Assembly (NCBI GenBank): GCA_021613535.1 | Contig: CP075497.1 | Location: 10,602,001 to 10,666,000, forward strand | DNA length: 64,000 bases | Direction of reading: 5' to 3' | Source: Adineta vaga | Taxonomy: Eukaryota; Animalia; Rotifera | Part shown: positions 1 through 64,000 of the stretch, in pieces | Position numbering within the stretch: the first letter of the stretch is position 1 | Layout: every line of letters starts with the position of its first letter | Program-made: the position numbers and the translations under genes | Notes under the pieces: generated by a model | Databases searched by the model: none | Told to the model about the DNA's origin: nothing | Seen by the model: the letters and a program-made list of their open reading frames with translations, nothing else

Positions 1-393
1 GATTGAAGTAAATATTATTTATTCTTTCATGAATTTCTCATTGAAATGTTTTAGAATGGAAATTTTCTTGTTCGTCGTAGTGAAAAAAAACCTAATCAAT
101 ATACGATAACACTCTGGTTTGATAATACATCAACACATGTACGTATTAATCAATTAGGTAATGATCAATATCAACTTGAATTGAATCCGAATTCAAATTT
201 AACAACATCGGTAATAAATATTTTAGTAGAGAAAAATATACTTCGAATAAGTATCTCATTCATTTAGATATTTTCAACAATCAATGATTTAATTGAATTT
301 TATACGGAAAATCATATGAAACTAACAGGACATTGTAATGGATTTATTAAACTTAAATTTAATCCAAATCTATTTAAACATTTAAACTCTTAA
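1..393 (+). CDS. 3' end of an SH2-domain protein (5' part outside window)
   Basis: Exons 55-210 and 268-393 translate NGNFLVRRSEKKPNQYTITLWFDNTSTHVRI...IFSTINDLIEFYTENH*. FLVRxS signature and the C-terminal SH2 helix are present; GT-AG introns. Confidence 0.85.
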
Positions 394-441
394 AGAGTTG
401 GAAAATAAAAAAATATGTGATACTTTTATTTCAGATAGTTT

Positions 442-1314
442 ATGACACATACAATTACGCCTGATCCATATTTTGATGATGAAGATGTAAGTTTTTCAAA
501 AGAAAACAATCTTTTTACTTCAAGTCAATCATAAATTCTTTCAGGAAGAAAATGAAGGTACTTTTTGTTTCTTTCTCTATAAACTTCAGCTGCTCCTATT
601 CATTTCCTATTGATTATTGCTTAAAATTCTTTCGTCTTTCTTTTTATATCTTACAGATATCTATCGACAATTATTAAAACAACGAGGTAACCATATTCTC
701 TCTACGATTGATTATACTAAAGATTAAGAACATTTATCTTTAGAACCATTACCACCATGTGATACTTCAACTGTATGTGATACGTTAACGAAAAAGATGA
801 TTTTATTCTATGAAAGAATTCTTTAGTTACCAGTTTCATCACTATCGGAACGGTGTAGTTTATGTTCGAGAGAAGAAGCAGAGAATATTTTGAAAAGTGC
901 AGATGGAATTTGTGTACGAAAGAATGATGAATCTTTTAATCCTTATCTATTGTTTTTAATTCAATTTATTAGTCAGGCAATTTTATAGTTCGTCCAAGTG
1001 TTCATCCGAATCATCCGTATTCATTGAGTGTTCTTGCAAATGATAAGAAAATCTATCATTTTCAAATCGGTTTAACATTGAACAAATATCTTCTTGGACC
1101 TCTTTCGTCCGTAGATTTATTAAAAGCAAAAGTAATCGATTAGAAATCTTATTTTCATCATGATTAAATTTCCTTTTCTTTTCAGACATTTCCTACACTG
1201 ACTGAGTTTTTAAAATGGTATTTAACATCTCCAATTCGATTTCAAGATAATAATAATAAACGACATTCAATTCAATTGCAATTATATTCGTCATTTGAAT
1301 CAACACGCTTTTAA
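442..1314 (+). CDS. Small (~155 aa) SH2 adaptor with acidic Tyr-containing N-terminus, 7 exons
   Basis: Phase-consistent exons give MTHTITPDPYFDDEDEENEDIYRQLLKQREPLPP...SREEAENIL...GNFIVRPS...YSLSV...IYHFQI...TFPTLTEFLKWY...STRF*. Not in the ORF track because the exons are tiny. Confidence 0.8.
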
Positions 1315-1499
1315 AGAAAATATTCTTAGTTGATCCTTTGTTTTTTTTTCGAATAAGAGAAAGAAAAAGAATTCATACAACTTATTTTATCTCTCTCTTA
1401 TCCTTGATTGAATTCGTGCATGTATTTAAATACCTTACCGATGAACGTCAAGTAAATAAAATAATCGCACATAATCGTCAATCATTCGACGCCTTCCTG

Positions 1500-1507
1500 T
1501 GACGTCA
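1500..1507. promoter_or_regulatory. CRE palindrome TGACGTCA upstream of RalGPS
   Basis: Perfect TGACGTCA ~200 nt before the first coding exon at 1710. Motif match only. Confidence 0.3.
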
Positions 1508-1709
1508 TTATAAATTACGTACTTCTTTCCTTTACTTATTATTACTCATAAGGTCCTTTTCGTATAACAAATGTATATGAAATCACTTTCAAAAGTTTGA
1601 TTTCATAACACGGAAAAGATCATTGACAAACTATTGTTTTATTTCTCTCGTTAATCAAACAGAGATGAGCAAAAGAATCTCATATGTATTTTTTCTATTT
1701 TCTTTCTAG

Positions 1710-4700
1710 ATGGATTTTTATCAGTACCATCGACATAATCCACATTTTTCTTTATCTTTCATCTCAAAGTAAGTTTATATTTCTAATCAATCCTTGAATA
1801 TATAAACAAGTCAATATTTAAACAATGCTATATCTCTATTTGTTTGTTTACCGCCTACTGAATGGTTTCGTATCGAAAACTTGTGTCTTATGATTAGCAA
1901 TCTACCATTTGTCCATTAAAATATACCCATATGTGTGTCGATGAATGAGATGTATAAAAAGCATGTCTCGGATGAGTGATAGATCAATTTGAGGGTCCAT
2001 CTATTCTTCTTCTTCTTTTTTTCATATAAAGCCGACAAAGACAATAGATTTAACCTTGACATTATATGAAATATGTATACGATCATGAAGGTGATTACCT
2101 TGATCGGAGTTTGATTAGAGACATATTGTCGTTCTTTTTCGAAGATTTATCTATTTAAGAGTAGTATCGAAAAAGAAATCCGATAAAACAATTGATTGTT
2201 TCGTCTCTTTTTCTTTTCAAATATGATATGAAGAAAAACATGGGTTTGTTTTTGCCATCGAAAAATAGGCGTAGTTTATGCTTATTAGTTAGTATCTTTT
2301 TTTGTTGAATATTATTTCCTTGAAATCGAAGATTGATTGATTAGAACTAAACAGGAGAAAAAAAGAACGAAATGCATGAAGTTAGTAGATGACTGGGGAG
2401 AAAGAGAAGTCTATCGTACGTTCAGCATCAATATGTGTGTCTGTACAGATCTGTGAATAGAAAAGAAGAAGAAAAAAAAGAAGGCGAGAAGAAGAGAAAG
2501 AGAATCGAAAGAAAAATAATTGCAATGCAGTTATAACTACGACGATGAATGCAACTTATACAAGTTAACGAAGAGGACAGAAGGAAACTGAAGAATAGAT
2601 CACGTAGAGTAAGTTCAAAATATGAATCAATATGTTTATGTGTACGCATATGACCTTTGCCATTGGCAGAATGATTCGTGATAATTATAAATAGATGATT
2701 TCAACATTCTTTAGATGTTTACTCTGAGTAAACATACATACATTAGAATTTCACTGATTCATTCATTTCTGATTCAGATAAATATGTATTTTATTTCATT
2801 CATTTATCTTTTCTTTTCTTTTTCGTTTTTTAGTTAGTGATTATTCATTGATCGATATGATGCTCAATACGAGTAACGTTGCACATTCAATTCTTGCCGA
2901 AGAAGTTGACAATTGCAATAGTAATAATAATAATAACAATAGTCTATTGCTCAATGATCTTTCATTTCATAATGATGATATCAATACGAATGGATCATTA
3001 CATTGTAGAGTTTATGATACCACAGTATTCGATGTGCTCAAAGTTGATCCGGAAGATTTTGCAGTAAGTTATTCTATTTACTCATTCACCTTGACAAAGT
3101 AAAAGAAACCAATTTATATACATAACGAGAAAAAAGAAACCATACATAAAAATTGATAGACGATTGATTGAGTCAACTTCATACATAATCTTCTAATACT
3201 TTTCTTTCTCATCCTTTCTGTGTTATCTATAGTATTGAACATCAACGTTACAGATCACATGATTGAGAAGAAAGATAAGTTCATCCTATTTATCATGCAC
3301 GGATATGATTTATCACTACAAAACAAACTAAGATGTTGTAGAGAGAAAAGAAAAGATAAGGAGAGCTTTTTTTGATTGATATATCTCATGGGAAATATTC
3401 CTTGAAACTTTTTTTTCTTCGCATATTGAACATCTGTGAATTCCCTAAGTATAAAAAAAGGCAAAGTTCATTATCGAAATAATTCTTTTTTTATTTTACT
3501 AGTCACAAATCACATTAATGGATCTTCCAGTTTTCAAAGCTATCACACCAGACGTATGTTATTTTGATTATAAAAAATGACATGACAAAAAAATATCGAA
3601 TTCTTCTAGGAATTAACCAGCTGTGGTTGGAGTTCGAAAGCGAAACTTGAAAAAGCCTTTCATATTGTTCAATTTACTCGTCGATTCAATCAAGTATGTC
3701 ATTGACAAGAAATATTTGATAGTTTTCATCTTAGAAATATATATCATAGGTTAATTTTTGGACTCAAGGTGAACTTTTACGTGCTGATATTTTAAAAAAT
3801 CGTACTGAAATTTTATCTCATTTTATTCGAGTTGCGAAAGTAAATCATCATTAATTTTCATTCGATAGAGAAAAAAAACTCAAGAATCTATTTTTTAGAA
3901 ACTTTTCGATTTTAACAATATCAATGCGTGTATGGCTGTTGTGATGGCTTTGCAAAGTGCACCGATTTATCGATTACAAAAAACTTGGGCGGTACGTTAA
4001 ATTAAACATAATATTTTTCAAGAGAAAAACAAAACGAGGACTTTACTTTTTCTTTAGGGTCTTAGTAAACGTGATCGAACAGCATTCTCAACTTTAAAAG
4101 AATTTGTATCATCAAATGAAAATTGGAAACGATTAAGACATCATTTAACAAATAGCAAATTACCATGTATTCCATATTTAGGTATAAACAAAATCAAATA
4201 TTCGATTTCCTAATGATTTTCTTTCTTGTTTAGGAATTTATTTAACTGATCTCATTCGTATTGATACTCTACATCCACATAGGAGTGGTCTTGAAACTAC
4301 ACAACGTAAAAATGCGATGAATAATATTTGTCGTGTTATCTCCGAATTTCAACAATCATCTTATGGTTTGTTTATTCTTTTCTTCCCCAATTAAAAACAA
4401 ATCATCTATTTTCTTTTCTTCTATTTCAAGAATTTCTTCGACCGATTGAATGTGTACAGAACTATCTTGGAACTGTTCGTTATATGGAAGAATTACAAAC
4501 ATTTGTTGAAGATCAAAATTTTAAACAATCCTTAGCAATTGAGCCTGAACTAACCAATGTTGATCATTCCGACTGTCACGGTGAACGTACACCAAAGAAT
4601 TTAGAAAAATCAGCATCATTTAAAGTTTCACATGCTGATTCAAATTCGACATCTTCACATCGACGAACACTTAGTGATTATAATCAGTATGTATCTTATT

Positions 4701-6021
4701 GAAGAAAGTTTTTGAAGAAAGATCATTTTCATTTTTAAGTTCAAATGGTTTATCATCGTCAAATAAATCTGCTACATTACCATGTCGAACACATGAAAAA
4801 AAGAGTTTATTAGATGATAGTGTGATTGCAGATTGTATGCACGAAGAAACTCGATCTAGTAAGTAAATATTGAAATATGATGAATTTCGATTTCGATCAA
4901 TGACATCAAATATTTTAGGTCTGTTATTATTTAAAGGTAACATCACCCTTTCGTTTTGGTTTTTCCTTTGCCAATTAAACTATGCTTTGCTTATGGTTTT
5001 GATATCCCTTAAGATTATTCTACTTCACTAATAGAAGAAAAACAAAACGTCTGTTAACAGTTTTCTTGACAATAGACTCGAGGGAGAGTTGTCAGCTGAT
5101 TTATTAATCAAAAATAATTCTTAATAATCATAAACAATTTTTCTACTTACAAATAACTTTTAATGAAATATTTCTTGATTTTGTGTGTCAATCATTTTTC
5201 CCTTATTTCTTTGTTATCCTGCTTGTCGGTTTTTGTCTTTTCAAAAAAATATTCATTATCGATTTCATTGTTAAAACTTTGTTTCATATTTTTAAGGTAC
5301 TGATTCAAATGATTCATGTGAAGAAGCAATACGTAAAGCAAAAGAATACATAAAGAACAGTGGAAAACATCATCATATCGCTCAAGGCATGTCCGTTTCT
5401 TTGTCATCGTTATCAATGAAAGAACCATTAAATCCACATAATGATCCATTAGTAACATCAAATTTTAATTTCGAAGGTTCAATACAACGTAAATGTCTAT
5501 TGAAAAATTATAAAAAACCTACAATAACGAAATGGAAAAAATATTGGGTAGCAATCTGTGAACATCTACTTTTTTTTCATAAACAAAAGCCATTTATAAT
5601 GACATTACATATGCGTTTACATCGCTCACATCGACAAACATCAGCGAATAGTGATAATGATAATATTTCGACGACACAATCAGCACCGCCATTGATAAAT
5701 ATATCATCCACACGAACATTAATTGAATCCGAGAGGTTATTTTATCGACAAAATCCAACAAAATGTCAATCGATATCCGATTGGTTAATTGTTCTTAGTC
5801 AAACAAAAAATCGCAATGAAATCAAATTAAGTGACTTAAATCGAGGTATGATTATAGAGTTTTTTATTCATTATTAAAATAACATTTCTTCAGGATCGAT
5901 GTATAAATTCAAATTTGAAAATGCAGCTATTGCAAACATATGGTTTCAACGTTTGAAAGAAGCATCGACATTTAAACAAAATAATGCTCGACGTTCAGAA
6001 AATTTAATTGCATTAGATTAA
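1710..6021 (+). CDS. RALGPS: Ras/Ral guanine exchange factor RalGPS (CDC25-type RasGEF domain + C-terminal PH domain)
   Basis: Exon 1710-1768 splices in frame to 2838. [13 protein letters not shown]...FTRRFNQ...[13 protein letters not shown]...[13 protein letters not shown] (RasGEF), then FEGSIQRK...KWKKYWV...YKFKF...WFQRL (PH), ending NLIALD*. Confidence 0.9.
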
Positions 6022-6479
6022 TTATTCAAAAAACAAAACAATTATTTCAGTTGTTTTGTTTAATTATCGTTTGAATCTGAGAATTAATCATCATTATCAC
6101 TAGTCACCAATACACGTGCGATGATTTTGTTATATCGTAAAGAAATATAAATCCTACGAAGCTTCCTTTTCCTTCTTCTTCTTCTTCTTTTTTTACGTAT
6201 ATTTCTTATTTTGTGTGTGTATGTGTCTGGTAGTTCTTTTAGTTTAGTATATTCATCTTGTTCTTTTGTCTTTTTCTATGTATATTGTTGTGTGTGTTTG
6301 TCGAAAAAAAAACCAATGTTTTCTTTTTTTGTGTGCAAATTTTGATATACTGAACCAAGAAATAATAAAAAAAACCAGCGCAGTGAAACTGTCAGCGCAG
6401 AAATCTACAAAAATCAATTACGAGTCGCTAATCGAAAATTAGCATGAGAGAATTCAAGATCGAATTTTATTTCAGATAA

Positions 6480-7613
6480 ATGTCTTCTTCAATGGAACGA
6501 TCAAGGTCGTCAGATAGGCAACAAAGACGGAGGCGAACTAATAATAAAGTACCAACAGGGTAAAGAATTCTTTTATGATAAATGTGAGATATATGAAGGA
6601 TTTTTCTCTTTGTATTTTTAAATATTCAGTTGGCTTGATTATACACCATTGAATACATGGATTGAAAATACACGGATTATTCCATTTAAATGTCCTTTGA
6701 AAAGAGTTAAGTCAACGAAAAATTTGTAAAGAATATAAATGAATGAGAAGTTTCAATTGATGTTTAGTCTATCTTACGACATATTGATGAACAAGAACGG
6801 TTTTCATTGGATGATTTAACAGATCGTTTAGCAAGTCAAGGACGAAAAATTGGTTTGATTATTGATTTAACTGATACGGATCGATATTATGATTATCGAG
6901 TAAGAATTTATAGAGATAGATTTTGAAGTTTTCTATAGATTGATGTATAATAGGATGTAGAAGATATGGATATTGAATATTGTAAAATTCGAGTACCAGG
7001 TCATCAAGATGTACCTGAACAATGTTGTCGAAAATTCTTTCGAGTAGTCAATTCATTCTTACGAGACAATCAACATAATGGTAAACACTTCAATTTTTAA
7101 CATAGAACATTTGATTTATCCTTTTTTTGCTTTCTAGACAAACTTATAGGCATTCATTGTACACATGGAATTAATCGAAGTGGTTACTTTATTGTTAGGT
7201 AGTGTTTTTAATGTGTATGTACATGTTTATGTCTTCGTATGAAGTGTTTATTTAGATATTTGATTGAAATATTAGGTTTACAACCAAATGATGCAATTGC
7301 TGGTAAGTTTCGGAAGTTTTGATAGTAAACTTAATAATCTTATTGTTTTAGCTTTTAATCGAGCACGTGGTCATCAAATTGAAAAATATATTGATGATCT
7401 TCAAAGACGAATCCCCGTGACGTATGAAATGACTTTTCTATTTATTCTTCAATTACGTATTCGAATGGTTTTAGTGCTGCACAAATGACATCATCAAATG
7501 ATCATGAGAATGATTACTATATAGAACGAGATCGACCATTACCGTATAGTCGGCCAACAATAGATACAACTTCCAAGGATTGCTCAGCGAAACCATCTGA
7601 AATCAATGTATAA
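6480..7613 (+). CDS. DUSP11: RNA 5'-phosphatase DUSP11/PIR-1-like (PTP/DSP fold)
   Basis: WLDYTP...RIIPFKCPL...IGLIIDLTDTDRYY...IGIHCTHGINRSGYFIVRYL...AFNRARGHQIEK. Catalytic HCxxGxxR motif; no guanylyltransferase domain follows, so it is not the capping enzyme. Confidence 0.88.
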
Positions 7614-8186
7614 TTGTTATTTTAAATCTTTCGATGTGGTGGTATTCATCGATATATTCTGTTAAATAATATTGATTTTTGTTATTTTTCAACTGTTTGT
7701 TACATTGATCTCAAATAAAAAAAAATCATTCTCATTTACAATAATTAGATTCTTCTTCAACGAAACGAAACGAAAAAAAGGATAGTGCCGGAAACAAGAA
7801 GACATACTTTCTAGTTCATTCGATAGATGTCGCTATACCTCGAAACATTTCATTTATTTTTCTTTTTTATCATTTCGTTACTGTTCGATATCAGAATTAT
7901 TCGAAAAAAAAGACTTTTCATATAGTTTCGTTCATTTGTATATGATAATAAAGATGCTAACATGAAGATGACGCTATGATCGATGTTTTTATTCAATTGA
8001 TATTAGCGACAATTCATTCAGCAATTCTTTTACGTTTTTCATCTGTCACGAAAATGCGAAGCGAATCATTGTATTAAAGATTCAACTTTCTATTTCTACA
8101 AGATTCATTTCTCATCGAACATATTTCTTCTATAGATAAGACTTCCGTCCCGTTATTTCTTAGTGTGAACTTTCTACAAGTAGAGA

Positions 8187-9713
8187 ATGGCTGAATATCT
8201 TGCTTCTATTTTTGGAACTGAAAAAGATAAGTATGTTCGTCAATCTTATTTTATTCTCTTGATATATTAATCATTTATCTAGAGTTAATTGTTCCTTCTA
8301 TTTTAAAATTGGTGCTTGTCGTCACGGTGAACGGTACGAACTTTTTTCAAAAATATGTTTTATTTTATTTTTTCAAATTTTCTTCATCTATTTAGATGTT
8401 CGCGTGTTCATAACAAACCAACCTTTAGTCAAGTATAAACAATCTCAATCGTATTATGTTTTATTTATTTTCGATGATCTTTTGTTATAGACGATTCTTT
8501 TGAAAAATCTTTATCTTAATCCAAATAATAATTCAATTCCTAAACCAGAAGGTGGTTTTGGTAAATATCATATAAAGTTCTTTCGTTCTTAAATAATTAT
8601 TCTATGAATTCTAGTCGAACAATATGAGGGAAATAATTATACGGATGAACAAGTTCAACAACATTTTGAGTAAGTAATGAATGGGAGCATTTTTCTTCTA
8701 TAAAGGAAATATATCTCATTTTAGTGAATTCTATGAAGAAGTTTATAATGAAGTTGAAGAGAAAGTAAGCTACATTATTAATAAACTATCCCTTCGATCA
8801 AAGAAAAAAAAAGCATTATCCTAACTATCCGATCTTTTCGACTTTTATTTTCGCGTCTATCTCCCTAAGATTCTATCGATTATTGCAGGCTTAAATCAAC
8901 AGCATTCTCATCTTGTGTTATCTATCCAGTGAATAAAATCTATCACGTATATTAAATCTTTCTCTTACCTATCTAGTCATATTTTTGCAGGAAAATCTCA
9001 TTTCGAAAGATTGATATATATCGATGTATCCACGAACGATGGAATGTTCGTTCTTTTTCTTTAAAACCAACTTTCGTATGTTTACAGGTTTTTTAGGGCT
9101 GATGTGTTTCCCTCCTATTTTGAATGATTCTTTTCATTTTACATGAATACAATTTTAGTATGGTGAAATCGAAGCAATGACTGTTTGTGACAATCTGGGT
9201 GAACATCTTGTTGGAAACATTTATATCAAAGTAAACGATAAAATAAATTCAAATTTTCTATGTATTTATCTTCGTGGGAAATTTAGTTTCGATATGAAAA
9301 AGATGCTGCACGAGCGGTGGATGATTTAAATACACGATGGTTCGATCGTAAACCAATCTATGCTGAATTAAGGTATGAATAATTCGTAATTTCTACCGGA
9401 AAAACCCTTTTTTGCTTTCTTTTTACTTTTAGTCCGGTAACAGATTTTAAAGAAGCTAGTTGTCGACAGTATGAATTAGGAGAAGTATGATCAATTCTTC
9501 TTTGATTCTTAGATTAATACTTGTAATTTTAGTGTATGCGAAGTGGTTTTTGTAATTTTATGCATATCAAACAATTGTCGCCTGAAATCAAAAAACGTCT
9601 TCGTGAACGTCGAAAACGGTTTGTTAGAAATCAATTGAAATCTTCTTGTAATGTCTTTGTTTAGATCACGTTCACATAGTCGTTCACCATCACGACGTAA
9701 TCGTCGCCACTAA
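8187..9713 (+). CDS. U2AF1: Splicing factor U2AF small subunit (U2AF35)
   Basis: [45 protein letters not shown]...YGEIEAMTVCDNLGEHLVGNIYIKF...[31 protein letters not shown] plus a short RS tail. Many small exons, absent from the ORF track. Confidence 0.97.
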
Positions 9714-9930
9714 TTGAACAGCTGAATAAATGAGAAGTGCCTAAATACAATCCTACTGTGCATGAAAGTATCTTGTTTCTTCAATCTTTTTGTGTTATTG
9801 TAACAGAATGTTAACTGTTTGTTTTGTATATAAAATAAAATAGAAGAGAAATAACGATGGAACTTCTTCAGAAAATGTGACTTGATTTTTCATTAAAAAA
9901 TATAGGTTTTGTTACTCTATTAGATAATCT

Positions 9931-11044
9931 ATGGCAACTACGAAATCGTTCGAAATTGCATCAATTGGTTCTCAAAAAGAATTCGATGAATTTATAAATC
10001 AACCAACGATCATTAACAAATTATTATTAGTTCATATTGAATTAGAACAAATTCCAGTATGTAAAGCTGTCAATGAAGCATTAATCGCAATCACTCGTGA
10101 TCCGGAATTTATGCAACAAATAGCTATTTGTCGTTTAAATGCTGATCATTTTTATGATTTACTCAACACACAAAATGTCAATGCTGCACCAACTGTTCTT
10201 TTCTATCATCGTACAAAAATTATTGATCGTGTCGATGGTTTCAATCAAAATGAATTATTAAAAAAGATCAAATTGCATATCAATACAATCGGTGTTGTTC
10301 AAACAACAGAAATCAAATCTGATTTTGGTTCACCAACAATTCAAGTGGAAAATCGAATTAAACAATTACTTGATTCATCTCCAACTATTCTCTTTATGAA
10401 AGGCACACCAGCTAGTCCACAATGTGGTTTTAGTCGTCAAGCTTGTCATTTACTTGACGAACATAAAATCAAATATGACTATTTTGATGTTCTTGCTGAT
10501 CAGACTGTTCGAGAACAATTAAAAAAATATTCCAATTGGAATACATATCCACAAGTAATTGAAGGAAAACTTTGTGTTCCTTTTTTAATGAAAACTATTT
10601 TCATTTTAGTTATATGTTGGAGGAGAATTAATTGGTGGATTAGATATTATGAAACAAATGATTGAAAATGGTGATTTTGAATTAAAATTAAAAGAACAGA
10701 GATCGAATGATTCAGACAAAGATATGAATAAATATTTAGAAAGTTTAATTAATCAAGCTCCATTGATGCTTTTTATTAAAGGTACACCTGATGCACCACG
10801 ATGTGGTTTTACCAAAGAATTATTGGATTTACTATCGAATGCAAACATTACCGGTTTTAAAACATTTGATATTCTTCAAGATGAAAATGTTCGAGAGAAA
10901 TTAAAAGAATATTCATCATGGCAAACCTATCCACAGATCTATGTCAATGGACAATTCATTGGTGGTTTAGATGTTTTGAAACAAATGAATGAAGAAGGAA
11001 CATTAGTTCATACATTAACTACAAGACAAGGAGTCGCTGTTTAG
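9931..11044 (+). CDS. GLRX3: Glutaredoxin-3/PICOT (Trx-like domain + 2 monothiol Grx domains)
   Basis: Trx-like N-domain, then FMKGTPASPQCGFS...WNTYPQ and FIKGTPDAPRCGFT...WQTYPQIYVNGQFIGGLD; one intron 10554-10609. Confidence 0.95.
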
Positions 11045-11187
11045 AAACAAAAATCTTCGTGCAAATTGATATGATGATCCTCTTTTTTTCTTTTTGTTAT
11101 ATTATCGAAATAAATCAGCGTTGACAGATAAGAAAAAATAGTCATAAGATTCCGTTTTTTTTTCTAGATTTATTAAATCTATCGAGC

Positions 11188-12153
11188 ATGTCGGATATTT
11201 GGTAAGATTGTATTTGCTAAACCAAATTGAATTGAAATATGGAATCTTTCTTTTAGGCTTCAGAATTATGAGAGTTGCAAAAATTATGCACAGGAAATCA
11301 ATCAAAAGATAAATGAATTGAAAAAATTACCTAATGGAAGTCCACAACGAGCAAAGGTAATATTTGTTCTTCTCTCTTTTGATAATCTTCAATGATTTTC
11401 TCAAAGGTTTCATCGATAATTCGTACAATGATGACAGAATTTAATAAAGATGTTGATAAATTATCCAGTGATTTAAGTAATCAATCCCGCAATGGTTCTA
11501 TGTATGATAATCTAATAGAAAATTTTCGTTTCATTTCTTTATCTTTTCGTATTAAGAACGACTGGAGAAGCCAATCGACGACGAACATTAGTTGACACAA
11601 TAAAGCAATCGAAAGAAGAAATTGAAACAGTTATGAAAGAAAGTTTCAATACATATGCGTAAAAATTTTCATTCTTCAATAAAGAAAAAACAATTCTAAC
11701 CATGATTCTTCTTTATAGATCACGTGATCGAATTGATCCACGTTTTGCAACTGCAACCGAATCGGAACATACACAAGGTTTAACCAATGAAGAATTTGCT
11801 GGACTTCGTTCAAATCTACGAAAAAGTATTTTCATTCTATCATAGAACTTATTTATTGACAATCTATCTTGTATCTTTTCTTTGTAGATAATGACGAAGC
11901 AATCGAAGCATTACAAGCTATAGTCAAACGTCAGAAAGAAATCGGTATAGCCATGAATTCTGAAGTTGATCGTCATAATGAAATAATTGATACCATAACT
12001 GATCGAACAGGTTTACTCGATTCTCGTGTTAAACGTCAAACAATGTTTGTTAAAACAATTGATCGTAAATCATCAGCATTAGGTTTATGGGTCATCATCA
12101 TTCTTCTTTTTGTTGCTATTATTGTTATTGTTGCTATTCCATTTAAAAAATAA
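11188..12153 (+). CDS. STX8: Syntaxin-8-like Qc SNARE
   Basis: MSDIWLQNYES... helical N-terminus, SNARE motif DEAIEALQAIVKRQKEIGIAMNSEVDRHNEIID, C-terminal TM LWVIIILLFVAIIVIVAI. Confidence 0.85.
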
Positions 12154-12280
12154 TTTAAACATTTGTCTTTTTCTTTGTCATTTTCTTTACACTGTAATCT
12201 ATTTCATTTCTTTTTATTATTTAAAAAACAATCAATCGATGATTTAAATATGTTGATTTATTTCTATTCTTTTTTCTAGA

Positions 12281-13377
12281 ATGATTCCATCACTTGTTGA
12301 ACTTGCTAGTCGAATATTAGGAAAATATTTTTTATCAATTGAAAGTCTTCGATATATACCAGATGAGTTTGTAGAGAAAATCTTTAATGGATATTTACAA
12401 ACGAAAGCATCAGTATCAATTTTGAATGAACAAGATTTAACGCGAATTGTCAAGATATTAACAGATTATCATGGCGATTTATTTTGTACAAGTTTTTGTT
12501 ATTATACTAACAATCATCTGAATTTTCTTACAGCAAATTTCTATTTTCATTTATTTAAATGTGTACATACGAATTTAACTGAACTCGATTTTTCTCATGT
12601 GTTAGACAAATATTCCTATGAAGAGAAAGAACGATTTTTAAATATAATCGGACAAATGGAAACAATTGAATATTTAAGATTAACATATAATCAATTAAAT
12701 GATGAAGATATTCGATTATTAACTGCAAGTCATCGAATTCAAAGTAAAGCACTATGTAATTTACATAGTTTACATCTTCAAGGTACAAGAAATCCAATTC
12801 TTATTTATAGATATAGTATGTGTGTGTGTTTTTCCTCTTCCTCTTTTAGGAAATCATTTGACAAATCGTTCGGCTCGTTTTCTCAAATCATTAACAACAC
12901 TCGATACTCTTTATATCTCTCTACTTTCTCTTTATGTAAGAGAATCATTCGATAAATATTTGCTTATCATTTTCTCTTTCTCTAGGATAAATCACAATTT
13001 ATTAAAGAGTTTGAGAATCTTTATGAATGTACTTGTTCAGTACAGAAGAGTTGGGAAGAAATTATTAATCGAGGTTGGATTGCAAATATTTCTCAATTAC
13101 AATTTTCAACAACATCAATTGACAATAGTTTTTGTATGAATATTATTGCTTCATTTTTTCGATAATTGTGCAAGAAAGAATATTTTCTTTAGATCGTAAA
13201 CGACGTCGAATAGATAATGATGATACAATCGTCTTGATAAAACTTGTTCGATTCTGTTCGACATGTCAATCAAGTTCAGTAAAAAAATCCATCGAAAAAA
13301 AGGATAAAATAATTTCGAATCCAAAAGGATTTATTGATTCTAGTCAAGCTAATGATCTCTTATCATGTTATCTATAG
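12281..13377 (+). CDS. Leucine-rich repeat protein (possibly LRRC42-like)
   Basis: MIPSLVELAS... start; LRR repeats LTELDFS, IEYLRLTYNQLNDEDI, LHSLHLQGNHLTNRSA; spliced to a last exon ending DLLSCYL*. Confidence 0.7.
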
Positions 13378-13408
13378 AATTGAATTTCTTTTTCTAGATA
13401 AAATCAAT

Positions 13409-15451
13409 ATGTATCTAGTTAAATCTTCGTCATTATGTCGTTTAAATCAATCAAAACATCTATTTCGTCGAACATTCTTTAATCAAACTTATATCAATGG
13501 TCAATGGGTTTCATCTCAAACTGGTGAAACGTTTAAAGTTTATAATCCATCTACCGGTGAAGAATTAGGTAGTGTACCGAATTGTAATAATCAAGATGCA
13601 GAAAAAGCGATTCAAGCAGCATATGATACATTCAATAATAAATGGTCGATTAAAACAGGAAAAGAACGAAGTGTAATTCTGAGAAAATTTAATGATTTAA
13701 TATTGAAAAATAAAAATCATCTTGGGAAAATCTTGACCGCTGAAATGGTAATGAAATATTTCGAGGAAGAAGAAAGAAGTTTTTGAATACTTTTCTGAAT
13801 GAATAGGGTAAACCATTGAAAGAAGCAGTTGGAGAAATTGTTTACGGTGCGAGGTAGGAATAGAGATAAATTTGAATCATTCTATTCTTTTATTCTAATT
13901 TAGTTATATTGAATGGTTTGCTGAAGAAGCAAAACGTATTCATGGCGATGTACTTCCCGTTGCAGTAGCAAATCGTCGTTCATTTGTTATTCGTCAACCA
14001 GTTGGTGTTTGTGGTTTTATTACACCATGGAATTTTCCAAGTTCAATGATTTTACGTAAAGCGGGTCCTGCACTTGCTGCTGGTTGTACCATTGTTATTA
14101 AGCCAGCTGAAGATACACCGTATTCATGTTTAGCTCTTTGTGATGTAAATAGAAATGAAATTCAATGTTTTCATATTTTCTTTTCTTTTCATTGATTAGT
14201 TAGCAAAAGAAGCAGGTTTTCCTGACGGTGCAATTAATGTCTTGACGAGTACTCGTTCAGCTGAAATTGGTAAATATCTCTGTGAACATCCATTGATTTC
14301 GAAAATGTCATTTACTGGATCAAGTAAAGATTATCCTCGTTGTATATATATCTATCTCTATTAAATTCTTTCTGTTCGTTACGTTTTTTAGCTGAAGTTG
14401 GAAAAAAAATTATGGCTATGTGTGCATCAACTGTTAAAAAAATATCATTAGAACTTGGTGGCAATGCACCATTTCTAATCTTTAATTCTGCAGATATTAA
14501 ACAAGCTGTACAAGGAGCAATGGCATCGAAATTTCGTGCTTCAGGACAAACATGTGTATGTGCAAATCGAATTCTTGTGCAAGATGTAAGAAAGAAATTC
14601 GATTGATTAAATAAATATTTAATATGATTTTTATTAGGGTATTTATGATGAATTCGTTGCGGAATTTACAAAGAAAGTGAAAGAACAAAATGTGGGTGAT
14701 GGTCTTGATGATAAAACACAGTTAGGACCTGTTATAAATAAAGATCAATATGAAAGAGTTATTGATTTTATTGACGATGCAAGAAAACAAGGAGCAACGA
14801 TTGTAACTGGTAAAGATGATAATATTGGATGATTTATACGAAAAATAATTTGATATTTGTTTTGAATAGGTGGAAATGAGAAAAAAGGTAAAAATTCTGG
14901 ATTTTTCGTTCAACCAATTGTGGTTACTGATGTTAAACTATCAATGCGTGTAGCAAAGGAAGAAATATTTGGACCTGTTGCTGCACTTATTAAGTAATAT
15001 ACAAACGAAGTCTGATATGAAATGATTTTCTTTCTATTTCAATAGATTTAAAACTGAAGATGAAGCAGTTAAAATTGCTAATTCAGTCGATGTCGGTTTA
15101 GCTGGTATGTTAATCTTCTATAGAAAATTAACGAAAACAATCTCTTTACTCTACATATTTAGCTTATCTATATAGTCAAGATTTATCCCAAGTATGGCGT
15201 GTTGCTGAACGACTTCAAACTGGTATGGTTGGTATCAATGAAGGAATAATTTCATCAGTTGAAGCACCTTTCGGTAACAAATCGAAATTTTAGTATTCCT
15301 ATTGTTTTTTCTAAACTCTTCTATCATTAAAGGTGGTATTAAACAAAGTGGTTTTGGACGTGAAGGTTCCAAATATGGTATAGATGATTATGTTAACATG
15401 AAATATCTATGTATGGGTGGTTTAAAAGATGTTGATCGAAGTTCGCAATAA
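13409..15451 (+). CDS. ALDH5A1: Mitochondrial succinate-semialdehyde dehydrogenase
   Basis: Mitochondrial-type presequence; [71 protein letters not shown]. Confidence 0.95.
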
Positions 15452-15668
15452 TTCTCTTATCTATTTTATTCTTTTTCAATGACGAATGTTTTATCCATTC
15501 CATATCGACATATGAATGACGTTTTTTAGTTCAAAACTATGATTAAATATACTCGCGTGATAAACAACACATTCTTCTAGTTCGATAGATTTAATATGAA
15601 AAAAGAAAACAAATAAAATTTAAAGGTCCATTTTTGTTTTATTCTTTCATGTATTTGTGTATAACTGA

Positions 15669-16081
15669 ATGACTAATCATGAATCTGATAGAACAAACGA
15701 AATGAAAGGAAGAAAATCCAGTGATTTGTCTATTTCTTTGGATTCCGAGTGCATTTCCAATCGAAATGAATTCTTTATTCATTCTTCTTTCTCTAACATT
15801 TCTCATTTTCATTCAAAACGTCGACAACGACGACGACCACGACGACAACTGTATCGTCATACATTGCTCGATTGTGCTTTTCAAATTATTATCCTACATC
15901 AATAACTTTAATATCACGAATTTCAATGATCACACTAATTAAATCAATATCTTTAATAACTAATCATCATTTACAAAAGCACAATTGTAATCCACATTCA
16001 TTTGCACGTGGCTTTGATGATTTTGTTGTATCATGGCCACCAACAACGAACAATACAACGAGCATCACAGATGACAAGTAA
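15669..16081 (+). other. Possible small orphan gene split over two overlapping frames
   Basis: ORFs 15669-15905 and 15872-16081 overlap and look coding-like, followed by a U/UG-rich 3'UTR-like stretch with AATAAA near 16470. Confidence 0.3.
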
Positions 16082-16604
16082 TAAAAAAAGAGAAAGTTTT
16101 TTTTTGTATACAAATTTCAATGATGCTCAAACAAATATGTGCACGTGTATAATTATTTTTCTATTTGATCTCGTATTTCTTTACATATTTAAATTTTTTT
16201 TTCCTCTTTGTGTCACTGTCTGATATGTTCAACAGTATGTTGTGTATGTGAAAATACTAAAAAAGTAATAATTAAACACAACAATTTGTCAGTTGTATGT
16301 ATACGCGTTAGATCGTATGAATACAATATGATGAAGAACAGCGAAGATAGTATTTTCTTTTTTCAATTTTTTTTTGTTACTGTGTTATTGAATAGATCTA
16401 TGTGTGCAATGATTTAGTATTCAAGATTTTTTTCCTATTTTTCTTTTTCATTTTTCTATTTTCTATAACAATAAACAAAGTATAAATTTTCTTGAACGAT
16501 TTAAATATAATAAAACAAAAAATCTAGAAAAAAAAACAATTTCTATTCTTTTTATTCGCAAATCCAGTCATCAACATGTCTTTTCAGATTTTCCATACAA
16601 AAAT

Positions 16605-17261
16605 ATGTCGGATTTACCACCAGGTTGGGTTAAGAAAGTTTCCAGTCGTACAGGTATGTGAATATTTTCTTTTAGAATAAATCTTATTCAATGAATTCTA
16701 TAGGCAAAGAATATTACATTGATCCCGCAACAAATGAAAGTCAGTGGGAACATCCGAATTCGATGAGTGGTAAACCATCAGGCGGACGTAAAGCAGCAAG
16801 TGGTGATCAAGTTCAAGTACTTCATATTCTTGTTAAACATACAGGTTCACGTAATCCAAAGAATTATAAAGGTGAAACAATTACACGTAGCAAAGATGAA
16901 GCTCGAAAGAAACTTGATGGTTTGTATTACAAAAAAAACACAAATTTGCTTTTCTTATAATATGAAGATATTTATATAGATATTATCAATGAATTAAATA
17001 ATACAAGTGATCTAGAATCAACTTTCCGTCGTATTGCAAAAGAGAAAAGTGATTGTAGTTCTGGTCAACGTGGAGGTAAGAAGATTTATTTGTGTTATTT
17101 GATGACTGATGTTTGAGATTGATTTAGGTGATCTTGGTATGTTTGGACATGGAGCGATGCAAAAAGCCTTTGAAGAAGCTTCATTTGCTTTAAATGTTGA
17201 TGAAATGAGTAAAGTTGTTGATTCTGATTCTGGTTTACATGTCATTCTACGCATCGCTTAA
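16605..17261 (+). CDS. PIN1: Peptidyl-prolyl isomerase Pin1 (WW + parvulin)
   Basis: [34 protein letters not shown] (WW); [12 protein letters not shown]...TRSKDEA...[31 protein letters not shown]...[10 protein letters not shown]. Confidence 0.95.
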
Positions 17262-17572
17262 CATCAATTTCTCTTCTTTTTCTTCTTATTTCATTAAAAC
17301 ATTATTTTTAAATTCTAAAAATCTGTTTTTTTGTTTGATCGTTTGTCTTTAAAATAAAAACTCGATTATTATTAATCAACGCGATATTTCTCTAACATAT
17401 AATCTATCGACTAGAAGGTCTGATTTTGTTTTGCTTATTCAGCCATATTTTCCGATTGTATACAATGACAAATATCGCTAGTCTTTGGATAGAACATCGG
17501 CAAATGTGCGAACATAGTATTCTCGTTTTTTTTTATCTACACCCTCTTTTTTTCTGGCTTATTAACCACATG

Positions 17573-17600
17573 GATAGATAGATAGATAGATAGATAGATA
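17573..17600. repeat. (GATA)n microsatellite
   Basis: About 7 perfect GATA units. Confidence 0.9.
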
Positions 17601-17987
17601 TATTGTCACAAACAAAAGCCGACAACGTAATAATCAATCAACAACAATAATAACAGCAATTCTAATCGAATGAGGAAAAAAAAGAAAACGAATGTTGTTT
17701 TGAAGAATCAAGAGAGATGTAAAAGGTGACGAAAGTCAATCTTGAGATAATAAACGAAGTGTCATACGAGAGTGTAAATCATTGTTATAACGAATGTTTT
17801 CTTGTTGATTACTATACCATATTTATAAGTTTATTCTTAACCTAAAGAGTTCTTTGTCGCTTTTATAGTAATCTATCAACCCACTGAGAGAAAGAAAATA
17901 TGATATATATTCTATCAACACAACCACAACCATTTATTTTTAACAATCAAACATACGATTAGAGAAGAGATACGTACAAATAGACTA

Positions 17988-19600
17988 ATGTCGTCGCAAG
18001 TTCTTCCAGTTTATCGTCCAGAGAATAATTCAACGATTGGAAATTCGATTAATAATAGAAATGAAATTTGGTTTGATGCATTTAATTTTGCACCTGGTCA
18101 AGATCAAACTATTCGATGGTTAAATCGACCTAATCAACAATTGGTACAAGAAAAATATCCTTATGATATTGAAAAATTTCGTATTACATTTGACGCGGAA
18201 AATTTTCAACCAGAACACATTAAAGTAGATCAAATCACAAATTTTCTATTGCTAAGCTGATTTTGCTTCTTTCGATTTAGATTTATATTCAAAATTATAA
18301 ATTAACGATTACTGGTATCTATGAAGAACGAAGTGAAGGACGTCATATGCAAAAACAATTTGAAAAATCTTATGATATCCCATATAGTGCTGATGTTGAA
18401 TTGATGGCTTGTTATATCACACCAGTTCATATGTTAGTTGTTGAAATTCCATTACAACAAAATTTACAACCACACATCTCACAAGGAGATCATTTAAATG
18501 TGAATAAGATGATCAATGATAATCGTCGTTTATCATTTTCTTTGAATAAATATAATACATTGAATAATCAAGGTCTATCATCAACATCAAATAATTTATC
18601 AACTTTACCACCGCCTGGTCAACAAATGCGACGATCATCAATTACAAAAACAACAACGACAACGACTGGATCAACGCCACTTCCACCTGAAGCGGCTGAA
18701 TTATTACGCAGTGCAGAAACAACAACTGGTGGTACTCATACCTATAGTACACATGTAACTGAACGTCGACCATCAAACGTAATCATTAATGAATCTGCTC
18801 TACCACCACAACCACCCATCACATCGACAAATAATCAAGGAAAAACAACTACAATTTTAACAAGTGCCGGTAAGATTCAATCTAATTCAATGTATTTCTG
18901 TACTTAAAATCTGTATTTTCGATAGATTTGGCGAATTTACCTATTGAAATTCCTCCGGAACTCTTAGCTTCTGGTGGTACAATTACAATTCAAAAACGAA
19001 AAGTTTCTGTAACAAAAACTGCTGATTCAAATGCAGCTCATTCAACACCAGTACCATCAACAAATAATAATCCTACCTATGTAACTTCATCAACAACAAT
19101 ACCAGCAACAAATAATTTAACACAACCTATGACAAATGAACGACGTAACTCCAGAGTATGTCAATGAATAATTTGTCTCAGTATCTATATAGATTTCATA
19201 TTTAGACTATTTCAACGAGTAATCAACGACGCACAGTTACACTTGATGAATTTCTTCAAAATAAATCATGGAATCCATCGATTATTGATAGTTCTGATGG
19301 TAAAAAGATTCTCTTAATGCGTTTACAAATGAAACCAGAAACAACAGCTGATCAATTGAAAGTTACATTGAATGGAATTGTTCTTCGTGTTGAAGTTGAT
19401 GCTAAAACATCACCAGAAACTGGTCGATTTATGAGTATGAATATTCGAATTAAATTGTCAAATAATATCTGAAATTATTATCTTTAGATGAACATAGTTA
19501 TCGTCAAATAACTCTCTTTCCAACATGCGAAATTGAACAATTAAAAACTGAACTTAGAAACGATGGATGTCTCTATATTCAAGTACCGATTAGATTATAA
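17988..19600 (+). CDS. Small heat-shock protein with two alpha-crystallin (HSP20) domains separated by a long S/T/P/N-rich linker
   Basis: ACD1: KFRITFDAENFQPEHIKIYIQNYKLTITGIYEERSEGRHMQKQFEKSYDIP...MLVVEIP. ACD2: LKVTLNGIVLRVEV...SYRQITLFPTCEIEQLKTELRNDGCLYIQVP. Confidence 0.8.
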
Positions 19601-22600
19601 TCGAAACATTGATGATTGATTCAAGAAGAAAAAAACATTTCTAATTTTCATAATTATCTATCCTGCGATGCTATTTCTCCCAATTCAATATTTGTTATCT
19701 TGCGAATAATATTTTGTTTATTTTAATAAAAAAATATTCACTGCTTTTGATATCGATGTCGAGATTTTAGTCATGTTCAGTCTAGTATAAAGATATATGG
19801 AATAGAACATATCCGTGACATGTTATCATTGTTGTTTGGGAAATAAAAACTCGACTTAGACGAAGTAATACTCAATAAGTAAAGATTTTTTTTTCGTGGC
19901 AGTAATTCTACCTTTGCATCTTTTTTTTTATTGATATACGGTCGTATTTCGTGTTTCGATAGTCATCAAGTAGGAAGGAATCGGAGAAGAGATCCTTATT
20001 TATAACAAACTGTAACCATTTTTCATTTTTCTATATGATCCCCTTACCTTGATTCGATACTTTATAATGTGAAAATTTCTCCGTTCAATGAGAACAAAAA
20101 CATCTGTACAGTTTCAACTGGAATGCCATCTTTCGAGCTTTCCGATTTTCCATTGGCTAGTGACACACGTATTGAAAAAAAAGGAACATCTAATATAGTC
20201 CCTTCTCTTCTTCTATCCATATATATATATGTATGAATGTTGATATAACTGATTGATTTAGTATAACAAATAGGTTCGCTGACCCGTATATCGATGCGTA
20301 CAATTGCTTTTGAATTGATTAATAATGTTTTTTTCTCTATGTCTCGTACAAATTTCTATTCTCACTCGTGAATTTGTCCATACATCGTTTAATAACTACC
20401 TTAACGACAGGTTCATCGTTCTTTCAATGATGTTGTCGCGCTCATTTTACCTTGTTTCTTCTTTCAAAGATCAACTCAACCTAGTTCATTGTCAACAAGA
20501 ATATTGTTTTTCCCCATAACGTCGTAAAAAATCCAATCTTGGCATGTTGTAAGGCTCAATAAATGAAATGAATCTACGATAAACTATTCAAAATGCACTT
20601 GATATTACATTTGGGAATCATTCTACAGCTGGCAGACATATTGTTTGTTATTTTCTTCATGTGGTTATTTTATTATTCATAACATTCATAGTTCAGTTAT
20701 ATTCGGTGAAGTGGTTGCCTTTAGCAATGAAATCCAATTTACTACTACAAAATTCAAATTCAGATATGGCAAATGTCATTTGTTTTTTGTTCTAGATATT
20801 TTGTTATGATCGTTGATAGTTGTTCAATATGATCTATTGTCAACCATGTGAAGTATATTTTGTATGGATACATGAGAAGATTTCTTATAGAGTAAATAAT
20901 TGGTGTGCTGTTCTATTTCTGATGTGTTGGAATCTTTTTATTCTCCATAGTAAAGATGTTGTTTCAGAATGATTACCAAACTTTTGAGTAATACAATATG
21001 TATGTTCTCTTTGCTGAGAAGAAAGAACATACAGAAGCATATGTTTTTATCTTCATATATCTTGTCATATGTGTATATTTTTCTTGGACATCAAAGAACC
21101 GATTTCTTTGAGATGTTCTTTCAATCAAACAAACCTATATTTGTTTCATTTTCAGATAAATAATATTATTTTCTAAAATATTTTATCTTCAAATGTCATA
21201 TATCATTCTTCAAATTCTGTACTTCACAAATCTAATCAATTCTTTCTCCTATTCGACTAATGGTAAGATAACTATAGGATTTTAAGATATCTCAGTTATT
21301 CCTTATTAGAATATGATATACTGTTTATATCTTGTTTTATTTATTCATATAAACAAGTACTTCGGTTGTTTTTGTTTCATTCGAAAGGCATTGGTAACCA
21401 TTAGCTCTAAAGACTATGGGAGAGAACCTTTTCGAAGTATTTCCAACTACACATAAAACACAACAGCGAATCAAATAACCTGAATTTTTCTTTTGTTCGT
21501 CATTTAACCTTTCTAGTTTAAAAGATCATTAAATGCCTATGTTAACAATATTGATAAAGAATTTCCTTTAGTTTTTTTCTGCTTTTGATATATCTATTTT
21601 AATCATTACATTGTTTGATGCTTGTTGTAAGCCGTTTGAGTAAGATTAGTAATGTTATTAAGAAATTCGTCTATTTCAATGACATTTGTCATCGAAATGG
21701 AAATGATAATTATTATTTCAAATATTATTCAATCGAAGATGTATGTCTTATTACTAATGCAATTTGTTGCCATCTTTTTGCTCTTCTCATTTATCTAGTA
21801 ATCGAAAAAGCTTCGCCGCTTGTTTGTTGTTTATATCATCTCAAATAGACAAAAGAAAAAACCGAGAGAGAAAAAAAGGACATTCCCTACTTCGTCAACT
21901 CTTTTGCCTTTTTTTTTCTTCATTATTATTATTCTTCTTTTGTCTCATCTAAATAATGATAATCTGTCTTTTTTGCTTTCTTCTCATTGAACTCGAAAAA
22001 ATAATAATGTAATGTCAATTAAGTAAGTTTTATACATGTCCTAGAACTCTTAATCATTTACATAGGAGCTGTTATATCTTAAAGTTTCATTGACTTGATG
22101 AAGCCTGATATTATCGAGTGAGTCCATTAAGTATCCAACTAATTGTGGTTGTGAACATTACTTCTTCTTTTTTTTTTCATTTAACTCTGTTCCATGACCC
22201 GACATACAAAGGTGTTCTTTCGTTCTCTTTCTCTCTGCCTAGGATTGATTGAAATAAGAGAGAAGAAAAAAGTAACAATGTTTCTTTGTTTTGCTTTTCT
22301 TTCTCTCTATTCAAATAGATTTTCTTCATGAAGTCAGCGAGATAGACATTTTTTTACTTCATCTCTTTTCTCTTTCTTAGTACCACCCATTAACCGATGA
22401 ATGTATGTATATCCATACATGTGCATGTTTTTCTCCTTCTCTTGTGTAATAGCTACATGAAACTAAGCTATTGAATTCTTTTTTTTAAATTTTCATTCGC
22501 TTCTACATGTATAATCGTGATGAGTGAGAGTGAGAATAAAATTGCTATCTCTGTTAGTCATTGAACACGCAAAGTAGATCTATATTCATTCTATAATTCT

Positions 22601-23418
22601 TTTCTTGCATGTCATGCTTTTACTTCTATATCGATTTTGTTTCTCTTTCGATGAAGTTGAAATCCGATTGGGACGCTTGGTGAGATTAGCTTCATTCATT
22701 TATATCGATGACTATCGTACTTCGTTAGGTTTTTGATAAATAATAAAAAAAATGGATCTTATTCATCTTTCGACATATATACATGCCTTCGCTCTACGAC
22801 ATCATTCTCGTTTGTGCAAAAATGCAAATCTATTGGAATGTCATCATCATTAGCACACTTAGATAGGAGAGAGAGAGAGAGAGGGAAAATTGAGAGTAGC
22901 AAAAGAAAAGAAGAACCTACGGACAAATACAAAGCAAAGTAGAACGATAACTCATAATCATTTTTTTTATAATCAGAATGAGTCTCGTTCGCAATACTCT
23001 TTTTCTTTTATTACTTCTCCTACTCTTTTCTTCGTTTTCCCCCTCTTTCCTTCTTCTTCTCTTTATTAAGATAAGCATTATTGTCTGTTTTTTTACCGAA
23101 TATAAATGTGATGTTTTTCTTGAAATTTAAACTGCTGTTTATTTAGTCTGTATGAACATCTGATGTCTTGATGAGAATTAGTTAAGAAGTTAATTCGATC
23201 AATTTTCTCATATGATTAGAAAAAGAGTAGAACAAGATAAGATGTCGAAAATAATCAAAATCAACATCATCCCAGAGGACGATGTGTTGGGAAAAAAGTA
23301 GTCCGTCACTTTCTTTTTAACTATATTCATTCGATAGATTATGTTTTGCTTCTTTACTTCAGCTATTTCGATACATATGTGTAAATGAATGATTATAACT
23401 GAATAAATAATCGACGAA

Positions 23419-26400
23419 ATGGAACAGCTAGATTACCAAACGAATCACGAAGAAAATAATCTGAATAATGAAAAATCAACTGAAGATGATTTTGAAGAAG
23501 GTTTCTTTTCTTAAATTAAATCTCAAGAAAATATTATTACATTTTATACTTTTAGACAATTATGAACTATCCGTCACACCAATACCAGAAATCATGAATG
23601 ATGAAGAAAATGATGAGGAAAATATTGAACCCATACAATCTTCGAAGTTTCAAGTAAATATATTCATTTAAAGACAATAGGTCTATAAAAGATAAGTGAA
23701 TTAAGTAAAAATACACATGTTGTTTTGAAAAATTATACGGTTCATTGTCACAGACTTCATACTGTCGTTTCCCTCTTTTTCATATGGCTTGTATTCATCA
23801 ATTAGTGTCGAATCGTTGAATATTCAGACTTAGATGTGTATGTCTTCACATCTGTCTATCTTTCTTTAGTTATTGCTTCCTTCTGTCCAGTCCTTTCGAT
23901 CAATCTATTGTCCTTGCTATAGGCATTATTATTAGGAAAAAACTGATGAACTAAAGAATGTATTGCTCATTGATAACAATGAGAAGAGAAAAATATTTCA
24001 CATCCGTTGTCAGTTGTACGTCTTGTCTGTCATAAAGAGATTGTTCAAAATATTGCTGGTCTCCTATGTTAATCGCATGTCATTTATTTTGTCTCATTCG
24101 TTGTCTTTTTTCCTCTATCATTCTTTTTTTTTTCATGCCGCCATTGCCTTCTGTTCGATGACGATGATGACAAGAGTTAGGATCGTTTTTTAGCATATAG
24201 ATTGGCAAAAAGAATTCAACGTCTGATTGATCCATCTCTAACTTGTCGTTGTCTCTTTCTCTAGCACTTGTTACTCATGCTCGCGTTCAAAATTCCATTG
24301 CAATCGATGTCTTCTTCGAATATTTTTTTCCTCTTTCTTTCTTTCTTTCTTTCTTTCTTGTTCCTCTCTCTCTCTCCCTCGGAATCGTGCCATCCTTTGT
24401 ATTGACAGATGGAAGAGGATAGTTTCTCTGTAGAAGAAAAGGACGACGAAAAGGAAGAATCTAGAGGAGAAAAAGAAGATAGAACGAGAGATGACGAAGA
24501 ACAGCCATTGAGAAAAAAAAGAGATGGGCATAAATGAGAAATTAGATTGATAGAGCAAACGAACTATATGTTTTGGCATTGAGACAGCGGTCTAATATTA
24601 CTTGCTATCCATTTTTTTCTACTACGACGATAATAATACTAGTAGCGATATTGTCAGATCGCATGAGTCAACTCATATAAGATATGCCCTCCTTATCATC
24701 AACTAATACCAGTTCTACTACTACAACGGGAGCAAAATCTCGTCGAAAACATCATCACCATCATCATCATCGTCATTCGCATCGTCACGTGAGTGTTTCC
24801 TTGTTTAGTTTGATTGTTTAAAATGAAGAAGAAGGAGAGAAAAAAAATCGATCTAAGTAACTTATAATTGAAAAATGGATCGATTGTGTCTGTCTTTCCA
24901 ACATTGAGAGTGCACAACAAGTATATAGGCAACTCATCCTCTTAATTGCATGTGTTGATCGTTGTCGACCCGTCTACCCAAGAGTGTTCTCACACTTTAC
25001 TATCGATCTATTGTTATGACTAAACTACCCGACTTTGCTCTGTGTAATTCTCATAATTGCTTCATTGCTTTGTTTGCTTTTTTTTCTTGACCAGACATTA
25101 TTATAGTTTCGAGAAAAAAATGATAGACACATACAGACCCGTTAAGGTGGGAGTTGATGTTCTATAACTAGTACAGAACAAAATGTCATCAGTACCATTA
25201 TAGATTCAAGGATAATAAACTAGTTCGGTAATCATCAACGGAAATAACGAAAAGATAAAAGAGGAAGAAAAAATCGTTAAGAAAAATGTATTTACTCGTG
25301 GATAAACACCTGTTTCCTTTCTATGTTCTACAGGTTGATGAAAATGCTCCTCAACAACAATCATCATCTGTAATCGTTACAACTCCTGACGATAATGGAT
25401 CGTTATCGGCGACAACAACAGCAATAACAACAAAAACTGACGATAGAGAATCTCCTGTGAATCACCATACACTCCGTAAGAAAAGAAAAGAAAATATTGA
25501 CAAAATAAATCCTTAATAAACATTTATTTCTTTTTCCCGTATTACAATTGCATATCATAATTCACATGTTCTGGTATTTTCCCTAACATTTATTTAACTT
25601 GTGGAGAAAAACCAAAAGAGTAAAAGATATTTCTTGATTATCTAAATAATACCAATACAGTTATAAGTATTTCATATTCTCTGGGGACAACAATAAAAAA
25701 AATTGGATTACCAATCCAATCATCAGTAGACATCACATCTTTTTTCCCTTTATCTTAGGTGAAAATCAACAAATATCCGATCGCTCATCTCCTGTCAACG
25801 GTCCTGGTTTAGCTAAACCTGTATCAATGACATCTTCATTAAAAGAACATCGCTCTTCTGCAACAGTCAATGCAGCTGGAAAAAAGCGTATTGATGCTGC
25901 TTTAGAAAAAAATATTGAAACAATTGTTACACAAGTTCGTCGTACGACAACTAAACCATCACAATTAACACAAAATGATTTACAATTATTCGATAGTACT
26001 TCATCAACAAATAGTATAAAGAATGGTCATCATTCACGTGAAACAACACCAATTACATCTATGAATAATCATAAGCATGTTTCATCATCATCATCACGTG
26101 AAATGACACCCGATTCTATTAATGCTGATTCAGCCAATGAGGATCAACAACAAACGATTCGAAATGGAAATCATCATGAACGTTTTATACATCCTCAATC
26201 TCCTTCATCAACTACTGCTGATTTAACTGCACCAGTTATTCCATCTTATGGTCAACAGCCATGGCCTCCTACTGTTTATCCATTTACTCATCAACATCCT
26301 GGACTATATTTACCTTATCCACCCTCCTCATCAGTCGCAACAACATCTACACCAACCAATGGTTTACCACCATTTTATCCATCCTATGATCCGTTATTAA

Positions 26401-29400
26401 TCGAACAACATTATGGACCACAAGGTTTATCTGCTTTTTATAATCAACAACAGCAACAAGCACGTCTTTTACAAGAACATTCAACAATGTCAGGTACGCC
26501 AATCCATCCATCTTTCTTTAGAGAATCTCAGTCGTTAACTGATATATTTCATAATTCAATAAATAATAATAATAATAACAATAATAATAATGCATCAATC
26601 CCAACACGTCTAAATTCACTTTTAACAAATTTAAATGAACAACAACAATTGATGCTTTCGCATCTTTATCTCAATCAAATCACTTCGCTTCCATTTGTAA
26701 CTTTATATGACACTACTTCACCATCATCACCACAACAACAACAATTTAGATTTAATGGAGATCTTGGTGAGAATGAGAAAATTTATCGTTCTCAATGTTG
26801 TTTATTTGTGTCTTAATCACTAATATATATATATATATTTATTCAATTTCGTTTCCTTCTTCTGTGTGATTATTTTCCTCTATTCATATTTAGATCGTCT
26901 CTCATCATCTTTAACAACTCCAACAAGAGATCATAGTGAAAATTCTCCTGTTGGTAGTGGTGACTCAATAAAATCTGCGGATTCAATTCCAATCGGTCAT
27001 CGGAAAAAGAAATCGTCATTACATCCATCTCAACAAATTCAGTCAACTAATGAAAATCTCACAAAATTATCTCCAGATCATTCATCGGATGGTGCTGGTA
27101 CCAACGATGCTGATAGTATTATTTCAAGTGAAAGTCAAAAATCTGTCACGAATGCAAGTATGCCCATACTTGAGGATGGCTTATCCGATTCGGAAAACCT
27201 CAGTGGTGATGAACAACAGCAATCATCATCACCAATCAAATCTAAAACGAATGGTCGTCATCAATCGACACAAAGCGATTTTCTATTTGATAAAAATCAT
27301 TCGTCGTTAGTCACATCATCACATAAACGACAATTTGCAAAATCGATGAATACAAACGGTGTTGAAGCACCAACAAATTCATTCTATATTCGTCCACCTC
27401 CTCCATCATCTTTTGTTCAGCCAGTAACAACAAATCGTTCAACACCACCAAAGAATACTCCTGAAACAAATTCTACTCCAACAAAAAATCCAGCAGAATC
27501 ATCAACAGTTCCAGCAGGTAACGAAAACAATCGCTTTCTTTTCATTGAGTTTAACAAGAAAAACACGCCGGAACTTTAGATGAGGGAAATATTAATCCAA
27601 AGCCATTACGGAAAAAGGGTTTGTGTCGCATGTTCTGTTTTCCCCTCGTGATCTGCTTTTATATTGTGTGGTTAGAAACCAGCATGATTTTTGATGATTA
27701 TATTTTGTTTTTATTTGAATAATAAATATCATCAATAATTCTTCTTTTCATTTAGATTACGATACAGATGAAGAAACTGATAAATTACTCGGTGTTGAAC
27801 ATCGTACTAATGCGAAAAATCAAGCAATTCGTGATGCTGTATGTTTCATATGACTAAATCAATCAAATTTAGTATCTTCTATTCTTTTGTATCTAGGCTG
27901 TCACAAAACCAGTCAATAAACCTAAATCACAAGAAGGTAAATTTTCATTTTATTCAATTTCATTTCAATCATTTTGTTTTTCTGTCTTCTTTTGCAAAAA
28001 AATTCTAATTTCATTTCTCTTTCTTTTTTTTGTAAGTAATTAAAAATTGTGTTCTATTGTTTGTAATGCATGTATTCATTGAGAAAAAACAAAATGATCA
28101 ATATTTATACTAAATCTGAATTATTTTCGTTCTAGCTCTTACTCAATCAATTGTTGATCCAGGCAATTCCTCAGTACTTATTGAAGGTGTTCTGTTTCGT
28201 TGTCGTTATCTTGGTTCAACACAATTACTTGTCGAAGGAAATCCAACGAAAGCATCACGAATGATGCAAGCACAAGAAGCTGTTGGACGAATTAAAGCAC
28301 CACAAGGCGAAAGTCAACCATCAGTTGAAGTAGATCTATTCATTTCTACGGAGAAAATCATGGTTTTAAATACAGATTTACAAGATATTCTAATGGATCA
28401 TTCATTAAGATCAATATCTTATATTGGTAAGTAGAAATGAACTATCTTTCATTAGTTTATGTTTATTTGTATTTTAGCTGATATCGGTGATCTTGTTGTG
28501 CTAATGGCTAAACGTCGTTATCTACAACATACAGATGATAGTGTTAATGGAAATGAGGATTCGAATGAAACAACAACCCGTCGTGTTGTTTCAATCAATC
28601 AAAAAATGATTTGTCATGTTTTCGAATCAGAAGAAGTAAGTTTATTCGAAAAAGAATTTACATCGAGAATGGTTCATGTATTTTCTTCTTCTTTTTTGTT
28701 TTGTTTTTGAAAAGGCTCAATCAATCGCTCATTCAATTGGTCAAGCATTTCAGGTAGCATATGTCGAATTTCTGAAAGCAAATGGTATTGATGATCCAAG
28801 TTTTACACGTGATATTGACTATCAAGAAGTATTAAATCAACAAGAAATTGGTAGTGAAGAATTAGATCGATTTTCTAAGAAAGAATGTCAAAAAGAAGTA
28901 AAAATAAAAACCCGATTTATTCGTACATGAATATCTATTTTCTCTGTAGGTGATTATACCTAAAGCGAAAAATGAACCACTTGGTATAGTGATTGTTGAA
29001 AGTGGTTGGGGATCTATGTTACCTACCGTTGTTATCGCAAATATGATGCCAACTGGACCAGCAGCAAGGTTTGTTTGATTTCAAAAAAGATAGAAGAGGA
29101 AATTGTTATGAGATGTAGAGGTAGATTATAGTTCTGGGAAATTATACATTTTTCTTTTGAATAGAGGTGGACATTTGAATATTGGTGATCAGATTATATC
29201 AGTTAATGGAATTAGTTTAGTCGGATTACCTTTATCGTCTTGTCAAACACAAATCAAAGTATTTAAATTTTGTTTGTAATTTCATATAAAATTCATTGAA
29301 ATATCATGTAGAATGTAAAACATCTAACAACTGTACGATTAGTCGTTGTTCCTTGTCCACCCGTTGTCGAAGTACTCATCAGACGACCGGACACTAAATA

Positions 29401-29820
29401 TCAAGTAAAATTTCTCTTCAAGAAATAGAAGTTTCATTTGAAACTCTTTTCTATGTATTTTAGCTTGGGTTCAGTGTACAAAATGGCATTGTAAGTCATC
29501 GATGATGATTTCTAAGAATTGGGTTTTTCAATTGAACATTCTTATTTCTTCTAGATATGTAGTTTACTTCGTGGTGGTATTGCTGAACGTGGCGGTGTAC
29601 GTGTTGGCCATCGTATCATTGAAATAAATGGCCATAGTGTTGTAGCTACTCCACACGAAAGAATTGTTAGTATGCTTTCAAATTCGATTGGTGAAGTAAG
29701 TATTTCATAAAATATGGTGTATAGAAAATGTGCATTGCTTCATTTTAGCTTCGAATGAAAACCATGCCAACACAAATGTATCGTCTATTAACTGGACAAG
29801 AAAATCCAATTTATATATAA
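23419..29820 (+). CDS. APBA1: Mint/X11/LIN-10 adaptor (disordered N-terminus, PTB, 2 PDZ)
   Basis: [17 protein letters not shown]...[15 protein letters not shown]...[24 protein letters not shown] (PTB); [16 protein letters not shown] (PDZ1); [32 protein letters not shown] (PDZ2); C-terminal [14 protein letters not shown]. 5' exons less certain; single invertebrate APBA/lin-10 orthologue. Confidence 0.93.
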
Positions 29821-29948
29821 GTCTTTCTTGTTGTTTGTTCCTTTTTTTAATCGTATAAATAATGTTGCCATCATCTCCAGTATTCAATCTCAACTTGTTG
29901 TTCTTTGAACTCGAAGAGTATATGTGATATTGACTAGTGTCTACCTAT

Positions 29949-29985
29949 CACACACACACACACGCACACACATACGCACGCACGC
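29949..29985. repeat. Imperfect (CA)n/(CACG)n microsatellite in the Mint 3'UTR
   Basis: cacacacacacacacgcacacacatacgcacgcacgc. Confidence 0.8.
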
Positions 29986-30639
29986 ATAAATCTAAATTAA
30001 GCAATATTCTTCAATCTATTTCTTTGTTTGTACATAGAATCGTTTCTTTTCCTTTTTTTTAAAATTTTGTCGAGCAACGAAATGTGTGAACAGTGTTTGG
30101 TGTATTTATTATTCTTATTGACTGAGCTCCACTTTTCAAATACCAGCAAATGGATGAAAAATATCTTTTTTTCTGTTCTTCTTTTCTCTTCAAGTATAAA
30201 TCTCTAGAACCTCACATACTCATGTTCGGCCTTCGTTTTTCTCTCTTTCTCTTCAATTGTATACCTCTTCTTGTTCGGTAATCTTTTTTTTTGTTATATA
30301 TACAGTCAGAATGATACTGTTGATAAAAAATATAAGATAAGAAGAATGTTTTCTTGTTGTATCAATCTAGACTGTTTTTCTTTCTGCAAAATTCCGTGTC
30401 GAGGATAGTTTCGTGAGTAAAACGAGGTTTTGACAAAACAAAAACTTATCATTAGTTCTGAATGATAGGAATCAAAAGTAAAACTAATTCAAGGTGTACA
30501 TACAGTGAAAGTTTATGATGAAGTCTTACAAGTGAGTGATACGTATTTTGATATAATTAAGAAATGAATCAGACCACATCTAGTTCTTCATTTTTTACAC
30601 ACAAGATGAGCATTTTCAAACATATATTCAGAAAATAAA

Positions 30640-31116
30640 CTATATATCTGACAGAAAAAATTCTTTGGAAGTTTTTCGATTCATTGCTTGGACGAATTCT
30701 AATGGTTTTGTATTGAATGAAATAGGTAATGATGCTGATGATCGATCTGATTCTTCGAATGTAGTTAACACATTGAGTAATGATTCGATCGTTGGTTTTA
30801 ATTTGATTATTTCTTGAAATATGACTTCTTTTCGTTCATAAACGTACAAACGTTGAGTTCTATCATCAAGTAATGCTTGTAATTGTTGAGAATATTCTTC
30901 TAATAATTGATGTGTTTGAAATAGTTTATTATATTCGAAATCTCTTTGTTGCATTTCTTCTTTTTGTTCATGTAATAATTGTTCTAATTCTTGATTACGT
31001 GTATATAACATTTCTAAATGATGATTTGCTTCACGTATTGTCGTTCGTGTTATTAAATTTGTTAATACTCCATTACTATCAGTCGATATTGAACGTTTAA
31101 TTGATTCATCACTCAT
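30640..31116 (-). CDS. Orphan coiled-coil protein (~158 aa, single coding exon)
   Basis: ORF from MSDESIKRS (ATG 31116) with heptad-rich LEMLYTRNQELEQLLHEQKEEMQQRDFEYNKL...; an acceptor (TTTTAG) lies just upstream. Confidence 0.65.
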   Translation of the reverse strand: MSDESIKRSISTDSNGVLTNLITRTTIREANHHLEMLYTRNQELEQLLHEQKEEMQQRDFEYNKLFQTHQLLEEYSQQLQALLDDRTQRLYVYERKEVIFQEIIKLKPTIESLLNVLTTFEESDRSSASLPISFNTKPLEFVQAMNRKTSKEFFLSDI

Positions 31117-32376
31117 TTTTTCATAATGGTCTAAAAATAAAATTAAGACAATTATATTGTATTGAAGACAAATGTTCACTACTTCATGTTTATTAAATAT
31201 GACAGTTCGATCAATTCGAACACTTTTCTGTAATTAGCTCGTTCGTATAGGTGTAATCATATACTATAGTAGCGCCAATTTAAAAACATGAAGAGTTTTC
31301 TGGAAATTTTGATCAATTAATCAGACTTCTTTAAAACTAAATCATGTGTAAAATATTTTCTACTCAAATAAACATTTACTCAATGATTTGACATCTTGAG
31401 AAAAAAAGCAATCGAAGAACTTTTTTCTTCACTAGTTTCGTGTCGAGTTCGCTTTTTTTCTTCGTCTTTAAATTCAAATCTTCTCTCTTCGTTAGACACT
31501 TCATTTCAAGTATGTCATACGTACAAGTTCAGCATTTGTTCTTGCTTCTTGCATCTAATGACACTTGAAATTCGATTTTGGATATATATGCATCGTCCTT
31601 TTCGAGTTTGCAGAAATGAACATCAATATTCTCTAAATGAAAATATCGTCTATAACTTGTATTTCGTTATATATTGAATGACCTAAAATAGAAAAAAGAA
31701 AAAGAAATTCGATTTGATATCAATTTCACTGATCACATCTATTTACATACATATGTAATGTCCTCCGCTTGGTTTTCTCATATAAAAGACTATTCAAGGT
31801 AATGACCTTCGTTTGTCATACCAATAAACTTTATTCAAGTGTTGTTTTAATATTTGTTCTTTAATCGTTTTCTTTATTATATTTCGTTGTCAAGTCATTA
31901 GTCAAATCAGGCTTCATTTTCTTTAATAAATTGTACGAATCCATATTTACATTCATACATATCTATCACCTGCCGTTTCTTTTTATTCTCAAATAATTAT
32001 TCTTATTATATAGAGTTGATTTGTTCTATTCTTCTTCTTTTATAATAAAGTCTTACAATTCGAAAATGACAGTCATCAGTATTCATATCGTCCATTTTTA
32101 GAAACACTTTCAAAAGGTGAATCTCCCTCTCGCACTCGTTCTGTCTGTTACGCTTCTCATTTTAACATCGGACCTGATCGATTTCTTCGCTTCTCGCCTC
32201 CCTCTATTTCGTTCTTCCTTGCATTTTTTTTTCATTCAACCACGAAGAACATGCATATGAATGAATTTACCGACAGACAATGTTCTCTACCATTTTCTCT
32301 TTTCTCTTGTACGCTGTACAGTCAATGCACAGCATATGGTATGAAATGATATAATTATTTACAATTAATCATTGAG

Positions 32377-35300
32377 ATGATGAAAACAACTAGTTTGACT
32401 AGAACACTTCTTAATCATCATGCTCAATCCCAACCAATTATCGGTGGTACACCTTCAACAAATTCCACATCATCATCATCTTCATCAGGATCTGATTTGG
32501 AAACAGTTTCATCCATATCACACGGTTCTTCGCGTCAAACAACAATAAATACACACGCTATAAATGTGAATGATCAAGGAAATTCTGTTGGACATGATGA
32601 ATCAGCTGTTGTTCTATTAAATACAATTGAAAGACTTAAACGTGAATTAGCAACAGTGAAACAAGCAAAAACACAATTAGAAACATTATACAAAGTAAGT
32701 TTGATTCGTAGAAATGACTGAAATAGTTTCTTTTCTTTTCCGAATTTTTTTGACAACAAAACTAATTGATTCTTATGTATGTGTTTTCAATTTGTACCAC
32801 CCTTCTTCTTCTTCTTCTTCTGTCTATTGATAAATACTAAACATCTATATGTATGCCATTGGATACAATCAAAAATGATTTATTTGATCGATTCGTTTTT
32901 TATTATTTAAATGAAAAAGGATGGTTTCGTGTATGTTTTTCTTTGCCTTCAGCAGGTGTACATACAACAAATAAATAAAATTTCACCTTGTGAAATTTAT
33001 GTTATTATTTCAATTTCAATAGTTTATTTGCCCTATTTTATTTTAGGCTAAATCTAAATCTGATCTTGATAAATCAGCTAAAATTACAAAACTTCGTCTA
33101 CAATATGAATATGAACTTAGTATTTTCTGTAAAGAAGATCAAAAAGATCTTGTCTCTTATTTACAGCGACAATTAATTTCACGAGATCAACGTATTGCTG
33201 AACAAAACTATGATATTGAACAATTAAAAACTTGGTCAGCACCAGATAGTCTTCGTGATTGTAATACAAATTTCAATAAGAAAATTGCACCAGTACAAAT
33301 ATTACGAAGCAGTGATCCTGATCTAGTTATTTCGACGGTAAGTGAGAAAAAAATGTTTATTTTTTCGTTTTTATATGCGTATGCGCATTCTTTGTTCTAT
33401 CCGCCATTACATCCGTGAGTTGCCTATGTACGTCCTCCTTCGCCAATTCTATTAGATATGAGTCATTGAAGTTAATGCCCTTGATTCATCTACGACTTCT
33501 TTTTCTCTAAGCTTGCCTCGCTCTTATTTTTTTTATTTTTTTCGTCCATTCGTATTTCGACAAACATATATATATATATTTGCGTATAATACACCTACTT
33601 TCTAAACATAAATCACAACTTAAATCTAATTTATCGACGTCAAATTAATGGCTGGAGACGACGCCAAACAGGGTGGTGGAAAATCCGGTAGTGGTGAATC
33701 AAAACCAGCCGATAAAGATAATAAAGCGAACAAAGGAGATGCAGCAGGCGGTGGTGCTGCTAAAGCTAGTGGTGATAAAGGTGGTGAAGCTAAATCAGGC
33801 GGTGGAGACAAAGGCGGCGCTAAAGGTGGTGAAGCTAAATCAGGCGGCGGAGATAAAGGTGGTGCCGCCAAATCTGGTGGTGGTGATAAAGGTGGGGAAG
33901 CTAAATCAGGCGGTGGAGACAAAGGCGGCGCTAAAGCTGGTGGTGATAGGTGGTGAAGCTAAATCAGGCGGCGGAGACAAAGGTGGCGCTAAAGCTGGTG
34001 GTGATAAAGGTGGTGAAGCTAAATCAGGCGGTGGAGATAAAGGTGGTGACGCCAAATCTGGTGGTGGAGATAAAGGCGGATCGAAAGCCGAAGCATCCGG
34101 TGGTGGAGAATGGGACGGTGGTGATCCAGAAAAAGGTGCAAAATTATTTAAAACAAAATGTGCACAATGTCATAGTGCGGAGCAAGGCGGTGGTAACAAA
34201 CAAGGACCCAATTTACATGGTTTATTTGGTCGAAGCACCGGTCAAGTTCCAGGCTTTAACTATAGTGAAGCGAATAAAAGTAAAAATATCACTTGGGGTG
34301 GTGATACTCTTTGGGTTTACTTAAAAGATCCAAAGAAATACATTCCTGGAACAAAGATGATTTTTGCTGGTTTGAAAAAAGAGGAAGAACGCAAAGATTT
34401 GATTGCTTATTTAAAACAACAATCCAGCGATTAAGAAAGAAAAATATCGCTTGTTTGATAGAGAATTTTTTCTCTCCTAATGAGATAAATTTCGTCTCAG
34501 TTACAATGTGAAATTTCTGTTCCTTTTGTGTTTTTCGTTTCCATTTATTCTAGCATGTTCTATTTCGAATCTGATAAAAGTGACTTCTTATTTTCGCGTC
34601 ATTAGTTGGTTTTTCTTAAAAATTTATATCAGCGTTTTGATAGTCTTACTTTTAAGTATAGAATATATGTTCTTTTCTATAATGTGTATATGCATACAAA
34701 AGATCATTTATCATAGATCGAACACAATGCGGATGTAATTGGTATTATCCATTTTTCACTTGATAAAAGTGAATTTTGTCAAGTGAAGGTTATTGATGAG
34801 TTCAGAAGCGGAAGAAGAATTGTGTTCTATAGGGATTTTCATTTTCCCTGTCTCTCTTTCTCTCTCTCTTTTGCTCGGTCTTTATATATTCTTCAAAATT
34901 GATTACATATCATTATTGATATTTTCTTTTGTTCGTCGAAAAATTAGAACCAACATCTTTATGATGAACAAAACCAAACATCACAACAAGACATTGTTGA
35001 ATTACATGATCGTGTAAAACGATTTGAACGTAAATTAGAAGTATTAAAACAGGATCAACCAGTAATATTTCAAAGACAAAAAAAACGAACTCAATGAAAT
35101 CTAAATGATTGTTATCTCTTTAGAAAGATCACGATAAAGAATTAATTAAACGAGCTTTAGCGAAACAAGCTAGTAAAGATGCTATCGAATATCAAAAACT
35201 ATTGAAGAAAAAAAATGATGAAATCAGACAATTGAGTCTTCAATTGGAAGAATTATCTAAAGTAATTGGAAAACGTTGAATAGAATATAGATTTGAACTC

Positions 35301-38300
35301 TAAATTATTTTTCTAGGCAAATCTTCTTGGAACAGCATTGCGACAGATAAATATTGAAAAACTTCATCTTGAACGACGTCTTTTGGCTTCAAGAACAACA
35401 CCAACATTGAACTCGACAGCAAATAAAGGCGTAAGTCTTCAAGCATCCTATTGAAAAGATGACGGAAACTGCCTTTCTTTCCACATTATTGACTGTCTCT
35501 TAGGTAGACAGACGTCTTCTTATTGTTGTTCGATCCATTTCCTTGATGAAAAAAAAATGCAAAGAAAGACAACAAGATTTTTTTCATATGTATATTGAAA
35601 AGAAAACTTTCTTATTTATCGAATCACTTCGATAGTTTCTCTCATTTTCCCTTTCTTTTTTCCTTTTCCTTTTCATCATTCATTCTAAACTTGCATGTAT
35701 TGTGAGAAAGACATGTGAGAAAAAGAGAAAAAAAGTGCAAATAGAAAGACATCTTCATCGGCACGCGCGCTAGAGCGAGCCATCGTTCGGTCGATGAACA
35801 TTTTTTTGCTTCTTGCGACTATTTCTCTCGTTAACTTTCTGTTCTGTTTTCCCATTTTTTTGCTTTTTCTTCATCATTTTTTTCGCTTAGTATTATAGAA
35901 TGAGAGAAGAAAAAAAAACGAGAATATTTTTTTTACCACATCACTACCGGTTGCAGAAGACTCTTCTCTTTCTCAAAGATAATCATATTAGTTATTTACG
36001 CTCGCGTGTGTGTATGCATGTAGATGTAGTAGTATCAAACTTAGCTGAGCCACAAGAATAAAACGATAGTTAGGGAATAGAAAACGTACAGATTGAATCT
36101 TTTAAGCGTAAAATAAATAAAAAATATCAAAAATAATTATGACCAGTTCATCATCACCACGTTTTACTGGTATTATTCGTGATGTTCGATCAACAAAATC
36201 AAATTTACAACAGACATTATCACAGGTTTGAATAATGAATAGAAAATGCGGACTTTTATTGATCCTATTTTCTTATTCTTATTCTTCTTCTTCTTCTTTT
36301 CCTGTAGCCACAAGCAGCTAATATAACGGCAAATGTTGCTGAACAACAGCAACCATATATAACAACAGCAACAAGTACTCGTTCAAGAACTAATTCTTCA
36401 ACAGCATCTTCTATCGATCCATTTCATTATCAAGCATTACAAGACACAAATGAAGCATTAAAAAGTGAAGTACATCGGCTAGCACGCGCTGAAGAAGAAC
36501 ATGTCACAAAACTGAAATTACAGGTTAGTAGATATTCATTTCCTTTATTTTCTTTTGCTTTACTTATGATGGAATAGACTAGTCACTCATCATAGTCCTC
36601 AGGAATAAAACTGTCAACTTCATTTAAGCCGCTTCTACTCGTTTTGGTCCTAATCTTCTAAAGCCGGTTTTTCTTCTTGTTTCTTTATTTGAAGACAGTC
36701 GATCAATGGCAACCAATTCATATTTTTCCTCTTTTTTTTTATCTTCTACTTTTAGCTTCAACAATATGCTGAACTTGAAGAAACATATAAACATCTTCAA
36801 AATGAATATACACATCTAACCGATGTTGATGAACGTTTTAATGAATTACAAAAAATATTTCAAAAAGAAAAATCATCATTTGAATATTGTTCACGTGAAA
36901 ATGATCAATTAAAAAGTCAAAATGAACATTTACTCAATGAATTAGCACGTTTAACACAAATTGAAACACGTGATCGTACACGTTTTGTTGAACATTCTGA
37001 TTTACGTCGTCAATATGATGATATATCAAGTCAATTCAATGAATTAAAACAAAACTATACGGATTTACAAGATAAATATCAAGATAATCAAAATAGTTAT
37101 GAAAATGATATAAAACATCTTAATGATGACAATATTAAACTTCGTCTTGACAATGAACAATTACGTGCAGCCAATGATTTGTTACGCGATGAACGTAATC
37201 AAATGAAAGAATCACATGAAACAATACTAAAAAAACGTCTCGATGAAATAAAATATCTTCAATTAGAAAATCGAGATTTACAAGTCTTGAAACAACGATA
37301 TAGCGAAGATCGTGAAACATTTCAAGCAATTGATCTTCGAAAAACGCAATTAGAAAATGATCTTTTAACCATGCAAGCAGTTGAAGATCGTTGTCAAGAT
37401 CTCCAGACGACTGTCGAACGATTACAAACGGAAATTCAACTCAGCGTAAGTCCTATCTAGATTCTAAATACATATAATATTCCAAAAAAGAAAAAAAAAT
37501 TGCTAAAGGGGTGGAAAATAAGGGTGAGACGCACAAGAGAAAGAAATAAAGATCATGTTTCCGGAATTGAGAGAACTAGCTTGTTTGGTTGGTTGGTTGC
37601 CCGCCCTATTCGTTGTTAGCGAAGAGAAAGAGATCGACCTGTTCACAATTGCATGATGTGGAAAACCATCCTCTTCTTTCCTTTTTTTTTTATTCTTTAT
37701 CCCATTCTATTTTCTTTTTCTTTTTTGCTTTCTTCGAACGTCAACAGCAGAAAAAATCCGACGATCATGCAATGGCACTAATAAATCTGAACAAAGAAAA
37801 TGCCCGGCTTGTAAGTACTTGCATCATAGCATTCATCTCTTTTCTTCCTCGTTTTGCTTTATCTTTTTCTCCCTCCCTCCCTCCCTCCCTCTTCTTGTTT
37901 CTATTCTCAAGATACATTTTTCTTTACCCTCTAGATCAAAGAACTGGAAAGTGCCTCCATGCTAAACACGCAAATGCGCACCGAAATTATCAATGCAACA
38001 AATACTAATGAACGGGTTAGTGATGACTATATGCATTAATAATATGCAGAAAAGTTCGTGAGGAAAAAAATAATCAATATCTGAATAAATAATTCAATGT
38101 AGTCAATATCAATTTGTATCTATATAGGTTCTTTTTTCTCTTTATTGAATAGTTAATGGACGAATGTGAGCGATATCGTATAAATATCGACACAATACTA
38201 TCGGATTGTGATATAAAACGACGTGAAAATGAACAATTTATCCAAAGAAATCGTGAATTAGAAGCAATAATAAAATCATTACGTGATACAAGTGATTTAC

Positions 38301-41300
38301 AAAAGCAATTAAATGTTGAAAATGAAGTCAATAAATTAGAATTGAAAAGAAAGCAAGATGATATTGACCACTTTCAAAGAGTTAGTTTGATGAAAAATAA
38401 TTGTCTTTTTGTCAACGAAATTTCGTGTCATTTTTTCTAGATGCAAGATGCAACAAAACGAGAACATCAAGAAACAATTCATTTACTTGAAGTACGAAAT
38501 ATTCTTTCGTTTTGTTTTCCTTTGAAACTTTTCATTCATGAAATCTTTAGGAAAAAATTTATGATCTCGAACGAAAAACTGAATTACAATCTTTGAAACA
38601 TGAAGAAATTCTTTTAGAATTTGAATCTCTAAAAGCACGACGTGATCGAATGTTACCATCGTCATCCATAGCTATACTTTCAAATCATCATTCCTCACCA
38701 ATACCATCTCCACATCCATGGCCATTACCAACTATGGTCGATTCTCAAACATCACCTACAGATAATATGATGTCTTCAGTAGTACCACCACCTTCACTAG
38801 CTCCAACAGTTCAACGACCACTAATCAAATCGATTGCTAGTCAAGCAATAAATTTAGTAGAAAATCAAGATATTCAATCAAAGCTCACTTCAAATAATCA
38901 TACTGCTCAAGTAGTTATTGCCAAATATTCCTATGAACCATTACAATTTTCACCTAATGATCATCCTGAAGTTGAATTACCATTACGTGTTGGAGAATAT
39001 TATCTTACATATGGCGATGTTGATGAAGTAAATCAATGTTTTATTAAATATTGAAACAGAATTTACTTATCGTGTCATTTTTTAATTTAGGATGGATTTT
39101 ATGATGGAAGAAATTTAGAAGGTCGATATGGTTTAGTCGCATCGAATTTAGTTGAACCAGTGACCAATTCTAATGATTTACCTGAAACTGTTCGACATAT
39201 CGTTCAACGATTGACAGGAAGATTATTTACTGGTAAATCAAAATTGAATTTCTCTTTTCAATACTCTTCTCTCTCTCTCTCTTTCTTACAGATGGAACAA
39301 TATCACCCCGTCGTGATCCAATTCTTAGTATGGATTCCGAAATTACATCTATCAATGTACCAGCTACATATCGAAAACAATGTAAGAATAGTTCATTAGA
39401 TTATTTATATAATAATCACAATCTCTTTTTATTTTTTCTTTATCAGTATCATCTACGCCTGGAGCTCTTTCGGATAGTTCCTCAACGAATGGTCTTTCTT
39501 TCGGAAAACATGGTAAGATTGAAATGATTTGAAATTATTTAACTTAATGAACTACTGTTTCTTCAGTCCCATGTCCGATGAATCTTCGTGTAGAAAAATA
39601 TTTGACCAATAGTGTTTTAATTGCATGGAATCCTCCATCAACAACAGTACAAGTACTCGGTTATCAAGTATTACTTGATCATTCTTTGTATACTACTATT
39701 CGTGCTAATGAACGTACACGTGCATTAATTGAAAACATCAATTTAAATGAAAAACTTCATCGTTTAAGTATTCGAACTATTACACAACGTGGTTTATCAC
39801 GAGATCAAGAATGTACATTATTATTAACGATGCCAAATTCTAATGGAAATATGAATGAATTGTCCTATGCACCAAGTGATTTACGTGTTGATCGTATTAC
39901 TCAAACATCAGCCGTTGTGTCTTGGTGGCCGGCATCAAATGATATTGTTCATAAATTATTTGTGAATGATATCGATGTTCAGACATTAAAAGCAGGTGTT
40001 TATCGATTTAAATTATCAGGTTTAATACCAAACACCGTACATAAAGTAGCTATTAAAGCCAAACCAACGAATACAACGAATACACAGCAACAACAACAAC
40101 AACAACTAACAGCTTCCATTGAATTTCGTACAACATCATTTGGTAATCGTCAAATATTATCTTGAACACATTGTTTTTATTCATTTTTGTGCCTTTTTAT
40201 TTCCAGATGAATCGATTGAACCACCAAAACGAGTCCAAGTTATAGCCGGTCCACAATCAAATACATTACTTGTTTCTTGGGAACAACCCTTAGTATCTGC
40301 TACAACAACAGCAACAACAGTAGCTCGTGGTTATCGAGTTCTTGTAGATGGTCGACAATTACAAGACATAACGAATCCATTAAGTTAGTAATCAAAATTT
40401 TAATTATGTCAAAAAGAAAATGTTCTTTAATTATAGATGATCATACTGTTATTAATATGAATGCATTAAATCACGGAAGATTTTTAACAATTCGTACGTT
40501 AACAGAAAATGATGGCGAATCACATGATTCTATTCCAATAGATCTTGATGAAATTTTGAAAAAAGTACGTCAATTCTTCTTTTTTAATTATTTTCTTAAT
40601 ATTTCTTCTTGTTTAGTTGGATGTTGATGTTTCACCATTACTGCCACCAACACTACCGGCCACCGCCCACAGCACCTCTACCTTCTGAAGAAACATTTGA
40701 TAAAGATTACGTACCACTTACTGCTTCATCTTCAGTTACATTGAGAACAACTTCTGAAGACGAGATAGCAAATCCTGAACCACAAATTCTTCCTCCACCA
40801 CTACCGCCTCCATCAGTGCCACCACCACCTCCACCCGTTCAACCACCGCCACCACCCCCCTCAAATGTTGCAGAAACTCCGCCAAAGGTTTGACTTTTTT
40901 ACTTTTCCTGACCTATCTATGAAAGTTTTCTTTAGTCTTCTCGTCAACAGGAATTTACTCAACCACAGCCACCACCGCCGCCACCACCACCGCCATCAAT
41001 GACAACACCATCAGCGAATATTCCATCAGTTCGACAATCCCCATCAGTTTCATCACAGTCATCAATGAATGCTTCTCTACCACCAACAAAATCTTCAACA
41101 ACTAATCCCGATAAAATCCGTCCAATTCATAAAACTTCCACACGCATGGCTGGCATTACACCGATCCAATCACCATCGAAACCTTCAACAGCAGTAGCAC
41201 CACCATCAACGACAACATCCGCCAGTACAGATGTACCACAAATAGAAATAAATTCACCAAGTCCAAATAGTCCTATTATTAATTCGACAGCCAAGTCAAA

Positions 41301-42605
41301 AAATGGTCATCGTGATCAACATGATCAACCACCGCAACGTTTTGGATATGATTCTTATGTGAAACAGCAACAACAAGAAGATACTCCTCCAGCACCGATA
41401 AAATCCCCCAATGCTCAACGAAAAGCAGCTAAAACATCTACAACTATTTCACCGGTAAGACAACGTGATCATGCTGATACAAAGCGAACAACAGGTCCAT
41501 CACTCAATGGAAATCCACATATGAATAAAACCAAAATCATTTCACCACGTCATACATCAACATCATCAGAAGAACAACAACATATAACACCACCAATGCC
41601 AATGAAATCAGTTAAATCCAAAGAACAAACACCAACACCGTCAACATCTGTTTCATTTACAAATAATAGTCATATGATTAAAACAACTAGTCCTCCACGG
41701 TTATTTATTGCTTTATTTGATTATGATCCTAATGCAATGTCACCAAATAAAGATAATGAAGAAGAATTACCATTTAAAGAAGGACAATTAATTCGAGTAA
41801 GAATTCATTGCATCGATCATTTCAATCTATTCTACAATGATTTCTATTTAGATCTATGGTGATCAAGATGCTGATGGATTTTATATAGGTCAAACTGAAA
41901 ATGGTCGTACTGGTTATGTTCCAAGTAACATGGTATCCGAAGTTCAACTTGATGATGCAGAAATAGAAGCACATTTACTTGCTGGTACAATTAATTTAGA
42001 AAATTCTAATCGTATATCAACTAGTAGTAAGTAAATGAATCTTTTCTTAGAATTGCGATGATATTCTTGTTTTATTTAGCGGCATCAACTTCAAGTGCAA
42101 CAACTTCATCAGCAACGAAACGTTTATCACCTGCAACAAATCCATCAAGTTCGAAATCTCCAACCCAATCTATAAAGAAAATGGTAGCTCTATTTGATTA
42201 TAATCCTACAGAACATTCTCCTAATGCTAATCCTGATGAAGAATTATCATTTCGATCGGGTGATACTATTTATGTTCATGGCACTGTTCATGACGATGGA
42301 TTTTTTCTTGGTGAATTACAAAATGGTTCTAAAGGTTTAGTACCATCCAATTTTCTCAAAGAAGTTTCATCAATAACTACGGATGAAAATGCACATCAAC
42401 AAGATAATGAACAAGTTATACCTACTGAAAATAAGGTAAAGAAAGTTTGACAATTTTTTTTCATTAATCTTCATCATCTGTTTTTTTCCTTTTATTGTTT
42501 AAAGAAATCATCTTATCGCCGGTAAGATTATGATTGTTGTTTAGAATTTTCTTTAGAAATCATATTCAATTTTGTTCTATTTTCAGTGGTCCTCATCAAG
42601 TATAG
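32377..42605 (+). CDS. RIMBP2: RIM-binding protein (coiled coil, SH3, 3x FN3, Pro-rich region, 2x SH3)
   Basis: [12 protein letters not shown]... coiled coils; [22 protein letters not shown]...GDVDEDGFYDG (SH3-1); FN3 repeats 39567-40565; [15 protein letters not shown] and [15 protein letters not shown] (SH3-2/3). Exact N-terminus uncertain. Confidence 0.9.
33376..33387. promoter_or_regulatory. NRF1-like site TGCGTATGCGCA upstream of the nested cytochrome c
   Basis: 11/12 match to the NRF-1 palindrome TGCGCATGCGCA, ~260 nt before ATG 33648. Confidence 0.4.
33648..34434 (+). CDS. CYCS: Intronless cytochrome c with a long Gly/Lys/Asp/Ala-repeat N-terminal extension; 2-nt frameshift near 33948
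   Basis: [18 protein letters not shown] (heme CxxCH), [24 protein letters not shown] (Met80 ligand). The repeat ORF from ATG 33648 joins the cytochrome frame if GATAGG is restored to the repeat consensus GATAAAGG. Confidence 0.9.
33740..34108 (+). repeat. Coding minisatellite, ~27-33 nt units encoding GGDKGG(E/A/D)AKSG
   Basis: Recurring ggtggtgataaaggtggtgaagctaaatcaggc-type units with synonymous variation. Confidence 0.9.
36139..36225 (+). CDS. Probable alternative first coding exon of RIM-BP (short isoform)
   Basis: ATG-initiated [29 protein letters not shown]|GT, phase 0, compatible with the acceptor at 36308; no obvious acceptor directly upstream; CG-rich patches at 35761 and 36000. 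Confidence 0.55.
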
Positions 42606-42973
42606 ATGATATTCTCTTCCAAAACAAAACGAACTTTATTTGATAGTTTCCTCGATCCATTATATTCAACAGTGAACGAACTCATCTTCTGCTTTGAAAA
42701 AAACTCTACTCAGGTTTTCTTTTTCGTACAGTAAATGAGAACAAACAGTGTCTATGTAAATGTGTAATTTTCCGGTAGTGTTAACCCTTTCATCTTTTCA
42801 CCTATCATTATCTGTATATAATATCTCCGATGATTGAATTTTGTTTGTTTCTGTTTGATCGTTACATTTCGAAGATTTGTTGTTTGAATTTTATTTTAAA
42901 AAAATTGGAGAAAAGACAATATATATTGACAAACGAATTAGTTTGTTGAATATTTCGATCAAGTAAAAGTGAT

Positions 42974-44466
42974 CTATTTTGTTTTACGATAATGTGAAGT
43001 ATTGGTTGAATGAGAATCATAACTATGAAGTATATTTTGAAATAATGTTGGAAAACGTTCAGGTAACAGAAGACGTTCAACATAAGTTGGTGCGTGGTAA
43101 CGAAGAGGAACTTCAGGAAATGTGACAAGCACATAACGACTAACGAGAAAAAAAAAGAAACAATAGAAAAGTTTTTTTAATTATGAAAAGATTTGTTGAA
43201 TTAACCTGCATTTCGATGGAATCGATACTGTACGTTGTGCCCCAATACAAACAGGCGTTTCAGGCATATCTGATTCGATTGATATATGAGTATATGCTGA
43301 TGGTGGACTAGAAAATTGAAAGGATATAGATAAACATCGAAAAATCAAATCAAGTTTCTATTCATTGCGATATTGAAAAGAGATTTAATTACAGATAGAT
43401 TTTCATTAAAAGGAAAGTTTTCTGTCAACAAACCGAGATTTTAGACTTGATAGTTGTGTTGTCGGCGTTGTGTTTGATTTTGCTCGTTGTTTAGTTAAAA
43501 ATGATTTTATAGGTAATCGTTGGCGAACGGGAATTGCTGAACCAGTGACAATGGTTGGTCGATTTTGTTGCTGTGATGAAGTGATTCTTGATAATGGAGA
43601 TTCTTTTCGTTTATCATTTTGATTATTATTATTCATCATCATCAGTGATGGTGATGGCGCTCCACCTGCTGGTATAGGTGATGATGATGATGATATTGAT
43701 TTGGAGGAATTAGGACGTTGTTTTGGTGTATCAGATCTTTCATGTAAATCATTGAAAGGATCTTCGAGAAAGGTAACACTTTTAACTAATGGTGGATCAC
43801 ATAATTCATTTTGTTCATTCGATAAAAACGATTCGGGAAAGTTTGAAGCTGTTGGAATTGTTATAGGTAGAGATATATGACGATTGGATGAAGGATTTGG
43901 AGTCGATTCTTCGTTTGTTTCACATATTTCATCAATTTGTTTTGTTTTTGATACATGACTCATCTGTTGTTGTACATCGTCTTGTGAAGAAAGTAAAATA
44001 AAAATAACAATACATACCTGTTTACTAAAAATAAGCATACCATTCAAATTAGAATTGCTCAATTGCTCTCGTGTAACACAATGTTTTGAATCAAAAGCAT
44101 TAATTGATGCATTCATTGAATTATTATGTAATACCGGTGCTGTTCTTGATGTAGGAATTCGTTTACCTAAGAAATTCAGCTATCTATTTATGTTCTTTAA
44201 TAGAAAAAAAACGAAAGTTTCCTTTTACCAGTAACAATCTGTTTTTGAAAAGTATCAAATTTAATATCATTTGAATAATATAGATTGAATAATTCTTCCA
44301 TATCATATTTCGATTGTTTCATTCGTTGTAAACCATTCGTTTGATTGTTAATTGAATTTCGAAATAATTTTCTTCTTGTTGTAACTAATGGTGCTGATCG
44401 ATTCGAAAAAGTACTTAGTTTTGTTGCTGTTGACCAACCAGTTGTTGGTCGACTTCGAGCAGACAT
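42974..44466 (-). CDS. Orphan S/P/T-rich protein, 5 coding exons
   Basis: MSARSRPTTGW...; phase-consistent introns (e.g. 54-nt intron 43964-44017); last exon SRYVLVTFPEVPLRYHAPTYVERLLLPERFP...RKTK*. Confidence 0.7.
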
Positions 44467-45265
44467 TGTCCTAAAAGAAAGATATTTTATCAAAGAAATT
44501 GCAAGTACATAGACAGACCTGGCTGGATTTTTGAAATAGTATAGAATACTTTTTTTTATTTAAATATAACCGATCGTCAAAGGTGATTATTTGTCAATAA
44601 CGTATATATGTAACTTTGGCTTCTTTATATTGATATAATATAGAAGACAAACTAGATTATTCCAAAGAAAAAAAAATCAATTTTTTTCTTCATGTCGAAC
44701 TGCGCTGTTTTGATTTGTTTACACGATCGGCAAAGTGATGCCGTTACTCTAAGAAATCTTTTTTTCTTCCTTTTGACAACATTGAAACTTCAATTGGAAA
44801 TTCGACCGCTTTCAAATCGTATTCATATGCAATGGTATTTTCTATCGTAATTAATCACTTCTTCACGTATCAAAGAACGAAACAATTATTAAATTACTTT
44901 GTTAATTAAAAGAACTAAATATGATTCTATAAAAACATATCAAGTATGAAAATCTATTGAGTGTAATTAATTGAAAACTTTTCTATGTATTGCAATCAGT
45001 TCGTGCAAGGACAAATGGAAAGTCAAAATACGAGACCTTGTAAATTCTATCAAGATATTCATGAAGATATGTTACGCATCCTTGTCGATGTTACTACGAA
45101 CAATGAGAGAGAGAGAGAGAAATGAGAAGATAGAAATTTTGAATGATCAGTTTTTTTTTAACAAAAAAAAAACAGTAATAACCGTAAACATAAAAACGTC
45201 TTCTTCTTGTTAATGATTCGTGTTAAACAATAAAAAAACGAAAACAAAAAACAATTTATAGAAGA

Positions 45266-48200
45266 TCATTTCTGATTTTGAAGTATGTTGATTATTGGAC
45301 CATTTCCCGTAAAGTTGAAAGATGTTGGTTGGCCAGCAGCAACAGATTGTGAAAAATTATAACCACCGGCCTCACGGATTTTGTTTGATTCTAAAATGAT
45401 TCTTAAGAAATTGACAAAAATAATCTCATTAGAAAATTTACCTTTTTCTTGTTTTCGTTTTTCTGTGTAATGAATGATAGTTTGAATTTGTGTACGTTGT
45501 TCAGCAGATAAACTTTGTAATAATGCTTGATTATAACCAGTTGTATCTGCTTGTAGTTCTATGAAAATAAAACGAATTAAATTAAAGAGAAGAATATGCT
45601 GGAGAAAGATTTACTTTGTAAACTTTCGCAAAAGATTTGAAATTCATCGATATCTTCATTGGCCTCGAGAACAGTAGAATAGGATTCAAGATCCGTTTCA
45701 TCTATATCAAAATCACTGCCTTCATCATCGTCATCATCATCATCATCTGCATCAAGACCATCACCAGACATTTCTTGGTCAGGTATCTTCAATAAAAAAT
45801 TATTAAAATTTCCATTCTTCACAGCATTCTTTCCTTACTTTTCCTTTATATTTTGCCAAAAAATCATCTTCATGTTCAATTGTTTCATCATCTCCATCCT
45901 CAATTTCTACAACACATAACACATCATATCTCCTTTTATCAGTTACATTAATTCTACTTTACCACTAGCAACGGAATCATCATCATCATCACTATCATCG
46001 TCACTATCATCTTCTTCATTGTGTTGATAAGTTTTCATTAAACCTTCATAGATTTGAATACAATTTGGAAGAATTTTTGGTACGATTTCCGATATTGCTG
46101 GATAGTAACTCGCATCGATACGAAGAAGAGTACAAAGACCAAGTCCACAAACACGACGATCATGTACACCGGCAAATAGACGACAATTAATCATCCATTG
46201 ATTGAAGAAACTACCAATGATTTTTTGTGTACTTGGATCATTTGCAGCAACTGTATTCAATGTTTGAAAGAATGTATCGGGATTCAACCATAAAATAACA
46301 ATAAATACTTGAATTAACATTAAACGTAATTCACTGGTGACAACTTCACGTTCGAAACGTTTAGCTATTAATTGAACTATAGCAGGTAATGCCTGAAGTG
46401 CATGAATGTTTGTTCTATTCAAATAATAAATGAGACTACTTACAACATTCATATTCTCTTGACATTGAAGAATAATAACTTCAATTAATTTCGCAGCATG
46501 TGCTTCAGAATCTTCACCGAGATCATTGACTATTACCTAAAAATCAACGAGAAAGTTTTCAATAAAAAAACACAAAGTACTATTTAATTTCTGATATCTT
46601 ATTGATTACTTACATGTTTGCACATTTCTAAAATGATTTCAAGTCGATCAGGTTGTGACAAAAACGATGGTGTATCATTAACAATATAATTATGTAAACA
46701 ATTCATAATTTCTAAGCAAGAAAAAGCATCGAATAGAAAGAGAATTATCTGCTAGTCTTTCTTACCAGCAAAATAATCAGCAGCATCTCGATAGAATGCT
46801 TCTTTAATCAAATAAAAGACTTGCCACATTAATGGACTAATCGTATTTATTGTTAAAGTATCGACTAATGTTAAAATTTCTTCATAGAAATCTTCAAAAG
46901 AAAACATTTTTATTTTCTTTCTAATTAATTATTTTTAATATTTACCAAGAATACCATCGCGTAATACCATCACAATTGCTTCATAGATAAGTTGTTCAAT
47001 TTGTGCCAATAACTAAAGATACATCATTGAAAAAACGGTTCATTTTAGAAAACATTTCGTATCTTACTTCTGGTTTTTCACCCATACAACTAACAATTGT
47101 ATCTAATGTATTTAAAACTCCCATAGCTGCAACTGTTCTTTCTTCAACTTTTGCTTCATCACTTGCTGAACTTTCCGAAGAAATGACATGTTTAAAGAAT
47201 TCTACCAATTGTGCTGTCATTTGAACGGCAATCGGTTGTAATTCTTGATCGAATAGACCCACAATCTTTTGTAAAACAATCATAACATCATCGATTTCTG
47301 TTTTTCGTATTATTTCAATGATACGCATAACAATCACTTGTAAATGTGGAACAATAATTGCTTTGCCTTTTTCACCTGCATCCGAATCGGACATGAATAA
47401 ATTCAATGCCATTGCTGCTTCGATTTGTACGGGTAATGATGTATCGTTACATAAACAATGAATTAAATAGGTTAAACAACGTGTTGAATTTTCCGGATTA
47501 GAAAATTCAAGTTTTGAAAAATTTCTTATAGCATAACAAGCACGTGCACGTAAATATGCTGTTGAACTTTGTAATTCAGGAAATAAATATTGAGCAATGA
47601 TATTTTCTAATTGGTTTGCAAATGTTTTTTTCTTGATTAAAACATTACCAATAACACCTAACATATGTAAAACACCATCTTTTTGTTTTGTACTAATCGT
47701 ATCATTATGAATGACTGTTCCAAGAAAACTAACTGTTTTCATTAATACATCTTTTCGTTTCGCTACAGCATCCGAAAGAAATAATTCCGCAGCAGAAACT
47801 GGACTGATATATTCATCTAAGATATCTAAATCAAATAAAATCAAATGAGTGAGTTTTTTTTTTGTTATTGTTATTCAAATAAGAGAAATACCAAGACGAG
47901 CACGAACAAATTCAACAGGTTCATCATTGAATAATTCAATATCATCATCATTGATACATAACAATGGATAGATAATATCTTGAATTAAAACAACGATATT
48001 ATTTTGAACAATTTTCCATGAAAATGCATGACGAACACTAGAATAAGAAAAACATAGTGAAAGAAATGACAAAAGAAAACCTTTTCAATTACCTTTCTCG
48101 TAGATAATTAAGAGACAGTTGTACAACACGTGGTGAAACATAAATTTTTTGTCGATAAGCTTCAAGTGTATTGAAAACAAGTGTAATAACTTTAGCTAAA

Positions 48201-49726
48201 TGAAAAATATTCTAATGAATCGAAGAAAAACTCATTATTTTCATACCAGAAAAGCCTTTCAAATAGAAATTAGCAAATTCAAGTCGTTCAGATGATGGTC
48301 CTTTTGGTAAATTAGCTGGTGATCCATGTCTAAAACATCAGAGAATAGTAGATCGTTCAATATGAATTGATTGTTTGTCTACCTTTCAAATGTTCGAATA
48401 AGAATATGTAATGCCCATTTTTTACATTTCCACCATGGATGATCAGCTCGATCATCTTCATCAAGTGTATCAAGACGTTCAGGTAAACGTCTTTCAAGCA
48501 TCATACAACATGTATCCAGCCATGATGCCATTGTTTGTGTTGGCAGTACTCGAAAACTTAGATGAAGCTAAAATATATCATAATTGAATATTCATATTTG
48601 ATTGTTTAAAACCTTTTTTTTTCTATCAAAATTTATTCATCCATATATTTTGTTTATCTCGAAATATTGTTATTTCGTACTATCATGTCATTGACAATCG
48701 ACTACTTAAAATATTCTTAGTCAAACAAGAGTAAAACATTATTCTCGCAATGTTAGAAATGTCGCAAATTGAATTCTTCTTTACATACTTGAGTATAAGC
48801 ATGAAAGATTTTTAAAATTTGTTTTTGTATAAGTGCTGATTGATCGGAATCATTATGAGCAAATAATTGCATAAATCGTTGATGAAGAAGTGGTAGAATA
48901 ACGATCATAACATCGTCCATTGGTCCACGATCTTCAACTTTCTTATATCTAAATATCATTCGATCGTAAAAAGCATCATTATAAACAAATGAAAATATAC
49001 TCATAATATTGAACAAGCATATAGAAAACTAATAGAACACTTGTCCATGTTTCAATATTATCACTTGATAAACATGTATGGATTTGATTCATAAATTGTG
49101 GCCATTTCAATGGAAAATCGTTTTTAATCATTGTGCCTGCTGCTGTTATTAATTGACATCTTCAAAAGATATATTTTTTTTTCGTTTTATTATCAATATA
49201 TTTCATTGGTATTTATTTACCTTAATGGATCTTTCATACGTATGATAGCATCAATAAGAACGTTTCGTAAATAATCTTTATCAGTATCTGATATAAGTGA
49301 AGATTTTGAAACATCACCATTAACTTTTGGAATATCGACATTGACTGCATCAGCTAATGCAAGAATATCGGGATCAGTTGTCGAAGAAGAATCATAACCA
49401 TCAGACCAATATGCATTAATATGATTTTTTAATAAGATAGCACCTAAAAGAACACGTTCTTTGATAAGAACTCGAAATAAAACATGATAAAGAATTTAAT
49501 ACCAGCTTGACGTGCACCCATATCACATTGTTCATTGAGAATAATTTGAATGAGACATGAGATGAAACCAGGTGCTTTCCAGAACTAAATCGAATATGCT
49601 CGATAAAAGAATGATTTTAGAAGAGAAAAGAAAAGTACAAACTTCAGCAAGTTTGTCTTCAGCTTGCTTGCGCATTTGAGGCACAAGTGTTGCCTGAAGT
49701 GCTTCAATCACCGGGGCAAGATCCAT
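45266..49726 (-). CDS. IPO7: Importin-7 (importin-beta family)
   Basis: MDLAPVIEALQATLVPQMRKQAEDKL...RQAGAILLKN (IBN_N), HPWWKCKKWALHIL, KDGVLHMLG, LRARACY, HDRRVCGLGL, acidic loops, C-terminal GGYNF...SFNF. Confidence 0.93.
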
Positions 49727-50389
49727 GATATTTGCTGTTCTAAAAATATAACTATCGCGTAATTATAACGAAATAAAGAAAAAAAGTTCGAACTAAATCA
49801 AATTGCATAAGAAATAGTGGATAGTTCAGAGTAAAACATATAAACCAACAGAATCTATTTTTTGATCTTTGAATACTTTTCTTCGAGAATATTTTCCACG
49901 GAATTTTCTCTGATTTTTAACAGTGAAAAAGAGCGATTTTTCGAATGATTTCATTAGAATATAGATGTCACTTTTATGACTCATCGATCCTACCCAGCTG
50001 TTCTCTCTCGAGGTTCGATTAGATTTCTTGTTGTTGTTATCTTTTCTTTCAATCTTATTTATATCTATTTGTCTATAGTCGCCATACGATCATGGACATT
50101 TAATATCGACAAAAAACAACACATAAAATATATCGTAAAAATTTTTCTTTCCATTCAGTTTGTATTTGGTCAGTACAGAAGAATGGCGCTAGTTATTATT
50201 TATTTCATTTGTTTTTCTTTTTCTTTCGTTCTTTCTATTTCGTCCATTGAGTCCGAAATAATCATCAATTGTTTTCTTATTTTCGATTCGATGACGCATT
50301 CATTCTATGATTCAGAAATATTTATTTCTATTTACCATACTTAAATCTAAACAATCAGTTTCGACTAATGATGATAATAATAATCATAA

Positions 50390-50422
50390 ATATACATACA
50401 TACATACATATATATATATATA
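50390..50422. repeat. (TACA)n/(TA)n microsatellite
   Basis: tatacatacatacatacatatatatatatata. Confidence 0.8.
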
Positions 50423-50860
50423 GACATGAATAATCGTTCTCTATTCTTCGATATTTCTTTTTCTTTCTTCAACGTCAGACAGTAACAGAGAGTGCGTTAT
50501 GGACAGAAGAACAACTCTAGTGATGAGAGAATAGATTATCGACAAACGATGTTAGTACGAAGAATTCTATCCTAGTGCATGCGTTTTTCCTGTTCGCACA
50601 ACTATCGCCACCACCCCCGACTATTTTCCTACTGTTGTTATTTATTCGCTTTCTCCTTTCTTGCTTATCTAGTGTCTTTTTTTTTCTTTTTCTCTATAGT
50701 TATGTACTATTCTGCTACTGATATTCTCGTACGTTCTCTATTTTCAACCTTCGTTTTTCTATTAATATCAGTACTCGATTTCATATAACTTACTATTTAT
50801 TCCTTCTAGATTGTTAACTAGAGCCATTGTTTTTTGAAGATATTAAAAACTAATATTCAA

Positions 50861-51333
50861 ATGGCAGGTTGGGATCAGTATGTCACAAATTTAACCAGTC
50901 AAGGCATTACACATGCTGGAATTTTTGGTGCTGATGGATCACGATGGGCTGCATCAGCGACTTTTCCTGTAGGTTCTTTTTTTTGTTAAAATCCATGAAA
51001 ATTTATCAAGTATCATTGATTTTGTTTAGAATATTGATAATCTTAAAGAAGAATTGCCCAGAGCTTTTTCAACACAACCAGCTGGTATTTTAGTTAATAA
51101 TGAAAAATATATATTTATCCGTAATCAAGACAATTTTGCTGTCTTTCGAAAAGCTGCTGATGGTATGGTTATTGTGAAATTAAATCAAGGTAAATTTATT
51201 TCACAGGAATAGAATTGATAAAGATTATTTCTTTCTAGCATATATTGTTTCTATTGGCGTTAATCAAAAGCCAGAAATGTTAGTAGCAGCAACCAGCAAG
51301 ATTGGTGAATACTTGAAAAATTGTGGCTATTAA
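50861..51333 (+). CDS. PFN: Profilin (120 aa, 3 exons)
   Basis: Exons 50861-50968, 51030-51189, 51239-51333: MAGWDQYVTNL...HAGIFGADGSRWAAS...GILVNNEKYIFIR...KIGEYLKNCGY*. Confidence 0.92.
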
Positions 51334-53077
51334 TCGTAGTCATATTTGTCTTGTTATCCGGCGCATTATTTCATCATTTTTTTGTTCCTTAAGGTTTCTT
51401 ACACCTCTTTTTTTTGCGTCATTAGTGGTTTGTGTGTGTGTATTCTTTTCTCTTTTATGTTAGTCAATGCTTTTCTGCTACTGCTACTGCTGCTTCGTTT
51501 TTCTTTCTTCTTCTCATTATCTTACTTATACATCTGTCTTCTTTTTTAAACCATACTTTCATAAACAAAACGATTGATATGATCATGATCTTTCTTTCTC
51601 TCTTTCTCTGCTATTTATCATCGTGCTTAGCGCATCGAAAATCTCATTATTTTTTAATCTGATCTATTTTATTGTTTCGCTTGTTCATCATATGTGAATA
51701 TACACGCAAAAGTTAGCGAAAAATCTAACAAAAACAACGATTCAAAAACATTTTGTATACTTTTTGTCTTTATCACGCATAAATGAGCAAATGTACAATC
51801 ACATATAGATCTTGCTTATGTTTTTTCTTCTTTTTGTTTTTAAATCTGCGCTGCTTAAAAAGACAAATAAAGAGATGAGATATATGATGTTTTCGATTTG
51901 GAATTTTTTCTTTGATTTTTTGAACCCAAAAACGAAATATTCTTGTGAGCTTTATATGGTGCTATGATTGTGGTAATGATGTTCTTGTATTTGTGTAAGA
52001 TTGTTCGAAAAGAAAAGAAAAAAAACAACAGTATTAAAGTCAAAATGAATATTAATAACTAACGATCAAATATCACGCCAGAACAGTTGATTCATCCATC
52101 CTTCCAATGAATGAATCATAATCACGTGTAGTAACTTGAAACAGAAAGGATAAAATTACTCGATGTATTTTGTTATTATCTATCGTTGTACTCATCAAGG
52201 AGAAGATTTTAAATCTAGACTCTTACAATGTCCTTATTTATCGAACTAAATATTTGTAGCAATAGTTCAGAGTGTACAGTAAACTTTTTGATCTGTTCTA
52301 ACGTGCGAAAACAAATAATATCTACATATGTGTTGAAAATAAAATGTATTAATTGTCAACATGTCAGAAACGTTTAACTCCTACTAATTCTGACATTTTC
52401 TTGAAGAGAAAAGGCGGTAAACTGTTTTTAGAAGAAGTATATAATTGGTGATAAATGGAGTCTTTCAGGTAGTTTGACAGTTTAATGATAAAATGATTTA
52501 TGGACGTGATTTGTAGTCAGTAGAGAGAATGATTCGACAATTAATATCTCTTCAGATTGGTTAACTATGAATATGTTGATTTTTTATTTATGGCTAATTT
52601 GATGAGTCATACGATTGTAAAAAGGCATGTCATTTCTTAAACCAGAATCACGTGATTTGAAAATATGATGACTCAAATTTTGCAACTGTTTATTGTTTTG
52701 AATTAATCGTTGAAAAACATTTAATTAAATTCTTTTTGACTTTTTTCAGACTCAAATTTTCTCTTTTGAAATTTTTCGACGGTAAGCAAATCCATCTGAG
52801 TTAAAAGGAAGTATCAATATGTCATAGTCCCAAATGATTGAATTTAAGATAAATTTGTTCAAAACTGATAACAGACAAAGTATTTTGGAACATATACTGA
52901 TAAAATTTTTGATATGTCTGGCGCAAAAGAGGAACATGCAGAATTATTATCAGTCTCGTGCACATACTTTATCGTGTGCAATATAAACGCGCCACATTTG
53001 CATTATTTCATCAATCATTGTAATTTTCATTTTTGAATAGTTCGTACTCCTCTTGAACAAGAAAAAAACTCATTGCA

Positions 53078-53367
53078 ATGTCATCGCAACAGAATTCTCA
53101 AAATTGGCAACAAGGAACCAATCAATATGGTAATTACTATACCCATCGTGGTGAAGGAGCTGCACATGGAGGTATGTTGATTGTAGAGATAAACTCGTCA
53201 AAATTTATTACATATCTACATGTTTTACTATAGGTAACTATCACTACAGTAATCAAGATGGATCGTATTATTATCAAAATACCAATGGTTCAACATTCTA
53301 TCAGGCACCTAATGGTCATCGAAACTATACGGCGCCAGAGAACAATCCTCGTAACACTCAACAATAA
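53078..53367 (+). CDS. 75-aa N/Q/G/Y-rich microprotein resembling a fungal hypothetical family
   Basis: Exons 53078-53171 and 53234-53367: MSSQQNSQNWQQGTNQYGNYYTHRGEGAAHGGNYHYSNQDGSYYYQNTNGSTFYQAPNGHRNYTAPENNPRNTQQ*; AATAAA follows the stop. Confidence 0.8.
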
Positions 53368-53926
53368 TCAAATAAATGCATTTTGAACGAATAGTGCTTT
53401 TCTTTTGATGGACTTAAGTTTATCATCATTATGCTTCAAGATTTAGCGTCTTTTTTTTCAAAAATAAACTTGATTATTCATTCAATATAGAAATGAATTC
53501 TCACACGTTTTTCTCATGCTAGATGTCTGTTAGATTTGATAAGAATAGAGCGTCCTCTATCAAAGTATTTATATATAAACTTTAGAAAAGATTTCAATGC
53601 ATTTATTTGATTCGTCTACTAAGTTTAGTTCAGTGAAAAGATTTATTATAGTTAAATATACAATTTTGAGTCTCGTTAACCAACCAACCTACTTTGTCAA
53701 GATCATCTATGACGCGCGTTTCGACCATAGCTGACGACGTGGAAGACTAAAGATTTGTTTATTTCAAAATAAAAGAATAAGAAAAAATTTTTTTTTTGAC
53801 ATTTCAATACATAAACAAAGAATTTTACCTGATCTCTTTCTTCAGATGTTGATAATCAGACATTAGTCATTTTAGTGTCATATAATAAAACGTTTCATTA
53901 TCAAAAAGACGATCATTCTTTTATAA

Positions 53927-54539
<613 letters not shown>

Positions 54540-56762
54540 TTTATTTAATGGAAAAAGACAGATAGACTTTGTTTTTAGGCCAATTTATATTTTTTAGTTT
54601 ATTTTCGAATGGAATGGATAAGAGTGTGTATGATTTAATTCTTTGTCTAACAAACGTCTATAATAATATCGTAAAACATATACATTTCATTTTACTTCTG
54701 TTCGTTTGTTTGTTTCTTTTTCTTTTCTGTTCAGTATTTTCTGATGTAAACTTATTCATAGAAGAACAACATGCACTCTTATTTATTTCGGACTGTTTTC
54801 GTTGTTGTTTTTATTTTACAAAGGGTGGAATGTTATCGTAATCTACTGAAAATAAACTAAAAATTTGGCCATTTCATTTCCAACAAATAATCGAATATGT
54901 TTACAAATTATGGCTAGACAATAATTAGATGATGAACTAAATTTGTTTCCTGACAAAACTATAAAGTTGAAATTGAGGATAAAGCTACAAATACATAAAA
55001 ATATTCGTAGGTGGTTAACAAATGGGGAGATATGGTATATGGTAGAAGAGTGCGTATGAAATGTTGAGTTTCAAAACGCCATTCTACTATTTTGTATTTC
55101 CTCGATGGAAATAGAAATGTACTTAATTATATTTTCATTCAAGGATGAAGTGTACAGATAACAAACCTCAAAATCATTAAGAATATTGTTCAAAAAAAGA
55201 TCAATAATTTCGATGTTATTAGATTTATAAACGACAAATAAAACTTAATTGATAACTGATGTACCGAGAGTTTGTTTTTCAAGAACAATGAAAACAAAAT
55301 ATCAAAATTTTCAAGTACTACAATTCACCGTCATCTTTTCAATGTAAACAAATGCTGTCATATTTCATTCAAAAAAACTATTTTAAACACATCAAATGAA
55401 TCATCTCTCTAAAAATCTTTCGACGAATAAAATCAGAAAATAAGGAACTATATATGTTTACAAGGGAAGTAGTATGAATGCAAGGGCAAAAAATATCTTT
55501 TGCAATTCGAAATATATTATGCTGCAAGCAACACTTGAAAATGATTCATGAAGGTGCAAAAGAATAACTAGAAGCATAAGGGATTAAACATACGATTTTA
55601 ATCAACTGAATTTTTAATGTAAACTTTCCTCATCAGTTATTTATCAGTTTAGATTGATAACGTATATTCATTTGAAACAAAATCTAGGCGGAAAGTCATG
55701 TAAACAAAAATCGAAAACATTTGAATATCATCATAAATAATTGCTCTTTTGGGATAGTTATATTCTGTCAAGTAGAACGTCTGTTTTATCTCAGAACGTT
55801 GTATTTTCTCTGAAATAATAATTAAATTATTTTCATCAAATCAAATCAATTCACTCGTTCTTAGATGTAAATCTGATTCTTTAACTGTAGATACATATTT
55901 CCTATCGAATTTATCAACCAGACTAGCGATCTATATCATCATGATAAGATTATCTGTAAAAGACGAAAAAACAAATCATCGTTTTTCAATTAGTTTCTTT
56001 TATTATATTACAAATAGTACTCGTTTTCTCATTTCGCATATTATTTGCCAACCATACATCAAACGTATGGCGGGAAGCGTGCATCCGATACTTTTTTCTA
56101 TTCATTCAGCAACTTCTTACTGTGCCTTAAATTACTACGTAGAAACATTAATCAGAGCAATAAACAAGATTATTTTTTATTTTGTTCGTCTATATTTTCA
56201 ACTGAGAGACGAGGTTGAATCTTCCTAGTTGAAAAGACATGACATCGATGCGATGATACGGTTATGATTGAAGCATTTTTTTATTTTTTTTTCGTTTTTG
56301 TCAATTCCTTGTGAAGCTAACTAATCGTGTTTGTATAGTAACGAGAAAGAAAAAGGAAGAAAAAGAAAACGAGAGAAAAAGAAAGTCGAGTATATTGGTT
56401 TGCTTTCTCTCATTTGTGTTTCTTCATAATCAAGAACAGTCTGAAAACGCCCTTTGCTCAAAATCATATACCGATCAACTTTTCCCTTTCATAAATAGAC
56501 ACAGGTGAAAAAACATCCCGTTATATACTGCTGGTAGTTTCTTTTCCTATGAGGCCTATTTACATAAGAGTTTTTCATCAAATAGTTCTCTTTTTGCTCG
56601 ATCATTCATTTGCATCGTAATCCTTATGTTTGGAATCTTTCAAAGAAAAGAACTTTTACACATAGATATTACTATAGAAATCTGTTCCTTTTTTTGTACT
56701 CGTACTTAGGTTTATAATTGATGAATTTTATTTTATTTTATTTTAGAAGAAATATCTTTGTC

Positions 56763-58324
56763 ATGGAGTCAGACAATGCTAATGGTGAAATTTTTCTTTT
56801 TACATCAGAATCAGTTGGTGAAGGTCACCCGGGTAAGTGTTTTAATAGGAATTTTGCGTGGCAGAGAATACTCTTGTGTGAAGTTATATAAAGAAAAGAG
56901 AGAAAGGAAAAAAAGGTTGAAATTATAGAAAGAAAGAGAGTAATTATAGCTTTAAATGTTTTTTACTTTTATTTTTTAGATAAAATCTGTGATCAAGTCA
57001 GTGATGCTATTCTTGATGAATGTTTACGAACTGATCCAGATTCCAAAGTTGCATGCGGTAAATTATATAAATCTAGTTATTTTGATTTTCTAACAAAGAC
57101 TTTCTTTTATTTTCTCCTACAGAAACATGCACGAAAACTGGTATGATCATGGTTTGTGGAGAAATCACGACTAAAACTGCACTTGATTATCAAAAAATTA
57201 TTCGTAATACTGTGCGAGAAATTGGTTATGATTCATCGACAAAAGGTTTTGATTACAATACGATGAATGTACTTGTTGCAGTTGAACAACAATCACCTGA
57301 TATAGCACAAGCTGTACATGAACAAAAAACTCATGAAGATATTGGTGCTGGTGATCAAGGTATAATGTTTGGATATGCAACAGATGAAACAGAAGAATGT
57401 ATGCCATTAACAATTGAACTTTCACATAAATTGAATGCGAAAATGGCTGCATTAAGACGAAATGGTGAAATGGATTATCTTCGACCTGATTCAAAAACTC
57501 AAGTATATATAATAAGCAATAGAAAATAAATAAATTAAAGTATTCTTTCTGTTGATATTTAGGTTACTGTAGAATATAAACTTGATCATGGTGCTTGTTT
57601 TCCACTTCGTGTGCATACCATTGTTATTTCGACTCAACATAGTCCTGATGTTACTCAGGAAAAACTACGCGATGATCTTCTAAATAAAATTATCAAACCA
57701 GTTATATCAGCAGAATTACTTGGTAAGAATTCTTATTCTAATGAATATAATTGATTATTGTATGGACTGATTTCATTTTAGATGAAAAAACTATTTATTA
57801 TTTAAATCCATCAGGTAAGTTTGAAATTGGTGGTCCACAAGGTGATGCTGGATTAACGGGACGTAAAATCATTGTTGATACATATGGTGGATGGGGTGCT
57901 CATGGTGGTGGTGCTTTTAGTGGTAAGGATCCATCAAAAGTTGATCGTTCAGGAGCATATGCAGCTCGTTGGGTGGCGAAATCACTTGTGAAAGCAAAAC
58001 TTTGTCGTCGTTGTCTCGTTCAAGTTTCTTATAGTATTGGTATTGCTAAACCATTATCTATCACTGTTTTTTCTTATGGTACATCGGAAAGATCCAATGC
58101 AGAATTATTGGAAATAGTTAAAAAGAATTTCGATCTTCGTCCTGGTATTATTATTCGGTAAGATTTCGTTTTCTTTCGATTTCAAAGATATTTTTTCAAC
58201 ATTATATTTTATATTATGTAGAGATTTAGGATTGAAAAATCCAATTTATAAAAAAACAGCATGTTATGGTCATTTTGGTCGATCAGACTTTCCTTGGGAA
58301 CAAGCAAAAGAACTGCAATTTTAG
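56763..58324 (+). CDS. MAT2A: S-adenosylmethionine synthetase (MAT/sams)
   Basis: [89 protein letters not shown]. Confidence 0.98.
57118..57126 (+). promoter_or_regulatory. METTL16/METT-10-type m6A motif TACAG|AAAC at the 3' splice site of MAT coding intron 2
   Basis: Intron 57058-57122 ends ctcctacag and the exon begins aaacatgc (VAC-E-T junction). The predicted methylated base is A57121 of the acceptor AG. Confidence 0.7.
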
Positions 58325-58711
58325 TAATTAGATCAATTAAAACGTTTAGAAGAAATCTACTCGAATTAATTAAATGAAATCTTTATAGGCAGTTATTTTT
58401 GTGATAAAATTGTGCTAATATATATAATCTTCTTTGATCAAATTTTGTTTTTTTGTAATCGTTTGACACGGATTTATTCGTGTGTTTACAGGGGGAAAAT
58501 AAAACATCGATATATGGACGTTGGTTTGATATTTTTCTATCTCATGAAAATGAATCGGTCATATCGAAAATTAAGATAACGGGTACTATTCTGTACAGAT
58601 AGAAGAGAAAAAACCCAAACGTTAAAGACGTGATATAATTTTATCATAAAGTTAAGCTTATTCTCTATTCTTACGTGCTCATTCCCAACAAATCGTATCT
58701 CCTATATAGAT

Positions 58712-59161
58712 ATGCCTATTCACCCAACAACTCAACAACCAAGATCAATAAATTCTACTATTGATTTATTACCTGATGAATATATTCGTTTCGAATATAA
58801 TTATAAACCAGGCTGTTGTTGTTTTACTTCTAAAATAACAACTATTACCAACAAACGTTTAATTACACAAACTATTAAAACACCAACGATATGTTCGAAG
58901 AAAACATCATCCGGACCAGAGACGATTAAAATAATAGATCTAACCGATATTCACGATATGAAACAATTACGATCAGCAATTCCATCAAGTCGAAATACAT
59001 GGTGGATGAAATGTATTGATATTTTATCATGTCGATATTCTAATCAACAGATTAATTGGTTAGAATCATGTCGTGGAGTAGACAATTTAGCAATGGATAC
59101 ACATACATCGATAAGAACAACTGAAGATACAAAACCATCTATATTAACTGAAAAATTTTAA
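58712..59161 (+). CDS. Intronless 149-aa orphan with Cys clusters (possibly PH-like fold)
   Basis: ORF with LLPDEYIRFEY...PGCCCF...ITNKRLI...IDLTDIHDM; acceptor-like TATAG a few nt before the ATG. Confidence 0.65.
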   Translation: MPIHPTTQQPRSINSTIDLLPDEYIRFEYNYKPGCCCFTSKITTITNKRLITQTIKTPTICSKKTSSGPETIKIIDLTDIHDMKQLRSAIPSSRNTWWMKCIDILSCRYSNQQINWLESCRGVDNLAMDTHTSIRTTEDTKPSILTEKF

Positions 59162-59544
59162 TTTTTTTTGCTACTTATACTTATTTCTATTCTTCATTAT
59201 CATACATTTATCGTTGCTTGATTGTTTTTCTTTATTGGTATTTCTGTTATGACCTTGATTGAAGTTACTGTATCTTGAATAATCTTAAAATTGAAAAAAT
59301 AAACTAGCATCTTTTTTTTTCGTGAATAAGTATAAGATCGAGGTCGCTACTAGTCATTTCGTCGATACAATTCCTTTGCGTTTGGTTCGACAAATAAGAG
59401 CAACTAATTATAATCGTGCATGGTACTTGTTGGATTGGATGCTTCGAAATGATGACGATAAATAAAAAGTCAAAGGTCGCTCATTATTTTCTTACGATTC
59501 TCTATAAATATAGGACATATCTATTGGGTACTTTATAGAAAAAG

Positions 59545-60801
59545 ATGGTTTTTAAACGAGCTGTTTACATTGTTGCTGCACGTCGTACTCCATTCGGTAC
59601 ATATGGTGGGAAATTGAAAGATTTTTCTGCAACACATTTGCAAGAACTTGCTAATCGTGCTGTTATTAAACAAGCTAAACTATCACCTGAGGCTATTGAT
59701 AGTACTATTGTTGGAAATGTCATGCAATCATCGTCGGATGCAGCTTACATCGCTCGTCATGCTGCCTTACGTGCTGGTGTACCCATTCATGTTCCAGCAT
59801 TAACAGTAAATCGTCTTTGTGGATCAGGTTTTCAATCAATAATAAGCGGTGGACAAGAAATTCAATTAGGTGATTCAAATATTGTTCTTTGTGGTGGTAC
59901 TGAAAGCATGTCACAAGCGCCATATGCCGTACGAAATATTCGATTTGGAACAAAATTAGGTCAAGATTTGAAACTTGAAGATACACTTTGGCAAGGTTTA
60001 ACTGATGAATACGCAAAGGTACCTATGGGTATTACAGGTAATTTCAAAATAAAAATAGGTTTATGTTAATATCTAATTAATTGTTTTTGAAATGTAGCGG
60101 AGAATTTAGCAAAGAAATATAATGTTACACGGCAAGAAACGGATCAATATGCTTTACAATCACAACAACGTTGGAAAAAAGCCAACGATCAAGGTGCTTT
60201 TAAAGATGAAATTGAACCAGTAAAAACCAAAGGTAAAAAAGGTGCAGAAGAAAGTTTTGATACCGATGAACATCCACGTCCACAATCAACAATTGAAACA
60301 CTTTCGAAATTACCGGCCGTATTTATTAAAGATAAGGGAACAGTTACAGCTGGTAATGCTAGTGGTGTTTGTGATGGTGCTGCTGCTGTAATTATTTGCA
60401 ATGAAGAAGCATTGAAAAAACATAATCTTCAACCATTAGCTCGTGTTGTTGCATATCATGTTAGTGGAGTTGAACCAACTTTAATGGGTTTTGGTCCTGT
60501 ACCTGCAATTGAAAATTTACTAAAGAAAACACAAAAACAAGTATCGGATATTGATCTATTTGATATCAATGAAGCATTTGCTCCACAATTTCTTTCGTGT
60601 CAAAAAGTTTTAAAATTACCAAATGAAATAACAAATGTTAACGGCGGTGCCATCGCTCTTGGTCATCCATTGGGTGCATCAGGTACTCGAATTACGGCAA
60701 ATCTTGTCTATGAATTACGACGACGACAAGGTAAATATGCTGTTGGTGCAGCTTGTATTGGTGGTGGTCAAGGCATATCAATCTTACTTGAACGTGTTTA
60801 A
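59545..60801 (+). CDS. ACAA2: Mitochondrial 3-ketoacyl-CoA thiolase
   Basis: VYIVAARRTPFG, NRLCGSG (catalytic Cys), INEAFA, GHPLGASG, CIGGGQG; one intron 60038-60097. Confidence 0.96.
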
Positions 60802-60932
60802 ATCTTATGTCTTTCTTCAAATCTTCTTTAACTTTTTTTATATTGAAAAATCGTATTAAATAAAAACAAAGAAAAAATCTGTTAAATTTCAGTTCTTTGT
60901 GATCAATAATAAATATCAAATGAATCTTTTAG

Positions 60933-62723
60933 ATGTCTTTCAATGAATATATGCATGTTCGAAATCGTTATCGAACGAATCCACCGGATTTTAAACAACT
61001 TGCAGAAAAACATCCAGCATTGAAACCTTTTCTTATTCAGAAAACTAATGGCGGAGTAACACTTGATTTTTGTGATGCAAATGCTGTTCAAGCATTGACA
61101 ATTGCAGTAGCAAAAGAAGATTTTGATTTAGATTTAGAATTAAGTCTTGGTAAACAAAAGATTCTTTCGAAATTAGTTTCTAATCTTTTGTTACTATTGT
61201 AGATCGATTGATACCGAGAATTCCACAAAAACTAAATTATCTACATTGGATTGAAGATTTAGTTGAACGTAAAATCGATGCCGTTGGAATCGATATTGGT
61301 ATAGAAAGAAAAATAAAATAACAAATCATGTGATTCATTTTGTGTTTTTGAGGTGGTGGATGTTCATGTATTCATGCGCTTTTAGCACTTCGTTTGAATC
61401 CTCAATGGACAATGTATGTTTCAGAAATAGATCCATTTAATTATCGCATGGGAATAAAAAATGTTGAAAACAATCAATTAGATGATCGTATTCATGGTAA
61501 GAATATGAAAAGATTATTAATTATGAAATCAAATGATTTGTATTTCAGTGATTCAAGTCGATTCATCTGCGTTATTTGATAATTTTATTGATCGAACAAA
61601 ACATTATGATTTTCTCATGTGTAATCCTCCGTTCTATTCTGATTCAATGGAATCTCAAGGTTTAACAAATACTCGAAAATCTGATCGTCCGCCAACAAAG
61701 TCAATTAATACGGCAGCACCAATTGAATCAATTTATGATCAAGGTGGTGAAGTAGAATTTGTTAAACGTATGATTCATGAAAGTCGAACATATGCAACAA
61801 ATGTCAGGTAGAAAGAGTTCTGTTGTAAGTTCCATTCGAATATAGATTTAGTGAAAAACGTCTTTCGTTTTCTTTTATTCTTAGAGTTTTCACCAGTCAA
61901 CTGGGGAAAAAATCAAGTTTAGATCAAATTAAAAAATGTTTTCAAGATATTCGTTATATTGATACAGAATTATGTCAAGGAAATACAATGCGTTGGGCAG
62001 TTGCATGGACATTCGATGAGACGTTTCACTTTTCTGATCAATGTCAATCTCTAAAAGCATTAAAAGCTTTAAAAGTATTTACTTCAGTGACAAAAAAATG
62101 ACTTTATTTTGTTTGTTTTTTATTTCTATAGAAAGCAAAGAAAAAAAACGAAAGTCATCGCACACCGATTAGTATTCCATTTGATTCGAAATATTCATTT
62201 GATTTCATCAAAACTTATCTCGAAACACATTTATTCCATGAACTAAATGTAAGTTGTGAGATTCTGTTTGTATAAGAAATTGAAGAACAATCTTTCTTTC
62301 TTTTTTTCATTCAACCTTCAGAGAGAAAAAGACACGAGTAGAATGAGAATTACAATTCTCCTTCTCTTGTACAAAGTACTTGAACTTTTGTTTTATTTTT
62401 AGTTGAAATCGACAAGTCTCAGTTCATATGCTTGGATAATAGATGCCTATGAAAACTCATGGTCTCATCAACGTCGTCGTCGACGTCATCCAATCGATAA
62501 TGATGAACCACCATCAAAACGTTTGAAATCGAATGATGCACCAGTGATGAAAGTGTGCAGTCTTCAAGCACGTTTAGATGAACATGAAGGTATTTGCAGT
62601 CTCTTTCTCTTATTTGTCGATGGAACAAATACTGATGCTGCTAATCAAATTGGTCAATATATTAAAAATCAATTTCCAATCTATTGTCAAAACCATGAAG
62701 AAAAAACATTGACAATTGCATAA
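60933..62723 (+). CDS. METTL16: RNA N6-adenosine methyltransferase METTL16/METT-10
   Basis: MHVRNRY...PPDFKQLA, LIPRIPQKLNYLHWIEDL, GIDIGGGCSCI, DFLMCNPPFY, GGEVEFVKRMI, LGKKSS, QGNTMRWAVAWTF, and VCR-like AYENSWSHQRRRRR. Confidence 0.95.
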
Positions 62724-63104
62724 TGAATGTGACATTTCAAAATACATGCATATACGCAACTTTTGTTTTGTTCCTTCTATTCATTCAAGAAACACTGATA
62801 CATATTTTTTTTCTATATTCATCATTTTTGTTTACGATCACCGTTCTAGTAAAACCATAAATTGTCGTAAAAGCAGACCATTGCATTATTTACCTATACA
62901 TATGTAACTGATAAGAATGATAGACATCCTGAATGTTATGCTGTTGTTACCAATTTTTTTCGTTATTCGACAAAATATTTATTTCGTTCGTATTGACTGC
63001 AACATGTGACGATCTCGCAAACAATTTATTTTGATTTCTATCATAAATACTGCTCTACTCTTTTAACTTTGCCATTATGCAATGATAAATGAGGTAGAGA
63101 AAGA

Positions 63105-63106
<2 letters not shown>

Positions 63107-63137
<31 letters not shown>

Positions 63138-63139
63138 AA
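63107..63139. repeat. (GAAA)n microsatellite
   Basis: About 8 GAAA units. Confidence 0.9.
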
Positions 63140-64000
63140 AACACATCATGATCAGTAAATGTTTGCTTACAAGCAAAAGACAAGTGCACAAAAAGATTAA
63201 AAAGAAATATATGAAGTGTTTCTACTAAATTTCTTATTTCAGATTAAAAATTCTTATCCATATCTATGTAGGAAGAAAACAAGCTAGGTACGTTAATTAT
63301 AGTTTTTGTTACGGTTTAGTATCTGGTTTTTATCTTTACGCTCAATCATGTTTATTAAAAACGTGCGCGTTTATTGATATAGTGGAAAAAGGAAAAAAAC
63401 AAAGAATGAAGAAAGAATGATAGCAACAAGAATAACTTCATGTTTGGAGAGGAAGAGAGAGTAGTCGAACATTTCTTTTATTTTTCTTTTTTTTATATAT
63501 GATGTAGACAGAGAAGCGTCGAAAAAAGAAAAGACGATGGCAACAGCAGTTCTTTCAATCTCGTTTTTTTTTCTTCATTCTGTGTCCTCTTTAGCGTAAG
63601 AGTTTTGCTTGTTGTTATATATTTTTTTTTCATTCATAGACATGCATCTTTTTCTTGCTACTCAGTAATCGCGAAAAAACAAATGAGGAAATAATCTTTA
63701 CTTACTCTGTTACTTCTCTAGAGACATTTGATTGTTGCCTACATTTTATCCAAACACGAACATCTACAGAGGTTAATCAATTGCTAGATGGTACAAATAT
63801 CTTTTGTATGCAAACTTATGTATATGATTTAATCCCTTTTTTGCATAAAAAATGACAACAAAAGAATGACATGTTCAATCGATATTGTCATGTTTCATAG
63901 TTACTTAATCCATGTGTTATTTATGAATTATTCTATTTAGAGACAACGAATTTAATTAAACCTCCATAATGTCATCTCTTACTCCACCCTCAGCGGTACA

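What the first reader, a model, noticed from the sequence alone, without database searches (positions are those of the whole stretch)
33648..34434. Cytochrome c fused to a ~158-aa Gly/Lys/Asp/Ala tandem-repeat tail
Seen: an intact cytochrome c domain (CAQCH, Met80 region PGTKMIFAG) preceded by [18 protein letters not shown]... and more than 10 GGDKGG(E/A/D)AKSG-type units; repaired length ~262 aa. Synonymous variation among units suggests selection at the protein level. Known: mitochondrial cytochromes c are ~104-112 aa with at most short N-terminal extensions. Inference: a disordered, charge-alternating, hydrophilin-like tail could tether the protein, protect it during desiccation, or alter its release and apoptosome function. 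It could be a novel specialised paralogue.
Basis: partly seen in the sequence, partly recalled or inferred. Interest (0 to 1): 0.85.

Follow-up and report, generated by a model that had tools for sequence, protein, structure and literature searches.

The report
Bdelloid cytochrome c with disordered tail
Bdelloid rotifers keep, next to a normal cytochrome c, a second transcribed copy whose otherwise standard haem domain carries a 100-250-residue floppy glycine/lysine/aspartate-rich N-terminal tail, which I found described nowhere for this normally length-invariant respiratory protein.

Summary
Window 33648-34434 (+) encodes MAGDDAKQ..., 11 DKGG-type units and a complete mitochondrial-type cytochrome c domain ([14 protein letters not shown]), 262 codons in all. 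The frame is broken once: two bases are missing at 33947/33948. This is probably an assembly error. The only public contig that crosses the site (an RNA-like run) has the two extra A's, and no run supports the window's version.

The gene is real. Three RNA-like runs cover only about 33527-34685, including the ATG and the repeat. There is no upstream ATG and no internal Met.

The genome has one other copy, a canonical 110-aa cytochrome c on contig 3. It is nested in the same intron of the duplicated host gene.

Intact extended copies (101-247 residues before Gly1) occur in Adineta ricciae, Rotaria sp. Silwood1, Didymodactylos carnosus and about 15 metagenome contigs.
- Domain dN/dS is 0.04-0.10.
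- dN/dS of the first 45 tail codons is about 0.23.
- Tail composition is conserved: Gly 20-50%, Lys 11-23%, under 2% hydrophobic in all but one copy, net charge +1 to +8, alternating charges.
- The tail is predicted disordered.

Function is untested. My best guess is a permanently attached hydrophilin-like brush on an intermembrane-space electron carrier. A flexible tether and a tolerated neutral expansion are the main rivals. I found no literature on it.

The parts
33377..33386 (+). GC-rich near-palindrome GCGTATGCGC in the host intron about 265 nt upstream of the ATG; a candidate promoter element of the nested cytochrome c gene
   Evidence: It occurs once in the window against 0.01 expected. 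It lies in a block conserved between the extended and short copies and across species. The promoter role is inference; the resemblance to the NRF-1 site is from memory.
33527..33647 (+). minimum 5' untranslated region, with no ATG in it
   Evidence: Contigs of the RNA-like runs begin at 33527, 33558 and 33566 and run into the coding region. The sequence was read.
33648..33740 (+). start codon and conserved N-terminal module of the tail (codons 1-31, [13 protein letters not shown]...[13 protein letters not shown])
   Evidence: The module is alignable in all Adineta- and Rotaria-type orthologues. dN/dS over the first 45 codons is 0.11-0.51, median 0.23. The start codon is homologous to that of the short copies.
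33741..34119 (+). Gly/Lys/Asp/Ala low-complexity tail with the tandem array (about 33750-34076) and the conserved junction ...[13 protein letters not shown]
   Evidence: It is predicted disordered in the orthologue model (pLDDT 35-54, no secondary structure). Pfam gives no match.
33947..33948 (+). frame break: two bases missing ('gat a ggt' instead of 'gat aaa ggt')
   Evidence: The contig of run X10 has AA put in behind 33947 (depth 37.6 of 37.6). No contig of X1, X15 or X17 crosses the site.
34120..34431 (+). cytochrome c domain, Gly1- to residue-104-equivalent
   Evidence: Pfam PF00034 scores 55.4 bits. It is colinear with solved cytochromes c. dN/dS is 0.04-0.10.
34159..34173 (+). CAQCH haem-attachment motif, preceded by Phe and three residues (F-KTK-C)
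   Evidence: Sequence read. The HCCS recognition features are taken from PMC4158909.
34357..34359 (+). Met80-equivalent axial ligand within PGTKMIFAG
34432..34434 (+). TAA stop codon
   Evidence: The stop is kept in the 4-nt shorter 3'UTR variant seen in the RNA-like runs.
34435..34685 (+). minimum 3' untranslated region
   Evidence: RNA-like contigs end at about 34535, 34586 and 34685.
33047..33340 (+). upstream exon of the host coiled-coil (RIM-binding-protein-like) gene whose intron holds the cytochrome c gene
   Evidence: Translation. It is conserved about 300 nt upstream of cytochrome c in L002, L004, L005, L006, L008 and L009. It has no depth in the RNA-like runs.
34948..35092 (+). downstream exon of the same host gene (approximate bounds)
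   Evidence: Frame 3 translation matches the L002 ORF at 804-956. There is a weak RIMB1_N hit on the equivalent part of P0290.

Best explanation
SHOWN. This is a genuine, intronless, transcribed paralogue of mitochondrial cytochrome c. It is nested in an intron of a coiled-coil gene in a genome that looks like that of a bdelloid rotifer. The genome holds exactly two cytochrome c genes, which sit in duplicated (ohnologous) copies of the same host intron: a canonical 110-aa copy on contig 3 and this extended copy on contig 6. The tail grew by in-frame expansion between about codon 8 and the GGEW junction of an ancestrally short Gly/Lys/Asp/Ala N-terminus. The extended copy is kept intact in Adineta and Rotaria, and Didymodactylos has an analogous one. 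The haem domain is under strong purifying selection. The first ~31 tail residues and the junction are conserved. The middle of the tail varies freely in length and sequence but not in composition.

INFERRED. The single frame break in the window is an assembly error. The whole product (about 25 kDa) is imported into the intermembrane space and receives haem from HCCS, whose recognition features (Phe, three residues, CXXCH) are intact. The tail stays attached.

MOST LIKELY MECHANISM. The tail acts through bulk physical properties rather than a fold. It is a hydrated, non-collapsing, weakly basic polyampholyte coil with an estimated Rg of about 4 nm, against about 1.3 nm for the domain. It would work as a cis-attached hydrophilin or entropic brush: keeping the carrier soluble and spaced from neighbours as water is lost, and making it bulkier and so harder to lose from damaged mitochondria on rehydration. 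The overall pI stays near 9.2, so docking electrostatics would be preserved.

The gene-level claims are about 0.9 likely. The mechanism is about 0.3 likely.
For: - Gene and domain.
- Two copies only, and a canonical ohnologue nested in the same host intron.
- Transcription: three RNA-like runs from three studies cover only about 33527-34685, with zero depth on the flanks and host exons. Their contigs span the 5'UTR, the ATG and the repeat, and show no joints.
- No upstream ATG. No internal Met in 17 of 18 tails.
- Frame: the X10 contig restores AA at 33947, and no run supports the deletion. An allelic 6-nt variant is in frame and charge-neutral.
- Orthologues with intact frames: P0001-P0007, P0122, L010-L019, A. 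ricciae P0121, Rotaria sp. Silwood1 P0210/P0211/P0289 (in-frame repeat-number variants) and D. carnosus P0290.
- The 18 Adineta and Rotaria extended copies fall on one side of a branch (support 91/88).
- Selection: domain omega 0.04-0.10 at dS 0.8-1.9. Tail N-terminus omega median 0.23. Unit variation is at third codon positions.
- Physical character: Gly 20-50%, Lys 11-23%, hydrophobic residues under 2% in 16 of 17 tails (6.2% in P0003), net charge +1 to +8, GRAVY -1.0 to -1.9. Charge signs alternate beyond chance (z about 2-4.6 in 14 of 16 tails, 0.5 and 1.3 in P0007 and P0003). pI is unchanged. The AF2 tail has pLDDT 35-54 with no secondary structure, against a domain pLDDT of mostly 86-95.
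- Homologous start codons and equal exon-to-ATG spacing.
- An HCCS gene is present, and the HCCS recognition determinants are present.
- An engineered yeast Cyc1 with a long N-terminal addition is still hemylated and supports respiration (PMC7474732).
Against: - There is no protein-level, localisation or expression-level evidence. Contigs cannot give RNA levels or exact ends.
- The frame repair rests on one 61-nt contig in one run. The break could be real in the assembled haplotype.
- Nothing links the gene to desiccation. The supplements of an A. vaga desiccation transcriptome paper do not mention cytochrome c.
- I could not establish presence or absence in non-desiccating Rotaria. Only short copies turned up for R. 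socialis and R. magnacalcarata, which may simply reflect gene models.
- Extreme length variation and recurrent expansion also fit weak or absent constraint on the middle of the tail.
- The D. carnosus extended copy groups with its own short copy (99/94; AU p 0.05 for a single extended clade). The trait is therefore either convergent or homogenised by gene conversion.
Confidence: 0.45

Rival explanations
1. Flexible tether, working like bacterial cytochrome cy. The conserved ~31-residue N-terminal module docks to a partner (a respiratory complex, a cristae protein or cardiolipin headgroups). The variable Gly-rich middle is a leash that keeps the haem domain shuttling locally between complexes III and IV.
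For: The architecture is conserved end, variable-length linker, conserved junction, then domain. Linker length is free to vary from 101 to 247 residues, as expected for a leash. Membrane-anchored cytochrome cy uses a flexible linker (PMC7876108). Tethered yeast cytochrome c respires (PMC7474732). The tail has a slight net positive charge.
Against: There is no hydrophobic or transmembrane segment and no lipidation motif: residue 2 is Ala, Pro or Ser, not Gly. The N-terminal module is as hydrophilic as the rest of the tail. No partner is known. The D. carnosus tail has a different N-terminus.
Confidence: 0.2
2. Tolerated, essentially neutral repeat expansion. The N-terminus of cytochrome c is exposed, so a slippage-prone Gly/Lys/Asp tract has ballooned in one redundant duplicate. 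Selection acts only against frameshifts, hydrophobic residues and charge imbalance.
For: Length and sequence vary greatly, even between alleles (506, 532 and 560-aa Rotaria models; 235 against 295 aa in L011 and L010). The units are recent and highly similar. A redundant canonical copy exists. Short copies also carry mini-tracts, as in P0008 and P0014. A similar expansion may have arisen twice.
Against: The tail persists at 100 residues or more in every extended copy across genera at dS of about 1 or above. None has collapsed back to short. The N-terminal module and junction are under purifying selection. Composition and charge alternation are conserved although the repeat units differ.
Confidence: 0.15
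3. The tail is a pro-region or import regulator. It delays or gates import and haem attachment, or holds a cytosolic pool. It is clipped near the conserved [11 protein letters not shown] junction to release a normal-sized cytochrome c.
For: The junction motif is strongly conserved in Adineta and Rotaria. There is no internal Met, so a short form can only arise by proteolysis.
Against: SKAEAS is part of the repeated unit in Rotaria, so it is not a unique site. The tail has 13-18% acidic residues and no amphipathic, Arg-rich character, unlike known presequences. No protease or precedent is known for cytochrome c.
Confidence: 0.1
4. In this animal the gene is a fresh pseudogene, at least on the assembled haplotype. 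The 2-nt deletion is real, and translation from the first ATG ends after 102 residues without a haem domain.
For: The window as given is out of frame. Only one contig in one run shows the repaired form.
Against: No contig in any of four runs, including a DNA run at depth of about 150, carries the deleted junction, although it would give unique words. The domain downstream shows no other defect. Every orthologue is intact.
Confidence: 0.1

Closest known systems
Canonical mitochondrial cytochrome c (class I c-type, Pfam PF00034; e.g. horse or bovine CYCS, yeast Cyc1)
   Same: The domain is colinear over 102 residues without indels. It has CXXCH, Phe plus three-residue spacing, the Met80 loop PGTKMIFAG, the Lys72/73/86/87-equivalents, a basic pI and strong purifying selection.
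   Different: It carries 101-247 extra N-terminal residues, against 0-8 in known animal, plant and fungal proteins. The product is about 22-34 kDa instead of about 12 kDa.
Membrane-anchored cytochrome cy of Rhodobacter and related bacteria, and the engineered yeast Cyc1-MA
   Same: A cytochrome c head on a long, flexible, low-complexity N-terminal linker. The engineered version shows that such N-terminal additions are compatible with hemylation and respiration.
   Different: cy and Cyc1-MA have a transmembrane anchor. The rotifer tail has no hydrophobic stretch at all. The linker chemistry also differs: Ala/Pro/Glu-rich in bacteria, against Gly/Lys/Asp-rich here (compare P0009 and P0345).
Hydrophilins, LEA proteins and other desiccation-linked disordered proteins (including mitochondrial LEAs of Artemia and plants, and tardigrade MAHS)
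   Same: Very high Gly content, extreme hydrophilicity, predicted disorder, and occurrence in an anhydrobiotic animal. The A. vaga unit happens to be an 11-mer.
   Different: There is no sequence or Pfam relation. It is fused in cis to an enzyme-like client rather than being a free protein. The 11-mer period is not conserved in orthologues. No stress induction has been shown.
Specialised cytochrome c paralogues (mammalian testis Cyct, Drosophila cyt-c-d, Plasmodium cyt c-2)
   Same: A lineage-specific second copy with its own diagnostic substitutions: S/T-A-E-K-G/D-G-G after CXXCH, NLH for NLN, and a QQSSD end.
   Different: Those paralogues differ by substitutions or short extensions. None is known to carry a 100+ residue disordered domain. 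This last statement rests on my own knowledge and on the blank literature searches.

Membership tests
Mitochondrial class I cytochrome c (PF00034) | CXXCH haem-attachment motif | tested here: met
   CAQCH at 34159-34173.
Mitochondrial class I cytochrome c (PF00034) | Met80 axial ligand in the PGTKM(I/V)F loop, and full-length colinearity with solved structures | tested here: met
   PGTKMIFAG is present. phmmer aligns query residues 5-106 to residues 1-102 of 2b4z without gaps, E 2e-47.
Mitochondrial class I cytochrome c (PF00034) | Profile score above the curated cut-off | tested here: met
   55.4 bits against a cut-off of 21.3.
Mitochondrial class I cytochrome c (PF00034) | HCCS substrate features: aromatic residue three residues before CXXCH, and His of the motif | tested here: met
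   F-KTK-CAQCH. Criteria from PMC4158909. An HCCS gene is in the genome.
Mitochondrial class I cytochrome c (PF00034) | Size of about 104-113 residues with at most a short N-terminal extension | tested here: not met
   262 codons, with 158 before Gly1. Orthologues have 101-247.
Mitochondrial class I cytochrome c (PF00034) | Covalent haem, intermembrane-space location, electron transfer between complexes III and IV | not testable with these tools
   Needs haem staining, fractionation and activity assays.
Hydrophilins (compositional class: Gly above 6%, high hydrophilicity) | Gly content and mean hydropathy of the tail | tested here: met
   Gly 40% and GRAVY -1.23 in the window tail. Orthologues have Gly 20-50% and GRAVY -1.0 to -1.9. 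The class is defined on whole proteins, so this applies to the tail only.
Hydrophilins (compositional class: Gly above 6%, high hydrophilicity) | Accumulation under water deficit | not tested
   No quantitative RNA or protein data. Nothing was found in the supplements of PMC10809525.
LEA group 3 (LEA_4) and other curated LEA families | Profile match, or a conserved 11-mer that can form an amphipathic helix | tested here: not met
   Pfam gives no hit on four tails. Units have 5-6 Gly in 11 residues. The period differs between species.
Membrane-anchored cytochrome cy type | N-terminal transmembrane anchor | tested here: not met
   Hydrophobic residues are under 2% of the tail in 16 of 17 copies (6.2% in P0003), with no hydrophobic run.
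Membrane-anchored cytochrome cy type | Long flexible linker preceding a cytochrome c domain | tested here: met
Cleavable mitochondrial presequence | Arg-rich amphipathic helix, nearly devoid of acidic residues | tested here: not met
   Asp plus Glu are 13-18% of the tail in 16 of 17 copies (10% in P0003). Arg is essentially absent. No helix is predicted.

The most novel reading that the evidence does not exclude
Bdelloid rotifers have fused a desiccation-type disordered protectant directly onto cytochrome c. This would create a bulky, brush-bearing electron carrier that stays soluble, functional and retained in the intermembrane space through drying and rehydration, and so limits cytochrome c loss and death signalling. 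It would be a natural exception to the rule that eukaryotes use only a small, free cytochrome c, and the first cis-acting hydrophilin on a respiratory-chain component.
Probability: 0.3. Interest if true: 0.85.

Novelty: new variant of a known kind. Interest (0 to 1): 0.68.

Why it matters
Cytochrome c is the textbook case of a protein with fixed size and shape. One paper read here even states that eukaryotes express only soluble, free forms (PMC7474732). A copy with a 100-250-residue disordered tail, maintained by selection in at least three bdelloid genera of three families, shows that the carrier tolerates a large appendage and perhaps benefits from it.

It offers a natural system for three questions:
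- How size, diffusion and tethering of cytochrome c affect respiration and release.
- How HCCS and the outer-membrane pore handle long hydrophilic N-termini.
- Whether disordered protectants can act in cis inside mitochondria of anhydrobiotic animals.

There are also two practical points. Public gene models fuse this gene to its host gene. The reference assembly probably carries a 2-nt error in it.

Tried and rejected
1. AlphaFold2 on the 7-sequence alignment gave pLDDT 41 even for the haem domain, so it was uninformative. I repeated it with 107 sequences.
2. Pfam on four tails gave no family. The ESM Atlas feature search on the tail gave no usable hit.
3. Searching the tail against the window's own genome found only itself, so there is no family of such tails in this genome at that sensitivity.
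4. Four literature searches and a supplement search of an A. vaga desiccation/radiation transcriptome paper found no mention of an extended cytochrome c.
5. Earlier notes of this scan held only the same finding.
6. The alternative reading frame across the repeat (a 253-aa ORF from GTG 33673, or from ATG 33739, giving a hydrophobic V/K/L-rich leader joined to the domain) was considered and rejected. All orthologues keep the Gly/Lys/Asp frame from a homologous ATG, and the RNA contig restores that frame. The antisense 98-aa ORF is a low-complexity artefact.
7. A host-gene/cytochrome c fusion protein, as in the NCBI models P0121, P0123-P0125, P0210 and P0290, was rejected for the window. There is no joint, the host exons have no depth in the RNA-like runs, and there is no AG acceptor in the last ~60 nt before the ATG.
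8. The exhaustive profile search collapsed all bdelloid extended copies into one representative. Otherwise it returned bacterial multi-domain cytochromes, plus one unknown 206-aa eukaryote-type protein.
9. No complex prediction was run, because no binding partner is claimed.
10. The broken frame was never joined with real letters. The two pieces were searched apart by reference, and scripts used X or NN at the break.
Full report
**What is in the window**

The + strand from 33648 reads ATG GCT GGA GAC GAC..., giving [18 protein letters not shown].... This is followed by Gly/Lys/Asp/Ala units, then [22 protein letters not shown]...PGTKMIFAG...SSD and a TAA stop at 34432-34434.

Tandem Repeats Finder reports an array at about 33750-34076. 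It has periods of 15, 33, 58 and 118 nt and 87-89% matches at the long periods.

The frame is broken once. At 33947/33948 the window has 'gat a ggt' where every other unit has 'gat aaa ggt'. As a result the ORF list shows a 102-aa ORF from the ATG and a separate open frame holding the haem domain. With one X at the break, the product is 262 residues and about 25.1 kDa, with 158 residues before the Gly1-equivalent.

The domain scores 55.4 bits against PF00034 (cut-off 21.3). It aligns without gaps to residues 1-102 of solved bovine/horse cytochrome c, with E 2e-47.

**Where it sits**

The window is G000:C6:10602001-10666000, in a 100.8-Mb genome of six contigs with about 30% GC. From the best-matching named proteins (Adineta ricciae, Rotaria, Didymodactylos), the organism is a bdelloid rotifer of the Adineta type. 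The species name is my inference.

The gene has no intron. It lies on the same strand inside an intron of a coiled-coil gene, whose exons are at about 33047-33340 and 34948-35092. That host gene is weakly RIM-binding-protein-like.

The genome has exactly one other cytochrome c match. It is on contig 3 and encodes a canonical 110-aa protein beginning MGNEWEGGD. It is nested in the equivalent intron of the duplicated host gene. The two are therefore duplicates of a whole segment (ohnologues), one short and one extended.

**Is it expressed, and is the break real?**

I laid four public runs on 32800-35300. The DNA run covers the whole stretch. Three RNA-like runs from three different studies cover only about 33527-34685 and have zero depth on the flanks and host exons. 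Their contigs run from the 5'UTR (33527, 33558 and 33566) through the ATG into the repeat. There are no joints, and the only loose end in the RNA-like runs is a short T-run, so nothing suggests a leader spliced on downstream of the repeat.

There is no ATG between 33527 and 33647 and no internal Met in the tail. The tail is therefore an obligatory part of the primary product.

At the break, the only contig that bridges it (run X10, 61 nt, depth 37.6) has AA inserted behind 33947, which restores GAT AAA GGT. In the other three runs, contigs stop a few bases short of the site or begin at or just after it, and none carries the window's junction. That junction would give unique words if it existed.

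I read this as an assembly error in a tandem repeat, at about 85% likelihood. It rests on one contig. Logan contigs cannot give RNA levels or exact ends.

All four runs also show a 6-nt shorter in-frame variant at 33786-33791 (GGEAKS to GAAS, losing one acidic and one basic residue). The RNA-like runs show a 4-nt shorter 3'UTR variant that keeps the stop codon.

**Relatives**

A word-indexed search with the 161-aa piece found intact extended proteins of 205-251 aa (P0001-P0007) from metagenome assemblies. It also found short bdelloid copies (P0008, P0010, P0012 and D. carnosus P0014).

Searching with their alignment, and then with the A. ricciae protein, added named species:
- Adineta ricciae P0121.
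- Rotaria sp. Silwood1 P0210, P0211 and P0289. These are models of 532, 506 and 560 aa that differ by whole repeat units, in frame.
- Didymodactylos carnosus P0126 and P0290.

The NCBI models fuse host exons to the cytochrome c ORF. The cytochrome c part starts at its own Met (MAGDEAKQ, MAGDETKQ, MSGSTEKAD).

A JGI metagenome scan gave further loci, L010-L019, all with open frames. L010 and L011 come from near-identical sequences, with 187 against 127 tail residues.

The host exon lies about 300 nt upstream in L004, L005, L006, L008 and L009, so the nesting is conserved. L008 (extended) and L009 (short, 122 aa) come from one assembly.

Tails range from 101 to 247 residues before Gly1. An exhaustive profile search of 1.84 billion representatives found no further tail-bearing group. 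All bdelloid copies collapse into one representative. The other long hits that I inspected are bacterial multi-domain cytochromes (the remainder look the same from their length and number of matched stretches). There is also one unknown 206-aa eukaryote-type protein with a different hydrophilic extension.

**Evolution**

On the 104-residue domain, all bdelloid copies form a clade (100/99). The 18 Adineta and Rotaria extended copies fall on one side of a branch (91/88). This places that paralogue before the split of those genera.

The D. carnosus extended copy pairs with its own short copy (99/94). Forcing all extended copies together costs 13.2 lnL (AU p 0.05). The Didymodactylos tail is therefore either an independent expansion or the two copies have been homogenised.

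The start codons of short and extended copies align, and the distance from host exon to ATG is 308 against 313 nt. P0008 begins MGGEDAKKAGGAGGEW, resembling the two ends of the long tail. The tail thus arose by in-frame expansion inside a short ancestral Gly/Lys/Asp/Ala N-terminus, not by capture of the 5'UTR.

**Selection**

- Domain: dN/dS between the window and orthologues is 0.04-0.10, at dS 0.8-1.9.
- Tail, first 45 codons: 0.11-0.51, median 0.23.
- Repeat units within the window: among seven 11-codon units, variable columns fall 0/1/8 on codon positions 1/2/3.

The middle of the tail cannot be aligned between species. Its make-up is nevertheless conserved:
- Gly 20-50% and Lys 11-23%.
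- Asp plus Glu 13-18% in 16 of 17 tails (10% in P0003).
- Hydrophobic residues under 2% in 16 of 17 tails (6.2% in P0003).
- Net charge always +1 to +8.
- GRAVY -1.0 to -1.9.

Successive charges alternate in sign far more than in shuffles: 0.67-0.87 against 0.50, with z about 2-4.6, in 14 of 16 tails. The two weakest, P0007 and P0003, reach only z 0.5 and 1.3. Whole-protein pI stays at about 9.2, the same as the short copy.

With a 107-sequence alignment, AlphaFold2 models the domain at a pLDDT of mostly 86-95 with the usual helices. The whole tail has pLDDT 35-54 and no secondary structure.

**How it probably works**

Shown: a transcribed, conserved gene whose domain keeps every feature needed for haem attachment and electron transfer, and whose tail is a conserved-composition, disordered polyampholyte.

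From established knowledge:
- HCCS recognises the Phe three residues before CXXCH, plus the His of the motif (PMC4158909). Both are present (F-KTK-CAQCH), and the genome has an HCCS gene.
- HCCS also matures cytochrome c1, whose motif lies far from the N-terminus (abstract of PMC11727520).
- Yeast Cyc1 carrying a long N-terminal anchor plus linker is hemylated, somewhat less efficiently, and supports respiration (PMC7474732).

So an N-terminal tail need not block biogenesis or function.

Inference: the tail stays on. Being well-mixed in charge and Gly-rich, it forms an expanded hydrated coil. Random-coil scaling recalled from memory gives an Rg of about 4 nm for 158 residues. I think it most likely acts as a cis-attached hydrophilin or brush that keeps the carrier soluble and retained through drying and rehydration. 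I put this at about 0.3.

A cytochrome-cy-like leash anchored by the conserved first ~31 residues is the next best reading, at about 0.2. It is weakened by the complete lack of a hydrophobic anchor. The other rivals are a tolerated neutral expansion (about 0.15), a clipped pro-region (about 0.1) and a truly broken allele (about 0.1).

**Comparison and novelty**

By every sequence criterion the domain is a member of the mitochondrial cytochrome c family. The one defining feature it fails is size.

The tail belongs to no curated family. It meets only the compositional definition of hydrophilins.

I found no paper describing it. One paper states that eukaryotes express only soluble free cytochrome c.

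I rate it a new variant of a known kind: a lineage-wide, selected, disordered appendage on a protein famous for its constant length.

**Limits**

There are no protein, localisation or quantitative expression data. The repair of the frame rests on one contig. I could not settle whether non-desiccating Rotaria have the extended copy; only short copies appeared for R. socialis and R. magnacalcarata, which may reflect gene models. Taxon labels for the metagenome contigs are unknown.

The two pieces of the broken frame were always searched apart by reference. Scripts used X or NN at the break.

Noticed in passing
window 33047-33340 and 34948-35092; L002; P0121, P0123-P0125, P0210, P0290: The cytochrome c gene is nested, on the same strand, in an intron of a coiled-coil gene that is weakly RIM-binding-protein-like. 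The nesting is conserved in both ohnologues and in Adineta, Rotaria and Didymodactylos. Public NCBI gene models wrongly fuse host exons with the cytochrome c ORF.
   Followed up: partly
window 33377-33450: Non-coding blocks in the host intron are conserved between extended and short copies and between species: GCGTATGCGC (unique in the window), CCGCCAT, GTTGCC and TCCTCC. They are probably a shared cytochrome c promoter. The first resembles the NRF-1 palindrome of vertebrate cytochrome c promoters (from memory, not tested).
   Followed up: partly
window 33786-33791, 33565 and 34433: Variants in public runs: a 6-nt shorter in-frame form (GGEAKS to GAAS) in all four runs; an extra AT in the (AT)n run at 33565 in one run; and a 4-nt shorter 3'UTR form that keeps the TAA, seen in the RNA-like runs but not in the DNA run laid.
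   Followed up: no
window 33673-34434 (+, frame 2) and 33626-33922 (-): The repeat is also open in a second sense frame (253 aa, V/K/L-rich) and on the antisense strand (98 aa, [10 protein letters not shown]-like). Both are low-complexity artefacts that could mislead gene callers.
   Followed up: yes
P0231 (Scylla paramamosain, 259 aa) and P0183 (Penaeus vannamei, 347 aa): Decapod crustacean models show a hydrophobic segment plus a Pro-rich linker in front of a mitochondrial-type cytochrome c domain. P0231 has no Met at the usual start. If real, this would be a membrane-anchored eukaryotic cytochrome c.
   Followed up: no
L029 (P0385, 206 aa; ENA ERZ27288962, an 821-nt contig): An unknown eukaryote-type cytochrome c with a different hydrophilic, charged N-terminal extension of about 100 residues, rich in Glu, Lys, Asp, Ser and Pro. 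It is a single contig with no taxon.
   Followed up: partly
G000:C6:2423470-2424278 (-): A holocytochrome c synthase (Cyto_heme_lyase, PF01265) gene. Only one locus was found by the six-frame search.
   Followed up: no
P0014 and P0290 (Didymodactylos carnosus): Both D. carnosus copies carry the same kind of DAKP(D/E)AKKS tract, 28 against 163 residues, and their domains are each other's closest relatives. This suggests gene conversion between copies or an independent expansion.
   Followed up: partly
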